Origin: a virus
Virus record (IMG/VR): IMGVR_UViG_3300050019_000176
Coordinates: 1-64,000 of that record
Length of the DNA: 64,000 nucleotides
Strand: one strand, 5' to 3'
Part shown: positions 1 through 64,000 of the stretch, one piece after another
How the letters are laid out: each line of letters starts with the position of its first letter
Numbering within the stretch: position 1 is the stretch's first letter
Notes under the pieces: generated by a model
Database searches by the model: none
What the model saw: the letters and a program-made list of their open reading frames with translations, nothing else
What the model was told of the DNA's origin: nothing
Translations under genes and position numbers: made by a program

Positions 1-245
1 CGCGTTTCCAGGGTTTTGAGTGTGGCCCACTTGGGCAGCACGTCCTGATCGAGTTTGAAGGTCCAGGCGGAGAGGTCGCCCCAATCTCCCTCGCGCGGTG
101 GCAGGAGTTCGATACGGGCGATATTTGGGCCGGTGGCGCCATCGGCATGGAGGTTGTTGGCGGTGATGATTTCCTCGTGGGAGTCGGTAGTCTCGGACCA
201 AAACTCCCGGTCGTTTGTGAGTACGAATGATGCAAATTGGCACAT
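1..245 (-). CDS. 5' part of a paralog of the LRR protein at 3547-4290 (runs off the window)
   Basis: 1-245 is near-identical to 4046-4290 (about 9 substitutions); ATG at 245 gives MCQFASFVLTNDREFWSETTDSHEEI. Confidence 0.85.
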   Translation of the reverse strand, partial: MCQFASFVLTNDREFWSETTDSHEEIITANNLHADGATGPNIARIELLPPREGDWGDLSAWTFKLDQDVLPKWATLKTLET

Positions 246-487
246 AACGTCTATTCCTTTCCAATACTAAGAACCAGTTTTTGAGTGGTTCTTTAAGCAA
301 ACGATACACCCGTTCTTCACATAATGCAAGGACTATTTTGCGAGAAAGGTGGATATTTTTTTCTTGCGGTTTGCCTTGGTTTGGTGCAGAATAGGGGTAT
401 TGTAGGGTTGTTGTTCTCCATTCGGCAACCGCGGCGCTGTGGTTTCCTTCCTTTCCCTCGGCGCCGCGGTGGAAATAAAGGCATGTC

Positions 488-820
488 TTGGGCAAGACAT
501 TGACGATAGCTGATAAAGTCCGCGAACTCCTGGCGACCGAACCTACATGGACCCACGCCAAGATTGCCCTGCACTGCGGTTGCTCGGTCGGTTGGGTGAA
601 AACGGTCTCTTCTCGCGCCGGCCACCGTCAACTTTCCCTAGAGCCGCGCATCCAAGCACTCGAACAGACGGTAAAAGACATCCTGGAGCACCTTAACCGC
701 AGCGAAAAACGCACCAAAGTGTCTACAACCTACACACTATCACCACGGCAGAGCCTACGGATTCATGGCAAGACTTCGCTGGATGACTCCGGCGCGCATC
801 CAATTATAGCAAGACCGTGA
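488..820 (+). CDS. Small HTH DNA-binding protein
   Basis: VRELLATEPTWTHAKIALHCGCSVGWVKTV is HTH-like, followed by a short coiled coil. Confidence 0.6.
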   Translation: MGKTLTIADKVRELLATEPTWTHAKIALHCGCSVGWVKTVSSRAGHRQLSLEPRIQALEQTVKDILEHLNRSEKRTKVSTTYTLSPRQSLRIHGKTSLDDSGAHPIIARP

Positions 821-834
821 GAGGTAAACTACCA

Positions 835-1719
835 ATGGCAAAAGCTGCACGAAAGCGTAGCCACCAGCAGGCGGTACTTAACAATCTGGTGGTGGTGAGT
901 GACATTCATGCTGGCTGTAGGCTGGCACTCTGCCCACCGGGCGGTGTGCCCCTCGATGATGGCGGGACCTACCATCCTTCGCCGCTACAGTTGAAAATGT
1001 GGGCGATGTGGCGGGAGTTCTGGGACGTGTTCGTGCCACGCGCGACACGGAAAGAACCTTTTGGCGTCGTGATTAACGGCGATGTCGTAGACGGCGTACA
1101 TCACAATTCGACGACCCAGATATCCCACAACCTGATGGATCAGGCCACCATTGCTCAGATGATATTGGCCCCCGTAGCAAAAGCCTGTCAAGGCCGGCTG
1201 TGGATGGTGCGCGGAACGGAAGCGCATGTCGGCCAAAGCGCAGCGACAGAGGAGGGAATCGCCAAGGCCATCGGTGCCATTCCGAACGCCGAAGGCCAGT
1301 GCGCTCGGTGGGATCTGTGGAAGTCGATCGGCCCGGGCAAGTTAGTTCACTTCCTGCACCACATTGGAACCACAGGAAGTCAGGCGTATGAGGCTACCGC
1401 GGTTCATAAAGAACTGGTGGAAGAGTTCGTCGAGGCGGCCCGTTGGCACCGGGATGCACCCTCGATAATTGTACGTAGTCACCGCCACCGATACATCGAG
1501 GACACGATTGCAACCGGCAGTTCGACGGGCGAAACTTGCCGCGCAATCGCTGTTGTAACGCCCGGCTGGCAGGCCAAGACGCCCTTTGCCTGGAAGATTC
1601 CCGGCGCCCGGCTGAGTACTCCACAGTTTGGCGGTCTGGTGCTACGATGGGTCGACGACGACCGGCAGATTTTCGTGGTCCCGCGTATTTGGACAGTTGA
1701 TCGATCCCCTGTTGAGTAA
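835..1719 (+). CDS. Calcineurin-like metallophosphoesterase
   Basis: Motifs SDIH, NGDVVDG, GTEAH, HH, RSHRH; ORF track starts at 817, ATG at 835 follows GAGGT. Confidence 0.85.
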   Translation: MAKAARKRSHQQAVLNNLVVVSDIHAGCRLALCPPGGVPLDDGGTYHPSPLQLKMWAMWREFWDVFVPRATRKEPFGVVINGDVVDGVHHNSTTQISHNLMDQATIAQMILAPVAKACQGRLWMVRGTEAHVGQSAATEEGIAKAIGAIPNAEGQCARWDLWKSIGPGKLVHFLHHIGTTGSQAYEATAVHKELVEEFVEAARWHRDAPSIIVRSHRHRYIEDTIATGSSTGETCRAIAVVTPGWQAKTPFAWKIPGARLSTPQFGGLVLRWVDDDRQIFVVPRIWTVDRSPVE

Positions 1720-1753
1720 GCATAATGCCATTAAAAACCTGCCCAGGAACCGA

Positions 1754-2014
1754 ATGAAAACAAAGGCTGTTCCACCCATAACCCATAACGAGCTTCTCGC
1801 CGCTTGGGAAGACCTGGACGTCATCCGCGGTTCGCTCTCGATGCCAGTCGATCGGCCGCCGAACAGCTTCACGGTCGCCGAATACGCGCAACGCTACGGC
1901 TTGTTGCGTCGGACGGCCACTGAGCAATTGCAAAAACTTGTGAATGCCGGCAAATTGAAACATGTGCAGTGCATCGTGGACCGGAAGCTCGCCAACGTCT
2001 ATTGGATCCCCTGA
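1754..2014 (+). CDS. Winged-helix DNA-binding protein
   Basis: FTVAEYAQRYGLLRRTATEQLQKLVNAGKL pattern. Confidence 0.6.
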   Translation: MKTKAVPPITHNELLAAWEDLDVIRGSLSMPVDRPPNSFTVAEYAQRYGLLRRTATEQLQKLVNAGKLKHVQCIVDRKLANVYWIP

Positions 2015-2484
2015 TGCCGAGTAAACTGTATCTGACGGTTCCGCCATCCATCGTTCGCCGAATCAAGGCGCAGGCGAAGGCTGCATTCCCGAAGGAAACC
2101 TATGGGCTATTGCTGGGTACGGTTGTGGGCGATCATGTACACGTTGATGAACCCTACGCGCCGGATGATGTCAGCCAGCACGCCACAAACTGGCGCGTTC
2201 TTCCCCAGGCACACTGGTTTGTGGACGCACGCGAGGCTGCGGAGGAACTATTTCCCGATACTAGGGTGGTTGGTTACTACCATTCGCATCCATGGGCCAT
2301 CGGCGAACACAAGCACCGAGTAGACGATCGGGCGCTCTCGGAGTCGGACATTGACGGCCATCCGCCCGGGCTGGCGCTGGCCGGCGTGTGCGTGGTGGAG
2401 GATTTTCTGCGGAAGGGGAGACGGACCATGCGCGCCTCGGTGCGTTTTTGGGCTCCGCTTATAACCGTGGTAATGGAGGATTGA
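2014..2484 (+). CDS. JAB/MPN (Mov34) metalloprotease domain protein
   Basis: FPKETYGLLLG ... VVGYYHSHP ... LSESD (JAMM E-HxH-SxxD); TGATG coupling to the upstream gene. Confidence 0.85.
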   Translation: MPSKLYLTVPPSIVRRIKAQAKAAFPKETYGLLLGTVVGDHVHVDEPYAPDDVSQHATNWRVLPQAHWFVDAREAAEELFPDTRVVGYYHSHPWAIGEHKHRVDDRALSESDIDGHPPGLALAGVCVVEDFLRKGRRTMRASVRFWAPLITVVMED

Positions 2485-2864
2485 TGGCAAAACAGAAAAC
2501 GGTGGACAGGCGGGAAGTGGCGGACAGGCGAGAGGCCGTCCGCTATCCAGTTGACTACCTGTACATATCACTTAACTGGAACTTTATCAAGATGATGGCG
2601 CAGATTGCTCAGTACGCCGAAGGCAAGTACGGCCGCGCTGAAAACTACGTGGATTCGGAACTGAAACGCAACCGATCCCCGCTGAATCACATACCGGAGC
2701 ACCTACGGCAGTACCTCACCGGCGAACCGCACGATCATTTTGACAGTCAGGCGTACCACCTCGCCGCGATTGCCTACAATAGCATGATGGAGTATTTTTA
2801 CTTCGTCCAGAGGGGTAATGAGGCCGGCGAACTCTACAAAGAACCAACGGACCAGCCGGGATGA
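2484..2864 (+). CDS. dATP/dGTP diphosphohydrolase-like (DUF5664-type) protein
   Basis: AQYAEGKYGRAENY ... HLRQYLTGE..D ... HLAAIAYN pattern. Confidence 0.7.
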   Translation: MAKQKTVDRREVADRREAVRYPVDYLYISLNWNFIKMMAQIAQYAEGKYGRAENYVDSELKRNRSPLNHIPEHLRQYLTGEPHDHFDSQAYHLAAIAYNSMMEYFYFVQRGNEAGELYKEPTDQPG

Positions 2865-2967
2865 AAATACCCAAAGCTGGGCAGTCCGTGTGTTCTGAGT
2901 ACCAGGATCGAGCCGTGTACGCACTTGGCAACCATTACGGTTAGCATGTCTTATTATCCCCCATTGG

Positions 2968-3547
2968 TCAGGTTGTCATCCGTGCTATAGTCTGATCGGT
3001 GCGCGCCGGCGCCGATGGTACGCTGCGCTCCAGGTGGTAGGCCCACCGCTCGGCCTCGTCGGGGCGCTCGGTGCGCCCCGTGATTGTCCAGTGATGCCCA
3101 TTCAGGCGGATAACGGCGCCGATGGGGTGTTCCTCGCAGGTGAACAGGTCCAGGCGTTTACGGAGGGGCATTTATAGCCCCCCTTCCGAATTGGCCTTCA
3201 TCGCCTCGGCGAAGGCTTCGCGGCCGGCCTCGATCTGGACGGCCCGGCAGTACAGCCGGAGCGATAGCCAGCGGCAGCCGATCGGCGAACACCAGAAGGC
3301 TACCGCCATAGTGGCCAGCAGGATCAGGGAAACGGCGAGAACGGCGTTGATGTCGTTATGCGTCATGGCCGGCCCCCTGGTACTCATTTGCTTTTCTTCT
3401 CCTCGCACACGTATAGCGGTAGATTCGCCCAACCATCAGAACCACAGCGGTTTTCTGTTCTTCGGTGAGTGGGCCGCCTGCGATCTTCTCACAGGCGGCA
3501 ATGTTGGCCTTGCACTTGTCGTGGTACTCGTTGAAGTCATAGGCCAT
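2968..3547 (-). CDS. Three small coupled hypothetical genes (3547-3356, about 3387-3172, 3171-2968)
   Basis: Abutting or overlapping start/stop codons downstream of the LRR gene. Confidence 0.5.
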
Positions 3548-4290
3548 CACCGAACCACCTTCGCCTGTAAGTATTTGGGGACCTTGAGCCCGGTGCAGCC
3601 GGAGAGGTCGAGCCACCCGCCGACGGAGAGGTCCTGGGGCAACGCCTTGAGCCCGGTGCAGCCGGAGAGGTTGAGGCTCCCGCGGACGGAGAGGCCCTGG
3701 GGCAACTCCTTGAGCCCGGTGCAGCCGGTGAGGTTGAGCCACCCGCCGACGGAGAGGCCCTGGGGCAACGCCTTGAGCCCGGTGCAGCCGTAGAGGTAGA
3801 GGCTCCCGCGGACGGAGAGGCCCTGGGGCAACTCCTTGAGCCCGGTGCAGCCGGAGAGGTTGAGACTCCCGCCGACGGAGAGGCCCTGGGGCAACGCCTT
3901 GAGCCCGGTGCAGCCGGAGAGGTTGAGACTCCCGCCGACGGAGAGGCCCTGGGGCAACGCCTTGAGCCCGGTGCAGCCGGAGAGGTCGAGGCTCCCGCCG
4001 ACCTTATAGCCGTTCTGAAAGCGGCGTGCGGCAGCAGCGCGGGTGCGCGTTTCCAGGGTTTTGAGTGTGGCCCACTTGGGCAGCACGTCCTGATCGAGTT
4101 TGAAGGTCCAGGCGGAGAGGTCGCCCCAATCTCCCTCGCGCGGTGGCAGGAGTTCGATACGGGCGATATTTGAGCCGGTGGCGCCATCGGCATGGAGCTT
4201 GTTGGCGCGTATAATTTCCTCATGGGAGTCGGTTGTCTCGGACCAAAACTCCCGGTCGTTTGTGAGCACGAATGATGCAAATTGGCACAT
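3547..4290 (-). CDS. Leucine-rich repeat protein
   Basis: About 7 tandem 21-aa repeats LSVGGSLNLSGCTGLKALPQG after an N-terminal domain. Confidence 0.85.
   Translation of the reverse strand: MCQFASFVLTNDREFWSETTDSHEEIIRANKLHADGATGSNIARIELLPPREGDWGDLSAWTFKLDQDVLPKWATLKTLETRTRAAAARRFQNGYKVGGSLDLSGCTGLKALPQGLSVGGSLNLSGCTGLKALPQGLSVGGSLNLSGCTGLKELPQGLSVRGSLYLYGCTGLKALPQGLSVGGWLNLTGCTGLKELPQGLSVRGSLNLSGCTGLKALPQDLSVGGWLDLSGCTGLKVPKYLQAKVVR
3575..4005. repeat. 63-bp tandem repeat encoding the LRR units
   Basis: ccttgagcccggtgcagccg recurs every 63 bp (3582, 3645, 3708, 3771, 3834, 3897, 3960 approx.). Confidence 0.95.
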
Positions 4291-4292
4291 TT

Positions 4293-6795
4293 CTAAAACA
4301 TCTCCTTTTGTCTTTCGCCGCCAAATAGCGGCAGGTCTTCAACTGCTTTTTGCGGGCGCTGCGGCGCGCGTGCGCTCCGAAACTCCCACGTTACCCGTTC
4401 GGCATCGAGACGCGATTCTCGCTCCGTGTCAGCTTCGCCAGCAATCGGCGGAATTTCCCGCTTTGTGGTTGTCATTGGTTGAACTATACGCCTCCGTGAT
4501 GGCTATGTCAATAGTTATTTCACGCTCCCCATAAATTAGCGTCTACGTCCGTCATGGAGCGTAGGCCCGCATCTTCGCCCGCGGCTGCATCTTTGCCTGA
4601 CGTGACCGGCTCCGCCTGCGGCCCGTGGCAAGTCAGACCGAACACGGCGCCCGATCGGTACCAGCGTGCCATGGCGCCAGCGGGAATGAATGCCCCGCAC
4701 TCATGGCAGGTAGCAGGACGCCGAAGTCGGATCGGGATAGCGCGCCGGCCCCGTTGCTGGTTCATCAGTATCCCCCCAACGCATCCGCCACGGCCCCCGT
4801 GCGCCAGGTCCGCAGGGTGAACCGTTTGGCGTTCTTGGCCTTCCTTCGCCGCTCCATCAGATGGTACTGATAGGCGACCTGCAGCCGAATGCAGAGAAAC
4901 AGCAGCGATGGGTTAACCATTACGCTACCTCGCTCTGTGCCACTTTCGGCCGCAGGTCCGTTACGTGCATCACGACGTCACAGCCAACGTAATGACCGAC
5001 GCGCCAGCCGTCCGCAGGCGCATCAACCGGCCTTATATCCGTTTGCACAGTGACGGGCCCGGATATGAGATCCTCGAAGAGATGCCACCGCAAGATGCCG
5101 AACTTTGGGTGCTTCACGTCCAGGCTGCCGACCTTCACGCCTTTGGTGCGCGTGTTCTCGCTGCCGGCGTCAAACCGTGGCGCAACTATGGTTACTTCGG
5201 CGCCGCGCAGCAAGGCCAGTAAACCGCCGCTGTAGCTGTCGATGATAATACGTCCGTTGGTCTTCACTTCGCCTTGGTCGTAGAACCCTCGATAACCGGA
5301 GGAGAATGTTACCCGGGTGCAGTACCCTAGCGTCAAATCCCAGGTATCGCCCAACTTGAGCCCGTCGCGCTTCTCCTCGAACATCTGTGCCAGCGTACCA
5401 TCGGCCCAGATGTAGGAGCAAAACAGCTTACGTTCGTACCGTGTTTTCATCGTCGTACCATCCTTTCACAACGTCTTCGCCAGCCATCCAAGGCCATCGG
5501 CGAACACCCAGAGCAACCCTATCAGGATCACCAGGGCTACAAAAGTCATCGATGAGAGAATGCTTTTGCGTGGTCACTGTGTAACCTCCGGTGGCAGATA
5601 GGCAGCATCGATGGCCGCCGCTTCCATGTCTTGTGCAAGACTTCTGGACAATTGGACATTCGCCGCAGGCTCGGTCCAGGTGGCCTCATTCCCGAGTGGA
5701 TGCAAAGACCGGATGCGGCCCGACGCCCCACAGTTGATGCAATACGCTGGCCTGATACCGGCGCTTACTGGAACGATCACGATGGAGCCGCACGCGCGGC
5801 AGGTAGAATGGGCGACCGCCAGAAGCCCGCCATCGATGCCTTGCCGCTCCCGCTCTCCTGCTATCAGGTCCAGGCAGAGTGCGGCGAAACGATCGGCCCG
5901 CGTCATCGTGCCCACCTCGCCATATTGTGAAAGTCAATCTCCACCAGGCGCATACGCGGCGCCGATGTCCAAGTGGACTCCGCCACCTTCGCCCGCCGCA
6001 TCATCGCCAGTACTGCATGGATAACTCGCCTCACGATTGCACCTCGCCATCCATCAACCGCGCATCGAAGGTTGGTCGGTCAACTCGGGATCCAAAAGCC
6101 ATCGCCGCCCGCCGCGCCATGGTCTTAGCAACGCAGCACCCGCCAGCGATAGACCAGAAATCCCCGTGCGCCTCGAACGCAGGAGCGGTGGCTATCTGCG
6201 CACCGGCCCCGTACATGTCCCACACCCGCAACGGGATAGAGTTCAAGTGCTCGTCTCCGCGATCCAGCGCCCGACGCACCTTCCGCAGGAATGCCGGATC
6301 CGAACCGACAAACGACACCCCCGCCATTTTCGCCACGCTCGCGTAATACTCCTCATGCGTTACCTTCCCGTTCATGTAGTCTTTTCTCGTCATTGTGTTA
6401 CCTTCCTTTCCTTACAGCGTCATAAACGGCCCGATACCGCATTTCGGATCACCACACACTGAGCACACCGACCCGCGCCGCCGCTCCGGAGTAGTGGCAG
6501 CGTCCGGAAACATCGCTACTTGCATCATATTATGATGCCCGCGCGCTGTCTCGCTCGCGTCCACCATCCCGAACAACCCGCCGACCATGAGTACCTCGGC
6601 ATCCTGCCGCGCCACTTCCACATCGCGCACGACCAGCACCCGGCCCCGGCTGTACTTCGCCTTCGGTGCCTCCACCTGATCCAGTAGCGACACCACAACC
6701 GGCGCGCGTACTTCGGTGATCGCGTCCAGCCAGCTAAGCTCCCGGTACTCGGTCGCTTGCGTCTGCTCGCTCCGTTGTGTGTTCGTTGCTATCAT
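4293..6795 (-). CDS. Cluster of small leftward early-type hypothetical genes (4293-4475, 4520-4765, 4920-5450, 5574-5915, 6031-6393, 6412-6795)
   Basis: Co-oriented ORFs with RBS-like sequences; 4520-4765 and 5574-5915 carry CxxC zinc motifs. Confidence 0.6.
4483..4512 (-). promoter_or_regulatory. Sigma70-type promoter, leaderless start for the gene at 4475
   Basis: TTGACA-N18-TATAGT, 7 nt before ATG. Confidence 0.7.
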
Positions 6796-6801
6796 GGCCC
6801 A

Positions 6802-6831
6802 ACTATACGCCCACGCTATCCAGCAGTCAAG
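6802..6831 (-). promoter_or_regulatory. Sigma70-type promoter, leaderless start for the gene at 6795
   Basis: TTGACT-N18-TATAGT, 6 nt before ATG; shares GGCGTATAGTT with the 4483 promoter. Confidence 0.7.
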
Positions 6832-7039
6832 GACTATTTGTATTTATTTTTCGCGCTGCGTATACATATGATACTGCGCCATTTGCGCGCACTCCACTAA
6901 ACGGCTTAGGGGAAGCTCGCGCCACGTCTTGTACAAGACTCTGGACATCTGGACACACACCAGCAGGCAGAAACCCCATACCATCGCTGCATCGTTCTTT
7001 CCCCCAATAGCAGTTAAGACCAAAGGGAGAAAGCAGGAG

Positions 7040-7460
7040 AACCCCACACACACCCACCGGCCCCCAACCCCCAACCCCCAACCCCCGAACCGCGGCCACC
7101 CCTTACCAACGGCCAGCCCGCCCACACAGCCCCGGGCCAACGGCCAGCCCGCACCTTCGCTGCCTTCAATAGCCACAAACCCACACACCCAGCCGAACCT
7201 AAGCACCACGCCCCAACCGGCCACCCCTTTACCCTAGCCCCATTACCCCTCAACACCCACCCGCAGCCAGCCACCCCCGGCCGCCATAGACCCCACACCG
7301 CAAGCCAGCCGCGCCCCCTATCCTTATCAACACCTTGCACCCACCAACCAGGCGCCCATCACACCAGCCCCGCCCCGGGCCAACCACAACCCCAGCACCA
7401 CCCGCCCCGCCCCGCTATAGCCTAACCCCTTTCATTCCATCGGCGCCACATAGCCCCCAG
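7040..7460. other. C/A-rich low-complexity strand-skewed non-coding region including (C5A2)3C5
   Basis: Plus strand strongly C-rich and G/T-poor; ccccc-aa repeats at 7061-7086. Confidence 0.85.
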
Positions 7461-8235
7461 TCTATACCTTTCCCCCTCTCCCGGCGCGCGTAATGTGTCC
7501 AGAATGGCAGGGGGTCACCTTCCCCGATCTCCTTTTTGTAACCACTGAGGTTGCAGTTAGCATCATAGTCTTGCCACTGCACGCATATACTTTTCTAGAC
7601 TTGTCTCCGAAATCCCCGGCTGGAGACCGGCGAGTCATGGCAAGACTTCGAGCGGCAGAAGACCGGCGAACGCGTTGCAGGGGAGAAATCCTTATCGGAC
7701 TGGTTTGGTCACGTTCAAGGGAAGCCCTGTAGCGCATCGCCACGGGGTGGTTGATGCTGTAGCATCCCCCAGGGAAGCCACGGGAAGCGTTCAAATAAGC
7801 AGAAGACGGTGAACGCCAGTTATCGCGGCTCGGCTCCGTTACCCTGCATCACGCTACATGGGCATCGAACGCATGGACATTATGAACGCATGAAGGCAAG
7901 GCAGAGAGAGAGTGAGCGCGAGTAGGGAGAACTCGCAGGTAGGCAAGGGCAGGGACGCGCAAGCCCATCGCCGCCCACCTACACCTGGGCGCCACGGACA
8001 CCACGCCGACCGGCAGCCAGCCACCGGCCCGGGACCAACCTCCCGGCCACCGGCCCGCCGCCGACCATCCAGCGCACAGGGGACCGGGCAGGTAAGTTGG
8101 CGAAGGGAAAATCCGGAGACAGCTTCAGCGGCCTCTGTTTTTCAGAATCGCAGAATCAATTCCAGGAAATATTTTACAAAAAATCAGTTACCGGATTGTT
8201 GTGACAGTGAGCGAGAACGGAGCGAAAATGACCGC

Positions 8236-8264
8236 TTGACTTCGTTCAGTAATACTGGTATGAT
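8236..8264 (+). promoter_or_regulatory. Leaderless promoter for the resolvase
   Basis: TTGACT-N17-TATGAT, 7 nt before ATG 8272. Confidence 0.65.
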
Positions 8265-8271
8265 TTGAAAT

Positions 8272-8853
8272 ATGAACACGGCAATATATGCGCGAGTGAG
8301 CACGGGTGAGCAGGACTGCACGATTCAGTTGGAGGAATTGCGGCGGTACGTTTCGGCGCGTGGGTGGGTGGTAGTTGGGGAGTACGTCGATGATGGGGTG
8401 AGTGGGGTAAAGGCAAGCAGGCCGGCGCTGGACCGGCTGATGGAGGATGTAAGCGCCCGGCGTATCGATGTAGTGGTGGTGTGGAAACTGGACCGGTTCT
8501 CGCGGTCGACGATCCAGTTTCTGCGGCAAGTGGAGGCATTGGATGCGGCTGGGGTGCGGTTCATTGCGACGAGTCAGGGGATCGACACGGATAAGTCAAA
8601 CCCGACGGCTCGATTGTTCATGCAAATCATTGCGGCTGTGGCAGAATTTGACCGGCAGATGATCCTGGAGCGGACGTCGATGGGGCGGGCGAAGGCGGTA
8701 GCGGACGGGGTGGTGATGGGGAGGCCGCGGCTAGTGATTGACCGGCTGGTGGTGAAGGAGATGCGGGAGGCGGGAAAAAGTGTGCGGGAGATTGCGGCGA
8801 AGGTAGGGGCGAGTGTAGGGAAGGTGCACGGGATGCTGAAGGAGGGGTTATGA
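8272..8853 (+). CDS. Serine recombinase (resolvase/invertase family) with C-terminal HTH
   Basis: AIYARVST catalytic Ser motif, VVVWKLDRFSRS, GRP, terminal HTH. Confidence 0.95.
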   Translation: MNTAIYARVSTGEQDCTIQLEELRRYVSARGWVVVGEYVDDGVSGVKASRPALDRLMEDVSARRIDVVVVWKLDRFSRSTIQFLRQVEALDAAGVRFIATSQGIDTDKSNPTARLFMQIIAAVAEFDRQMILERTSMGRAKAVADGVVMGRPRLVIDRLVVKEMREAGKSVREIAAKVGASVGKVHGMLKEGL

Positions 8854-9464
8854 GTGGGCGGCGGGACGCATACGCGGCAGAGTTCCACGCCATCCGCACG
8901 TCGATCATTGAGCGTGACGTATCATGCGTTAAGTGCGGATACAATAAACACTTGGAGGTACATCACGTCAAGGGGTACCGGATCAACGACCCGGGAGAGA
9001 TGCGGACCCTGTGTTATCTTTGCCACCTGATCGCGCCGCATCATACTGGGTACTGGGAATGGGAATCTAGTGGCATCGACGGATGGAACACTGCGCTGGA
9101 CCACTTATGCGCAGAAGTTCCAGTTGACCGTGAGTACATGCGGCGATGCCTAACGGTATGGCTGGATTTTCGGAGGTCGAGTCCGGACTTTCTGCTTGGT
9201 GCGAGGCAGCGGATGAAGGCGCGTGGGGAGCGGTGTGAGGGACGAAAGCCGTACGGGCACTATGACGGCGAGGCGCCAGTGCTTGCGGAAATCCGGAGTG
9301 CGGCGGTTGGTGGGGAGAGTGCGGCGGCGATAGCGAGGGAGTTAAATGACAGGGGGGTGCGTACTCGATCGGGTGGGGAGTGGTTTCCATACACGGTTGG
9401 GAGGATTTTGGGGCGGGTAGGGAGCGGCGTCCAGGAGACGGAGATAAACCTGGAAAGGAGATAG
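8850..9464 (+). CDS. HNH nuclease fused to a recombinase DNA-binding domain
   Basis: N-terminal CVKC..LEVHH..TLCYLCH; C-terminal GRKPYG..SAAAIARELNDRGVRTRSGGEW..TVGRIL. Confidence 0.7.
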   Translation: MSGRRDAYAAEFHAIRTSIIERDVSCVKCGYNKHLEVHHVKGYRINDPGEMRTLCYLCHLIAPHHTGYWEWESSGIDGWNTALDHLCAEVPVDREYMRRCLTVWLDFRRSSPDFLLGARQRMKARGERCEGRKPYGHYDGEAPVLAEIRSAAVGGESAAAIARELNDRGVRTRSGGEWFPYTVGRILGRVGSGVQETEINLERR

Positions 9465-10004
9465 ATGATGTCAAGGACCACGAAACGTGACGAAATCCGA
9501 GCGTACATAAAGCGCACAATAGAGGAAGGCGTACTCCTTCACAGTGCCAGGATGGCAGACCGAGTAGCGGCCGAAACCATTCGCCAACGAGCTTCTGCAT
9601 TGGCTGGCGACATTTCTTGGCATGTGTGCGAGGAGTACCGCTACCTGGAACTGGCCGACATATTCGAATGGAAGCGGGAAAGGGTGCGGAGGTAGGTGAT
9701 GGACACGCAAGAGGCAATTCGGACGATCAAAGCAGCGCTGGTACATTCCAATCTGGATAATCAGCGGTGCGTGGACGCTCTTACTGCGCTGGAGGTGCTC
9801 CGGAAGGACGGGGAGCGGCTACAGACCGCGCCAGAGTGCGAGTGCCGGAAGGCGCTGGAGCAAGCACTTCAGGCGAAGCGGGAGGCGGAAGCCGAACTTA
9901 CCGCGCTTGAAAACGTCCATGCCACGGCAGAGGCCGTAATTGTCCGGCTCCGCGCCGAGGTGGAGCGGCTGACGGTCCAATTGGCCGGGTGCAGTATAGC
10001 ATAA
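9465..10004 (+). CDS. Two hypothetical genes (9465-9695; 9696-10004 coiled coil)
   Basis: Abutting ORFs with RBS-like sequences. Confidence 0.5.
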
Positions 10005-10022
10005 ACTAGCCTAAACGAAGAA

Positions 10023-10099
10023 TGGAGGGGAGCGCCGGGCTCGAACCGGCATAGTCCAATTACGTTATCTCGTTTAGAAGACGAGAACGATAGCTCCCC
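10023..10099 (-). ncRNA. Rearranged tRNA-like RNA, anticodon UCU (Arg), no conventional D arm
   Basis: GGGGAGC/GCTCCCC-T-CCA, TTCGAGC T arm, CTCGT-CTTCTAA-ACGAG anticodon arm. Confidence 0.7.
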
Positions 10100-10100
10100 G

Positions 10101-10177
10101 TGGTGGCCCTCCCCGGACTCCAACCGGGCGCCTCTCCGTTAGGACCGGAGCGCTCTATGCGGATGAGCTAGAGGGCC
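10101..10177 (-). tRNA. tRNA-Arg(CCU), atypical D and T loops
   Basis: Full cloverleaf with CCA; T loop TTGGAGT. Confidence 0.85.
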
Positions 10178-10178
10178 A

Positions 10179-10685
10179 TTACGCGAATAAGTATTTGTCC
10201 CAAAGTTTGGAGTCACCAGCCAGCAACCTGTGTTTCGCGTGAATGCTGATCTGCCGTGGTTGCTTCAATAGCGTCATTCCGGCCTCCGCCGGCGTCCTGT
10301 CCTGCTTCCGGTTATTGCACGGGAAGCAGGACGCCACTAAATTCTCCCATGTCGAGAGCCCGCGCCGCGACCGTGGAACCACATGGTCAAGCGTCAGACT
10401 TCCCGAGGGTAGGCGGGCGCCGCAGTACTGACAGGAACTGCCATCCCGCAGCAGGATTCCCTTGCGGGAGACCGCCCGGTTCTGCCGCGGGAATTTCCGG
10501 TACCTGATGAGCCGGATCACGCTGGGGATTGGGATGTCGATCTTCGCTGTGTGGACCGTGTAGGCAGACACCTCCTCTACGAGCGCCGCCCCCTTGAAGA
10601 TCAGGGTCATCGCTCGGCGGGCTGGTACGATATTGATGGATTCGTAGCTGGCATTGAGAACCAACACGAGACGGTTCAGTGACAT
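10179..10685 (-). CDS. HNH endonuclease (McrA-like)
   Basis: LVLVLNASYE ... RDGSSCQYCG..LTLDHVVPRSRRG..WENLVASCFPCNNRK. Confidence 0.9.
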   Translation of the reverse strand: MSLNRLVLVLNASYESINIVPARRAMTLIFKGAALVEEVSAYTVHTAKIDIPIPSVIRLIRYRKFPRQNRAVSRKGILLRDGSSCQYCGARLPSGSLTLDHVVPRSRRGLSTWENLVASCFPCNNRKQDRTPAEAGMTLLKQPRQISIHAKHRLLAGDSKLWDKYLFA

Positions 10686-10690
10686 AACGT

Positions 10691-10766
10691 TGGTGAGGGG
10701 CACGGGCCACGATCCCGCATCTCCCGACTTAAAGGGACGGCGCTCTGCCTATTGAGCTAACCCCTC
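10691..10766 (-). tRNA. tRNA-Lys(UUU)
   Basis: Cloverleaf with CCA; C33; T loop ATCGTGG. Confidence 0.8.
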
Positions 10767-11464
10767 AAAAGACCTCTACAGTATTCGGATTCTCCCCCGG
10801 CTGCGACTCGTTTTACGTTGGCGGTTTTCTTGGCCTCTTGCAGTTTTCTCCATTCCCGGCCGCTCCCTTTATTCCTTCCCTTGTAAGTGGGGAGCTGCAT
10901 ATCGCAGTTCCCGCAAACCAAGCGAAGGTTGGCTACGCTCCAGTTTGTAGAGTTACCGTCTATATGATCCAAGATCAACGGCACCCTCTCGCCCATCCAA
11001 GTGTCCGTTCCACACCGGGAACATTTGTTACCAGCGGTGTCCTTTAGATAACGTTTGGCCCACCCTCCCCTAGCGCTCTCGGAGCCGCCCAACACCTCGC
11101 CAGTATTGCGGATGTGATTCAGCTGTAGTATCCATCTACTGCCGTAAAAGCAGGCTGTCGAGCAGAACGGTCCTGGCCTAAACGTGTCACCACCGCAGTT
11201 CTTGCATGGGTGGCGCTTTTCTTCTAGAGACTGCCCATGCCTACGGACTCCAATATTGCGCACCGCAGCAGCGCAACTGTGATTGCAGAACGTACTCTTG
11301 CCTCTTTTCTCGTATGGAATCACTTGATCACATTTTATGCACCGTTCTGGATTGAGAGCGTACGCCACTCGTTTTTGCTGTGCAACTTCTTTGGTTTTCT
11401 GGATGCCTGCCGCCAGCCATTTGCTGATAGTGTCGGCCCTGGCCTTCGTCATTCTTCGCGGCAT
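10757..11464 (-). CDS. HNH homing endonuclease with N-terminal zinc motifs
   Basis: CSRC..LILDHIDGNSTNWSVANLRLVCGNCD; stop codon lies inside tRNA-Lys. Confidence 0.85.
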   Translation of the reverse strand: MPRRMTKARADTISKWLAAGIQKTKEVAQQKRVAYALNPERCIKCDQVIPYEKRGKSTFCNHSCAAAVRNIGVRRHGQSLEEKRHPCKNCGGDTFRPGPFCSTACFYGSRWILQLNHIRNTGEVLGGSESARGGWAKRYLKDTAGNKCSRCGTDTWMGERVPLILDHIDGNSTNWSVANLRLVCGNCDMQLPTYKGRNKGSGREWRKLQEAKKTANVKRVAAGGESEYCRGLLRG

Positions 11465-11483
11465 TCTACTATCCAGTGTAACA

Positions 11484-11559
11484 TGGTACGGGGCAGAAGG
11501 ATCGAACTTCTCTGTACCTGTTCGTAGGAGCAGCACCGTCACCAGACGATAAACCCGGC
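11484..11559 (-). tRNA. tRNA-Val(UAC), irregular
   Basis: CCA end and T arm; bulged anticodon stem with loop CCTACGA; acceptor mismatch. Confidence 0.6.
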
Positions 11560-11560
11560 A

Positions 11561-11650
11561 TGGTCCCCGGCCCAGGTGCCGACCCTGGATCTAGCTCCGA
11601 TCTGGAGAAACGGTTATAGGCCGTCTTGCGGCGCCGGCCGCCCACCGGGG
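11561..11650 (-). tRNA. tRNA-Ile(UAU) with long variable arm
   Basis: CCCCGGT/GCCGGGG-A-CCA; loop CC-TAT-AA; extra CTCC/GGAG arm. Confidence 0.75.
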
Positions 11651-12186
11651 GAAGGTTGATCCTTCAATACAATCAAGCCATCATGGATCTCTCCGTGACA
11701 GTTAGCGCATGTGAGCACGCACTTGTCTAGTTCTTTTTTTATCCGAACCCAAGATGCCGTGACTCGGCTGATCGAAAAATCCTTTTGCGATTGGTCACTG
11801 TGGTGGAACCCTAATGAGCGCAAGCACTTAGCATACCCGCAGAATTCGCACGCCCCTCCCTTGTATTCTACCGCCTTGAGCTTTAATCGCTTCCTCCACG
11901 CAGTTACCCCACGAACCGATCTAGCTTTTGGATCGGAGGATTGTCTGCTCGCCACCCGCGCGTTATGGCGGCATTGATTGCTGCAATATCGGGAGCGCCT
12001 TGTAGAGGGGGAACCGCAGACTGCGCACTTCCCTTCCGGTTTCCGTTTTGGAAACTTCTTGTTATTGTACTTGGCGGCGCATGACTTATTGCAGAACTTC
12101 TTAATCCGAACATCCCGCGCAGACTGCCCATCCATCGCCACAATCTTTCGTCGACATGATCGGCAGTAGTGTTGATTCGAAGCCAT
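11614..12186 (-). CDS. HNH homing endonuclease
   Basis: KGGACEFCGY..LGFHH..KKELDKCVLTCANCHGEIH; stop codon in the tRNA-Ile anticodon loop. Confidence 0.85.
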   Translation of the reverse strand: MASNQHYCRSCRRKIVAMDGQSARDVRIKKFCNKSCAAKYNNKKFPKRKPEGKCAVCGSPSTRRSRYCSNQCRHNARVASRQSSDPKARSVRGVTAWRKRLKLKAVEYKGGACEFCGYAKCLRSLGFHHSDQSQKDFSISRVTASWVRIKKELDKCVLTCANCHGEIHDGLIVLKDQPSPGGRPAPQDGL

Positions 12187-12209
12187 CAATAATATATTAA
12201 CACGAAAAC

Positions 12210-12298
12210 TGGCTGGCGGAAGAGGATTCGAACCTCCATGCGGGATCACTCCACGGCAGATTAACAGTCTGCTGCCTTACCAGTTAGGCGATCCGCCA
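12210..12298 (-). tRNA. tRNA-Asn(GUU) with long variable arm
   Basis: Cloverleaf with CCA; 18-nt variable region. Confidence 0.85.
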
Positions 12299-12302
12299 AT
12301 CT

Positions 12303-12378
12303 TGGTGGGTCCAGCGGGGCTCGAACCCGCACATCCCTGAGTAAGAATCAGGTACGCTGCCACTCGCGTCCTGGACCC
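12303..12378 (-). tRNA. tRNA-Lys(CUU)
   Basis: Cloverleaf with CCA. Confidence 0.9.
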
Positions 12379-12384
12379 GAAACT

Positions 12385-12459
12385 TGGTAGGGGTGACGCG
12401 AATTGAACACGCATCGAGAGATTGAAAGCCTCTCATCCTAACCATTAGACGACACCCCC
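12385..12459 (-). tRNA. tRNA-Glu(UUC)
   Basis: Cloverleaf with CCA. Confidence 0.9.
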
Positions 12460-12460
12460 A

Positions 12461-12536
12461 TGGCGTCCCCAGCCGGATTCGAACCGGCGATTTCTGGCGT
12501 GAGAAGCCAGCGTCCTTGCCGCTAGACGATGGGGAC
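12461..12536 (-). tRNA. tRNA-Glu(CUC)
   Basis: Cloverleaf with CCA. Confidence 0.9.
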
Positions 12537-12541
12537 AAACT

Positions 12542-12616
12542 TGGCGCGGTGGACGGGTAACGATCCCGCTTCGTCTCCGTAGACAGCGGAGTGCATATCC
12601 TACCTGCCCCCACCGC
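12542..12616 (-). tRNA. tRNA-Asp(GUC)
   Basis: Cloverleaf with CCA and G73; U at position 37. Confidence 0.8.
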
Positions 12617-12623
12617 GCAAACT

Positions 12624-12659
12624 TGGTCGGCCCGCCGGGATTCGAACCCGGAGGGATAC
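12624..12659 (-). pseudogene. 3' half of a split tRNA-Arg(CCG)
   Basis: CCGGG-TTCGAAT-CCCGG-CGGGCCG-A-CCA; acceptor strand pairs with CGGCCTG at 13229-13235. Confidence 0.85.
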
Positions 12660-12660
12660 T

Positions 12661-12736
12661 TGGTGATCGTGGCTGGATTCTAACCAGCGACCTCTACCTT
12701 CGGAGGGCAGTGCTCTTTACGCTGAGCTACACGATC
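12661..12736 (-). tRNA. tRNA-Arg(CCG), intact replacement copy
   Basis: Cloverleaf with CCA; T loop TTAGAAT, D loop AGCGTAAA. Confidence 0.85.
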
Positions 12737-13177
12737 AAGACCTAATACTGTAATCCATTTCCATCCACGCTCAAGAGCAGTCTTGATAGTGTGACACTTC
12801 GAACACCGAACATCACACTTGCTGATCTCTTCTTGCCGTCTGCGTTGACTCCACCCTTGCATATTCGAAACACTGGCGACCTTTTTCCCACGCACGTGAT
12901 CGAATTGAAGAACGAGCGGGTTTGATTCACCACAATCTACACACGGGTGTTCACGAAAGAACGGCACCATTTCTGCGAAGAATGCTTCCATCCACTTGTC
13001 TCTCGAACGATCCGCCTTCAAGCGGTAGTATTCTTTGTTTCTCTGGTAATGATCCTTGTTATATGCCCTGTGGCATATTTTGCAGTCATCGGATCTTATG
13101 CCGCGGGATTTGTACTTGAATGAAAACTCATCGACGTTCTGTTCTTTTCCGCAGCGACAACATGTTTTCTTAGTCAT
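12680..13177 (-). CDS. HNH homing endonuclease
   Basis: MTKKTCCRCGKE..; HPCVDCGE..LQFDHVRGKK..KCDVRCSKCH. Confidence 0.85.
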   Translation of the reverse strand: MTKKTCCRCGKEQNVDEFSFKYKSRGIRSDDCKICHRAYNKDHYQRNKEYYRLKADRSRDKWMEAFFAEMVPFFREHPCVDCGESNPLVLQFDHVRGKKVASVSNMQGWSQRRRQEEISKCDVRCSKCHTIKTALERGWKWITVLGLDRVAQRKEHCPPKVEVAG

Positions 13178-13187
13178 CCTCCGAAGT

Positions 13188-13235
13188 ATACCATCCTTCG
13201 GAGAGATGTGCCCTGTCCAGTTGAGCGACAGGCCG
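13188..13235 (-). pseudogene. 5' half of a split tRNA-Arg(CCG)
   Basis: CGGCCTG, D arm GCTC/GGGC, anticodon arm CATCT-CTCCGAA-GGATG, then truncated. Confidence 0.85.
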
Positions 13236-13239
13236 AAAA

Positions 13240-13316
13240 TGGTACGCCCGCGAGGATTCGAACCCCGGTCTGATCGTTCGTAGCGATCTATCCTTTCCGG
13301 ATTGGACGACGGGCGC
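13240..13316 (-). tRNA. tRNA-Arg(ACG)
   Basis: Cloverleaf with CCA. Confidence 0.9.
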
Positions 13317-13324
13317 GCGAAAAA

Positions 13325-13408
13325 TGGTAAGCACCCACCCAGTGATTCCGACACTGGCTCTGTACCGACTCCCGCCGGTCGAGACTCCATGCCTCCCGTG
13401 GGTGCATA
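13325..13408 (-). ncRNA. tRNA-like RNA with CCA end but a GGGA tetraloop instead of an anticodon loop
   Basis: GCACCCAC/GTGGGTGC stem, D-like and T-like arms, CCGGC-GGGA-GTCGG. Confidence 0.65.
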
Positions 13409-13416
13409 AGCATAAA

Positions 13417-13492
13417 TGGCTGGCCGCCCAGGGTACGATCCTGGAACCTCTGCGTTCAGAGCGCAGCGCGCTGCCAATTGCGCCAGCGGCCA
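13417..13492 (-). tRNA. tRNA-Gln(CUG)
   Basis: Cloverleaf with CCA. Confidence 0.9.
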
Positions 13493-13493
13493 A

Positions 13494-13567
13494 TGGCCGG
13501 GAGGGAGCGAATCGAACGCTCGAAGCTGGCTTCAAAGACCAGCGGCTTACCATTAACCTACCTCCCG
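13494..13567 (-). tRNA. tRNA-Gln(UUG)
   Basis: Cloverleaf with CCA. Confidence 0.9.
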
Positions 13568-13570
13568 AAT

Positions 13571-13644
13571 TGGGGTGACCGATCGGTTCGACCCGACAAC
13601 CTCCGGGGCCACAACCCGGCGCTCTACGTTTGAGCTACGGCCAC
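13571..13644 (-). tRNA. tRNA-His(GUG), degenerate loops
   Basis: C73 and CCA; 6-nt T loop; no encoded G-1. Confidence 0.75.
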
Positions 13645-13647
13645 ACT

Positions 13648-13722
13648 TGGTGCCGGAAGCGGCGCTCGAATCCGCGTCACTGGCTTTTCAGACCAATGCT
13701 CTACCGTCTGAGCTATTCCGGC
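13648..13722 (-). tRNA. tRNA-Phe(GAA)
   Basis: Cloverleaf with CCA. Confidence 0.9.
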
Positions 13723-13727
13723 GAAAT

Positions 13728-13807
13728 TGGTGGACCTCCAGAGAATTGAACTCTGCTGACTATCTTCCTTGCAAGGGAAGCGACCACCCCATGCAGTCTC
13801 GAGGCCC
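13728..13807 (-). tRNA. tRNA-Ala(UGC)
   Basis: G3-U70 pair, CCA. Confidence 0.9.
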
Positions 13808-13812
13808 AAAAT

Positions 13813-13885
13813 TGGTAGCGGGGGTCGGTGTTGATCCGACGCGGCTGGGTTTATGAGGCCAAGCTGTGAACCGTCTCTCCCCGCA
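13813..13885 (-). tRNA. tRNA-Met(CAU), initiator-like, degenerate
   Basis: 1-72 mismatch, CT-CAT-AA loop, weak D and anticodon stems. Confidence 0.65.
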
Positions 13886-13976
13886 ATAAATTCTGGCATA
13901 CAACCTCACGGCCCGGTATGCCGGCGGGTCGCGGCATGGACTGGAGTAGGGCTCACAGCGCCGCAGACGTCGAACT

Positions 13977-14050
13977 TGGTGCGTCCCCGAAGAGTTGAAC
14001 TTCGATTGCTCCCCTATCGAGGGAGAGTCCTGCTATTGGACGAGGGGCGC
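13977..14050 (-). tRNA. tRNA-Ile(GAU)
   Basis: Cloverleaf with CCA; loop TC-GAT-AG. Confidence 0.8.
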
Positions 14051-14051
14051 A

Positions 14052-14127
14052 TGGGGCCGGTGGCGGAACTCGAATCCGCGGATTCTTCCTTACCAAAGAA
14101 GCGGTGAACCATCCCACCTCCACCGGC
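14052..14127 (-). tRNA. tRNA-Thr(GGU)
   Basis: Cloverleaf with CCA. Confidence 0.9.
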
Positions 14128-14132
14128 GAAAC

Positions 14133-14207
14133 TGGGGCCAGATCGGAGAATCGAACTCCGGTCACAGGGATACGAATCCTGCACTCTGCCGACTGAGCTA
14201 ATCTGGC
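14133..14207 (-). tRNA. tRNA-Thr(CGU)
   Basis: Cloverleaf with CCA. Confidence 0.9.
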
Positions 14208-14208
14208 A

Positions 14209-14283
14209 TGGAGCCGGGCGCCGAACTCGAAGCGGCCTCACTGACTTACAGGGCCAGCGCATCGCCATCTATGCTTGCCCGGC
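14209..14283 (-). tRNA. tRNA-Thr(UGU)
   Basis: Cloverleaf with CCA; C33. Confidence 0.85.
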
Positions 14284-14356
14284 TGGAGCGGATGGAGGCA
14301 TCGAAGCCTCGTATCGACCTTGGCAAGGTCGCGCTCTACCATTGAGCTACACCCGC
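14284..14356 (-). tRNA. tRNA-Gly(GCC)
   Basis: Cloverleaf, U73, CCA. Confidence 0.9.
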
Positions 14357-14363
14357 AGAAACT

Positions 14364-14437
14364 TGGAGCGGACGGGGGTACTCGAAACCCCTTCTCTGGG
14401 TTGGAGGCCCAGGGCACACCCTATATACCACGCCCGC
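14364..14437 (-). tRNA. tRNA-Gly(UCC)
   Basis: Cloverleaf, U73, CCA; C33. Confidence 0.85.
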
Positions 14438-14455
14438 CTTACTGCCTACACTCTG

Positions 14456-14465
14456 TTGTCAAAGA
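14456..14465 (-). promoter_or_regulatory. boxA-like antitermination element (operon 2)
   Basis: TCTTTGACAA after the first tRNA, preceded by a GC hairpin. Confidence 0.6.
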
Positions 14466-14500
14466 CCCTGCCGCGCCTTCATGCCACTGCGCGGCGAACT

Positions 14501-14577
14501 TGGTCGGGGCGGCAAGATTCGAACTTGCGACCTTCTGGTCCCAGGCCAGACGGGTTAAACCACTTCCCTACGCCCCG
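14501..14577 (-). tRNA. tRNA-Pro(UGG), first tRNA of operon 2
   Basis: Cloverleaf with CCA; C33. Confidence 0.9.
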
Positions 14578-14612
14578 AAAATCAAAAAGGCCCGAATCTT
14601 TCGATCCGAGCC
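14578..14612 (-). terminator. Intrinsic terminator (attenuator) before tRNA operon 2
   Basis: GGCTCGGATC-GAAA-GATTCGGGCC followed by TTTTTGATTTT. Confidence 0.85.
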
Positions 14613-14641
14613 CACTGGAAAACCGGAAATCCCAAGTGGGC

Positions 14642-14734
14642 TTACGGAGCATCGCGGGCGACTGGATTCATCGCCGGTGCGATGGGTTCCGTCCCCTGCT
14701 GCTTCCTTGTGCCGAAATGGAATATGTATCTCAT
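14642..14734 (-). CDS. Leader peptide of tRNA operon 2 (MRYIFHFGTRKQQGTEPIAPAMNPVARDAP)
   Basis: ATG 10 nt after the -10 box; stop codon overlaps the antiterminator arm. Confidence 0.75.
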   Translation of the reverse strand: MRYIFHFGTRKQQGTEPIAPAMNPVARDAP

Positions 14735-14744
14735 GTACGATTTC

Positions 14745-14771
14745 AGTATATCACGGTTTCGCCGAATGCAA
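14745..14771 (-). promoter_or_regulatory. Promoter of tRNA operon 2
   Basis: TTGCAT..TGaTATACT-GAAATCGTA (extended -10). Confidence 0.75.
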
Positions 14772-14779
14772 GCACTTTT

Positions 14780-14864
14780 TGGCGGAAGATGGCCGAATCG
14801 AACGACTCCGCTTGCGCGGACCCCGGAATTCGAACCCGGTTGCCCACCATGGGCGGCATCTTCC
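14780..14864 (-). tRNA. tRNA-Ser(CGA), 8/4 structure
   Basis: 8-bp acceptor GGAAGATG/CATCTTCC, 4-bp T stem, long variable arm, G73. Confidence 0.85.
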
Positions 14865-14868
14865 GAAC

Positions 14869-14953
14869 TGGCGGAGAGCACCAGAGTCGAACTGGCACCC
14901 TTTCGGGGCTCCGGTTTTCCAGGCCGGCCGGGATCCACATCCCCGTACTCTCC
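14869..14953 (-). tRNA. tRNA-Ser(GGA), 8/4 structure
   Basis: 8-bp acceptor, CCAG/CTGG T stem. Confidence 0.85.
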
Positions 14954-14960
14954 AAACTTA

Positions 14961-15045
14961 TGGCCGCGGGCGAAGGAATCGAACCCTCATCCCGAAGGAG
15001 CGCCAGTACTCAAGACTGGTGGCGGACCATCCGCCCGCGCCCGCG
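14961..15045 (-). tRNA. tRNA-Ser(UGA), 8/4 structure
   Basis: CGCGGGCG/CGCCCGCG acceptor, 4-bp T stem. Confidence 0.85.
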
Positions 15046-15046
15046 G

Positions 15047-15120
15047 TGGAATGGGGATCGGGAATCGAACCCGACATAACAGCTTTGCAGGCTGCCCTCT
15101 AGCCGATTGAGTTTCCCCAC
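15047..15120 (-). tRNA. tRNA-Cys(GCA)
   Basis: Cloverleaf, U73, CCA. Confidence 0.85.
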
Positions 15121-15121
15121 G

Positions 15122-15192
15122 CACCCCAGCGACGATTCGAACGCCGAAAATCCGCTTTGGAGACGGACCACCTCACCATCGGTAACCGGGGC
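15122..15192 (-). tRNA. tRNA-Trp(CCA), no encoded CCA tail
   Basis: TCCGT-CTCCAAA-GCGGA, TTCGAAT T arm. Confidence 0.8.
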
Positions 15193-15197
15193 AAACT

Positions 15198-15281
15198 TGG
15201 TAGGCTCGGTGGGATTCGAACCCACAGGGGAAAACGCTCTTGAGGCGTTTGGTTGTGCCAATTCACCTTATCCACGAGCCT
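15198..15281 (-). tRNA. tRNA-Leu(CAA), short variable region
   Basis: AACGC-CTCAAGA-GCGTT, CCA; extra nucleotides before the D arm. Confidence 0.75.
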
Positions 15282-15287
15282 AAAACT

Positions 15288-15364
15288 TGGTGCGCCGCCC
15301 GAGATTCGAACTCGGAAAAGTCAGGGCCTAAACCTGATGGATTTGCCAATTTTCCTAGCGGCGC
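15288..15364 (-). tRNA. tRNA-Leu(UAG), short variable region
   Basis: Cloverleaf with CCA. Confidence 0.85.
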
Positions 15365-15370
15365 ATAACT

Positions 15371-15458
15371 TGGTGAGTGCGGATGGATTTGAACCACCGT
15401 GGCCCCGAAGGACAGAAGGGTTACAGCCTTCCCGTTTCAGCCGCTCACGCACGCACTC
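15371..15458 (-). tRNA. tRNA-Tyr(GUA)
   Basis: Class II cloverleaf with CCA. Confidence 0.9.
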
Positions 15459-15470
15459 ATTGTCAAAGAT
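15459..15470 (-). promoter_or_regulatory. boxA-like antitermination element (operon 1)
   Basis: ATCTTTGACAAT after the first tRNA. Confidence 0.6.
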
Positions 15471-15473
15471 CTT

Positions 15474-15562
15474 TGGCGGAGAGCCGGCGACTCGAACGCC
15501 GGAGTCCCGAAGGAAGCACGCGTTTAGCAGACGCGCCGGACGGCCCACTGTCCATGCTCTCC
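15474..15562 (-). tRNA. tRNA-Ser(GCU), first tRNA of operon 1
   Basis: Class II cloverleaf with CCA. Confidence 0.9.
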
Positions 15563-15575
15563 GAAACCTGGGCTC

Positions 15576-15674
15576 CTATAAACTCGACAGGGATGATAGG
15601 TGCCCGGACGGACACCACAAATACTCGGCGGAGCGCCGATAGGAAAGAAATCCGCGATTGGAATTCTTGTGCAT
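15576..15674 (-). CDS. Leader peptide of tRNA operon 1 (MHKNSNRGFLSYRRSAEYLWCPSGHLSSLSSL)
   Basis: ATG 9 nt after the -10 box; ends 13 nt before tRNA-Ser. Confidence 0.7.
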   Translation of the reverse strand: MHKNSNRGFLSYRRSAEYLWCPSGHLSSLSSL

Positions 15675-27500: not shown

Positions 27501-28472
27501 CCATCCCCAGACGAAGTCTCAACGCTGTTTTCCTCACCAACCAATACGGAGTACGAAGGGTTCACCAGATCCACGCATTCCACGGCGACGTTCACCAAGG
27601 CCGACTCTACCATTTGGACTCGCAACGTTCGCATGATGGCGTTTAACGCGAGCTACCCGATCATCTATGTGGCCGATTCGTTCTCCGGGACCAGTGCGGC
27701 AGCAGCGAAGACGCTCACGTGGAACCTGATGGCCACCGGCGCAGTAACAACGCCCTCTGGCTCCGTGACGCCCACCGCTCGATTCAGCACGGGCTGTCAG
27801 TCACCGGCTGGAGCGCTCCCGTCCAACGGTACGATCTACAATCTGGGGTCCGGGCTCCAACCGTTCAGCTTCACGGGCTACACGTGGGCGCAACACGCTA
27901 CGGGTGGAATCAACTGGGATCTGCTGACGCTTTCCGCCGTGACCTCGCAGCAGTTCTTGATCGGTGATTGGGGACATGGATGTCACTCGGGGCGCGAGAC
28001 TGGCGAATACAGTACCGCCAACTCCGCATCGTTCGCGGAGAAGCAACACATCCTGCGGGTCCACGATACCGGACCGTTCACGACGATCATCCTGCCGTAC
28101 CGCAAGACCGAGACTCCCACGCGGACGATCACCAGCGAAACGTGCGGGACGCAGATCGTACAGGGCAGCGAGACAACGTGTTTTGACGGTGCCCACGCCA
28201 CCTGGACGGATCAGACGAACAGCAACTTGTCGGTGTACGACAACTCAACGCAGACGGCCTTCGGCACCACGGCGGTCGGTGGGCCACAAGAGGTAACCAT
28301 CACGCCATCTCAGATCGTGTGGACGATCAGCGGGGCGGCATCGGGCGACCGGAGCCTGACATTGACGGGCACCTGGACGCCAACGCCATCGGTGCCGAAG
28401 GTTGGCGGGACGTACACATACACATTTGCGGGTGGATTGCAGGCCGCGCCTGTGACCATTACGTTCAATTGA
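24558..28472 (+). CDS. Large exported protein with a heparinase II/III-like polysaccharide lyase region
   Basis: 1304 aa; signal-like N terminus; helical region then GGHRHYDDGQVSIY (HxHxD). Confidence 0.6.
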   Translation: MKRLLIFCLAASTFYGQGIISGGRVTSAGTAPVGIPTLATFNLTDLFNAAWPDQPIEFRYDGGLPPSGTTRMVVGGTEVPYQWASTCADPNATSGCIVVRGALAANANSTWTLQAKSVPLSSPTNPAVVATVGNNLEVTNGLTGVRIVTAAANGTPWNKAPIQGILLADATTWTGAGGSPNLLYSEPSNQAGNVGWPLRTPMYAATGYSAAVTDAGPLKVVVTATYTFNRPQYSYGAVIINTAGAGHYTAVITLYANSKSILIDEDSDMQFAYYLPMYAQLTPDIARWRGHDSLSGAGVSDSMCGYESADAVSGATNATPIVVSAPSSLSNGQPVLIASVGGNTAANGKFYAKTTSYSAGQFALYSDANLTVPIAGTGNFTSGGVVKPAYRGQTLYPTPDAYLDLTYSGDRPASYTCSGTDLSGPTYKKLLTDYPAAAHSSGWYSILYNSTGNSASPVVGFYTGRASQQVRSAPGPSMPGIYTSNSHWITSSQDAGIQIDNLLRGPDATLAPLVHRNWAIWVSTKADLLAPAAHQPIADDQNSLTGINLSRLYTYQLAFPDPATGWNWQYLTSAAASQLVGWVRDGTSKCGSTTCYYTLLYNSETSTWGRGLLDMWKGNSSAAVQTMLNAATTFGQRMVNNFTSGDNHFDAALHYYQLGLTTSPATAVLNAILMDSNSTVAQKRTAKACLALFGSVFWDNDWFPIDNASGESVGLANQIQQYLQYRAQSAAVIPSNPFLATKLAQGKASVLSDLATEFSATGAAGASTHYQGTYFQPLYLNYQNLSLIGEETFAGSRWIPYAQWELSIQTPPEPRFGNLRKGYSNGDGNTEADVRTGMLATGINSVNPTLAGNLIWAWNQSNRAAMLTEDMQFVTTIPTIDVTITPVTPTLGSINIPGYHTAERHSFGTANETALWFINGGFYATGGHRHYDDGQVSIYAHAAPLAIDWNANLYSPDTPGRFMHDSIVYDSERIPAWSDDNPSPDEVSTLFSSPTNTEYEGFTRSTHSTATFTKADSTIWTRNVRMMAFNASYPIIYVADSFSGTSAAAAKTLTWNLMATGAVTTPSGSVTPTARFSTGCQSPAGALPSNGTIYNLGSGLQPFSFTGYTWAQHATGGINWDLLTLSAVTSQQFLIGDWGHGCHSGRETGEYSTANSASFAEKQHILRVHDTGPFTTIILPYRKTETPTRTITSETCGTQIVQGSETTCFDGAHATWTDQTNSNLSVYDNSTQTAFGTTAVGGPQEVTITPSQIVWTISGAASGDRSLTLTGTWTPTPSVPKVGGTYTYTFAGGLQAAPVTITFN

Positions 28473-28523
28473 GGGCCGCGCTGCCCAGCGGGGAATGGGC
28501 AGAATGGAAGTGAGGTAAAGACG

Positions 28524-30204
28524 ATGATTATCAGAGCAGCAGACGGAACACTCAGTTACACGAAGGCGGATGGCACGGTAGTCAGTGCCGGGATCTTCGA
28601 CGAAGCGAAGTACGCCCAACTGGAAGAGATGGAGACCGTGGAGTCGGGACAGGAACTTCTCAACCAAACCAACCTCAACAACTACAACCGCGACCTCGCC
28701 AATGCCCAGGAGTCGGTGGACACAGGTCGGTCGGCCATGGCACCCACAAAGCCGGTTAGGGGCGTCTTGAACTACGACACCGGGAAGATTGTCCCGGCGG
28801 ATTGGGTACCCCCACTGAAGGATCTGGTTCAGCCGGCCACGCCGAACGCGCCGAGCAGCGGACTGATCGCGGTGCCGACCGTCAATGAGGCGCACTTGAC
28901 GTACCTCATGGTCAAGGCGCTATACGCCAAACAGTTCCCTGGAGCGTAAACCAATGGGACTGCTTGACGGAACAGTGAAAGACCTCTCCTCCGAAGTTGT
29001 CACGCCCGCTCTGGACAAGGTTCGCACGGAGACTATCCCGGCACTGGGTTCGATGATCAACGCCGAGTTGACTGCCGCCATAGCCCAGACATCGAACGTC
29101 ATCCAGGGGGCCGAAATCGGGCTTCAGGCGACAGTGGACAGCGCACTGATGAAACTGTCACCGGTCATTGCGCTGGCGACCGCCTTCCAGCCCGTGGCCG
29201 CGGATATCCACGCGCTGCTGGCGAAGCTAAATGCTGGTGAGACGGTGGAGATCACCGTGCGTCTGGGAGGGAAGGCGTGAGACTCCTGCTAATCTCGCTC
29301 ATGGCATCTATCTGCCTTGCCCAGGCCCCCGCTCCCGTCACCCTTCCCGCCAACTGGGTGGGGGTGGGCGCGGGGTACACGGCGGGCGCCGTCCCGCCCG
29401 TCAACGGGTGGGCCAGTTATGCCACGCTGATCTCCACCAAAGGCCAAATCTACTCGTTCTCGTCCTACGACTTGATGGCCTCGGCGACCGCCCCACACAA
29501 TATCACTACCACTGCCCGAACAGGCTTCGCTACACTCTTGCGCACCTGGGGTCCAGTATACGTCCTCGGGTTCGGCACGGCCGGCGTAGCGGCCTCTGGG
29601 ACGGCGACCACCGGAGCATTCAGCGGCGGAGGCATCGCCGTCCTGAAGATTGGCAAGACCGCTTGGACAATCGAGGGCGGATGGCGCGTGGCCAAGACAC
29701 CGATGAACGGGACGCAGAACGTCTACGAATTCGGAACCGGGAGGACGTTCTAATGAAACCCGCGGCGTACTGTCACCATCCACCGTGGATGTGGTGTCCG
29801 GGATGCGATCCGAGGCGCGTCCTGGCCCCGCCGCCGAAGGCAAAACGATGAACTGGTACAAGCGAATTCAACCTGTGAGCGCACGGGATCTCGATGACCT
29901 GGAACGAAGGGTGAATAAAATTATGGCTACACAACAGGAACAAATCAACGCAATCGCAACCGAACTGTCCGCGACCAAACTGGTTGTGGACAAGACCGCA
30001 ACGAACGTATCCGTCATCAAAACCGGCATCGACAGCCTGAAGTTAAGCGTGGCGGACCTGCAACAGAAAGTGCTGGATCTGCAAGCGCAGAACCCGGCAT
30101 TGGACCTGACGGCCCTCCAGGCTGCGGCGAACGCCGTATCGGACGATGTGGCAGGCGTGGAGACGGCAACCGAATCGACGGTGGCCGACCTTCCGGTCGC
30201 GTAA
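28524..30204 (+). CDS. Hypothetical genes 28524-28949, 28954-29280, 29277-29753 (signal peptide, beta-rich), 29848-30204 (coiled coil)
   Basis: Tightly packed ORFs. Confidence 0.6.
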
Positions 30205-30215
30205 AAGAGGCAACC

Positions 30216-31855
30216 ATGTCGCCTATCCTGTATTTTCTCTGCGTTCTGACCCTGGTGCTGCTGTTCTTCGCGGCACTGGGGCAGACTTTCTGGTGGCGTC
30301 CCCAAGGCCAGCCATGGCACGGGAACGCCACCTTCGCTTGGGGCGTGTTCTTCCTTGCCGTCTACATCACGTGGCCGACACTCAAAGCGATGGGGGTGTA
30401 ATCGTGCTTCTTTTACTGATCGTGCTTCTTCTGTTGTTCGGCGTTCCCGGTTGGCGCTACGGCGGTCCAGGGATCAGCCTCGGTGCTATCGTGTTCATCC
30501 TGGTGATCTGGTGGCTGGTTATGGGGTTCCCCGGATACCCCGGCCACTACTATCACTGGTAAACCGGTATGGGTGACAGGGACTACGTTCAGCGGACGGT
30601 GGCGGTGACCACCGTCTGCGCGCTGTTGTTGGCCAGTGTGTCTGGCGGCCTGATCATGGCGCAAAATAAAGCCGAGATCAGCGCCGCCGACCTCAAGGAT
30701 CGGATGGTTCTGATGCAGAAGACCATCGACGATGGAAAGGCAGAGCGCGCCCGTATGACTGCGGAACTGGCCAAGGCGAACGCAGCCGCAGCGAGGAATA
30801 CGCAGACTCTGCGGAGTGTGGAGGGTATCACCGTAGCAATGAAGGGTGAGGTACTAGCCCGTCAACAGGCCGACGCGCAGGCGAAGCAGGAGCAACTTGT
30901 AAAAGATACAGCAGCCGCCGCATTGGCAGCGAAGAGTGCGGCGGATTCCACGCATTCCCAAAATGCCGCGCTCCTGATCGTCCAGAGTTTCATGCTTCTG
31001 ACGCTCATCATCACCATCGGGGAGAGACTCTGGAACCGCAGAGACGAGCGCCACACTAGGGAGGTCAACCATCAGTGGCAGGTGGCGGCGACGGATCGTG
31101 AAAAAAATATCGTGACAGGTATTGGGCAGATCCATACGCTGGTGAATAGCGGTTACACGCTGGTGTTGGAGAACACCCTGAAAGCGTTCAAGGCCACACT
31201 GGTGTCGTTGCAGAGCAATCTTTCCCTACTCAAGGCTGCGTCTGGCTCAAGCGCCGAAGACATCGGTTCGGTAACGATGCAAATAGGAGACACTTGGACG
31301 AACATCGCTGATCTGACAAAGCAACTAGCGGAACGACAACAGCAGACAGACGATGCGGCAACCAGGCTGGAGATCGACAAGAAAAATATCGAGAACCACG
31401 CACCATTGGTGGTGAATTAAGTTGAGATATTGGGAGAAATCCCGTGAGACGTTTTACGTCAATTTACGTCAATGACTTTTACCCGCGTTAAAATCTTGGC
31501 ATTGTCCGGATCTCTGATCTGGATGGGACTGGCGTTTTCCCAGTCAACGAGAAACTCCCTAAGTACTCAGGATCGTATTCAGGATCTCAACGATAAACTC
31601 CAGGATCATCTAGTGACTGCCGAAGGCAAGATCGCCGAAGTGTCCGACCTGCAACGTAGGGTGAACATCATAGAGGCTGGAGCCAGGGCAGACCGGCTGG
31701 ATGCCCGCGTGGCGCGCATAGAATCCAACGTAGAAAGCCTTCACTCGATGTTCTGGGGAATCCTGATTCCTGTTATGCTGATGGGGGCTGAGGCGATCAT
31801 GCGGTTGATCGTAGCGGCACAGTCGGCCACAAAAAAACGGCTCGGCTCGGGGTGA
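30216..31855 (+). CDS. Membrane/coiled-coil genes, candidate lysis or holin module (30216-30401, about 30401-30562, 30569-31420, 31472-31855)
   Basis: Each has 1-2 hydrophobic segments. Confidence 0.5.
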
Positions 31856-31859
31856 TGTC

Positions 31860-32270
31860 TTGGACAAGACATTGGACATTTTCGAAGACGTCGAGACACT
31901 TCCAGCCATTTCCCCTACGGCCGAACCACCGGCCAAGAAGAAGCGCTGGTCCCGGAAGAGTCTGCAACGGGAACTGGACTCCAGGACCGCGGAGAAACTC
32001 CCTGATGTCCTCGATGCCGCACTCAGCAAGGCACTGACGCTCATCAATGGCAACAACGAGAAGGCGGCCACCGCCCTGATCAGCGTGGTGTTCGAAGCCG
32101 CTGGGTTGAAGCAGCGCACCGGGATGACGGTGAACGTGCAGCAGAACAACTCCAATGGCGTCGGCGCTGGCACTAACTTCCGATCTATCGACTCCATCAT
32201 CCGGGCGCGGGAGCAGGCAGCGCAGAGAGCCTCGGAGCAGATCATCGATGTGACCCCGGAGAGGAGGTAG
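31860..32270 (+). CDS. Putative terminase small subunit
   Basis: Helical protein immediately upstream of the large terminase. Confidence 0.5.
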   Translation: MDKTLDIFEDVETLPAISPTAEPPAKKKRWSRKSLQRELDSRTAEKLPDVLDAALSKALTLINGNNEKAATALISVVFEAAGLKQRTGMTVNVQQNNSNGVGAGTNFRSIDSIIRAREQAAQRASEQIIDVTPERR

Positions 32271-32274
32271 ACCC

Positions 32275-34500
32275 TTGGGCTCGATCGTCACCCCGCGCGG
32301 CCCGCTGATCAAGGTCGCCCAGTACATCCCCGCCGGCCGAGATCTGGAAGTCTACTCCCGCCTCGAATACTTCGACCAACCAAACCTAAAAAACCAGTGG
32401 GACCGCCTATCTAAGAAGGACCTGAATTGGATCGACGAAGAGGTTGGCCGTATCCAGGACGGGTTCAAGGGGTTCGTCTACGCTGCCCGCAACTACTTCT
32501 GGATCAAAACCAAGAAACAGGGAGAACAGTTATTCTCCCTGTGGCCGTCACAGGAACTGCTGCTCGAAGTATTGACCGAGATGCGGAACAAGGGCCTTCC
32601 GCAGAAGGTCATGATCATCAAGTCTCGGAAACTCGGGTATTCCACGCTCATCGAAGCGCTGCTTGCTTGGCGGACGATGTTTTTCACCAACCAGGAGGGC
32701 ATGGTGGTCTCGTTCGACCCGGAGAGTGCCGCCTACCTGTTCGGCATCATGCAGTTGATCTATGACCGGATGCCGTGGTTCCTGAAACCCATGTGCTCGT
32801 CTCGCGAGTTCAAGGAAGGGCTGAAGTTCGAGAACCCCAACTACAAGGGCCGCGGCGATGACCCCGGGCTAAACTCTCTGATCACCGTCCAGGGAGCCAA
32901 CAAGAAGACCGGTATCGGACAGGGAATGACACTTTCTGGCGTGCATTTTTCGGAATTCTGTGATGTAGATGACAAGCAATGCAAGCAGATTATCCAGGAA
33001 GATATGGGTAACGCTCTCGGGCAAGGGCCGGGAGTATTCGCTATCCTCGAATCGACGGCGAAGGGTGCTGGCAGGTATGCCCACTGGCTCTGGATGAAGA
33101 TGTGCGAGTTGGGAGAGAGGGCGGACTGGCGACCGGAGTTCTTCCCGTCCTTCTTCGATGCTGAGAATTTCCTGGCACCTCCCGGAGGGTGGCAACCGGA
33201 GGACAATGAGGCCGGCATCCGCGCCCAGGCGGCGCAGGAGTGGGTGCGTTGCAATGCCGCAGACTGTCTGCGGTATCAGCGCCGCTACCTGTCCGGGGAA
33301 GACCGCAACCAGACGACGTGCCCATCGTGCGGCGTCGGTGTACTCCAGGACCTGCTAGTGACCAACGGGTTCCTATACTGGATGGAGCGGAAGCGCAAGA
33401 ACGCCGAAGGGGATGCCGAGTCGTTATCACTACTTTGGCAAGAACAAGCTGTCACCGCAAGTGATGCGTTTGTGGTGAGTGGCAACCCGGTTTTCCCTGC
33501 CGAAGCGCAGAAGTGGGCGGCGTCGAAGTGCACTGACAACTACGTCGAGGTCTTCATCTCCGCTGACGGGCACTTCCACGGTGTGCACCCCAAGCACAAT
33601 CATTGTATCGATGCTGACTGCGAGGAAGACCACAGTTTCGACCGGCGCCCCATCAAACTGTATGAGTTGCCGATCCCCGGTGCGCGGTACGTCTGCGGGG
33701 GAGATCCATCCCACGGGAACGGCGGCGAGGCCGACTACTTCGTGGGTTCAGTGATTCGAGTGCCATCGCAGGGTGCCGATATCCAGGTAGCCGTCGCCCG
33801 GGCGAACGACATCGACCCGACGGATCAGGCGATGATACTGAACTACTTGGGGCGTCACTACAACGATGCGTTGATGGCGGTGGAAGCAAACAAGTTGGAT
33901 GTCGTCGCCAGCGATCTTCGGACGAAGTGGAACTACCCTAACCTGTACAAGGAGCGAAACCGGTCCACCGGCCAGCCGACTGGCAGGTTCTGCTGGATCA
34001 CCGATGAAAAGAGTAAGCCGGCGATCTACCTGCACATGAAGCGGTGGCTTCGCCTGCACCTGTTCGAACCGCGGTCCCGCAACTTCGCCGAGGAGATGAA
34101 GTTCTTCCGGAAGGAGGATACTGAATCAGACAAGGCCGGCGCGATCCGGAAGTTCAAAGACGACGAGGTGATGGCGTCGTGTGTGGCTCTGTACGTTGCC
34201 CACTCCGACGACTGGGATGAGAACCTGGGGATGATCCGGATTCAGCAGGCGATCACCAACGAGAACTGCACTTGGCACATGTCGTGTGATGCCTGCGGTT
34301 TCCATTGGCCTTCCAACGACATTGCGGCGGAGAAAGCCTGTGGACAGTGTGGGTCGATGTGTTTCTCGGCGCGGCAGAACCCCGAGTACAAGAAGCCGGA
34401 GGAGGAGCCCGCTGAGGAGGACTTCTTTGCGGAGTTGAACCGAATGCTCAAGACGACAGACGACACCGACCCCAACAACCCGGACTACGCTCTACTCTGA
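32275..34500 (+). CDS. terL: Terminase large subunit
   Basis: IIKSRKLGYST Walker A, VHFSEF Walker B, ESTA motif, CGGDPS nuclease, KDDEVMA. Confidence 0.92.
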   Translation: MGSIVTPRGPLIKVAQYIPAGRDLEVYSRLEYFDQPNLKNQWDRLSKKDLNWIDEEVGRIQDGFKGFVYAARNYFWIKTKKQGEQLFSLWPSQELLLEVLTEMRNKGLPQKVMIIKSRKLGYSTLIEALLAWRTMFFTNQEGMVVSFDPESAAYLFGIMQLIYDRMPWFLKPMCSSREFKEGLKFENPNYKGRGDDPGLNSLITVQGANKKTGIGQGMTLSGVHFSEFCDVDDKQCKQIIQEDMGNALGQGPGVFAILESTAKGAGRYAHWLWMKMCELGERADWRPEFFPSFFDAENFLAPPGGWQPEDNEAGIRAQAAQEWVRCNAADCLRYQRRYLSGEDRNQTTCPSCGVGVLQDLLVTNGFLYWMERKRKNAEGDAESLSLLWQEQAVTASDAFVVSGNPVFPAEAQKWAASKCTDNYVEVFISADGHFHGVHPKHNHCIDADCEEDHSFDRRPIKLYELPIPGARYVCGGDPSHGNGGEADYFVGSVIRVPSQGADIQVAVARANDIDPTDQAMILNYLGRHYNDALMAVEANKLDVVASDLRTKWNYPNLYKERNRSTGQPTGRFCWITDEKSKPAIYLHMKRWLRLHLFEPRSRNFAEEMKFFRKEDTESDKAGAIRKFKDDEVMASCVALYVAHSDDWDENLGMIRIQQAITNENCTWHMSCDACGFHWPSNDIAAEKACGQCGSMCFSARQNPEYKKPEEEPAEEDFFAELNRMLKTTDDTDPNNPDYALL

Positions 34501-34785
34501 GGTGTCCAAATGTCCAATGTCTTGTGTAAGACATTGGCGCTTCTTCATGATCCGGAGCACCAGATCTTGTGGAGAAACTTCAAACGCTCCAGATGCCACA
34601 GCCTTGGTGCGCTTAGAAAGGCAGATATCGAAGTGCTCCCATGGGGTTCCGGCCTTCTGTATCCACTTCCTCTGGACGCCGATTCGGTCCACCATAGATA
34701 ATAATTCATCTCTGGTGTCGGCGATCATGTGGCACATCACCATCCGGCCAAAGGAAGCACCGTAATTATCCACGTATACGGACAA
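34492..34785 (-). CDS. DUF4031-like protein
   Basis: MSVYVD..MCHMIADTRDELL..RIGVQRKWIQ..HFDI. Confidence 0.75.
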   Translation of the reverse strand: MSVYVDNYGASFGRMVMCHMIADTRDELLSMVDRIGVQRKWIQKAGTPWEHFDICLSKRTKAVASGAFEVSPQDLVLRIMKKRQCLTQDIGHLDTSE

Positions 34786-34786
34786 T

Positions 34787-35239
34787 TCACTTCTCCCTCG
34801 GTGCCTTCTTGTCCTTGAACCCAGCCTCTCGGCACCATAGGAGAATTGCAGCGATGGTGGTGACCGACCGCTCCTCGTGCTTCATGGCCTCGTCTTGCGC
34901 TTGGGAGTTCTCGAAGGTAGGCGGACCCCACATCCGCATCTCGTTCAGGAGTACGTGGCAGATCTCGTGCCTAACGATGCGGTCCAGTTCCGAGTCGCAA
35001 TTGCAGGAAATCGCGTCCAGATTCCAATGGAAGCAGACCGTATAATACTCCCAGGACACCGAAGCACGGGCGGTTGTCTCCGTGTTGGCATCGTTTCGGT
35101 TCCCGCTATCGGCACCGGCGGTTCCATCCCGGTGCCACATGTGGGTTACGATCCATGAACCCATGCCAGTAGGCGAACTCCATTTGGCGTAGAATTTTAG
35201 GACGCGGGCTCGCTGGATTCGGAATTCTTTATCCGTCAT
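34787..35239 (-). CDS. Zinc metallopeptidase-like protein (HExxH)
   Basis: IVRHEICHVLL..HEE. Confidence 0.6.
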   Translation of the reverse strand: MTDKEFRIQRARVLKFYAKWSSPTGMGSWIVTHMWHRDGTAGADSGNRNDANTETTARASVSWEYYTVCFHWNLDAISCNCDSELDRIVRHEICHVLLNEMRMWGPPTFENSQAQDEAMKHEERSVTTIAAILLWCREAGFKDKKAPREK

Positions 35240-35347
35240 ACCTTCATTATCCACCGAATATTCTGGGTGATACCCACCTTTCGCTGCCCCACCTCGGCCA
35301 CGAACTTGTTGTCCGGCCAACCACTTCGCGTCAAAATAGAGGTAGCT

Positions 35348-35926
35348 ATGGCAACCAAGCAGGATACCGTCAATTTCAACCTTCCCCTCGATCTACCCAA
35401 GGGTGACTTCGAGGCGATAGCCAAAATCTCCAAAAGCGATGCCATCACCACCCTGAAATCCTGGGTTCCTTGGTGGCTGAAGAACCACCTCGGCGGTGGC
35501 ATCATGCTCCAGCCAGAGCATGTGACCTACCTCAACAAGCTGAAACCGGACGGCACGGCCTTCCGGGAGGCTACCGAGATCGTGAAGTGCGTCGAGAAGG
35601 CGTTGGGCCGGGAGGAAGGCCAATTCACCTTCCAGGTGGCCGTCGACCCGGCGCGGATTCCGGGCATCGAGCAGCGGGCGAAGGAGTGCTCCGTCGAGCC
35701 GCTCGACCTGATTCAGCGGGCGATCATGATCGCGCTGACGCACCCCGACCTGATGAATATCGCTTCCTCCATGGACCAGTCGCTGATTTTCGACAGGGAC
35801 CAGTATCGAGAACTGGCGAAGCTGACTGGGACCGGGACGCCCTTCGGGGCGGACGTCCTGGCGGCGCTCCGTAAGTTGGTGCCGGCCGAGGCCGACCAAC
35901 CGGAGCCTGCCGGGACGAAGGGGTGA
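35348..35926 (+). CDS. Hypothetical protein
   Basis: ORF with GAGGT RBS. Confidence 0.6.
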   Translation: MATKQDTVNFNLPLDLPKGDFEAIAKISKSDAITTLKSWVPWWLKNHLGGGIMLQPEHVTYLNKLKPDGTAFREATEIVKCVEKALGREEGQFTFQVAVDPARIPGIEQRAKECSVEPLDLIQRAIMIALTHPDLMNIASSMDQSLIFDRDQYRELAKLTGTGTPFGADVLAALRKLVPAEADQPEPAGTKG

Positions 35927-35929
35927 GCA

Positions 35930-36355
35930 ATGCCGATTTTCGAATTGGTCTGTCGCTCGGCACCAACCTGCCCGAACTACGGCAAGGTGGAGGAGGTGCT
36001 TCAGCACTTCGATGCGCAGGACCCGTTCTGCCCGGAATGCGGCATCCAGATGAAGCGGCGGATCAGTGCTCCGCACGTCATCTGGACTAGACCGCTCGCC
36101 GCCTATGGTGATCCAAAAAAAGAGACTTATGAAAAAGATCTTCGTCGCGGGGGGCACTGGGTTGCGCGTAAGCGGAGCGGTGGAGGAACGCCAGAAAATC
36201 CCAAGTTCGAGTTGATTCGGACACGGCAAGACCAAATCGCTTATTGCAAATCCGAGGGCCTAAGCGACCCTACTGATTTTTCCCCCAACGTGCGGGTTTC
36301 GCAGGACGGAAAGTCGTTCTCTTCTGGCGTTGGTGAACCAGGATGTTGGACGTGA
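35930..36355 (+). CDS. FmdB-like zinc-ribbon protein
   Basis: MPIFELVC..C..CPECG..MKRRIS. Confidence 0.75.
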   Translation: MPIFELVCRSAPTCPNYGKVEEVLQHFDAQDPFCPECGIQMKRRISAPHVIWTRPLAAYGDPKKETYEKDLRRGGHWVARKRSGGGTPENPKFELIRTRQDQIAYCKSEGLSDPTDFSPNVRVSQDGKSFSSGVGEPGCWT

Positions 36356-36595
36356 AGGGAGTTGTGATGAAGCCATCTTTGTGCAGGTGTGTCATTTTCT
36401 GCGAGAAGCGCGACGGTGCTCGGGCCGGTATGGAGTCCGCCGCCATCATTCACGGCGTCGGTGACATGACCGTCGATCTCACGGTATTCGGGCCTGGGTA
36501 TGGGGCGCCGCGCATGATCTGCGACGTGCTCTACAACGAAGACGGGAAACCGGGGACCTGGCACTGGCCGGTGAAGGTCTAACGAGGTCTAAACT

Positions 36596-38458
36596 ATGTA
36601 TGCGCTGCCCCGTGGTTCCATTTACCGCGAAGATGGAGAGACCCAGTTTGACACAGGGTCTGGGTCATCTGGCTACATTCGGGCACTGGGAACGTGGCAG
36701 CAGGGTGCGGCTGAGGAAGCTACCCGCACCGCCCGACTGAACGTCGAACTCGATCACATCGCCCGCTACATCAGTTTCATTCAGGGGAACCATTGGGATC
36801 CGCGCCGACCGCGGTACAAGTCCAGATTCGTGGACAATCGCGTGGGGAAGACCCGCTTCGATGTGCTGTCTCTGCTGACCAACCCCCGCCCCGTATTCGA
36901 TGTTGGCACGAAGGTGGCAGAGTATCAGGACACCGCCGATGCCATCGAAGGGGTCATCCGCCACGAATGGCTCCACAACGATATGGACCTGAGCCTTGTG
37001 ACGGCCACCGACATCTGCATGGCCTACGGAACGTCGTTCTGGAAGCAAGGTGCTTGCAAGCCCGGGATGATGAGGGTTTCGCCGTGTGGGCCGGATCAGG
37101 TTATGCCGATCCAACCGGGAATGCACATCCAGGAATCCTCGGCTGTCTTGTACAAGACATACAAGCCGGTCCACTGGGCGCGGTCGCGGTTCCCCTTCCG
37201 GGCGGAGGACATTGAGCGAGAGGCGGCAGCGATCGACATCCGAACGGCCGCCGGCACGTCGACGTATGCGCGTCCAGGCCATATCGAGGAGTACGTCTGG
37301 CAGGGATTATCTCCGCAAATGCGGAGAATCGTCGGTGTGCGGCAGGAACCAACCGCCGCCGGCCAGGACTTCTTCAAGTCCTTGGAGATCAGGGAGTTCT
37401 ACGTCGATGACCCAGAAGTGAATGAGTCGAAGGAAACGGTGATCATGCGTGACCCGTACCTTTCGCTCGATGCCCACAACTGGTGGTACAGGGTCCGTCC
37501 CGGAGAGCGACTGTACCCACGGAAGCGGTTGCTGATCTTCGCTGGGCGCCGCGTCCTGTACGATGGCCCATCGCCGTTCATCCACGGGCTCTACCCCTTC
37601 TCGATGCTTCGGCTGAACCCGGTGTTCTATTCGTTCTGGGGTCTGTCGAAGTACCGTGATCTGATCCCATTGAACATGGCGATCAACGAGATCGTGGCCG
37701 GCGGACTGGACATGATCAAGCGGACACTGAATCCGCAGGCCATTACCAAGGAGAACGCCGTCAGCCAATCTGCGTGGCGCGAGTTCTTCAGCGATATGCC
37801 GGGTGCCAAGTTGCGCCTGCAGAACAACGCCAACCCCGCGACGGACTTCAAGTACCTGGATTCGCCGAAGATCTCGGCGGATGTCTTCACGATGTTGCAG
37901 GGTTGGTTGGATCCGGAGTACCAGAAGATGTCCGGCATGTTCGATGTGACCGGCCTGATGGGAAAGAACCAAGTCCCCGGCGGCGACACGGTCGAGCAGA
38001 TGCGCGATTCGCAGCAGACCGGTACCCAACTGGAGGGCCGCTACCTGGAAGCGTTCATCCGCGATGCCGGTGTCCAGGCCGTTCCGAACGTGGTCCAGTT
38101 CTACACCGCCAGCCGGACGATGCAGATCCTCGGTGCCGCTGGGCTGGTACTGGCGCACGCCGATTGCAAGCCGGGAGAATTCACGCCGGCGGGTGTCGAC
38201 CAAAGCCTATTCGCGAAGACGTTCGAGATGTCCATCGAACCGGGATCGCTGAGAAGTGGACACCATGATCGCGACAAACAGGTAGCAATTCAACTTGTAG
38301 CGATGGGCCTGATACCGATCAAAAAATTCTACCGGATCATGGAGTTCACGGACGCCGACCAAATGCTGGAAGAACTCAAAGAGCAATCGTCGGCCGGAAT
38401 TTCTCCCGGTGCTGGTCCCAGGATGACGCGGGGCCAGAAAAACGGCCAAGCGGCCTGA
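36596..38458 (+). CDS. Portal protein
   Basis: 620 aa between terminase and scaffold; podoviral portal-like YPF..FWG..L motifs. Confidence 0.85.
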   Translation: MYALPRGSIYREDGETQFDTGSGSSGYIRALGTWQQGAAEEATRTARLNVELDHIARYISFIQGNHWDPRRPRYKSRFVDNRVGKTRFDVLSLLTNPRPVFDVGTKVAEYQDTADAIEGVIRHEWLHNDMDLSLVTATDICMAYGTSFWKQGACKPGMMRVSPCGPDQVMPIQPGMHIQESSAVLYKTYKPVHWARSRFPFRAEDIEREAAAIDIRTAAGTSTYARPGHIEEYVWQGLSPQMRRIVGVRQEPTAAGQDFFKSLEIREFYVDDPEVNESKETVIMRDPYLSLDAHNWWYRVRPGERLYPRKRLLIFAGRRVLYDGPSPFIHGLYPFSMLRLNPVFYSFWGLSKYRDLIPLNMAINEIVAGGLDMIKRTLNPQAITKENAVSQSAWREFFSDMPGAKLRLQNNANPATDFKYLDSPKISADVFTMLQGWLDPEYQKMSGMFDVTGLMGKNQVPGGDTVEQMRDSQQTGTQLEGRYLEAFIRDAGVQAVPNVVQFYTASRTMQILGAAGLVLAHADCKPGEFTPAGVDQSLFAKTFEMSIEPGSLRSGHHDRDKQVAIQLVAMGLIPIKKFYRIMEFTDADQMLEELKEQSSAGISPGAGPRMTRGQKNGQAA

Positions 38459-38563
38459 AAGAACATCCTCGGCAAGAAATTTGTGGACGCCAATTTCTCC
38501 ACAGGCGAAAATAGGGTTGTGGAAGGTAACAGAAACAAGTAGTTGCGCCGATACTGAGCGCGG

Positions 38564-39313
38564 ATGGTACAAACTATGAAAAATCAGCAATCCTTTGGCG
38601 AGAAGGCACCCTTGAAGAAAGGCCCGAACTCAATGGAGCGTGAAGGGTTCACGGGCGGCCACACCCAGAGTTTCGCGACCAAGGCGCCGCTGGTGAAGAA
38701 TGCGCCGAAGGCCGACACCTACACCGGGTGCCCCGACGGCACGCGCCAGTCCTTCGGCGAGAAGGCTAAGTTGGATCGGACCCCGCGCCGGGAGTGGGAC
38801 AGTTTCTCGACGCCGGCCTCGACGGACCGGTCGACGAAGTAACCCCGGCTTGCCGGGAATGTCTTGGGCAAGACATCTGGACATCGACCCAAGACTTGAG
38901 GTGCGTCTATGGCTCCTTCGGGAAGCTCGGGAAGGGATTATTCGATGCCGCCGCTGCCGCCGGATGTGACGGCGCAGCAGCAACCGCCGATCGCCCGCTA
39001 TGCGCAGGCGCAGCAGACCGGTAACTCCGGCCCGGCGAGCACTCCGGACCCGTCGCACGGCGATGGGGCGAACATGGGATTCGTCAATGACTGCATGGGG
39101 CAAATCGCCCAGTTATTGACCAAGGTCGTGAAGGTAGTCGAAGTGGCACGGCCTGAACTGATGCCGATCTTGCAGCGAATGGCGCAGATGGGCAGCATGT
39201 TGACAAACGAAATTCAGTCGTCGAAGTCTCCGCAAGGAACGGGTTCCTCGCTGGCTCCCCCACAGGCGCAAATGGCCCCAGGGGAAGGCGCGGGTTCGGT
39301 CGGGATGTCGTAA
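38564..39313 (+). CDS. Two small head-module proteins (38564-38842; 38909-39313)
   Basis: QSFGEKA repeat in the first; Gln/Pro-rich second. Confidence 0.55.
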
Positions 39314-39356
39314 CTGTCCCAGATCCCCGAACTGGCTGCGTGTAGGCTAAGTCTCT

Positions 39357-40244
39357 ATGGCAAAAAACAATAACGCTTTTGACAATCTGCTGGCGTCGGC
39401 TTCCTGGGGAACCCCGGAGAGTCGGCAGGCATTCGAGGAACTGGCCACCAAGGAGCCATTTCTCAAAGAAGCGGTCATGTTGCGGTCGGACTACTCCAGG
39501 AATCTGGACGAACTCAAGCCCAAACTGGCGAAAGCCGAGGCGTGGGACACGTGGGAATCCGATAACTGGGATTTCGAACACAACATGACGAAAGCTGAGT
39601 ACGTGCTGACACAGCGGAATCTGGACATCCAGACCAGCCTGGAGACGGCCGCACTGGGAAAAGGGGGCGAAGTGACATTCGACGATTTGAACAAGCACCT
39701 GGATGCAAAGATCAAGGCGCTGGGGATCGACCCGGCGAAACTCGTGAAGCAGGAAGATTTCGACAAGGCAGTCGGCAGCAAGGTTGAGGAAGCGCGGAAC
39801 TACAACAACTACACCGCGAATCTGGCCACCCGGGCGACGTACTGCATGCTGAAGCACAAAGAAGAATTCGGCGAGATTCTGGATCCGAACGATCTGTTCA
39901 AGTTCGCGCAGGAGAAGGGCATCAGCGACATCGATGACGCCCACGCCAAGATGGTCGCGGACAAACGGCAGGCGAGGATCGACGCCAAGATCGCCGACGA
40001 GAAGAAGGCCGAACGTGAAGCCGGCCGGAAGGAAGGGCTCCAGGAGCGCGCGATGGGTGAATCGAACATGCCCACCGCCGACGGCTCCCCAGACATGGGG
40101 CACTTCCAGAAACGGCTGCTTTCCATCGGCGAGAAGAAAGACGGCGCCGGCGTGGTCGACGAAAGCGTTGGCCTCGGCCAGGGTGTCGCACAGCATGCTG
40201 CTCGGGTGTACGAGCAGAGGGCTATCGAGCAACGTAGCGCCTGA
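39357..40244 (+). CDS. Scaffolding protein
   Basis: Charged helical protein just before the capsid gene. Confidence 0.65.
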   Translation: MAKNNNAFDNLLASASWGTPESRQAFEELATKEPFLKEAVMLRSDYSRNLDELKPKLAKAEAWDTWESDNWDFEHNMTKAEYVLTQRNLDIQTSLETAALGKGGEVTFDDLNKHLDAKIKALGIDPAKLVKQEDFDKAVGSKVEEARNYNNYTANLATRATYCMLKHKEEFGEILDPNDLFKFAQEKGISDIDDAHAKMVADKRQARIDAKIADEKKAEREAGRKEGLQERAMGESNMPTADGSPDMGHFQKRLLSIGEKKDGAGVVDESVGLGQGVAQHAARVYEQRAIEQRSA

Positions 40245-40317
40245 ACTCCCGGCGTGGCGCGTTGACTTCGGTGGCGAACATAGGGGTAGTTTTAACTGAG
40301 CCTTGTGAGGGGTATCC

Positions 40318-42149
40318 ATGGCACTCTCTATCACCGAAGTCAATGCGTTCACCCAACAGGAGTTGGTTCCGCGAACCACTGACGTAATCTTCAAGCAGTC
40401 GCCGCTGTTCGTGCGTTTGATGAATCGCCGGGCGATCAAGATCGACGGCGGCACGCAGATAAACTAAGAGGTAGCCTGTGTCTGCGTTAAATCTGGCTAT
40501 ATCGGTGGAACTCCTTGAACAACCGGGCTACAACGGGCACGGCAAGGACAATACCGAGGTAAGACTGGGCTGAAATGAAAGAAATCAACCAACTCACGGA
40601 ACCGCAGGTAGCGTACCTGGCAGGCTTGATCGACGGCGAAGGCACGATCTGCATGTCCAAGTGTAACCACGCAACCGGCGACCGTAAGGTTCGGTATCGG
40701 GTGAGGCTTACGGTCGTGGCGACCACCTCGCTGGAAATGCTGGACTGGTTGGTCTCTGAAATTGGCGCTATACCCACCAAGGTCGGCACCCCAAAGTCTC
40801 CCAAGCATAGGCAGGGATGGAGGGTTTCTCTAGCCGAGAAGCAGGCGGAACAGCTTCTTGAGCGGGCGATGCCGTACCTGGTGATCAAAAAGCGCCAAGC
40901 AGGTCTCTACTTGCGATACCGGAGTCTCCAGAAAGCGTGTGGCAATCCAGCGCTCCGGTTGTCCAAGGAAAAGATGAAGGCAATGCGAGTGATCCGAGAC
41001 TGCTTCTTGCAGGAATTCCGGAAACTGAATGCCAAAGGCCCAGAAACCGTATCGACTAATACGCCAGACATGATTTCCGAGTTTGAAATCATGAAGATAG
41101 AGTCAGGACTGCATGGTAACATGCAGAGGGTAAACGGTGACGTTGCCCCGCCTACGGTACTGCAGTAACCCGTAGGTCATCAAGTAACAGAGCGTCAACG
41201 CCCGATCCAATACGCGAAACTAAACGGCGGGTTCTTCCAGCGCGGCGATTCCTTCAATACCGCCTTCGTGCAGACCGACACGGCCTTCCTTGTCAACTGG
41301 AAGCACGCGTACGTCAACATCACGCTTTACGGCACCGATGACGTGCTGAACCGCGGGCGCAACGCCGCGTTCTCCCAGGTGGAGTCGAAGTTCTCCAACG
41401 CGTCGATGCGTATTGCCGAGATCATCGCCAAGTCCATGTACATGGACGGCCAGGCGACCGTCGGCGCCACCGGCACCACCGGCAGCGATCCGTACTTCAC
41501 GCCGGCCACGTCCCTGGACGGACTGGCGGCCTGGATCGACGATGGCAACAGCAATTCCACCACGTACTCCGCCGCGACGACTCTGTTGAAGTCGTATCTG
41601 GCGGTGGGCGGCATCACCCGCAGCGACCTGTTTGCGACGGCCCCGACCTTCACCGGTGCGGTCACCCCGAACTCCGCAGTCGCCGGTGCCAATGCCTACA
41701 CTCTGCGCAGTTTCAATTCGTTCACGCTGTTGGACGTGCAGAACGCCTTCGGCGCCGCGTGGTACGGCAACGAGTACCCCGACCTGATCGTCTGCAACAT
41801 GAACGCGTTCAATAAGTTCTGGAATGCCGTCCAGTCCCTGCAACGCTACAACGACGAGCAGGCGGACGTGGCCAAGGTCGGCTTCCGGACCTTCCGGTTC
41901 AACGGCCTAACCGAAGTGACGGTGGACAAGTACATCCCCGACGATGGCACCAACGGCATGCTGTTCGGCCTGAACACCAACTACGTGGAACTGTACACCA
42001 CCAGCAATCCGCGGTTCCAGTTCGGGTTCACCGGCTTCAAGGACGACCAGAAGACCATCGACCTCGCGGGACAGTTCCTGTGGGCCGGAAATTTGGTCTG
42101 CGCCAACCCAAGGACCTCGTTCAAGATGGTGGGAACTGCTTTGCTGTAA
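40318..42149 (+). CDS. Major capsid protein, spliced: join(40318..40460,41195..42149), 365 aa
   Basis: Joining restores ..IDGGTQ-I-QRPIQYAKL..; C-terminal GNLVCANPR. Confidence 0.85.
40461..41194 (+). mobile_element. Group I intron in the capsid gene
   Basis: P1 ACGCAGAT/GTCTGCGT with U-G; P3 TCTGGC/GCCAGA; Q AATACCGAG; R ATCGACTA; S AAGATAGAGTC; terminal G. Confidence 0.88.
40575..41168 (+). CDS. LAGLIDADG homing endonuclease (intron-encoded)
   Basis: YLAGLIDGEG..PYLVIKKRQA. Confidence 0.92.
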   Translation: MKEINQLTEPQVAYLAGLIDGEGTICMSKCNHATGDRKVRYRVRLTVVATTSLEMLDWLVSEIGAIPTKVGTPKSPKHRQGWRVSLAEKQAEQLLERAMPYLVIKKRQAGLYLRYRSLQKACGNPALRLSKEKMKAMRVIRDCFLQEFRKLNAKGPETVSTNTPDMISEFEIMKIESGLHGNMQRVNGDVAPPTVLQ

Positions 42150-42207
42150 ACGACTTAGCGATGTGGGCTGCACTCAAATGTAGCCCACATAAACTGAGGA
42201 ATTTGCC

Positions 42208-42825
42208 ATGAATAGGCTCAACATCTTCGAAGACGTCACCTCGCTTGCAGCGTCCACCACGCTAGGCTACGGTCCGGGGCAAACCATCCCGGCCAGCCTG
42301 ATGCTGGTCACTGCTGCCGCTACGATTACCCTGCCGCCGATCCTGACCTCGACGCAGACGGTACTTCCCGGTCTCGTGACCGAGGGCGCTGGCTCTATCG
42401 AGATCACAATCCGCAGCGCAGTGGCTGGCACTGTGGCGCTGGCCGCCGCGTCCGGCGACACGCTGAACGATGCCTACAACCTGTCCGAGGTTGGCGCCCT
42501 GGTCACGCTTCGGTCCAATCCTTCGGATCGGAAGTGGTATCGGGTAAGGTCCGGCCTGACCAAAGGCTACCGGACGGTGGCAACCGGCGGAACCCTGTCG
42601 GCCAATGACCGAATCGTCACCATCATCGGCGCCGGAACGACGGTTGTGCCAGCGCCATCCGCTGTCGAAGTTGGCATGCCGCTGACCATCCTGAATGTCA
42701 CAGCAAGCCAAACTATCAATCCTTCGGTGAGTGAGACCTTCGATGGATTGGCTCACGTTACGCTCGCCGGGTATGGCAAGGTAACGCTGGTCACCGATGG
42801 CACCAACTGGATTTCCATCGCCTAA
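42208..42825 (+). CDS. Capsid decoration/minor structural protein, copy 1
   Basis: Follows the capsid gene; ends VTDGTNW. Confidence 0.65.
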   Translation: MNRLNIFEDVTSLAASTTLGYGPGQTIPASLMLVTAAATITLPPILTSTQTVLPGLVTEGAGSIEITIRSAVAGTVALAAASGDTLNDAYNLSEVGALVTLRSNPSDRKWYRVRSGLTKGYRTVATGGTLSANDRIVTIIGAGTTVVPAPSAVEVGMPLTILNVTASQTINPSVSETFDGLAHVTLAGYGKVTLVTDGTNWISIA

Positions 42826-42839
42826 GAGAGGAAAATATC

Positions 42840-43457
42840 ATGAACAGGCTCAACATCTTCGACGACGTCACCTCGCTTGCGGCGAGCACCACGCTGGGTT
42901 ATGGACCGGGGCAGACGATCCCCGCCAGCCTCATGTTGGTCACCGCCGCCGCTACCATCACCCTCCCACCCATTCTGACCTCGACCCAGACGGTGCTCCC
43001 CGGCCTTGTGACCGAGGGTTGCGGATCGATCGAGTTCACGATTCGCAGTGCCGTCGCCGGCACTGTCGTCCTGGCCGCTGCATCCGGCGACACGCTGAAC
43101 GACAGTTACAATCTGTCACAGGTCGGCTCCCAGGTTACCCTAAAGGCCAACCCGGCAGACCGGAAGTGGTACCGAACCAATGCCGGCGGAACCAAGGGAT
43201 ACCGAACGGTCGGCACCGGCGGAACTCTGACGGCTAACGACCAGGTCGTCAGCATCCAGGCCGCGGGCACGACCACGATGCCGGCGCCGGCTACGCTACA
43301 GATCGGCCAACCGCTGACCATTTACAATGTGGCGGCCAGCCAAACCCTGGCACCGGCGTCCGGCGAGAACTTCAACGGCGCAGCCAATATCACGCTCGGT
43401 GCGTTGGGCAAGGTGACGCTGATCACCGATGGCACCAACTGGCTGTCCATCGCGTAA
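42840..43457 (+). CDS. Capsid decoration/minor structural protein, copy 2
   Basis: 205-aa paralog of 42208-42825. Confidence 0.65.
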   Translation: MNRLNIFDDVTSLAASTTLGYGPGQTIPASLMLVTAAATITLPPILTSTQTVLPGLVTEGCGSIEFTIRSAVAGTVVLAAASGDTLNDSYNLSQVGSQVTLKANPADRKWYRTNAGGTKGYRTVGTGGTLTANDQVVSIQAAGTTTMPAPATLQIGQPLTIYNVAASQTLAPASGENFNGAANITLGALGKVTLITDGTNWLSIA

Positions 43458-43574
43458 CCCGAACATTCGGGAAAGCGGCGCTGGTCGTTGCGGGTTACAA
43501 GCCCGCCGCGGCCAGCGCCGATGTCTTGCACAAGACATTGGACATTTGGACAAAATAAGTGAAACAGGTGAACC

Positions 43575-46500
43575 GTGCAGTACAACGATACGCTGCAAAG
43601 TATGATCGGCTACGTCCGGAATGTCAAACCTAACTGTCCGGCCCCACTTTGTCGGCAATTTTTGAACTCGCGTATACGCCAGATCATTGATGCCAAGCCT
43701 AATTGGGCCGGACTGATCAAGTACACCACAGTCAAAATCCCAGATGCTTTTGTCAGCGGTTCCATCAATCTAACGTCCGGTTCCCCAGTCGTGGCAGGCG
43801 TTGCAGCCACGTTCCCCACCGATGACGTAGTCAATAGTGTCATTGCTGCTGGCGTAACAAGCACCGGCCTGCAATGGGTGGCTCCGGCATCGATGGACGG
43901 CATCACCGCGGACACCATCCTCTACGTCGATGCAGGTGGGACGAATCCCGAAATCGTCCCGGTCACCGAAGTCAGGTCCACCACGTTTCGGGCAAACTTC
44001 CGTTCGCCGCACAATGCGAACGTCCCCATCACCTGCTCCAGCCTATCGGGCCGGCAATTGGTCACCGGTCTGACCTACCCCATTTTCACGGTTCTGGCCG
44101 TCAAGGACAGTTCCACGCTCATCCTCGATGCTAAATGGAGCGGGACGTCACTGGCCAACATGTCGTACAGTATCCTGGGGATCTACTACACCTTCGCCAC
44201 CGATATTAAGGAAATCCTCAGCATCGTGGACCCGATCCAACCGCTGGAGCTTTCGATCCACGTTCCACAGCGGTACATCGCTGTCCGCGACCCGCGGCGA
44301 CAGACTGTCGGCTCGGCGCCGGAACTCTTCCTGGACCGTTCACCGAACCTGTGCGGAAATATGCAGTACGAGATCTACCCGCCGCAGTCCGCAGCCCGGC
44401 AGTTGAATATGCTCTATTACCAGCAGTGGCCGGACCTGGAAGCGCCCGGGGATCGACCACCGACGTTCATCAATCCCGGCGTGATACTTGATGGAGCGAT
44501 GGCGGACGCGAAGCGGCACAAGGCGGAAGCGAACGACATCTACTACGATCTTGCGGCAGCACAGTACTACGAGCAGCGATTCATGATGGGTCTCGGCGAT
44601 GCGATGAACGCCGACAACACCAAGGCGCAACAGCAACTGGAATGGAACTACCGGCAGTTGTACGGGATGGGCGGATTCGCCAGTAGCGGATCGTTCGCAC
44701 AACAGCATGACGTTGGAGGTTACCTTGACTACTAAGGAACGCATAACCCAGGAGATGTTATCGCCGGACACGCAGTTGGGTGGCCAGATCCACACCCCGC
44801 TCTCCGGGGCGCTGTTGGAGCGTCCGGAGACGGAAGACTATGGAGGCGACGGCATGTTCTCGGCACCGTCGCAGGCGCAGGCGAAGCAATACAGCGATGA
44901 CTGTGCGAAGTACTATAGTGCCCGCCAGTCATGGAGCGACCACACACAGCCCGGTGGCAAGACATTCGACTTCTCGGATGACGGCAACGACCGGATGGCG
45001 GAGTGCACGGCGGCCGTTCCGTCGAGGGATGACGCGGAAGAGGTTTGATGGAGAGGTCTATGAATAAAGATATGAGTGGTGATTCCTGGCTTGTTGTGGA
45101 ACTCGGCTTGGCGCTATTGGTCATCACGGTGTTCTCCTTCTTCTTCAGCCCGACCTACGCGAAATCAGTGGACCGAATCACCGACGTCCTGGCCATCGCG
45201 TTCACCTCCGTGATTAGTTACAAATTCGGTCGCACGATGCCACAACAAGCATCCGACCCGAAAGTAGGGCAGGCGTCAACGAGCGACGTCCATCAATCAT
45301 CCACGCAATTGCCACCAGAAGTAGTCCCTGGAAAATGAAACACCATGCCGCTGCTGACATTGAATTCGCTCGACCAAATGGTTCTCGGATGTCTGGAGAA
45401 TAACGACACTCTATATCTCCTGCGCGAGCGTACTGCGGCCATCAACGAAGCCATCAAGATCATCAATCTGCACACCGGATTCCTCCATACTTCGGCGAAC
45501 ATGGCCGGATGGAGTGTGGCCGGACGGCACTTCTATGACGTCCCTGCCGGAATGCTGATCCCGCTACGTATGGAATTCGAGGGACGCTACCTGCCACCCA
45601 TCGGACTTCGGGCGATTGGCCAGTCTTACCCGGACTGGATGAAGGAGACCACAGCGAACACTGGATGCCCCGTGGCGCGCTGGGTGCGCGCCGGCCTGAA
45701 GCGCATTGCGATCCATCCGGCCGATTCCATTGGTGGGCAGGACATGCTGTTCTACGGAGTGGCGGAGCCGACTCCGCTGGTCAATCCCACCGATACCATT
45801 CCACTGAACGACGAACTCGCCGATGAGATCAAGGACTACGCCGCGCACATCCTGCCATTCAAGGAGGGCGGGGCTATCTTCGCCGCGGCCAGCCTCTACT
45901 ACCAGGAGTTTATTCGCAAGCGTAAGAAGACGGAGAGGTGGCGCCAGATGGAGTGGCCGGCCTACTACGTCGAAATGAAGGTGGCAGCATGACCAACGTA
46001 AACGACATTTACGTAGAAACGTGTGATGCGTTTCTGGAACCAAATGGTCTCCAACTCGGACTGATCACCGAGGCAGACTTCCTGAAGTTCCTGTTCGAGA
46101 CACTGTCGGATTTCCTGATGACCGGACTCATCTGGAAGATGGTCTGTCTGGAGGGGCACGCTGGGCAGACAGATTACATTGAGCCTGACCAGATCACGGA
46201 CATCAGCGAAGCCTTTTGGAACGACGGATTCCTCAACGATACTAGCTCGTTCTCGCTGGACAATGCTGGCAGCGGTGAGGAGCCGGAACCGGGCAATCCG
46301 GAGGCGTGGTACGAAGACCACCTTCCGGTCAAGCGCATCCGCGTGTTGCCTCCGCCGGACGTGGAGGGATTCCAGGTGGGTGTGACCGGCGCTGGTTACG
46401 GTCTCCCGGCGAAGACTTCAGCGGCTAACGACTTCGATGTGGTCAGTGCTCCAGGCGGCCCATATTACGGAACAGTGGCTGGAGCACCGAAGGGGGCTGT

Positions 46501-47028
46501 CTTCGCGGAATCGCTCCAGGCAGGATACGGAATTCCGGCCAACATCGTGCCCAGCACCGGAAATCTGAAACTGGTAGGTACCGCTATACCTACCATCCTG
46601 ACTCTCACACTGGACACGCCGATCGAGTTCGTTCCGGACAGCTTCATCCCTTATTTGAAGTGGGGAGTTCTGGAGAAGATCCATTCAGTCGACGGAGAGG
46701 CCAAAAATTTGGCTTCCGCCAAGTATGCGGCGGCCAGGTACCTGGAAGGGAAAAATCTTGTAAACGCGATTTTCGGAGAGCCCACGGAGGCGTGATTATG
46801 GCAGATAGCGTAGTTATCCAATTCAGAAAGATCGTTCAGGAGGACTTCGCGTCCAGCGCCACTGCGGATGGGGCTACCACGACAACCATTATGGGGATCG
46901 GCGATGGTGTGCCGGTGCACGCGTTCATCGCTGCGGCGAACGATGCGGCGGCGGCGGCGCTGAACTGCGCTGTTGGGCAGGTTTACTGGTCGACGACGCT
47001 GAACGCGTTGGCGGTGAGGTTGATATGA
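43575..47028 (+). CDS. Head-tail adaptor/tail tubular-type genes (43575-44735, 45345-45992, 45989-46795) and small genes (44707-45048, 45045-45338 with 2 TM, 46798-47028)
   Basis: Adaptor-like motifs (IYPP, IHPA, LPPPD) and position in the structural operon. Confidence 0.6.
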
Positions 47029-50000
47029 TTCGAAAAATGTCCAATGTCTTGGGCAAGACATTGCCCTTCGCGATCTTCCTGCTGGTGGCCAGTACTCTAC
47101 GTGGCCAAGGTGTCACTAGGTCCACGCCCCTACAGGTTACTAGGATATACAACATCACATCGACCTGGGCCGGAGAGTGCGGTGCGGGAGTGATTGACAA
47201 TCGTTCTCTGGTGGCCGGCCGCACCAACAATTACCACTCTGTCTATGCTACTGGCTCCGGTTCCTGGACCGTCGCCATCAACTACTCCGACACATCCTGT
47301 TCCGGTTCTTGGACATCCTTCGGATCGACATCTTCGATCTCTCAAGCTAGCAACCCTCCGATCGCCTACGCCAACGGTAACCACTCGTTCATTCAGATTG
47401 TAGTCACTGGCAACGCCTCGGTGACCTATTCCGCAGCCAAGGACTTCTTCCTGGCCACCTCGGTCGGTTCAGTGTCTTTCCCTGTCACTGTCCCGCAGGG
47501 TGGTACTGGCCTAGCCACGCTTCCATTGCACAGTATTATGCTAGGCAACGGGAACTCGACTCCAAATACAATTACCCCAGGGGATGCGGGAACGGTGTTG
47601 ACTTCCAACGGTCCAGGGGCTGATCCAAGCTACAAAGTATCGTCTCCCGTCTCTACTGATTACGATTACGCGGCGCAGTATCCGGGAACCACTCTGATCG
47701 CCCTGGGATCAAACCAGACGATTACCATGACGCCGTGCCCGAAAGGCATTTACGCAAACGGCATCTGGGCGCCCGTGTATCTGTCTGGTGGTACGGGGAC
47801 CGCCGAGCATCTAGTGCCGATCGGTGGAACCTGCACCTCGGGAGCAACCACTGGGACAATTATCCTCACGCCGACATACGGGCATTCGAACGCCTATACG
47901 GTACAGTCCTACACCGCTGGAATTCAGGAAGCCGTGAACGCGAATCCAGGGAAAACCATTAAGATTCCACCTGGACAGCACTCGGTAGGTAACGTCAGGA
48001 TCACGACCAACAGCACTTACCTGGAAGGTGGCGGAGACCCTGGGGGCGGGGACAACGGCCTTGGCACGGTAATTGTTCCCTTGGTTAGTTCGGGTTGCGT
48101 CTTCGAATGGACGACGGCGGTGAACCACCAGATCATCATCGGCGGCGGGATGTCCAAACTGGGATTCGCCAAACCCGCGTATGCCGCAGGTACAGAGATC
48201 GCCGTCTGCGTGCATGGCGAGGCAGCGAACCAAACCTACGGGATGCGCTTCACTGAACTAACAACGCACTACGTGGGTCGCGCACTCGAAACGATTTACG
48301 ACCAAGGATCCTATTATTCAGATTCCGGCTTCAGCGGCACGACCCCAGGCCAAAATGTCATCGGAATCGGCAGCGGGCTCGCTCGCTATTTTCGAGGGAT
48401 CACAACCTACAACGGATCCGGCCCTCTCGGATCTCCTTCTTCCGTCTCCACGGCATCTTGGGCTACTGGTACGGCAACCTATACGGTCGGGACGCACGCG
48501 ATCCTACTGGGCCAAGTGGTTGGGATTACGGGGATCACCCCATCTGGATATAACGTCGCGTGGGCGACCGTTACCGGGATCACCCCAACCACAATCAGCG
48601 TTTCCATTGTCAGCGACCCGGGTTCTTACTCGACCGGGGGGTCTGTGCAACCAACCGGGCTAGCTGGGACGGTTATCGACATTACCGAGGATGCTGGTGA
48701 TGATTTTGCATCTCTCAACCCGATGGGGGCGGACACCGTAATCAAGCTCCATCCCGCCTCCGGGAAAAGCACAAGTTGGAACGAGTTCACCGCGGTCAAC
48801 GTGGATTCTTCGCTTCACGGCATCGTCATAGCTCCTGAGACTGGTGGAACGGCGAACATCAATTCTTTCAGCAATATGTGGTTCTCGTCGATGCTTGTGG
48901 GTAGTGCTATCTCTCTCGAAGGCACAGGCACAATTGGCGACACCAACTTCACTGGAGGTCGCATCCGAGCGAGCAAAGGTCCCGTCATCAGTATCACGAA
49001 CAGCAGTGTAGTCAACTTCAAGGTTACGGGAGCACAGATTGGCGACGGTCTCGACGATGGCATTCTCATCGCGGCCGGGTCAGGCATTTCTCTAATTGGA
49101 AACTCGATCACGGGCAACGTCAAGAACGGCATCCACATCACTGGTGGCTACAACATCCACATATCCAGTAACACCATCACGGGGAACTCGGTCTCACCGA
49201 GCACCTCCGGTCAGTATGACGGCATCCGAATTACCGGTGGTCCGCAAGGTATCGACATGCCCGGCAACAAACTGTGCACTCTCTATGGCGAAACCCAAGG
49301 GTGGGGCCTTAACTGGGGGGGCACGGGCGATGCTGGCTCATTCACAGGCGGATCGGCTGGACCGGGGTGCGTCAATGGGCCATTTACCTACAGTTCAACA
49401 GGCGGTAATTTCATCTATGGCGGCGTGCAGGGAATTGATAATGGTGTCCAGTCCTGCACAAACGGAGCCAGTGAATGCGTAGTATCAGGATCGACTATCA
49501 CAGTCACCCCGAAGAAAACGATCAATTTGCTGAGTTCTGCCACCGTCCTAAACATCGTTGACCCATCGCATTTCGAAGGCAAAACGATCCACATCGTCGC
49601 CGCCGCAAGCCCACCAGCATCGCCGACGCTTCAAGCCGGAGGCACTCTGGGGTCCGGGTTCGCCGAAAATCTGACTTTAGCGCGGTATCAAATGGCAGAT
49701 TGCACGTACTCCACCATCGACTACTCCTACCACTGCACTGCGAAAAATAGGGAAAACGTTCGTGATTATGGGGCTAAGGGAGACGGGTCCACCGACGACA
49801 CTTCGGCGATCAATTCCGCTTTGGCCCGGTGTCCTAACGCGACGATCTATTTTCCGGACGGGACCTACAAAATCACCGCACCTCTTAGCGCTGTCGGTAA
49901 CGGCTGCAACGTCGTCGGTGCCGGACGCGGAGCCACCGTAGTCAATCAGGCAACGGCAGGACAGGACGCCTTTGACTTCTCAGGGAGCGGATATTTTTCT

Positions 50001-51410
50001 TCCATCCAGGATATGACGATCTCTGCGACCACGGGGACCTCTGGTACCGCCGGATGGGCGATCAACGCCAACACGGTGTTCTGGCTGACCGTAAAGAATC
50101 TACACATCACCGGATTCCCGAATGGCATCAACCTGTACGACGCTTCCTCGACCCACATCACTCAGTCGGATATCCGAATTATGGCGCCAACGACAGGGAT
50201 AGGTCTACAGGTTAGCGGCAGCACCAGTTTCGATGGTTCGGTGGACGTATGGATGGACCATTCAATAATCGCAGGAGATACCTCTAACATGGCTGCTGCT
50301 GGGGTAGTTTTGATCAATTCCAGCGGATTCAACATGGACCACGTTGGGGTCCTCGGAAACGCCATTGGTCTATGGGCGAAGCCGGGCACTAACCAGATCG
50401 TGCAATGGACCTTTTTGAGCCACGTTCAGTTTGACACCAATAATCTCGGGGTGAAACTGGCACCCACGGTTTCCAGTATTATGGTCCGCGGATTTAACGG
50501 CACAGATGTCTGGATGAGCGGTAGCCAAACTGGCGACGGCATGCAGTTGGCCCCAGTTGGCGGAGCCTTTGTCACGGGTGTGGACTTTGGAAACTGCTAC
50601 GTGTATTCGAACGCCAAACACGGCATTGACATTGCCGGGCCGGGTACGGTGGAGAACGTCGATTTTCACGGTTGTCACATCGGTGGCAACGGGAAACTAC
50701 CGGCCGCTGGTTCTGGGTCGGACATATACGTCGCTGCCAACCAGAACAACTGGACCGTTCGGGATTCCAGAATTGGCGTGATTGATTCGACCGGCGACAT
50801 CCAGCCGACCGAGACGAAAGGAATCCAGGTTGCCGCTGGGACATCTTCGCATTTCTCGATCACCAACAATACCTTTGTCATCCCGGCCACCGCCAGTACA
50901 GTGACAGTGTCCGGCACTACCGCTGTCCACGTGACGGCGGGGTCGGGCTTCGACCAGCGCCTGGCGGGAAGCACTGTGCTGCTGAATGGCGTCCTACTTC
51001 CCGTCCTTACGGTTACCAATTCCACCGACTTAGTGCTGGCGACTCCGACCAGCAACGGAACCGGCTTGTCCCTTACGGCATTCTATGACATCGACGACCA
51101 GAGCACCGGCGTCAACAAGACGATCTCTGGCAACCAGACCTCTACCGACGCCCCGCAGACCCTGGCCTCGGCCACCACGTTGAACCTTCCCGCCTGGCAG
51201 GACGAAATCTATTTTGTGACGGGCAACGCCGTTATTGCGACGTTGGGAGGCGGTTGGAATCAGCGGACGGTGACGCTGATCCCGGCATCGTCACCTCCGT
51301 TTACGTTGACCACAGGGGGCAATATCGCCGCTGCCGTGACGCCGGTTCAGTTCTCCCGGGTGGTTTGCACCTACACCGGTGGAACGACCGCCTGGTATTG
51401 CAGCAAATAG
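47025..51410 (+). CDS. Tailspike with two beta-helix (pectate lyase-like) regions
   Basis: NVRDYGAKGDGSTDDTSAI..IYFPDGTY; N/G/I-rich beta-helix repeats. Confidence 0.85.
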   Translation: MIRKMSNVLGKTLPFAIFLLVASTLRGQGVTRSTPLQVTRIYNITSTWAGECGAGVIDNRSLVAGRTNNYHSVYATGSGSWTVAINYSDTSCSGSWTSFGSTSSISQASNPPIAYANGNHSFIQIVVTGNASVTYSAAKDFFLATSVGSVSFPVTVPQGGTGLATLPLHSIMLGNGNSTPNTITPGDAGTVLTSNGPGADPSYKVSSPVSTDYDYAAQYPGTTLIALGSNQTITMTPCPKGIYANGIWAPVYLSGGTGTAEHLVPIGGTCTSGATTGTIILTPTYGHSNAYTVQSYTAGIQEAVNANPGKTIKIPPGQHSVGNVRITTNSTYLEGGGDPGGGDNGLGTVIVPLVSSGCVFEWTTAVNHQIIIGGGMSKLGFAKPAYAAGTEIAVCVHGEAANQTYGMRFTELTTHYVGRALETIYDQGSYYSDSGFSGTTPGQNVIGIGSGLARYFRGITTYNGSGPLGSPSSVSTASWATGTATYTVGTHAILLGQVVGITGITPSGYNVAWATVTGITPTTISVSIVSDPGSYSTGGSVQPTGLAGTVIDITEDAGDDFASLNPMGADTVIKLHPASGKSTSWNEFTAVNVDSSLHGIVIAPETGGTANINSFSNMWFSSMLVGSAISLEGTGTIGDTNFTGGRIRASKGPVISITNSSVVNFKVTGAQIGDGLDDGILIAAGSGISLIGNSITGNVKNGIHITGGYNIHISSNTITGNSVSPSTSGQYDGIRITGGPQGIDMPGNKLCTLYGETQGWGLNWGGTGDAGSFTGGSAGPGCVNGPFTYSSTGGNFIYGGVQGIDNGVQSCTNGASECVVSGSTITVTPKKTINLLSSATVLNIVDPSHFEGKTIHIVAAASPPASPTLQAGGTLGSGFAENLTLARYQMADCTYSTIDYSYHCTAKNRENVRDYGAKGDGSTDDTSAINSALARCPNATIYFPDGTYKITAPLSAVGNGCNVVGAGRGATVVNQATAGQDAFDFSGSGYFSSIQDMTISATTGTSGTAGWAINANTVFWLTVKNLHITGFPNGINLYDASSTHITQSDIRIMAPTTGIGLQVSGSTSFDGSVDVWMDHSIIAGDTSNMAAAGVVLINSSGFNMDHVGVLGNAIGLWAKPGTNQIVQWTFLSHVQFDTNNLGVKLAPTVSSIMVRGFNGTDVWMSGSQTGDGMQLAPVGGAFVTGVDFGNCYVYSNAKHGIDIAGPGTVENVDFHGCHIGGNGKLPAAGSGSDIYVAANQNNWTVRDSRIGVIDSTGDIQPTETKGIQVAAGTSSHFSITNNTFVIPATASTVTVSGTTAVHVTAGSGFDQRLAGSTVLLNGVLLPVLTVTNSTDLVLATPTSNGTGLSLTAFYDIDDQSTGVNKTISGNQTSTDAPQTLASATTLNLPAWQDEIYFVTGNAVIATLGGGWNQRTVTLIPASSPPFTLTTGGNIAAAVTPVQFSRVVCTYTGGTTAWYCSK

Positions 51411-51451
51411 GAGACCGCACGAGTGGAATTCTCCTGTGTGGGGAACTGACT

Positions 51452-54400
51452 ATGGCAGACGCTCAAACCAAAATCTTCCCGTTCAGCAACAAGGGCTGGG
51501 TCCAGAAATTAGACCCGGCCCAACTCGGAGATGGGCAGTACCAACTCCTGCAGAACGCGCAGAGCTTCCAGGAGGGAACCATCTCATCGAGGAATGGGTC
51601 CAAGCGTCTGACAGCAGCATCTCCCGCCAGTGTATCGTCCACGGTCTTCATCAATTCGTTGGCGAAACTGCGCGTGGATTCGACTCACACCTATCGGTAT
51701 TTCGGGCACAACACCAATCTCTACCGATCCGGCAACAGCGGATACTCCACCATCGCTCCCGGAAATTTCCTCGATACGCTAACGTTTGTCACCATCGCTG
51801 CCGGACTCTGTTCTTCCGCCAGCGACCGAATCGCCGGAATTCAGTATGACTCCGGACCATCGGGGATCCCGGTAGCCTACTTTGGCGGCTCCGCAGCGAT
51901 GAAGATGGACGATGGCACCCGGGCGGCGCCGGCGCTTCGTTGGGGTATCATGCCGTTGGACCAGGCGGTGGTCGCCACCGCTGTCATCGCCAGCCTTGGG
52001 ATTTCTGGAATCAGCATCGATACGGCGGCCGAGGTGACCACCGCGGCACCACATGGGCTTTCTACTGGGACGATGGTCACGATCTCTGGGGCCGTGGGAA
52101 CTGGGTGGACGGACGTCAATGCGACGTGGCAAATTAGCGTCACTGGAGCCAGCACATTCACGATCCCGATAGACTCCAGTGGCTTCGGAGCATTGAGTGG
52201 CACAATTGTATACACCACCGGCGGTTCGGATCTGTTGGTTCCTTACTCATACTGTGCGACGGCACGCGATCCAGTGACCGGCTCCGAGGGAAACCCGAGC
52301 CCGCTGATGATCGATGCGCTACAGATTACGCAGGTTGGTGCATCTGGCGTTTCACTTGCCATTGGCGGCATCGATTCTGACAATGGCAGAATCTCCACGA
52401 CCAGTGGAGATAAGAGCATTGCGGTCTACCGTGCCGGCGGGACCCTAGATGATGGCCTATACCGAAAGATAGGGTACACCACCAACCCCGGATCAGGGAG
52501 CACGGTGACGTATGTCGATACGGCACAAGACATCGACATCGTCAATGGAGACATCCTGGAGTTCGACAATGATCCGCCGGTACCCAGCGCGCTGAAGATC
52601 CCTCTGGTATCGCCGATCAACTATTCATCCTCAACCCTTCACCACGGAGCGGTGAGTACGTTTCATATCGATACGGCAGACATGCCAACCGGCATCACAG
52701 ACCTGCGCACCGTGCTAACTCCAGGAAGCATCGTGAGGATCACGGGGATACAGTGGTGGCCCGGACCGCCGAGCGTGGAGAACATAACGGAGTCTGCAAT
52801 TATTCGGTCGGTCACCACAGCAAACGAGTTCACGGCATACACCCAGCAGCAGTTCTGGGATGGGGGAACATCCGTCCCGATCACGGTGGAGGTTACCACG
52901 GCCTGCGCCCACGGGGCAAATATTGGCTGCTCGGCGTTCGAGAACATCTTCCTGGCCGGCGACGATGCCAATCCGAGCGTCCTGTACAAGTGCAAGAATG
53001 GGCGCCCGGAATCCTGGCCGTTGCTGAATATGACCAGTGGGTCCGTCCAGCAATTGCGCGTCGGAAGTCCATCGAATCCGATTCGCGGCATCACGGAATT
53101 CAACGGAGAACTGGTCTGTCTGAACGCCGCCAACATTTTTGTGGTTGGATTCGCAGCGAACGGAAAGGACATGCGGCAGGCCAGCGCCACGCCGGCCACG
53201 CACGGGGTGGTTGGCAAAGAGGCTTGGGTCAAGGCAGACAACCAGATCTGGTACGTCGGGGCAGACGGATTGTACTCATGGCGTGGCGGTCAGGAGACGT
53301 TGCGCAGTCTCGCGGTGGAGTTCATGTTCCGTGGATTGACGGTCAACGGGATTGCTCCAATTAACATGACCAAACCCGAGAAGATCATCGTCGGGTACCA
53401 CCAGAACATAGTTTTCATCTCGTTCGAGGACACCAGCGGTAAGCCACACCGGATGCGATACGAAACCCTGTTTGATCGCTGGAACTATGATATAGTGGAC
53501 GATTTCGGAACAGCCTCTACCGTTGGGGCTACGGCCATGCTGACCGAGACGGACACCAATCTTCTTACCTCGGCTAAGTTGACAGGGAGCACGGAATGCC
53601 GTATTCACCAGGAGAATGTAGGGTTCACCGATGGTTGGGTGACAGATCCGGCATCTGCCAGCGATGGTATCCCGCCAACATTCATTGTTGATACGGCAGC
53701 CTACGATCTTGGAGACCGCCTACTGGACAAGCAATTCTCAGAACTCGGATTGGAAGCCGTTGCCAACGGTTCTTGTCTGGTGGAAACGTTCTATGACTAC
53801 GGTTCGTCGATAGATGAAACATTTTCATTCCCAAACTCAGTAGTTAGATCACGCGCATCGTTTTCGATCCAGTCTGGATCTGGCAAGGAAGCATCGGTAA
53901 TGTCTTTCCGGATCACCGGTGGTGGAGGATCAGTAAGGACGACGCTCTACTCGATGCTATTCAATACGATCCCGTTGACGCGCATCCAGGTAGGCGCGGC
54001 GACGGATTGGACGGACTGCGGACACCCGTTCGATAAACGCTTCTATCAACTACTGATCGAGTACAACACTTCTGGGACGGATGTTGTGATGAACGTGGAC
54101 ACGATATCCGGGATAACCGGGGCCACGCACACCAGCGCGGTCGCCACGTTCACATTAAACAGCGCCGTCCGTGCCCAGGCCACGTTGCCATTCCCGGATG
54201 GAGTGATTGCCAAGAAGGTTCGCCTTCGCCCGACGGTCGGCTCGACCACCTTCCGCGTATGGCGGACCGACTTCAAGGTAGAGAAGTACCCGGAGGACAT
54301 CGTCGCCTTCACCGAAACGGAGGACGGCGGCACGCCGGAGTTGAAGTACGGTGAACAGATCACTTTCAACGTCGACACGGGCGGGAAAGACGTCCCCGTG

Positions 54401-56482
54401 AAGATCCAGGCGGACGGAACCACGGTGCAGACTCTGACGGTGAACTCAACCGCTACGGACCGGGAACGGCGCTACACGCTTCTCCCTAACCTGTCGGGAC
54501 GCCGGTGGCGTTTGTACGTGGACACCACCACTGTGCCCAGCGGAGGGAAATTCCAGTTATTCGACCATCAATTCAAGTTCCTGCCGGCGGACAAGGGTCC
54601 GGTGGCCCACACCTACGACTGGGATGACTTGGGGCACCCGTACGACAAGCGGCTATACACCGTGGCGATGGAGTGGGACAACGTCGGCGGTGCTGCGGTC
54701 ACAATGGCGATGGACACCCTTTCGGGCATCGATGGTGCGACGATCGCCGCGGCGGTGGAAACATTCTCCCTGCCCCCCGGAACCCGCCAGCAGAAGACGT
54801 TCCCAATCACCGATGGGCTGATCGTCAAAAAGGTAAAGTTTTATCCGCAAGGGACGCCAGGAACGGCTTTCCGCCTGTGGTGGTACAAGGTCACTGCGGA
54901 GAATTATCCTCCCGACGTGGTGCCGTTCACGGAACCAGAGGACGGCGGGTATCCGTCCGAGAAGTACGCCCAGGAGTTATTCCTGGACGTGGACACCGCC
55001 GGCCATCCGGTACCAGTACAGGTCCAGGCTGACGGCACAACGCTCCAGACCCTGATAATGACGACGACCCCCACTGATCGTCGGCGCCGGTTGACCCTCT
55101 CGCCGGAACTGTCTGGTCGCCAATGGCGCTTGCTGGTCGACCCATCGCTGATCCCGGCCGGCGGGAAGTTCCAGTTGTTCGCTCACCAGTTCAAGTTCCT
55201 GCCAGTCGACAAGGGGCCTGTGGAGCACAGCGCCGGCTGGGATGATATTGGGCACCCGTTCGACAAGCGGTTGAAGACCGTCACTATCGACTTCAACACA
55301 TCTGGGACGGACACGACGATGGAGATGGATACGATCTCCGGAATCAATGGCAATACGACGAATCTGGCTGTGGCCTCATTCGTTTTGTCTGGTGCTGATC
55401 GAGCGCAGAAGACCTTCGCCGTCCCGGACGGCAACGTTGTCAAGAAGATCCGCCTGCGCCCTCTCGGAGACAACACGCTGTTCAAAATGTGGGGGTACCA
55501 ATTCGATCTGGAAAAGTATCCAGCAGACTCTATCGCCGCAACGGAGTATTCGGATCTCGGGCATCCATACGAGAAGAACCCGAAGAACCTATGCCTCAAC
55601 GTGGACACAGGTGGCGTGGCCGCTACGGTAGAGGTATGGACGGACGGGGCCATCGTGCAGACCTTTAGTGTCGACACGACGGCCAGCACGCGCCGATGGG
55701 AAGGGTCTTTCGACCGGGACATCTTCGGCAAGATCTGGCGCCTACTTATCACACCCGGGGCCGGCGGAAAGTTCCAGATGTGGGAGTGGAAGATCGAGGC
55801 CACAAATGAACCGTCCTATTCGGTTGAGTTCACTGACTGGAACGACTTCGGCTATCCTTACGAGAAGGTAGCCCGCAACTTGGTGTTGAACTGCAATTCT
55901 GGCGGCGAGGCGGCAACAGTTCAGGTCGAGGGGGATGGAATCGTTCTCCAGACATTCTACGTTACAACCACCAACGAGAACCGGCAGATCGTTCTGCCAT
56001 TCGATACCGAAAAAATCGCGCGCCGATTCCGACTGCTTGTCACTCCTGGAACAGCCCATCAGCAGTTCAAATTATACAGTTGGAACATCAACTATGTAAG
56101 GGAACCGGCGACGGTAACGTACTGGAACTCCCTGCCGATGTTGTTCGGGTTCGCTGGCCACAAGCTCATAAAGCAGATCTGGATAGAGTACCGGTGCGCT
56201 TCTGCCCCAACGTTCTCAATATATCGCGACAACGGACAACTCTTCTGGCAAGAGACCCTGCCGATCCATGCTTGGAGAGACATTGAGCGCTTTTACCTTC
56301 CGCCGATCAACGGGTTAGCATTGAACAAATCGAAAACCTACGAGTTTACGATGTCAGCGGCCACTCCATTCGCCTTCTACCGAGATGGAACCAGGATCGA
56401 AGTCAAGTCCCTGTCCGGAGACCAACGTTCGGCTTACGAGCAAAAGTACCTGTTCGAGAGTCAAAATGGACCAGACTCGTGA
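51452..56482 (+). CDS. Tail tubular/nozzle (stabilisation) protein with a C-terminal repeat expansion
   Basis: Propeller-like N terminus; repeated D.G.P..K units. Confidence 0.7.
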   Translation: MADAQTKIFPFSNKGWVQKLDPAQLGDGQYQLLQNAQSFQEGTISSRNGSKRLTAASPASVSSTVFINSLAKLRVDSTHTYRYFGHNTNLYRSGNSGYSTIAPGNFLDTLTFVTIAAGLCSSASDRIAGIQYDSGPSGIPVAYFGGSAAMKMDDGTRAAPALRWGIMPLDQAVVATAVIASLGISGISIDTAAEVTTAAPHGLSTGTMVTISGAVGTGWTDVNATWQISVTGASTFTIPIDSSGFGALSGTIVYTTGGSDLLVPYSYCATARDPVTGSEGNPSPLMIDALQITQVGASGVSLAIGGIDSDNGRISTTSGDKSIAVYRAGGTLDDGLYRKIGYTTNPGSGSTVTYVDTAQDIDIVNGDILEFDNDPPVPSALKIPLVSPINYSSSTLHHGAVSTFHIDTADMPTGITDLRTVLTPGSIVRITGIQWWPGPPSVENITESAIIRSVTTANEFTAYTQQQFWDGGTSVPITVEVTTACAHGANIGCSAFENIFLAGDDANPSVLYKCKNGRPESWPLLNMTSGSVQQLRVGSPSNPIRGITEFNGELVCLNAANIFVVGFAANGKDMRQASATPATHGVVGKEAWVKADNQIWYVGADGLYSWRGGQETLRSLAVEFMFRGLTVNGIAPINMTKPEKIIVGYHQNIVFISFEDTSGKPHRMRYETLFDRWNYDIVDDFGTASTVGATAMLTETDTNLLTSAKLTGSTECRIHQENVGFTDGWVTDPASASDGIPPTFIVDTAAYDLGDRLLDKQFSELGLEAVANGSCLVETFYDYGSSIDETFSFPNSVVRSRASFSIQSGSGKEASVMSFRITGGGGSVRTTLYSMLFNTIPLTRIQVGAATDWTDCGHPFDKRFYQLLIEYNTSGTDVVMNVDTISGITGATHTSAVATFTLNSAVRAQATLPFPDGVIAKKVRLRPTVGSTTFRVWRTDFKVEKYPEDIVAFTETEDGGTPELKYGEQITFNVDTGGKDVPVKIQADGTTVQTLTVNSTATDRERRYTLLPNLSGRRWRLYVDTTTVPSGGKFQLFDHQFKFLPADKGPVAHTYDWDDLGHPYDKRLYTVAMEWDNVGGAAVTMAMDTLSGIDGATIAAAVETFSLPPGTRQQKTFPITDGLIVKKVKFYPQGTPGTAFRLWWYKVTAENYPPDVVPFTEPEDGGYPSEKYAQELFLDVDTAGHPVPVQVQADGTTLQTLIMTTTPTDRRRRLTLSPELSGRQWRLLVDPSLIPAGGKFQLFAHQFKFLPVDKGPVEHSAGWDDIGHPFDKRLKTVTIDFNTSGTDTTMEMDTISGINGNTTNLAVASFVLSGADRAQKTFAVPDGNVVKKIRLRPLGDNTLFKMWGYQFDLEKYPADSIAATEYSDLGHPYEKNPKNLCLNVDTGGVAATVEVWTDGAIVQTFSVDTTASTRRWEGSFDRDIFGKIWRLLITPGAGGKFQMWEWKIEATNEPSYSVEFTDWNDFGYPYEKVARNLVLNCNSGGEAATVQVEGDGIVLQTFYVTTTNENRQIVLPFDTEKIARRFRLLVTPGTAHQQFKLYSWNINYVREPATVTYWNSLPMLFGFAGHKLIKQIWIEYRCASAPTFSIYRDNGQLFWQETLPIHAWRDIERFYLPPINGLALNKSKTYEFTMSAATPFAFYRDGTRIEVKSLSGDQRSAYEQKYLFESQNGPDS

Positions 56483-56487
56483 GGTGA

Positions 56488-58149
56488 TTGATGGCTTCCA
56501 ATAACGCACCTCCGGGATTCCCCAAGTTCGACCCCGTCGACATCATCGGCGAACAGCTTGCTGCACAGTACCCAAACCTTGACCTGTCGAAACTCAACCG
56601 GATGTTCACTAACATCCTCACGGAACTACAGGATTCCCAGTCCGCCGCAGCGACGGCACAGACTACCGCCAACACCGCTTCCGCAACCATGGGTGCAAAA
56701 ACCGGGACACACGCACAACGGATCGGCTTACCGGTCCCGGATAATGGCACGATCTTCGTTGAGACCGACCGCAATGATGTCGCCTATCAAGTCCAAGGAG
56801 GAGTGTGGCGATACGTTCTCGGGGAGATGTTTGGGGTGCTGTCCGGCAGGCCAACGGACCTTGGGGCGAACGATGAGGGATTCCTGTACTCGGCATCGAA
56901 TGCGCTGGACTACCGATGGAGCGGAACCGCCTGGGTGAGCCTGGATACCGTGCGCGGCGGGACGGCGCTGGTGGATGTCGGTCGGCTGATAAAGGTGGGC
57001 GCCACTGGAACGCTTGGAGAAACGGCGTTCGCGGATAGCGCCGTGGTTTTGGGTGCAACCAACCTGACGCACGCCAACCATCTTCTGAAGGTAGATGGGT
57101 CAAGCGGGACAGCTACGGAGAGCGTAGTCACCGACGACGGGACGACGGTTGTTATCAACAAAAATACCGTCGCACCCGCCGCAGCAGCGGCGGGAACGAT
57201 TTTGCAGTTGGCTGGAGCAGACGCCGCTGCCGCCCGAGCCCTCATCGATGCCTATGGCGGCTTTGTAACGATTAGCGGACGGAGGGCAAACGGCACAGCC
57301 GCTGCCCCATCGGCATTGGCCGCCCTTGATGTCATCGCCGGATACCAAGCGCGTGGGTACGGGGCGACGGGATATTCGGCCACCAGCCGCGCCCAAATGG
57401 CTCTTGCCGCCGCAGAGGCTTGGTCGGATACCGCTCAGGGAACACGGATTGACTTCTATACCACTCTGAACGGCACGGTCACGACCATCCTACGGATGAC
57501 CATCGCTGACGACGGAAAAGTCGGTGTCAACTGCGTCCCGGCCTACCAGTTCGATGTGGGTGGAGGCATCAACACTAGCACCGAATACCGACTCGGCGGA
57601 ACGGTGGTGATTGCATCTACCGAAGCGGCGAACACCTTCCTACGCGGGCCGACCAGCGGCGCGGCTGCGCTCCCTTCCTTCGGGGCACTTGTAAGTGCAG
57701 ACATCCCGAACAATGCCGCCGACACCTCTGGGACTTCCGGGAACACCACAAAAGTTAACGGGGCATCCGTGCCCGCTTCGGCCGGATTCCTCGGTAGCAA
57801 CGGGTCCAGCCAGTTGGTGTCCGTATCGTCGCCTACTATCCTAACCGGCCAATCCGTCGTGACGGGAAGTAGGAACCTCACCTCGATATACCAAAACACT
57901 GGGGCGAAGCCAATTTACGTTCTAGTGACACTGGCCTGTACGGCGGCCGGCGGAGCCAATTTCGGGCAGGCCGAGGCCAGGACGGACGCATCCGCCACGC
58001 CGACGACGACGGTGGGCAGCACGTTCAATGGATCTGCCACGGCGACCGTCAACCAGCAGATGGCCTTCTGGGTGCTCCCAGGGAACTATTACCGCGTCGT
58101 CGTCGTGACCACCACCGTTACCCTGTCCTGTTGGACAGAGTGGAGTTGA
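56488..58149 (+). CDS. Tail fibre protein
   Basis: RMTIADDGKVG, GPTSG..PSF, VPxGNYY-like tip. Confidence 0.75.
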   Translation: MMASNNAPPGFPKFDPVDIIGEQLAAQYPNLDLSKLNRMFTNILTELQDSQSAAATAQTTANTASATMGAKTGTHAQRIGLPVPDNGTIFVETDRNDVAYQVQGGVWRYVLGEMFGVLSGRPTDLGANDEGFLYSASNALDYRWSGTAWVSLDTVRGGTALVDVGRLIKVGATGTLGETAFADSAVVLGATNLTHANHLLKVDGSSGTATESVVTDDGTTVVINKNTVAPAAAAAGTILQLAGADAAAARALIDAYGGFVTISGRRANGTAAAPSALAALDVIAGYQARGYGATGYSATSRAQMALAAAEAWSDTAQGTRIDFYTTLNGTVTTILRMTIADDGKVGVNCVPAYQFDVGGGINTSTEYRLGGTVVIASTEAANTFLRGPTSGAAALPSFGALVSADIPNNAADTSGTSGNTTKVNGASVPASAGFLGSNGSSQLVSVSSPTILTGQSVVTGSRNLTSIYQNTGAKPIYVLVTLACTAAGGANFGQAEARTDASATPTTTVGSTFNGSATATVNQQMAFWVLPGNYYRVVVVTTTVTLSCWTEWS

Positions 58150-58228
58150 GCCATGTCTTGTGCAAGACTTTTGGACATCAGGGACGGCGGCAACGCTATT
58201 GTAGAATCTAGCAGTTGCAAGTGGGAAA

Positions 58229-58807
58229 ATGGGGATGCGGGGGTGTGTCTTGCAGGAATATGAAAAACAGGACGGAATCTATCGGATAGGCAGTCTGATC
58301 GTTGCGCCAAACCTTCCAGAGGTTGTGGTGGCTGGGGCCTACCTGCGGTTCGCCAAAGAAGACCTGCTGGGGCAGATTTTCTACGAAGGTATCCCGTCGA
58401 TGGTGTGGTTCCTGAACGAGTTTCGGAAGCCAGATACCCACCTTCTCGGATGTTACCAACGCGTTGGTGATATGGCCGATCTCCGCGGCCTGGGTTGGGT
58501 CAACAAGATCACCGCAGGAGCGGACGGGTTCCGGCGGGCGGAAGTGGGAATCGCGTTTTTCCGGGGAACCACCCTTCGATCGGTGAAGTTCGGCGGCATG
58601 ATGGTGGACTGGATCTTCGAGAACTGCAAACTCGACATGATCTACGGGACCACCCCCGTGCCCAACGAGCCAGCCTGGAAGTACGCTCGGGCGCTCGGGA
58701 TGACGCTCGCCGGGCCGGTTCCGAATTTCACTTCCTGGAATGGAGAACTGTGCGGGGTATGGATTTCCAGCCTGTCCCGGAAAGATTGGCAGACGATGCG
58801 GGGGTAA
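58229..58807 (+). CDS. GNAT-fold acetyltransferase-like protein
   Basis: IYGTTPVPNEPAWKYARALGM. Confidence 0.65.
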   Translation: MGMRGCVLQEYEKQDGIYRIGSLIVAPNLPEVVVAGAYLRFAKEDLLGQIFYEGIPSMVWFLNEFRKPDTHLLGCYQRVGDMADLRGLGWVNKITAGADGFRRAEVGIAFFRGTTLRSVKFGGMMVDWIFENCKLDMIYGTTPVPNEPAWKYARALGMTLAGPVPNFTSWNGELCGVWISSLSRKDWQTMRG

Positions 58808-58812
58808 TTCTT

Positions 58813-59655
58813 ATGGGCGGAAATAACGACGCAACGAACCAGGAAAACTCGATTGCCCAGCAACAGATTGGCATAGCGCAACAGGCTAACACGCTGTCGC
58901 AACAGCAAATGGCACAGCGTCAAGCGCTTCAGGCGCCAGCCATTGACCAGTTGACGAAGATCATCTCCGGAGACAAGAATGCGTTGACCTCTGCCACATC
59001 GGTGCCCATCGGTCAACTCGCCAAATCGGCGCAGGCGACGAAGGAGAACATCTACGACCAAATTCCGGCTGGAGCCGGACGCGATGTCGCCTTGGCGCAG
59101 AACACGATGAACAAAAACACCGGAGTGGCATCGTTCCTGAACGATACCTACATGAAGGCTTTCCCAGCGCTGGCGCAGATGGGTTCGGAGAGCGGTAACG
59201 TGGGACTTCAGGCACTCGGCGGATCCGAGAACGCATTCAGCGGGGCATCGAGTACCACCGGGCAGGTAATGCAGGCTGATTCCGCGAACAAGGCCAGCAC
59301 GATGGGGTTGTTGGGATCGTTGGCCGGAGCGGGTGGGATGGCAGCAATGGGTAAGAGTGATGCACGGCTGAAAGAGAACGTCGAGACTCTCGACGGAACC
59401 CTTGATAAACTCGATTCGATCCGTGGTGTTCACTTTGACTTCATCGGTGAAAACCCACGCCCTGGTGGCAACATCGGTGTCATCGCCCAGGAAGTTCTGG
59501 AAGTCTTCCCGGAACTCGTCACGACTGACCCATACGACGGCATGTACCGTGTCGACTATGGTGCCCTTTCGGCGGTGGCGATTCAGGCCGTGAAGGAACT
59601 ACACCAGCAGGTGAAGGCGCTTCAGGAGCGCCTTACTGCGCTGGAGGTGAGGTAA
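58813..59655 (+). CDS. Internal virion/ejection protein with a C-terminal peptidase S74 chaperone domain
   Basis: Gln/Ala/Gly-rich N terminus; KSDARLKEN..GVIAQEV..FPELV..VDY. Confidence 0.8.
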   Translation: MGGNNDATNQENSIAQQQIGIAQQANTLSQQQMAQRQALQAPAIDQLTKIISGDKNALTSATSVPIGQLAKSAQATKENIYDQIPAGAGRDVALAQNTMNKNTGVASFLNDTYMKAFPALAQMGSESGNVGLQALGGSENAFSGASSTTGQVMQADSANKASTMGLLGSLAGAGGMAAMGKSDARLKENVETLDGTLDKLDSIRGVHFDFIGENPRPGGNIGVIAQEVLEVFPELVTTDPYDGMYRVDYGALSAVAIQAVKELHQQVKALQERLTALEVR

Positions 59656-59659
59656 CGCC

Positions 59660-61603
59660 ATGGCAACCAGTCAACCAACTCCGGGTATGAGTTTTGGGCC
59701 GTTCAGCAGCATGCTGACCGCGCCAACGTACTCCGCGCAGAATCTGCCACAGAACCACGTCTCCGGGTTCACCGGTCCGGCCGGACAGGTCGCCAACATC
59801 CTCGATCAGTTTATGAAAGGTGCGGCTCTGGGACGCTTCCAGCAGTTCCAGCAGAATGAACTGGCGAAGGCGAAGCGTCACGATGGCATCAACGACCTGA
59901 TGGCGACGATGTCTAGACCCGGGTTTGACCAAAGCATCGCGGCCCAATATCAACCGCAGTTGCTGGCGTGGCAGTCTCAGGACGTGCTGGATTCTACCAA
60001 AAAAGCAGACGACAAGACTCCACCCGGAGCGTTCCATAAAGCGATAGCCGGGGCGCTCAGCGGTATCCTTGGCCCCAAAGCGGAGAAGATTGAACCGCTA
60101 AATCCAGATCTCCTATTGGAGATGCAACAGGCCATCAAAAATCCGAACAACTGGAAACTAGGTGCGATGCCGGGGGTGGCAACGCACGACCTCCCTACTG
60201 CGCCTCCTCCCAGTCAGGCCACACCGCAGATCTCCGGACCTCCGATCCCGCAGCAGTCCGCGCCGCCCCCGGGAATGCCGGCGGTGGCGGCGGCTCCTCC
60301 GATGGCTCCCCTCGGTCCGGTAGTGAACGGTAAGCCGGCGGCCGGTCCGCCGGAGGCGGTCGAACCCTCCGCTCCAGTGACAACCCCGCCACCCACGGTA
60401 TCTCCGGTCGCGGCGCCCATCGCCTACGATCCTACCGCGGCGGTCCAATCCACCCCGCCTCCGGGGGCTCCGCCGAAGCAGACGGTGTATCAGCAGGACT
60501 ACATCAATCGGGTCATGGCCAGCCCGGACTACGCGGAGTACGCAAGGTACGGCAGGAACCTACTGGACAGTTCGCAGGTGAAGGCAACGCTCGCTACGCT
60601 GCCGGTGCGTCCAACAGAGGAGCAGAGGGCTGACATCGCGGAACGTGGCGCACGGACGAACCAGTACAACGCAAACGCGGAGTACATGCGGGGAGGGATG
60701 AAGAATCCCGTGAACATGATCGTCACCACGCCAGACGGTAGATCCACCTCCCATTCGGTGTACAGTTCTTCCACCGCAGACGGAAGGATGCAGACGATGG
60801 ATGTTGCCACAGGGCAACCCCTTGTGATTCCCCCAGGCGCATCGACATCGTTCGAGAAGGCCGCGGCTCCGGGAGCGGCGAAGACCATCTCGACGGCCAA
60901 CGGGTTCTATCAGGTGATGCGCAACGGAACCACGCGGGCGTTGACGGACGAAGGCGACGAAGCGCTGATGCCGCAAGTCAAGATGCTCCCGAAAGTCGAC
61001 CAGAACGGTCAACTGAGGATGGTGAATCCGGTGGACGGAACCTCGATGCAGGCGACCGACGAGGACGGCCAACCCATCAAGATGACCACGGAACTCCAGA
61101 AGATCATCACCCGCGAGGGATACATCGACAATCGCTTCTGGCAGCGCACGGATACCCAACTCGCCGTGGCATTAGGCAAGACACGGCAACAGCAGGCGGC
61201 ACTTACGGGGAGCCTAAAGACCATTAAGAACCCAGCACTGCGGGCGGCCACGCAGGGGCAGATCAACGACCTGATGGATCAGGAACGCGCTCAACTCGAA
61301 GCCTACCGTGCCAGCACTGGAGCGGGAACTCCGGCACGCGGCGGGGCAAAGCCAACAGCGAAGACCACTCCACCTCCGGGTGCTCCAAAACCCGCGCTGT
61401 CCGCTCAGGATTATGCGGCTGCGGCAGCGGCGGGCGGAAAGGCTCCGGCTTCCTCGGCTCCGCCGGCGGCGGGCGGACGCGGTGGCAGGCAGGTTACCGG
61501 CGGAGCCGGGAAAATCAACGTTACTGCGCCGGATGGATCAGTGCATCCATTTGACACACAGGAGCAGGCTGACAATTTCAAGAAAATGGCGGGGATCAAG
61601 TAA
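59660..61603 (+). CDS. Internal virion/ejection protein, Pro-rich
   Basis: Position and composition. Confidence 0.6.
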   Translation: MATSQPTPGMSFGPFSSMLTAPTYSAQNLPQNHVSGFTGPAGQVANILDQFMKGAALGRFQQFQQNELAKAKRHDGINDLMATMSRPGFDQSIAAQYQPQLLAWQSQDVLDSTKKADDKTPPGAFHKAIAGALSGILGPKAEKIEPLNPDLLLEMQQAIKNPNNWKLGAMPGVATHDLPTAPPPSQATPQISGPPIPQQSAPPPGMPAVAAAPPMAPLGPVVNGKPAAGPPEAVEPSAPVTTPPPTVSPVAAPIAYDPTAAVQSTPPPGAPPKQTVYQQDYINRVMASPDYAEYARYGRNLLDSSQVKATLATLPVRPTEEQRADIAERGARTNQYNANAEYMRGGMKNPVNMIVTTPDGRSTSHSVYSSSTADGRMQTMDVATGQPLVIPPGASTSFEKAAAPGAAKTISTANGFYQVMRNGTTRALTDEGDEALMPQVKMLPKVDQNGQLRMVNPVDGTSMQATDEDGQPIKMTTELQKIITREGYIDNRFWQRTDTQLAVALGKTRQQQAALTGSLKTIKNPALRAATQGQINDLMDQERAQLEAYRASTGAGTPARGGAKPTAKTTPPPGAPKPALSAQDYAAAAAAGGKAPASSAPPAAGGRGGRQVTGGAGKINVTAPDGSVHPFDTQEQADNFKKMAGIK

Positions 61604-61606
61604 TCC

Positions 61607-64000
61607 ATGGCCGACGTCGACTACAGCGTACTGGCCCAGCAGGCGAGGGACGCCACCCCGCCGCCGCCGGACTATGCGGCGATGGCCCAACAGGCGAGGG
61701 ACGCCACCCCGCCGCCGCCGGACTATGCGGCGATGGCCCAACAGGCGAGGACGTCTGCGCCAATTGACTACAACGCGCTCGCACAACAGGCCCGTAGCAT
61801 AACAACTACGCCGCGCACCAACCCGGAGGGAATCCTGGAGGGTGTCGGTAAAGATCTCAGCATCGGCTTCCGAACTGGCGTAGCCGACATCGCGCACACC
61901 GCCGCCAATGTCTTGGACAAGACACCGTTCACCGACTTCGCCGACCGCACTCGTGCCTTCGCCGCCGAAGAGGAGCCAAAGCCGGAGGAGACGGTTGACC
62001 GCGGCGGATTCGGTAATGCCCTGGTACAGGGGGTTGGTGGGCTGGTTCCTTCGGCCGTAAAATATGCTCCGGCGATGGTGGCCAAGAAGTGGGCACCACT
62101 CGTGGCCGGTGCTATCGAGGCAGCGGGGAAGGCCGACGAAGGGCTGGTCCCAGCGATCAAGGCTGGAGTGAAGGGTGCTGCCCAGTTCGCTTTGGTTGGC
62201 AAAGCGGCAGACCTACCCACCCGGGCGCAACGCGCGATCGGCATGTCTGCGGCGATGGCCACGCCGGCGCTGATCGAATCAAAGGGGAACACCGCACAGA
62301 CCGCCTCCGCCGCGGTACTCGGCGCAGCGATGGGTGGGTTATCCAAAGCGCCAAAGGGCGAGACATCGCCGGTCATGGATGAAGCCATCTCCGCCGGAAA
62401 GCAGTTGGCGGATAACTTCAAGAGTGTCTTCGACCCACAGTCGCGCGAGTTCAAGGGGAGCACAGCCCCACCGAATGCCGCTGCACAGACAGCGACAGTG
62501 GCCCGCGCTCACCTTGGCGAGATGTGGCAGAAGGGCGTTCAGGTGGAAGATTCGCTAAGGAAGTTGAGTGACTTCTTCGACGAGCAGGCACCAGATCCAA
62601 GATTCCCCGAAGGCCCATCGACGCCGGCCATCGACTTCATGATGGCAATCCGTAAGGGGAATGTTGACCAGTTGCCGGAAATGATGCAGCCGTTCGCCAA
62701 GGTGGTGCGGGACACGTACGACAATCGCGCCGAAGTCATGCAGCAGAAGGGCATCCTGAAAAGCTACGTCGACAACTATTTCGGTCTGTTATGGAAGCGC
62801 GGTGGCGACAATCCGGACTTCCAAGCCATCGCCAAGAAACCCCTGGAGGGGCAGAAGGGATTTGCCAAGCAACACGTTTTCGACGATGTGATGGAAGGAC
62901 TGGAGTACGCGCAACAGAACCCAGACTCCGGGTTGCAATTGGCCTTCAATAACCCGGTCGACTTGGTGATGAGCAAGGTCCGGGAGATGGACAAAGCCAT
63001 CATGGCGCACGATACGCTTTCGGAGATGCGGGACATGGGACTCTCGCAATTCGTGCGGCAGGGTACTCGGGCACCGGATGGTTGGACGCAGATTGATGAC
63101 AAGACGTCGACGGTGATGTTCAAAGACCCCCGGACGGACATGTGGACGCTGGCGGGACACTGGTTCTCACCGGAACCGGCGGCGAAGGTAATCAATAATT
63201 ATCTCTCGCCCGGACTGGGAAAGAACGCTGCTTTCCGCGGATACAAACTGGCCGCCAACACCATGAACCAATTCCAATTGGGATGGTCGGCGTTCCACCT
63301 TGGATTCACCACGTACGATGCCATGCTATCCCAGTTCGCGCTCTCGGCGGAGGAAGCCGCCACCGGCCTTGCACGCAAAGACCCGGCTCTCATGGCGAAG
63401 GCGGCAGGGCATGCACTCACCGCACCATTCGCCGCGTTCGAACCCATCGTGGCCGCTGCAGCGCACCAAATCTCCCCTGAACTTGGGAAGATGTTCCGCT
63501 CGAATCAACTCATGCAGGAATGGCGAAATCCTGGATCGTTCCCCCAACTGGCTCCCATTGTGGAGTATGCCAAGCAGGCCGGCGCCCGCTTCGAATTGGA
63601 CCCATTCTACAAAAACGATCTCTGGCGCAACATGAAGCAGACGTACTACGAAGGCAATGCCCTCGGTGCTGCGCTGAAGTTGCCCACGGCGATAACCGAG
63701 CAGTTGGCGAAGCCCATCATGGAGTACGTGGTACCGCGCCAGAAGGCGGCAGTATTCGCCAAACTGACGGAGTTCGAGGTAGGGAAACTGGGGCCGAACG
63801 CGACACAGATGCAGGTACGCAGTGCGGTACAGTCGGCATGGAATAGCGTCGATAACCGAATGGGGCAACTCGTTTATGACAACCTGTTCTGGAATCGGAC
63901 GGCAAAGGATCTGGCGATGACCAGCATCCGGAGCGTGGGTTGGAACCTGGGAACGTGGCGAGAACTCGGCGGCGGCATGAAGGATTGGGCGAATGCCGTG
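61607..64000 (+). CDS. Large internal virion protein (partial, runs off the window)
   Basis: Open frame from ATG 61607 (MADVDYSVLAQQARD..) to the window end; absent from the ORF track because it has no stop. Confidence 0.75.
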   Translation, partial: MADVDYSVLAQQARDATPPPPDYAAMAQQARDATPPPPDYAAMAQQARTSAPIDYNALAQQARSITTTPRTNPEGILEGVGKDLSIGFRTGVADIAHTAANVLDKTPFTDFADRTRAFAAEEEPKPEETVDRGGFGNALVQGVGGLVPSAVKYAPAMVAKKWAPLVAGAIEAAGKADEGLVPAIKAGVKGAAQFALVGKAADLPTRAQRAIGMSAAMATPALIESKGNTAQTASAAVLGAAMGGLSKAPKGETSPVMDEAISAGKQLADNFKSVFDPQSREFKGSTAPPNAAAQTATVARAHLGEMWQKGVQVEDSLRKLSDFFDEQAPDPRFPEGPSTPAIDFMMAIRKGNVDQLPEMMQPFAKVVRDTYDNRAEVMQQKGILKSYVDNYFGLLWKRGGDNPDFQAIAKKPLEGQKGFAKQHVFDDVMEGLEYAQQNPDSGLQLAFNNPVDLVMSKVREMDKAIMAHDTLSEMRDMGLSQFVRQGTRAPDGWTQIDDKTSTVMFKDPRTDMWTLAGHWFSPEPAAKVINNYLSPGLGKNAAFRGYKLAANTMNQFQLGWSAFHLGFTTYDAMLSQFALSAEEAATGLARKDPALMAKAAGHALTAPFAAFEPIVAAAAHQISPELGKMFRSNQLMQEWRNPGSFPQLAPIVEYAKQAGARFELDPFYKNDLWRNMKQTYYEGNALGAALKLPTAITEQLAKPIMEYVVPRQKAAVFAKLTEFEVGKLGPNATQMQVRSAVQSAWNSVDNRMGQLVYDNLFWNRTAKDLAMTSIRSVGWNLGTWRELGGGMKDWANAV

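Follow-up and report, generated by a model that had tools for sequence, protein, structure and literature searches.

Selfish nucleases have known ways of making their insertion harmless: RNA splicing when they reside in introns, protein splicing when they reside in inteins, and the use of intergenic sites. Integrative elements at tRNA genes encode an integrase and duplicate a 3' segment of the gene at the attachment site. The documented system closest to the locus described here is SegB of phages T4 and T6, a GIY-YIG endonuclease that is encoded by a free-standing gene among phage tRNA genes, with no intron. SegB cuts inside phage tRNA genes at a T-arm motif and drives the inheritance of its tRNA region, carrying neighboring tRNA genes along into genomes without SegB, and its homologs are tied to many tRNA isotypes across phages (PMC2330249, PMC13096335). 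MobA-E, free-standing HNH endonucleases of T-even phages, are encoded by small open reading frames (ORFs) between protein genes, spread by break repair with co-conversion of their flanks, and rely on resistant polymorphisms of the neighbor gene (PMC2790892, PMC2988022). Mobile group I introns invade bacterial and phage tRNA genes by means of an endonuclease, sitting in the anticodon loop and preserving the function of the host gene by splicing its RNA (PMC3984707). In fractured split-intein genes, a free-standing endonuclease gene lies inside a host gene left in two pieces, and the protein halves are trans-spliced (PMC2677866).

Here we describe a viral tRNA-Arg(CCG) gene, called R below, that lies in two parts around a cassette encoding a putative HNH nuclease and a complete tRNA of the same anticodon, called D. 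We consider it probable that a free-standing homing-endonuclease cassette that moves with a whole tRNA gene entered the resident tRNA-Arg(CCG) gene and took over its function. The nuclease resembles SegB in being a free-standing gene among phage tRNA genes that probably takes tRNA sequence along with it, but it belongs to the HNH rather than the GIY-YIG group, and whereas SegB lies between tRNA genes, the cassette lies within one. The two SegB studies (PMC2330249, PMC13096335) describe no intra-tRNA site, no overlap with a tRNA and no pair of halves with a same-anticodon replacement, and they contain no report from bacterial chromosomes, where the HNH family is present. With MobA-E the cassette shares a small HNH reading frame, but its mobile unit includes a complete spare copy of the broken gene. 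Fractured genes offer a likeness in their two-piece host gene; unlike their trans-spliced products, the halves of R appear dead and a spare gene substitutes for them. Our searches of the literature on split tRNAs with HNH genes and on intronless homing at tRNA genes returned no published account of a nuclease with a replacement tRNA splitting a tRNA gene of the same anticodon. A mobile unit that brings a spare copy of the gene it breaks would add a fourth way of making an insertion harmless, one that mirrors engineered cleave-and-rescue gene drives.

A tRNA-Arg(CCG) gene lies in two parts around a cassette

The window, by which we mean the whole analyzed stretch, covers the opening 64 kb of a 75.5-kb record of an uncultured virus, for which the closest sequencing runs are peat metagenomes. 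Thirty tRNA genes on its minus strand, between 10.0 and 15.6 kb, form a single array in which four HNH-type ORFs are interspersed. Within this array R is found as a 5' part and a 3' part (Table 1). The 5' part has the acceptor strand CGGCCTG, the D arm GCTC/GGGC and the anticodon arm CATCT-CTCCGAA-GGATG, with anticodon CCG. The 3' part begins with the final base of the variable loop (T 12652), continues through the T arm CCGGG-TTCGAAT-CCCGG (12651..12635), and ends with the acceptor strand CGGGCCG, discriminator A and CCA, after which comes AGTTT, the usual trailer of the array. Between the two parts, the acceptor strands form 7/7 pairs, including one G-U, and in silico excision of the insert leads ARAGORN to call tRNA-Arg(ccg) across the junction. 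A preliminary description of this DNA had proposed that two parts of one tRNA with complementary acceptor strands flank an insert, and these results bear it out. Taken singly, the halves received no tRNA call from ARAGORN or Rfam, and Rfam yielded T-arm look-alikes only, because its model is unable to score halves.

Table 1. Features of the analyzed locus, with positions in the window, and split tRNA genes at homologous loci
Feature	Coordinates	Strand	Basis
R 5' part (tRNA positions 1-43: acceptor strand, D arm, entire anticodon arm)	13235..13192	minus	sequence, ARAGORN after excision, metagenome contigs
Hairpin between R anticodon arm (CATC-CTCCGAAG) and cassette start (CTTCGGAG-GATG)	13209..13175	minus	fold
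Extended -10-like box TGgTATACT	13193..13185	minus	sequence; ends 7 nt before ATG
Inserted cassette, 539 nt, in place of 3 nt (CGA) of the R variable loop	13191..12653	minus	comparison with unbroken allele
Putative HNH nuclease ORF, 165 aa (core, residues 1-140)	13177..12680	minus	PHROG match, conserved residues, AlphaFold2
D, intact tRNA-Arg(CCG), 76 nt with CCA	12736..12661	minus	ARAGORN, Rfam RF00005 (64.3 bits)
R 3' part (T arm, acceptor 3' strand)	12652..12624	minus	sequence, orphan T arm scan, T-arm-like Rfam matches only
Split locus L010 (= L003), Arg-ACG			7/7 acceptor pairs
Split locus L087, Val-TAC			7/7 acceptor pairs
Split loci L162 and L242, Arg-TCG			7/7 acceptor pairs
Split locus L024, Leu-CAA			7/7 acceptor pairs
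Locus L174, Arg-TCG			5/7 acceptor pairs, without clear 3' part

An uninterrupted form of R, which the preliminary description had suggested looking for in relatives, was found in two peat metagenomes when Logan contigs from four metagenomes of peat or sediment were aligned to positions 12000-14000. A contig of run X1 (probably the source sample; depth 26) joins 12652 to 13192 via 3 letters. A contig of run X2 (a separate study, depth 4) has the identical joint, together with the neighboring tRNA-Asp at ~86% identity. The assembled unbroken allele is a canonical 76-nt tRNA-Arg(CCG) with a 4-nt variable loop. These empty-site joints rest on 85% likeness and a shorter side of 29-33 letters, and such joints can derive from other organisms; they therefore show a related unbroken allele and not necessarily a polymorphism within this phage. 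Judged from these contigs, an unbroken version of R exists in the same array context and the same habitat, and the cassette is an insertion. Exact-pattern searches of IMG/VR with the unbroken allele or the 5' half gave no match, blastn against INPHARED phages gave generic tRNA matches only, and a sister phage turned up neither in IMG/VR or INPHARED nor in a portal-based search.

Repeated tRNA sequence assembles poorly and the record is a metagenome contig, so the layout might be an assembly chimera present in no real molecule. However, an independent Logan contig of X1 covers 12623..13234 with zero differences, adjoining contigs overlap it, and the layout is also found in unrelated contigs of other samples. 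We give the chimera reading practically no credence.

The cassette carries the only intact tRNA-Arg(CCG) of the record

Nothing is found in the 539-nt insert beyond the HNH ORF and a complete tRNA; the preliminary description had likewise placed an HNH gene and a divergent intact tRNA of the same anticodon in it. The insert had also been described as 528 bp long and bounded by GTAT direct repeats. The repeats are there, at 13191..13188 and 12659..12656, but comparison with the unbroken allele sets the length at 539 nt and places both copies within the insert; they are therefore not a target-site duplication. An integrase-borne island was considered and rejected. Like integrative elements, the cassette brings replacement tRNA sequence that offsets the damage of entering a tRNA gene, but it has no integrase and supplies a whole tRNA rather than a 3' segment.

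D is 64% identical to R. The anticodon loops of the two are the same (CTCCGAA), and the differences lie in the anticodon stem, variable loop, D loop and T loop. D has the highest Rfam tRNA score of the array, with a D loop (AGCGTAAA) without GG and the T loop TTAGAAT; a TTCRA T loop is absent from 7 of the 30 array tRNAs. Among the carried Arg tRNAs of homologous loci we found no close donor of D, the best reaching 73% identity. D is also the sole intact tRNA-Arg(CCG) of the 75.5-kb record and its one remaining decoder of CGG, a codon that accounts for 27% of the Arg codons in the long reading frames. This makes the replacement non-redundant, in agreement with the earlier proposal that the cassette supplies a replacement tRNA.

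The proposal that the unit is free of introns likewise held. Only 14 nt of non-coding space separate the R break from the HNH ATG, the ORF overlaps D, and no Rfam intron family, including Intron_gpI, matched the locus (E <= 1, 9500-16500). The nuclease ORF thus lies outside any intron or intein, as expected of a free-standing gene. A group I intron was rejected on the same observations and on the position of the break, which is past the anticodon stem. Mobile group I introns and the cassette have in common an endonuclease-driven invasion of a tRNA gene whose function is kept, but the cassette has no ribozyme, breaks the gene in its variable loop and restores function through a second gene.

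Both R parts are undecayed and their acceptor complementarity is perfect, which might be expected if the halves were still used, with the insert acting as an intron or as a split-tRNA spacer and the R parts being joined or paired as RNA. Split and permuted tRNA genes do occur in archaea and algae. At this locus, however, a ribozyme would not fit and Rfam detects no intron, and the unbroken allele and the full replacement make splicing superfluous. A bulge-helix-bulge intron or archaeal-type split tRNA was tried and rejected: pairing of the first with the last 30 nt of the insert (RNAduplex) was not above chance in five loci (z -0.4 to +0.8 versus shuffles). In addition, the family is mostly found in bacteria, which to our knowledge lack the archaeal splicing endonuclease. 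Continued use of the halves is in our judgment very improbable.

The cassette encodes a putative HNH nuclease

The HNH ORF matched PHROG 2255, annotated 'HNH endonuclease', over residues 3-143 (E 4.8e-30), with further matches to PHROGs 3106 and 4234 (HNH) and weaker ones to 1035 and 2633 (endonuclease VII). It had no match in Pfam-A (E 0.1) or NCBIfam, GIY-YIG families were absent among its Pfam or PHROG matches, and a PDB sequence search returned zinc-finger noise only. More than 230 homologs align with it over ~145 residues and have an N-terminal CxxC...CxxC zinc module and the invariant core HPCVDCGE...FDH...CDVRCANCH. Across 42 sequences C79, C82, D93, H94, C121, C125 and C128 are invariant and N127 and H129 are >= 90% conserved, such that the catalytic residues expected of an HNH enzyme (the His of the D-H pair, the Asn and a second His) and two Cys pairs for zinc are present.

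AlphaFold2 modeled the protein with a pLDDT of 91 overall, falling to 52-74 in the tail (residues ~140-165), which is encoded by the tRNA gene and is disordered in the model. A Foldseek search with this model found nothing at E <= 0.001, with Hpy99I, Gme HNH, PacI, Cap5, Cas9 HNH and T4 EndoVII appearing only at E > 1. VIA-align comparisons were likewise weak (Hpy99I, Z 6.3, N-terminal zinc part only; EndoVII, Z 3.4; Gme HNH, Z 3.2). Since the structure matches are weak and the PHROG and motif matches clear, we assign the product on sequence and motif grounds as a putative HNH (beta-beta-alpha-Me) nuclease. It has no near relative, identities being <= 50%, and the HNH tree is poorly resolved.

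Fusion to a tRNA gene is a property of the nuclease family

Loci matched to the nuclease family numbered >480 in viruses, >560 in metagenomes and >560 in genomes. From these we analyzed 240 loci at 35-50% identity, 80 each from viruses, metagenomes and bacterial genomes. The bacterial loci span Chloroflexota, Acidobacteriota, Planctomycetota, Patescibacteria and Actinomycetota, and complete genomes with a family member include those of Ktedonosporobacter rubrisoli and Dactylosporangium vinaceum. At 161 of 236 loci, a tRNA on the same strand starts ~20 nt past the nuclease core (median gap, 17-23 nt). These comprise 46/79 loci from viruses, 56/77 from metagenomes and 59/80 from bacterial genomes. 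Most of these fused tRNAs are Arg or Gly, and often they are the sole tRNA within 5 kb.

The overlap between nuclease and tRNA is equally widespread. At the analyzed locus the final 57 nt of the HNH ORF overlap D, and the TAG stop (12682..12680) falls in the T loop of D. The preliminary description had singled out this stop; it is present as described, but it is not special, as the ORF stop lies beyond the first tRNA base in 111 of 148 non-redundant homologous loci, at varied places, and 28 ORFs among the 148 loci read through the entire tRNA. With ORF-tRNA overlap a trait of the family, no particular cause need be sought for a TAG at this place. Because the tRNA follows close behind the core and is overlapped by the ORF across loci, we conclude that the fusion is a property of the family and not a side effect of residence in an array.

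Nuclease clades cluster by the type of tRNA that they carry (58 changes versus ~117 in shuffles), although this clustering may merely reflect genome kinship. The carried tRNAs show no excess of unusual T or D loops (TTCRA, 0.91 versus 0.89), and no resistance determinant is therefore visible in them.

These comparisons bear on whether the unit serves the phage as an anti-defense swap, in which D escapes a host tRNA-cleaving defense that hits R and the nuclease mainly recombines or amplifies tRNA genes. Such a benefit to the phage would be compatible with selfish spread. It has a precedent in SegB, which amplifies tRNA-Tyr against Septu, a defense that cuts the variable loop (PMC13096335). D does depart from R in its anticodon stem and in its D, variable and T loops, and the unit sits within a 30-tRNA array of a type thought to counter tRNA depletion. 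Set against this are the identical anticodon loops of R and D and the lack of any tandem amplification at the locus. Moreover, family members are fused to single tRNA genes in the chromosomes of Chloroflexota, Acidobacteriota, Patescibacteria and Actinomycetota, where phage counter-defense is inapplicable. We regard an anti-defense swap as unlikely to be the main explanation.

Broken tRNA genes of the same anticodon recur at homologous loci

Distant relatives of the nuclease are thus fused to tRNA genes in phages and in bacterial chromosomes alike, and several of these units are flanked by a broken tRNA gene of the same anticodon, of which both parts or only the 5' part are present. For 159 homologous loci, we removed the 'HNH + tRNA' unit in silico and looked for a tRNA across the junction, with real tRNAs masked; excision without masking gave ~14% false positives, which were chimeras of neighboring real tRNAs, and the masked version was used. 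A junction tRNA appeared in 6 of the 159 loci. Its anticodon was that of the carried tRNA in all 6, and 7/7 acceptor pairs were formed in 5 of them (Table 1). Among 316 mismatched control pairs, none had both a matching anticodon and 7/7 acceptor pairs. The layout is thus more than chance, and it is shared by distant HNH homologs with other tRNA identities.

In the five loci with 7/7 pairs, as in the analyzed locus, the tRNA gene is interrupted after the anticodon stem and before the T stem, and the insert measures 538-572 nt in four homologous split loci and the analyzed cassette. Of 156 loci, 12 have a fragment similar to the opening 20 nt of their carried tRNA at 37-93 nt upstream of the HNH start; three control regions each gave 1 of 148. 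By eye, 5' tRNA-Arg remnants of variable length, with no 3' remnant, were seen at the bacterial loci L174, L176, L201, L221 and L234. Joining upstream DNA to the 3' part of the carried tRNA was noisy, giving the same anticodon in 33 of 317 controls, and served as a pointer to loci only.

The recurrence of these breaks argues against the unit being passenger debris, that is, an immobile HNH-tRNA pair put into a tRNA gene by illegitimate recombination in the array, with the nuclease uninvolved. Such an origin is suggested by the frequent rearrangement of tRNA arrays and by the presence of four HNH genes within this one; another X1 contig joins 12594 to 13494 and hence lacks both Arg tRNAs. But it would have to account for at least 4 more independent cases with the same break position, a carried tRNA of the same anticodon and an insert of 538-572 nt, against 0/316 in controls, and for an HNH-tRNA fusion conserved across phyla. 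We consider passenger debris improbable.

A possible cut-and-rescue mode of spread

In the reading that we favor, that of a homing cassette replacing the gene it enters, the HNH nuclease would cut near the variable loop or T arm of tRNA genes that match its own isotype. Repair of the break off a cassette-bearing genome during co-infection would then copy in the nuclease gene together with the tRNA linked to it. Between a donor and a recipient with common flanks, the outcome would be a converted resident gene without debris, which would explain most loci; where flanks are not shared, the unit would be captured at the break and two dead halves would remain, as at R. The carried tRNA, being divergent, would escape cutting and compensate for the damage, so that the insertion would be near-neutral. 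Both halves are kept in only ~4% of family loci and most loci have no debris; the usual mode of spread is therefore not directly seen, and the absence of debris at most loci is the expected outcome of simple gene conversion between homologous flanks.

More tentatively, and as a possibility that we would not yet favor, the whole HNH family may be a natural 'cut-and-rescue' drive. Each member would have one tRNA isotype whose conserved gene it cleaves, and would be fused to a resistant copy of that tRNA with its own leaderless promoter; a genome receiving the unit could then lose its resident gene and come to rely on the cassette. Such a drive would act both in phage arrays and in single-copy bacterial tRNA genes, in many phyla. 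This design could explain the exchange of tRNA genes between phages and bacteria, the divergent or odd tRNAs in phage arrays, and the origin of orphan tRNA halves. The family could also supply nucleases with tRNA-gene specificity, for which the break position in split loci predicts the cut site.

Expression signals at the cassette junction

The cassette forms one compact unit consisting of a -10-like box, a probably leaderless HNH ORF and the tRNA that this ORF overlaps. The extended -10-like box TGgTATACT takes its TG from R and its remainder from the cassette, and is a candidate promoter of a leaderless HNH-tRNA transcript. The guess that a leaderless promoter lies here came with the preliminary description and finds comparative support in the family. 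In 87 of 184 loci (47%), TAnnnT ends 6-9 nt before the start codon, compared to 18 (10%) in shuffles. The distances form a narrow peak at 6 nt, and in 24 of 91 cases the hexamer is preceded by a TG placed two positions upstream. A TAnnnT at this distance across the family is the signature of leaderless transcripts. Shine-Dalgarno motifs, by comparison, are barely enriched in the family (37 versus 21), and the GGAGG at the analyzed locus abuts the HNH ATG with zero spacing and is therefore badly placed. A consensus sigma-70 scan of the junction found no -35/-10 pair, and the box thus has no -35 partner by that measure.

The same junction can fold. The anticodon arm of R and the start of the cassette form a hairpin of 12 bp, and the fold of 13240..13160 has -30 kcal/mol with z -4.67, none of 200 shuffles being equally stable. 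In read-through RNA of the operon, this hairpin would be predicted to bury the GGAG and the ATG. Translation of T4 endonuclease genes is often limited by RNA hairpins, together with late promoters. As the ATG would be buried in the same way here, read-through translation would be silenced, and expression of the nuclease would rely on the cassette's own leaderless promoter.

Further HNH-type ORFs and tRNA remnants

Besides the HNH gene of the cassette that splits the resident tRNA-Arg(CCG) gene, the tRNA array holds three HNH-type ORFs, all on the minus strand within 10190-12249 of the window, and two of these run into the next tRNA call. The T loop of the tRNA-Lys(ttt) overlapped in this way reads ATCGTGG; the odd tRNA-Ile(tat) call has no Rfam match. 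Immediately downstream of the 211-aa ORF and this call lies an orphan T arm, AGAAG-TTCGATC-CTTCT, which is followed directly on its 3' side by GCCCCGT-A-CCA. The arm may be all that is left, on the 3' side, of a tRNA gene hit by a second event of the break-and-replace type; we found no 5' half to match it.

Features of the tRNA array (window coordinates)
Feature	Position	Strand	Remark
HNH-type ORF, classical HNH	~10688..10190	minus	
HNH-type ORF	11542..10757	minus	runs into tRNA-Lys(ttt)
HNH-type ORF, 211 aa	12249..11614 (also given as 12185..11614)	minus	runs into odd tRNA-Ile call
tRNA-Ile(tat) call	11650..11561		
Orphan T arm	11495-11511	minus	3' sequence reaches ~11483
tRNA-Asn(GTT)	12210-12298	minus	89 nt
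Hairpin	13175-13209	minus	12 bp
tRNA-like gene	15193-15268	minus	CAA anticodon

Remnants of tRNA-Arg were also present at five loci from bacterial genomes and metagenome-assembled genomes that encode homologs of the cassette HNH (L174, L176, L201, L221 and L234). Here, 5' fragments of 12 to ~40 nt lie 37-93 nt before the HNH start, some of them identical to the acceptor and D arm of the carried tRNA, while no 3' remnant was found downstream of the carried tRNA at any of the five. These 5'-only remnants suggest one-sided conversion or later deletion in the chromosomal copies.

At the start of the cassette itself, the anticodon arm of the resident tRNA pairs with the first 17 nt of the cassette, forming a hairpin (z -4.67) that spans the GGAG and ATG of the HNH gene.

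Unusual tRNAs and variation of the array

A tRNA-like gene missed by ARAGORN gave a partial Rfam match of 27.8 bits. All seven of its acceptor pairs form (7/7), its anticodon loop is CTCAAGA, and a short variable region precedes a T arm of normal form. In its 3' part, the gene shares 85% identity with the 3' remnant of the resident tRNA-Arg. A comparable short-arm "Leu-CAA" is carried by the HNH cassette of another homolog locus, L024. The tRNA-Asn(GTT) has a variable arm of 18 nt (Rfam, 56.9 bits), and a comparably long tRNA-Asn occurs in an unrelated jumbo-phage locus (L003, 9122-9209).

The TTCRA T loop is absent from 7 of the 30 array tRNAs, several of them within 10101-13644, including Asp GGGATCGTTACCC, Gln-CTG AGGATCGTACCCT, His, Lys-TTT and Arg-CCT. 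In some of these tRNAs the D-loop GG is missing as well, so that this phage commonly has tRNAs with non-canonical elbows.

In the peat metagenome that is the probable source sample, a contig from a related array variant joins window position 12594 to 13494, such that tRNA-Asp adjoins tRNA-Gln(TTG) directly. Both Arg tRNAs are missing from this variant, as are the cassette and tRNA-Gln(CTG); the content of the array is therefore polymorphic in the habitat.

Follow-up and report, generated by a model that had tools for sequence, protein, structure and literature searches.

In attenuation of the trp/his type, a ribosome that reaches the stop codon of the leader favours the terminator, and a ribosome that stalls favours read-through. 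The leaders trpL, hisL, leuL and pheL also are of this type; the ilvGMEDA leader carries Ile, Leu and Val codons, and the thr leader carries Thr and Ile codons. In the E. coli pheST attenuator, with its pheM leader, a gene of the translation apparatus is controlled by ribosomes that stall at codons for the very tRNA served by the gene product. T-box elements act on synthetase or amino-acid genes; each binds a single uncharged tRNA directly, and no ribosome takes part.

Phage tRNA genes are usually seen as constitutive helpers of codon usage and, lately, as spares against tRNA-cutting defences. No account of leader-peptide attenuation of tRNA genes, either in phages or in cells, was found in the full-text literature, in agreement with the statement of an earlier sequence-only reading of the present DNA that such a design had not been described. 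The E. coli tRNA-Phe genes were considered as a possible case with a Phe-rich leader and were rejected on the sequences of pheU and pheV: no leader ORF and no attenuator were found in front of either gene, and the promoter abuts the tRNA.

The locus described here precedes a large array of phage tRNA genes and is probably a ribosome-mediated (leader-peptide) transcription attenuator. It shares with the enterobacterial leaders a promoter, a short ORF rich in the codons to be sensed, an intrinsic terminator and an overlapping antiterminator, as well as a stop codon at which a terminating ribosome would block the antiterminator; as in the ilv and thr leaders, more than one amino acid would be sensed. 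It differs from the enterobacterial leaders in several respects: the regulated genes are tRNA genes and not genes for biosynthetic enzymes; there are no runs of a single codon, but one or two codons for each of 14 amino acids, covering about 21 anticodons; no Shine-Dalgarno sequence leads the start, which is leaderless or nearly so; the pairing between regions 1 and 2 is weak; and the tRNA product would feed back directly on the sensor. In the pheST case, unlike here, a synthetase is regulated and one amino acid is sensed. The likeness to T-boxes lies in terminator/antiterminator control that answers the state of the tRNA pool. As leader-peptide attenuation applied to tRNA genes, the arrangement is unusually broad (14 amino acids, about 21 anticodons).

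Organization of the locus and its promoters

The window (the whole stretch of DNA that was analysed, 64 kb) is part of a 75.5-kb IMG/VR virus record and is contained in full in one peat-metagenome sequencing run, from which it may stem. It encodes a terminase, a portal protein and a serine recombinase. ARAGORN, used with default settings, identified 30 tRNA genes, all located on the minus strand from 15562 to 10023 and grouped in two blocks, arrays B and A, which are separated by a spacer of 202 nt. Read along the minus strand, this region shows a promoter, an ORF, an antiterminator hairpin, a terminator and tRNA-Pro, in this order; the coordinates and sequences first reported for all these features (14578-14771, minus strand) proved correct on re-reading. 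The main elements are:

15711-15684, minus strand: promoter P_B (TTGACA-16-TG-TATACT), an 11/12 promoter in front of array B and the strongest of the region
15576-15711, minus strand: P_B together with leader ORF B (ORF B at 15674-15576, 32 codons, 17 of them in the S/L/Y/W/C set)
14780-15562, minus strand: array B, upstream of array A, with genes for Ser(gct), Tyr, Leu(tag), a weak candidate, Trp, Cys, Ser(tga), Ser(gga) and Ser(cga)
14766-14771, minus strand: -35-like hexamer TTGCAT of promoter P_A, from reading of the sequence, with a 15-nt spacer
14745-14753, minus strand: extended -10 of P_A, TGaTATACT, with the same -10 and TG as P_B
14735-14756, minus strand: promoter/start-site core common to both leaders, 20/21 identical to 15675-15695
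14642-14734, minus strand: leader ORF A, 30 codons and TAA, with 28/30 residues within the amino-acid set of the downstream tRNAs
10023-14577, minus strand: array A, with 22 firm tRNA genes, 3 weak candidates and 4 interspersed HNH genes

The genes of array A are ordered P, G, G, T, T, 'Ser cga' (probably Ile-GAU), A, F, H, Q, Q in the first part, and R, R, D, E, E, K, N, I-UAU, K, R-CCU, R-UCU in the rest. The first gene, tRNA-Pro(tgg), starts at 14577. The sequence-only reading had counted 25 downstream tRNAs, a number that had to be lowered: ARAGORN gives 22 at default settings, a Thr(tgt) candidate (14209-14283) that is absent at default was good at a lowered threshold, and the two others, a Met(cat) candidate (13813-13885) and a candidate at 11484-11559, were both poor. 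The 'Ser(cga)' of array A is 74 nt long and was re-read as Ile(GAU), which it probably is, because a class II tRNA is impossible at this length. No supported tRNA-Val was found among the tRNA calls of array A, and the amino acids served are therefore 14 and not the 15 first claimed. The whole of array A presumably forms a single operon. Several tRNAs of the arrays show unusual anticodon loops.

The promoter that had been proposed in front of leader ORF A has an extended -10, but as a -35 only TTGCAT at 15-nt spacing. Because of this 15-nt spacer, P_A was missed by a consensus promoter scan. The 21-nt core of P_A begins at the TG of the extended -10, stops just short of the ATG and matches the core of P_B at 20 of 21 positions. 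There is no room for a further promoter between P_A and tRNA-Pro. A promoter in the 63-nt gap past tRNA-Pro was considered and rejected on reading the sequence, in which a lone TTGACA is present and a -10 is absent. Since there is no space for another promoter, and none is present in the next gap, array A can be transcribed only through the terminator.

No Shine-Dalgarno sequence was found before leader ORF A; about half of the large genes of this phage have one. The ATG lies 10 nt past the -10 in leader A and 9 nt past it in leader B. Elsewhere in the window, each of the three best sigma-70-type promoters has an ATG 6-7 nt past the -10, and one of these ATGs is the true N-terminus of the serine recombinase, which was matched from residue 1. 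Leaderless expression from early-type promoters is accordingly a habit of the phage. In the tRNA leaders the likeliest transcription start is a G located 7 nt past the -10, with which a 5' UTR of 3-4 nt would remain; the mRNA probably has a 5' UTR of 2-4 nt. In some bacteria, 5' UTRs of this kind are translated poorly. We infer that leader ORF A is translated in this near-leaderless form, and this is the weakest link of the model.

Codon content of the two leaders

Leader ORF A (ATG AGA TAC ... CCG TAA, 14734-14642) is located 65 nt before tRNA-Pro and translates to MRYIFHFGTRKQQGTEPIAPAMNPVARDAP. Its composition was analysed with a partition of amino acids set by the tRNA genes themselves: S, L, Y, W and C (array B) versus the 14 others (array A). 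The genome null consisted of 67,566 stop-free 29-codon windows, taken from the six frames of the 64 kb.

A single one of the 29 post-start residues of leader A belongs to the S/L/Y/W/C set (P = 0.011 for one or fewer, genome null), and all 14 array-A amino acids are present (14/14; P = 0.0016, genome null). The joint P was 9e-5 against the genome null and 0.0012 against dinucleotide shuffles of the leader itself, a conservative comparison. The reported absence of L, S, W and C from the peptide agrees with this low count (1/29, P = 0.011). Tyr had been named as the sole extra residue of the peptide; Val has to be added as a second, no tRNA-Val being supported.

At the level of codons, and with ordinary wobble rules, leader A reaches 21 of the 24 array-A anticodons, compared with a mean of 12.5 under the null (P = 6e-4). 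The codons AGA, AGG and ATA, which are used at 1.5-4 per 1000 codons in the phage's own large genes, all occur in leader A (P = 0.013), and the array carries a dedicated tRNA for each. The match of these three codons to the UCU, CCU and UAU tRNAs, as originally claimed, was accordingly found in full (all three present, P = 0.013). The leader codons CCC, GTC, GCC and GCT have no simple cognate in array A, and Tyr belongs to array B. The order of residues in leader A was not significantly related to the order of the tRNA genes (P 0.08).

The peptide of leader ORF B, whose ATG lies 9 nt past the -10 of P_B, is MHKNSNRGFLSYRRSAEYLWCPSGHLSSLSSL. Here, 17 of the 31 post-start residues are S, L, Y, W or C (P = 5e-4, genome null; P = 2e-4, own shuffles), and 8 of the 8 array-B anticodons are touched. 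The run Y-L-W-C, when compared with gene order, gave a marginal result (P 0.018). No canonical terminator was found past the stop codon of leader B.

The two leaders differ from each other in the predicted direction (Fisher P = 1e-5, in a 2x2 comparison that needs no background model). The composition bias is seen in the ORF frames alone; in both leader regions the remaining five frames are ordinary in composition. Two promoter copies, two mini-ORFs and two tRNA blocks constitute an internal replicate within this locus. The amino-acid and codon content of leader A fits the tRNAs encoded downstream and avoids those encoded upstream, far beyond chance; the comparison of leader codons with operon anticodons that had been suggested as a permutation check gave a match exceeding both the genome and the shuffle nulls.

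That an open frame in the spacer between promoter and terminator should have acquired a fitting composition by chance is very unlikely. In favour of chance, the pattern was noticed post hoc among very many windows, single statistics lie at 0.01-0.03 and the order of the leader A peptide relative to gene order is not significant (P 0.08). Against it stand the joint statistics of 9e-5 for leader A and 5e-4 for leader B, obtained with a partition that the tRNA genes fix, and the Fisher P of 1e-5 between the leaders.

Alternative folds and the proposed switch

The RNA between the leader ORF and tRNA-Pro contains the following elements, of which region 1 lies within the ORF:

14711-14723, minus strand: region 1 (codons 4-8), AUUCCA and GGC, weakly paired with region 2 in untranslated RNA
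14629-14642, minus strand: region 2, the 5' arm of the antiterminator (AGCCCACU and GGGA), starting at the last base of the stop codon
14609-14620, minus strand: region 3, the 3' arm of the antiterminator (UUCC and AGUGGGCU), its last 5 nt being the first 5 nt of the terminator stem
14588-14613, minus strand: intrinsic terminator hairpin, 11 bp, GAAA loop, -17.3 kcal/mol
14578-14587, minus strand: U-tract (UUUUGAUUUU, with the stem-end U before it), ending 1 nt before tRNA-Pro

The GAAA-loop, U-tract terminator reported just before tRNA-Pro is indeed present (14613-14578, -17.3 kcal/mol). The hairpin is followed by TTTTTGATTTT, also written UUUUUGAUUUU, and tRNA-Pro begins one base later. This terminator lies about 120 nt past P_A and is one of 5 such structures on both strands of the 64-kb window. 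In the antiterminator, the core pairing is formed by AGCCCACT (14642-14635) with AGTGGGCT (14616-14609); the complete structure has 12 bp with one bulge, extends over 14642-14609 and has a free energy of -17.2 kcal/mol. The first base of its 5' arm is the last base of TAA, so that the antiterminator begins in the stop codon, just as the sequence-only reading had it. The two hairpins have 5 nt in common and are mutually exclusive, and folding of the alternative structures, which had been named as a check, gave nearly equal energies (terminator -17.3 versus antiterminator -17.2 kcal/mol).

The footprint of a ribosome was then masked codon by codon in leader A and the RNA was refolded. With the ribosome at the stop codon or at one of the last 3 codons, the folding model gave P(terminator) = 1.0; with the ribosome at codons 1-27, it gave P(antiterminator) = 0.5-0.9. 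In these predicted folds the stop codon lies where the antiterminator would be blocked by a terminating ribosome but not by one stalled upstream. A peptide ending in Pro-stop slows termination in E. coli; the Pro-stop end of the leader A peptide may prolong the masking of the antiterminator arm.

At equilibrium, naked, untranslated RNA folds into the terminator with a P(terminator) of 0.98, since the 5' arm of the antiterminator is then engaged by codons 4-8. This anti-antiterminator (1:2) pairing is weak, with 6+3 bp. From the moment region 3 is transcribed, the minimum-energy fold of untranslated RNA is the antiterminator; of the two end states, the one with the terminator is the more stable, by only 2.4 kcal/mol. 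Since the 1:2 pairing is weak and the end states are 2.4 kcal/mol apart, the off state is not secure when the leader is not translated. An antiterminator of equal strength was obtained in 3.9% of shuffles of the upstream 50 nt, a frequency that is suggestive only.

Because untranslated RNA folds to the terminator at equilibrium, the terminator can also serve as the end of operon B. It could then be a valve, fixed or controlled by a factor, that closes operon B and lets a fixed share of the polymerases into array A, the ORF being incidental; in a variant of this explanation, polymerases modified late in infection by a phage antitermination factor would read on, and translation would not be sensed. 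The fold of the untranslated RNA (P 0.98), the lack of a Shine-Dalgarno sequence before ORF A and the lack of a matching terminator at leader B are in its favour, and an antiterminator protein is possible, most proteins of this phage having no known family. We nevertheless consider this explanation unlikely, since it leaves unaccounted for a frame-specific ORF matched to the array and the mirror-image bias of leader B, the start of the antiterminator within the stop codon, and the presence of a promoter copy upstream of the terminator.

Alternatively, the ORF may be translated and matched in codons but act by a route other than the terminator/antiterminator switch, for instance by shielding the nascent leader from Rho or RNases, by the timing of tRNA processing or as a functional small peptide. 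In its favour are a strong signal in composition next to a modest one in structure (antiterminator P 0.039, weak 1:2 pairing), and the codon match of leader B, which has no canonical attenuator. On the other hand, a terminator that is one of five in the window lies exactly between the ORF and the first tRNA, and the stop codon overlaps the antiterminator arm; these observations make an action outside the switch quite improbable.

The anatomy, the statistics and the alternative folds were computed; translation, kinetics and regulatory response are what we infer in the model of ribosome-mediated attenuation, which is as follows. A host-type RNA polymerase would start at P_A, and probably would also arrive from P_B, and the near-leaderless 30-codon ORF A would be translated. 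Prompt decoding would bring the ribosome to UAA, where it would cover the 5' arm of the antiterminator and let the terminator form, and transcription would end 1-10 nt before tRNA-Pro. A ribosome lingering in codons 1-27 would allow the antiterminator to form first, and the polymerase would enter array A. The tRNAs of array A would be made only during slow decoding of leader codons, with AGA, ATA and AGG at codons 2, 4 and 10 as the likely most sensitive positions.

With 14 amino acids and about 21 of the array's 24 anticodons represented in the ORF, the output of the array would depend on the supply of just these charged tRNA species. The array encodes the same tRNAs that its leader polls, so that the feedback on decoding capacity would be direct. 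The phage tRNAs would exert negative feedback, and induction would follow when any sampled tRNA runs short. Such a device would react to shortages of charged tRNA whatever their cause, a simple supply-and-demand feedback by the phage's own tRNAs among them.

The sequence-only reading had taken the element for an attenuator. The codon match, the mutually exclusive folds and the placement of the stop codon support this view in part; the weak 1:2 pairing and the lack of a Shine-Dalgarno sequence do not, and neither a tRNA-Val nor the number of 25 tRNAs was confirmed.

It is conceivable, though doubtful, that the two leaders make up a split pan-tRNA sensor for counter-defence, in which each sub-array would be switched on upon depletion of the host tRNAs that its leader samples. 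About 8 host tRNA species would be sampled by leader B and about 21 by leader A; depletion could come from an anticodon nuclease or from degradation after infection, and the phage would replace exactly the damaged part of the pool. The more specific link of leader A to anticodon nucleases is compatible with the design but is a conjecture that we hold only tentatively.

If the attenuator model is true, the locus contains a feedback loop in which the tRNA product is measured directly by the ribosome; trp-type attenuation would be extended from metabolism to the decoding machinery, and one attenuator would sense many tRNA species at once. Such a loop would give a handle on when and why phages make tRNAs.

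Relatives of the locus and the cassettes of phiCbK-like phages

Searches by protein, DNA pattern and profile found no orthologue of the locus in phage records, in IMG/VR, or among JGI metagenome or GTDB genome contigs. The region 14400-15800, compared by blastn with 50,697 phage records, gave generic tRNA matches only. The 15-mer promoter core had 88 chance matches in viral contigs, none of them at a related tRNA array, and the 19-mer core had 12 chance matches, without arrays, in genome contigs. The protein of the neighbouring gene has one homologue (P0002, 56% identity); no match in viral or metagenome contigs was obtained with the neighbouring 111-aa protein, with the 562-aa ORF (21204-22892) or with a two-sequence profile. 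Patterns of the tRNA-Ser genes, including one with N at the positions that vary among relatives, also gave no match.

Peat sequencing runs do contain relatives, about 87-91% identical over the Ser tRNAs, on short contigs that end before the leader. The contigs of four runs at 80% likeness cover tRNAs and none covers the leader. No RNA run is listed among the sequencing runs that contain this DNA. A phmmer search with the leader A peptide against 1.84 billion representatives returned a sole match, a repetitive 827-aa protein that is not a leader; this also speaks against a translated ORF whose action lies outside the switch.

A cmscan of 9500-16500 against Rfam 15, with E up to 1, gave tRNA-type matches only and nothing, T-box included, in 14578-14779. 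A T-box-like RNA switch, sensing uncharged tRNA directly and leaving the ORF without a role, would fit a terminator/antiterminator pair in front of translation-related genes. This reading is extremely improbable given the empty Rfam result at E up to 1, a leader of merely about 150 nt and the fact that one T-box corresponds to one tRNA and not to a set of 14 amino acids, and it leaves the frame-specific codon bias unaccounted for.

An analogue of the proposed leader-peptide attenuator was found in the phiCbK-like phages (Dolichocephalovirinae). In the published phiCbK genome the tRNA genes occur in blocks, and three 'rho-independent terminators' are annotated shortly before blocks. The block of the first cassette comprises 13 tRNAs (Pro, Pro, Thr, Lys, Lys, Leu x3, His, Ala, Ser x3) and is preceded by gp335, a 45-codon 'hypothetical protein' in which 41 of the 44 post-start residues are S, A, T, L, P, H or K. 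The second cassette, whose block reads Phe, Val, Ile, Ile, Val, Gln, Gln, Ile, Arg, Arg, Gly, has a TTGACA promoter with an ATG 7 nt past the -10, the ORF MSKTYRQFVRQIQVVRNIRAGRSRMADEGFRD and a terminator. The paper on the phiCbK genome makes no mention of attenuation or leaders, and the cassettes are annotated merely as 'hypothetical protein' (gp335) and 'predicted rho-independent terminator'. A rule for annotators follows from the design, if true, since mini-genes of this kind are now left unannotated or called 'hypothetical protein'.

The phiCbK-like cassettes resemble the present locus in having a leaderless-type promoter, an ORF of 30-45 codons written in the amino acids of the tRNAs that follow, and a terminator directly before the first tRNA, with several cassettes per array, each matched to its block. 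They differ in that there is no sequence similarity to this locus, that the antiterminator arm lies inside the ORF (codons 17-21) and does not begin in the stop codon as it does here, and that 6-7 amino acids are sampled per leader, compared with 14 here.

The ORF and terminator of the second cassette are found in Rogue, BL10, SC, PW, Colossus and a Brevundimonas phage, with 66-83% nucleotide identity. The Phe/Val/Ile/Gln leader is kept over at least 4 genera; its frame and length are kept, with a 3-nt in-frame deletion. In phage SC an ORF segment able to pair with the 5' arm of the terminator changes together with this arm and with the 3' arm. On comparison of these sequences, such three-way covariation is the signature of an antiterminator, and the cassettes show that the design exists elsewhere and is under selection. 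The existence of this analogous design under selection raises the prior for the locus of the peat phage. The phiCbK family, in which the ORF segment varies in concert with the two terminator arms in the manner of an antiterminator, also argues against an ORF acting by a route other than the switch, and the finding of the same design, with conservation and covariation, in an unrelated published phage family argues against a chance origin of the composition. For this analogous, conserved design, phiCbK and Caulobacter offer a tractable model.

Covarying sets of leader codons and anticodons, which had been proposed as something to look for in front of other phage tRNA arrays, have one instance in the phiCbK-like phages: Asn codons are more numerous in those leaders whose array includes a tRNA-Asn.

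Leader B, its promoter and the mode of expression

Array B, the group of tRNA genes lying upstream of the larger array A, is itself preceded by a mini-ORF (leader B), which opens shortly after a promoter, P_B:
15576-15711, minus strand: leader B with P_B; 32-codon ORF, 17 residues of which belong to the amino-acid set of array B (S/L/Y/W/C).

Leader B includes codons for each of the four Ser isoacceptors encoded in array B, and its residues Y-L-W-C occur in the order of the corresponding tRNA genes (P 0.018). The start codon of leader B overlaps the TAA stop codon of an upstream 111-aa gene in a TAATG motif, and P_B is contained in the 3' end of that gene. No canonical terminator was found downstream from the leader B stop codon; a weak terminator-like hairpin is located within the ORF, at 15639-15625.

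Outside the tRNA region, the three best promoters of the sigma-70 type were the following:
8236-8272, plus strand
6830-6795, minus strand
4511-4475, minus strand

At all three the -10 hexamer is followed by an ATG after 6-7 nt, and the genes opened by these ATGs are a serine recombinase/invertase of 193 aa and two ORFs, one of 127 aa and one of 60 aa. Judged from this spacing, leaderless mRNAs seem to be the mode of expression of the promoter-proximal genes of the phage.

In the segment 15053-15529, the array was matched with 0-1 differences by short contigs from a soil run, a lake-water run and a further peat run; two peat runs contained diverged copies (87-91%) of the Ser tRNAs. The shares are small, too small to name a habitat range.

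Leader cassettes of phiCbK

In phiCbK (NC_019405), promoter/mini-ORF/terminator cassettes precede the tRNA blocks. In gp335 (45 aa; 2541-2678), 41 of 44 residues are amino acids served by the 13 tRNAs downstream. The Phe/Val/Ile/Gln block is preceded by a 32-codon ORF (4342-4440) that carries no annotation in phiCbK; this ORF is kept in at least four genera (phiCbK and relatives), and among these relatives its antiterminator and terminator arms covary. The mini-ORF before the Glu-Asp block (1082-1144) reads MTHLLTRYEREATGLDTTTA; with 3 of its 20 residues being Glu or Asp, it is no obvious match to these amino acids. The rule that a mini-ORF is written in the amino acids of the tRNAs behind it is not obeyed by every phiCbK cassette. 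ARAGORN run at a lower threshold identified tRNAs missing from the annotation of the record: Thr, His, Ala, Ser, Ile and two Arg.

Unusual tRNAs and HNH genes of the arrays

Several genes of the two arrays are atypical or stand beside HNH genes:
13977-14050, minus strand: ARAGORN "Ser(cga)", 74 nt, without long variable arm
15198-15281, minus strand: weak tRNA candidate between Leu and Trp
10023-10177 and 11561-11650, minus strand: tRNAs for AGA, AGG and ATA
10179-13477, minus strand: four HNH-type ORFs, which share the strand of the distal tRNA genes and lie scattered between them

The 74-nt "Ser(cga)" is better interpreted as an Ile(GAU) in which position 33 is C rather than U, and the weak candidate may be a Leu(CAA) whose anticodon loop is likewise odd. 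Anticodon loops of unusual form, when they occur in phage tRNAs, are noteworthy in the context of anticodon nucleases.

The tRNAs for AGA, AGG and ATA are of odd structure, among them a 90-nt Arg(tct) and an Ile(tat) with extra arms; despite their presence in the array, usage of these codons in nine large phage genes is low (1.5, 4.0 and 4.0 per thousand, respectively). They adjoin HNH genes, and only one of the four HNH-type ORFs matches Pfam HNH families outright.
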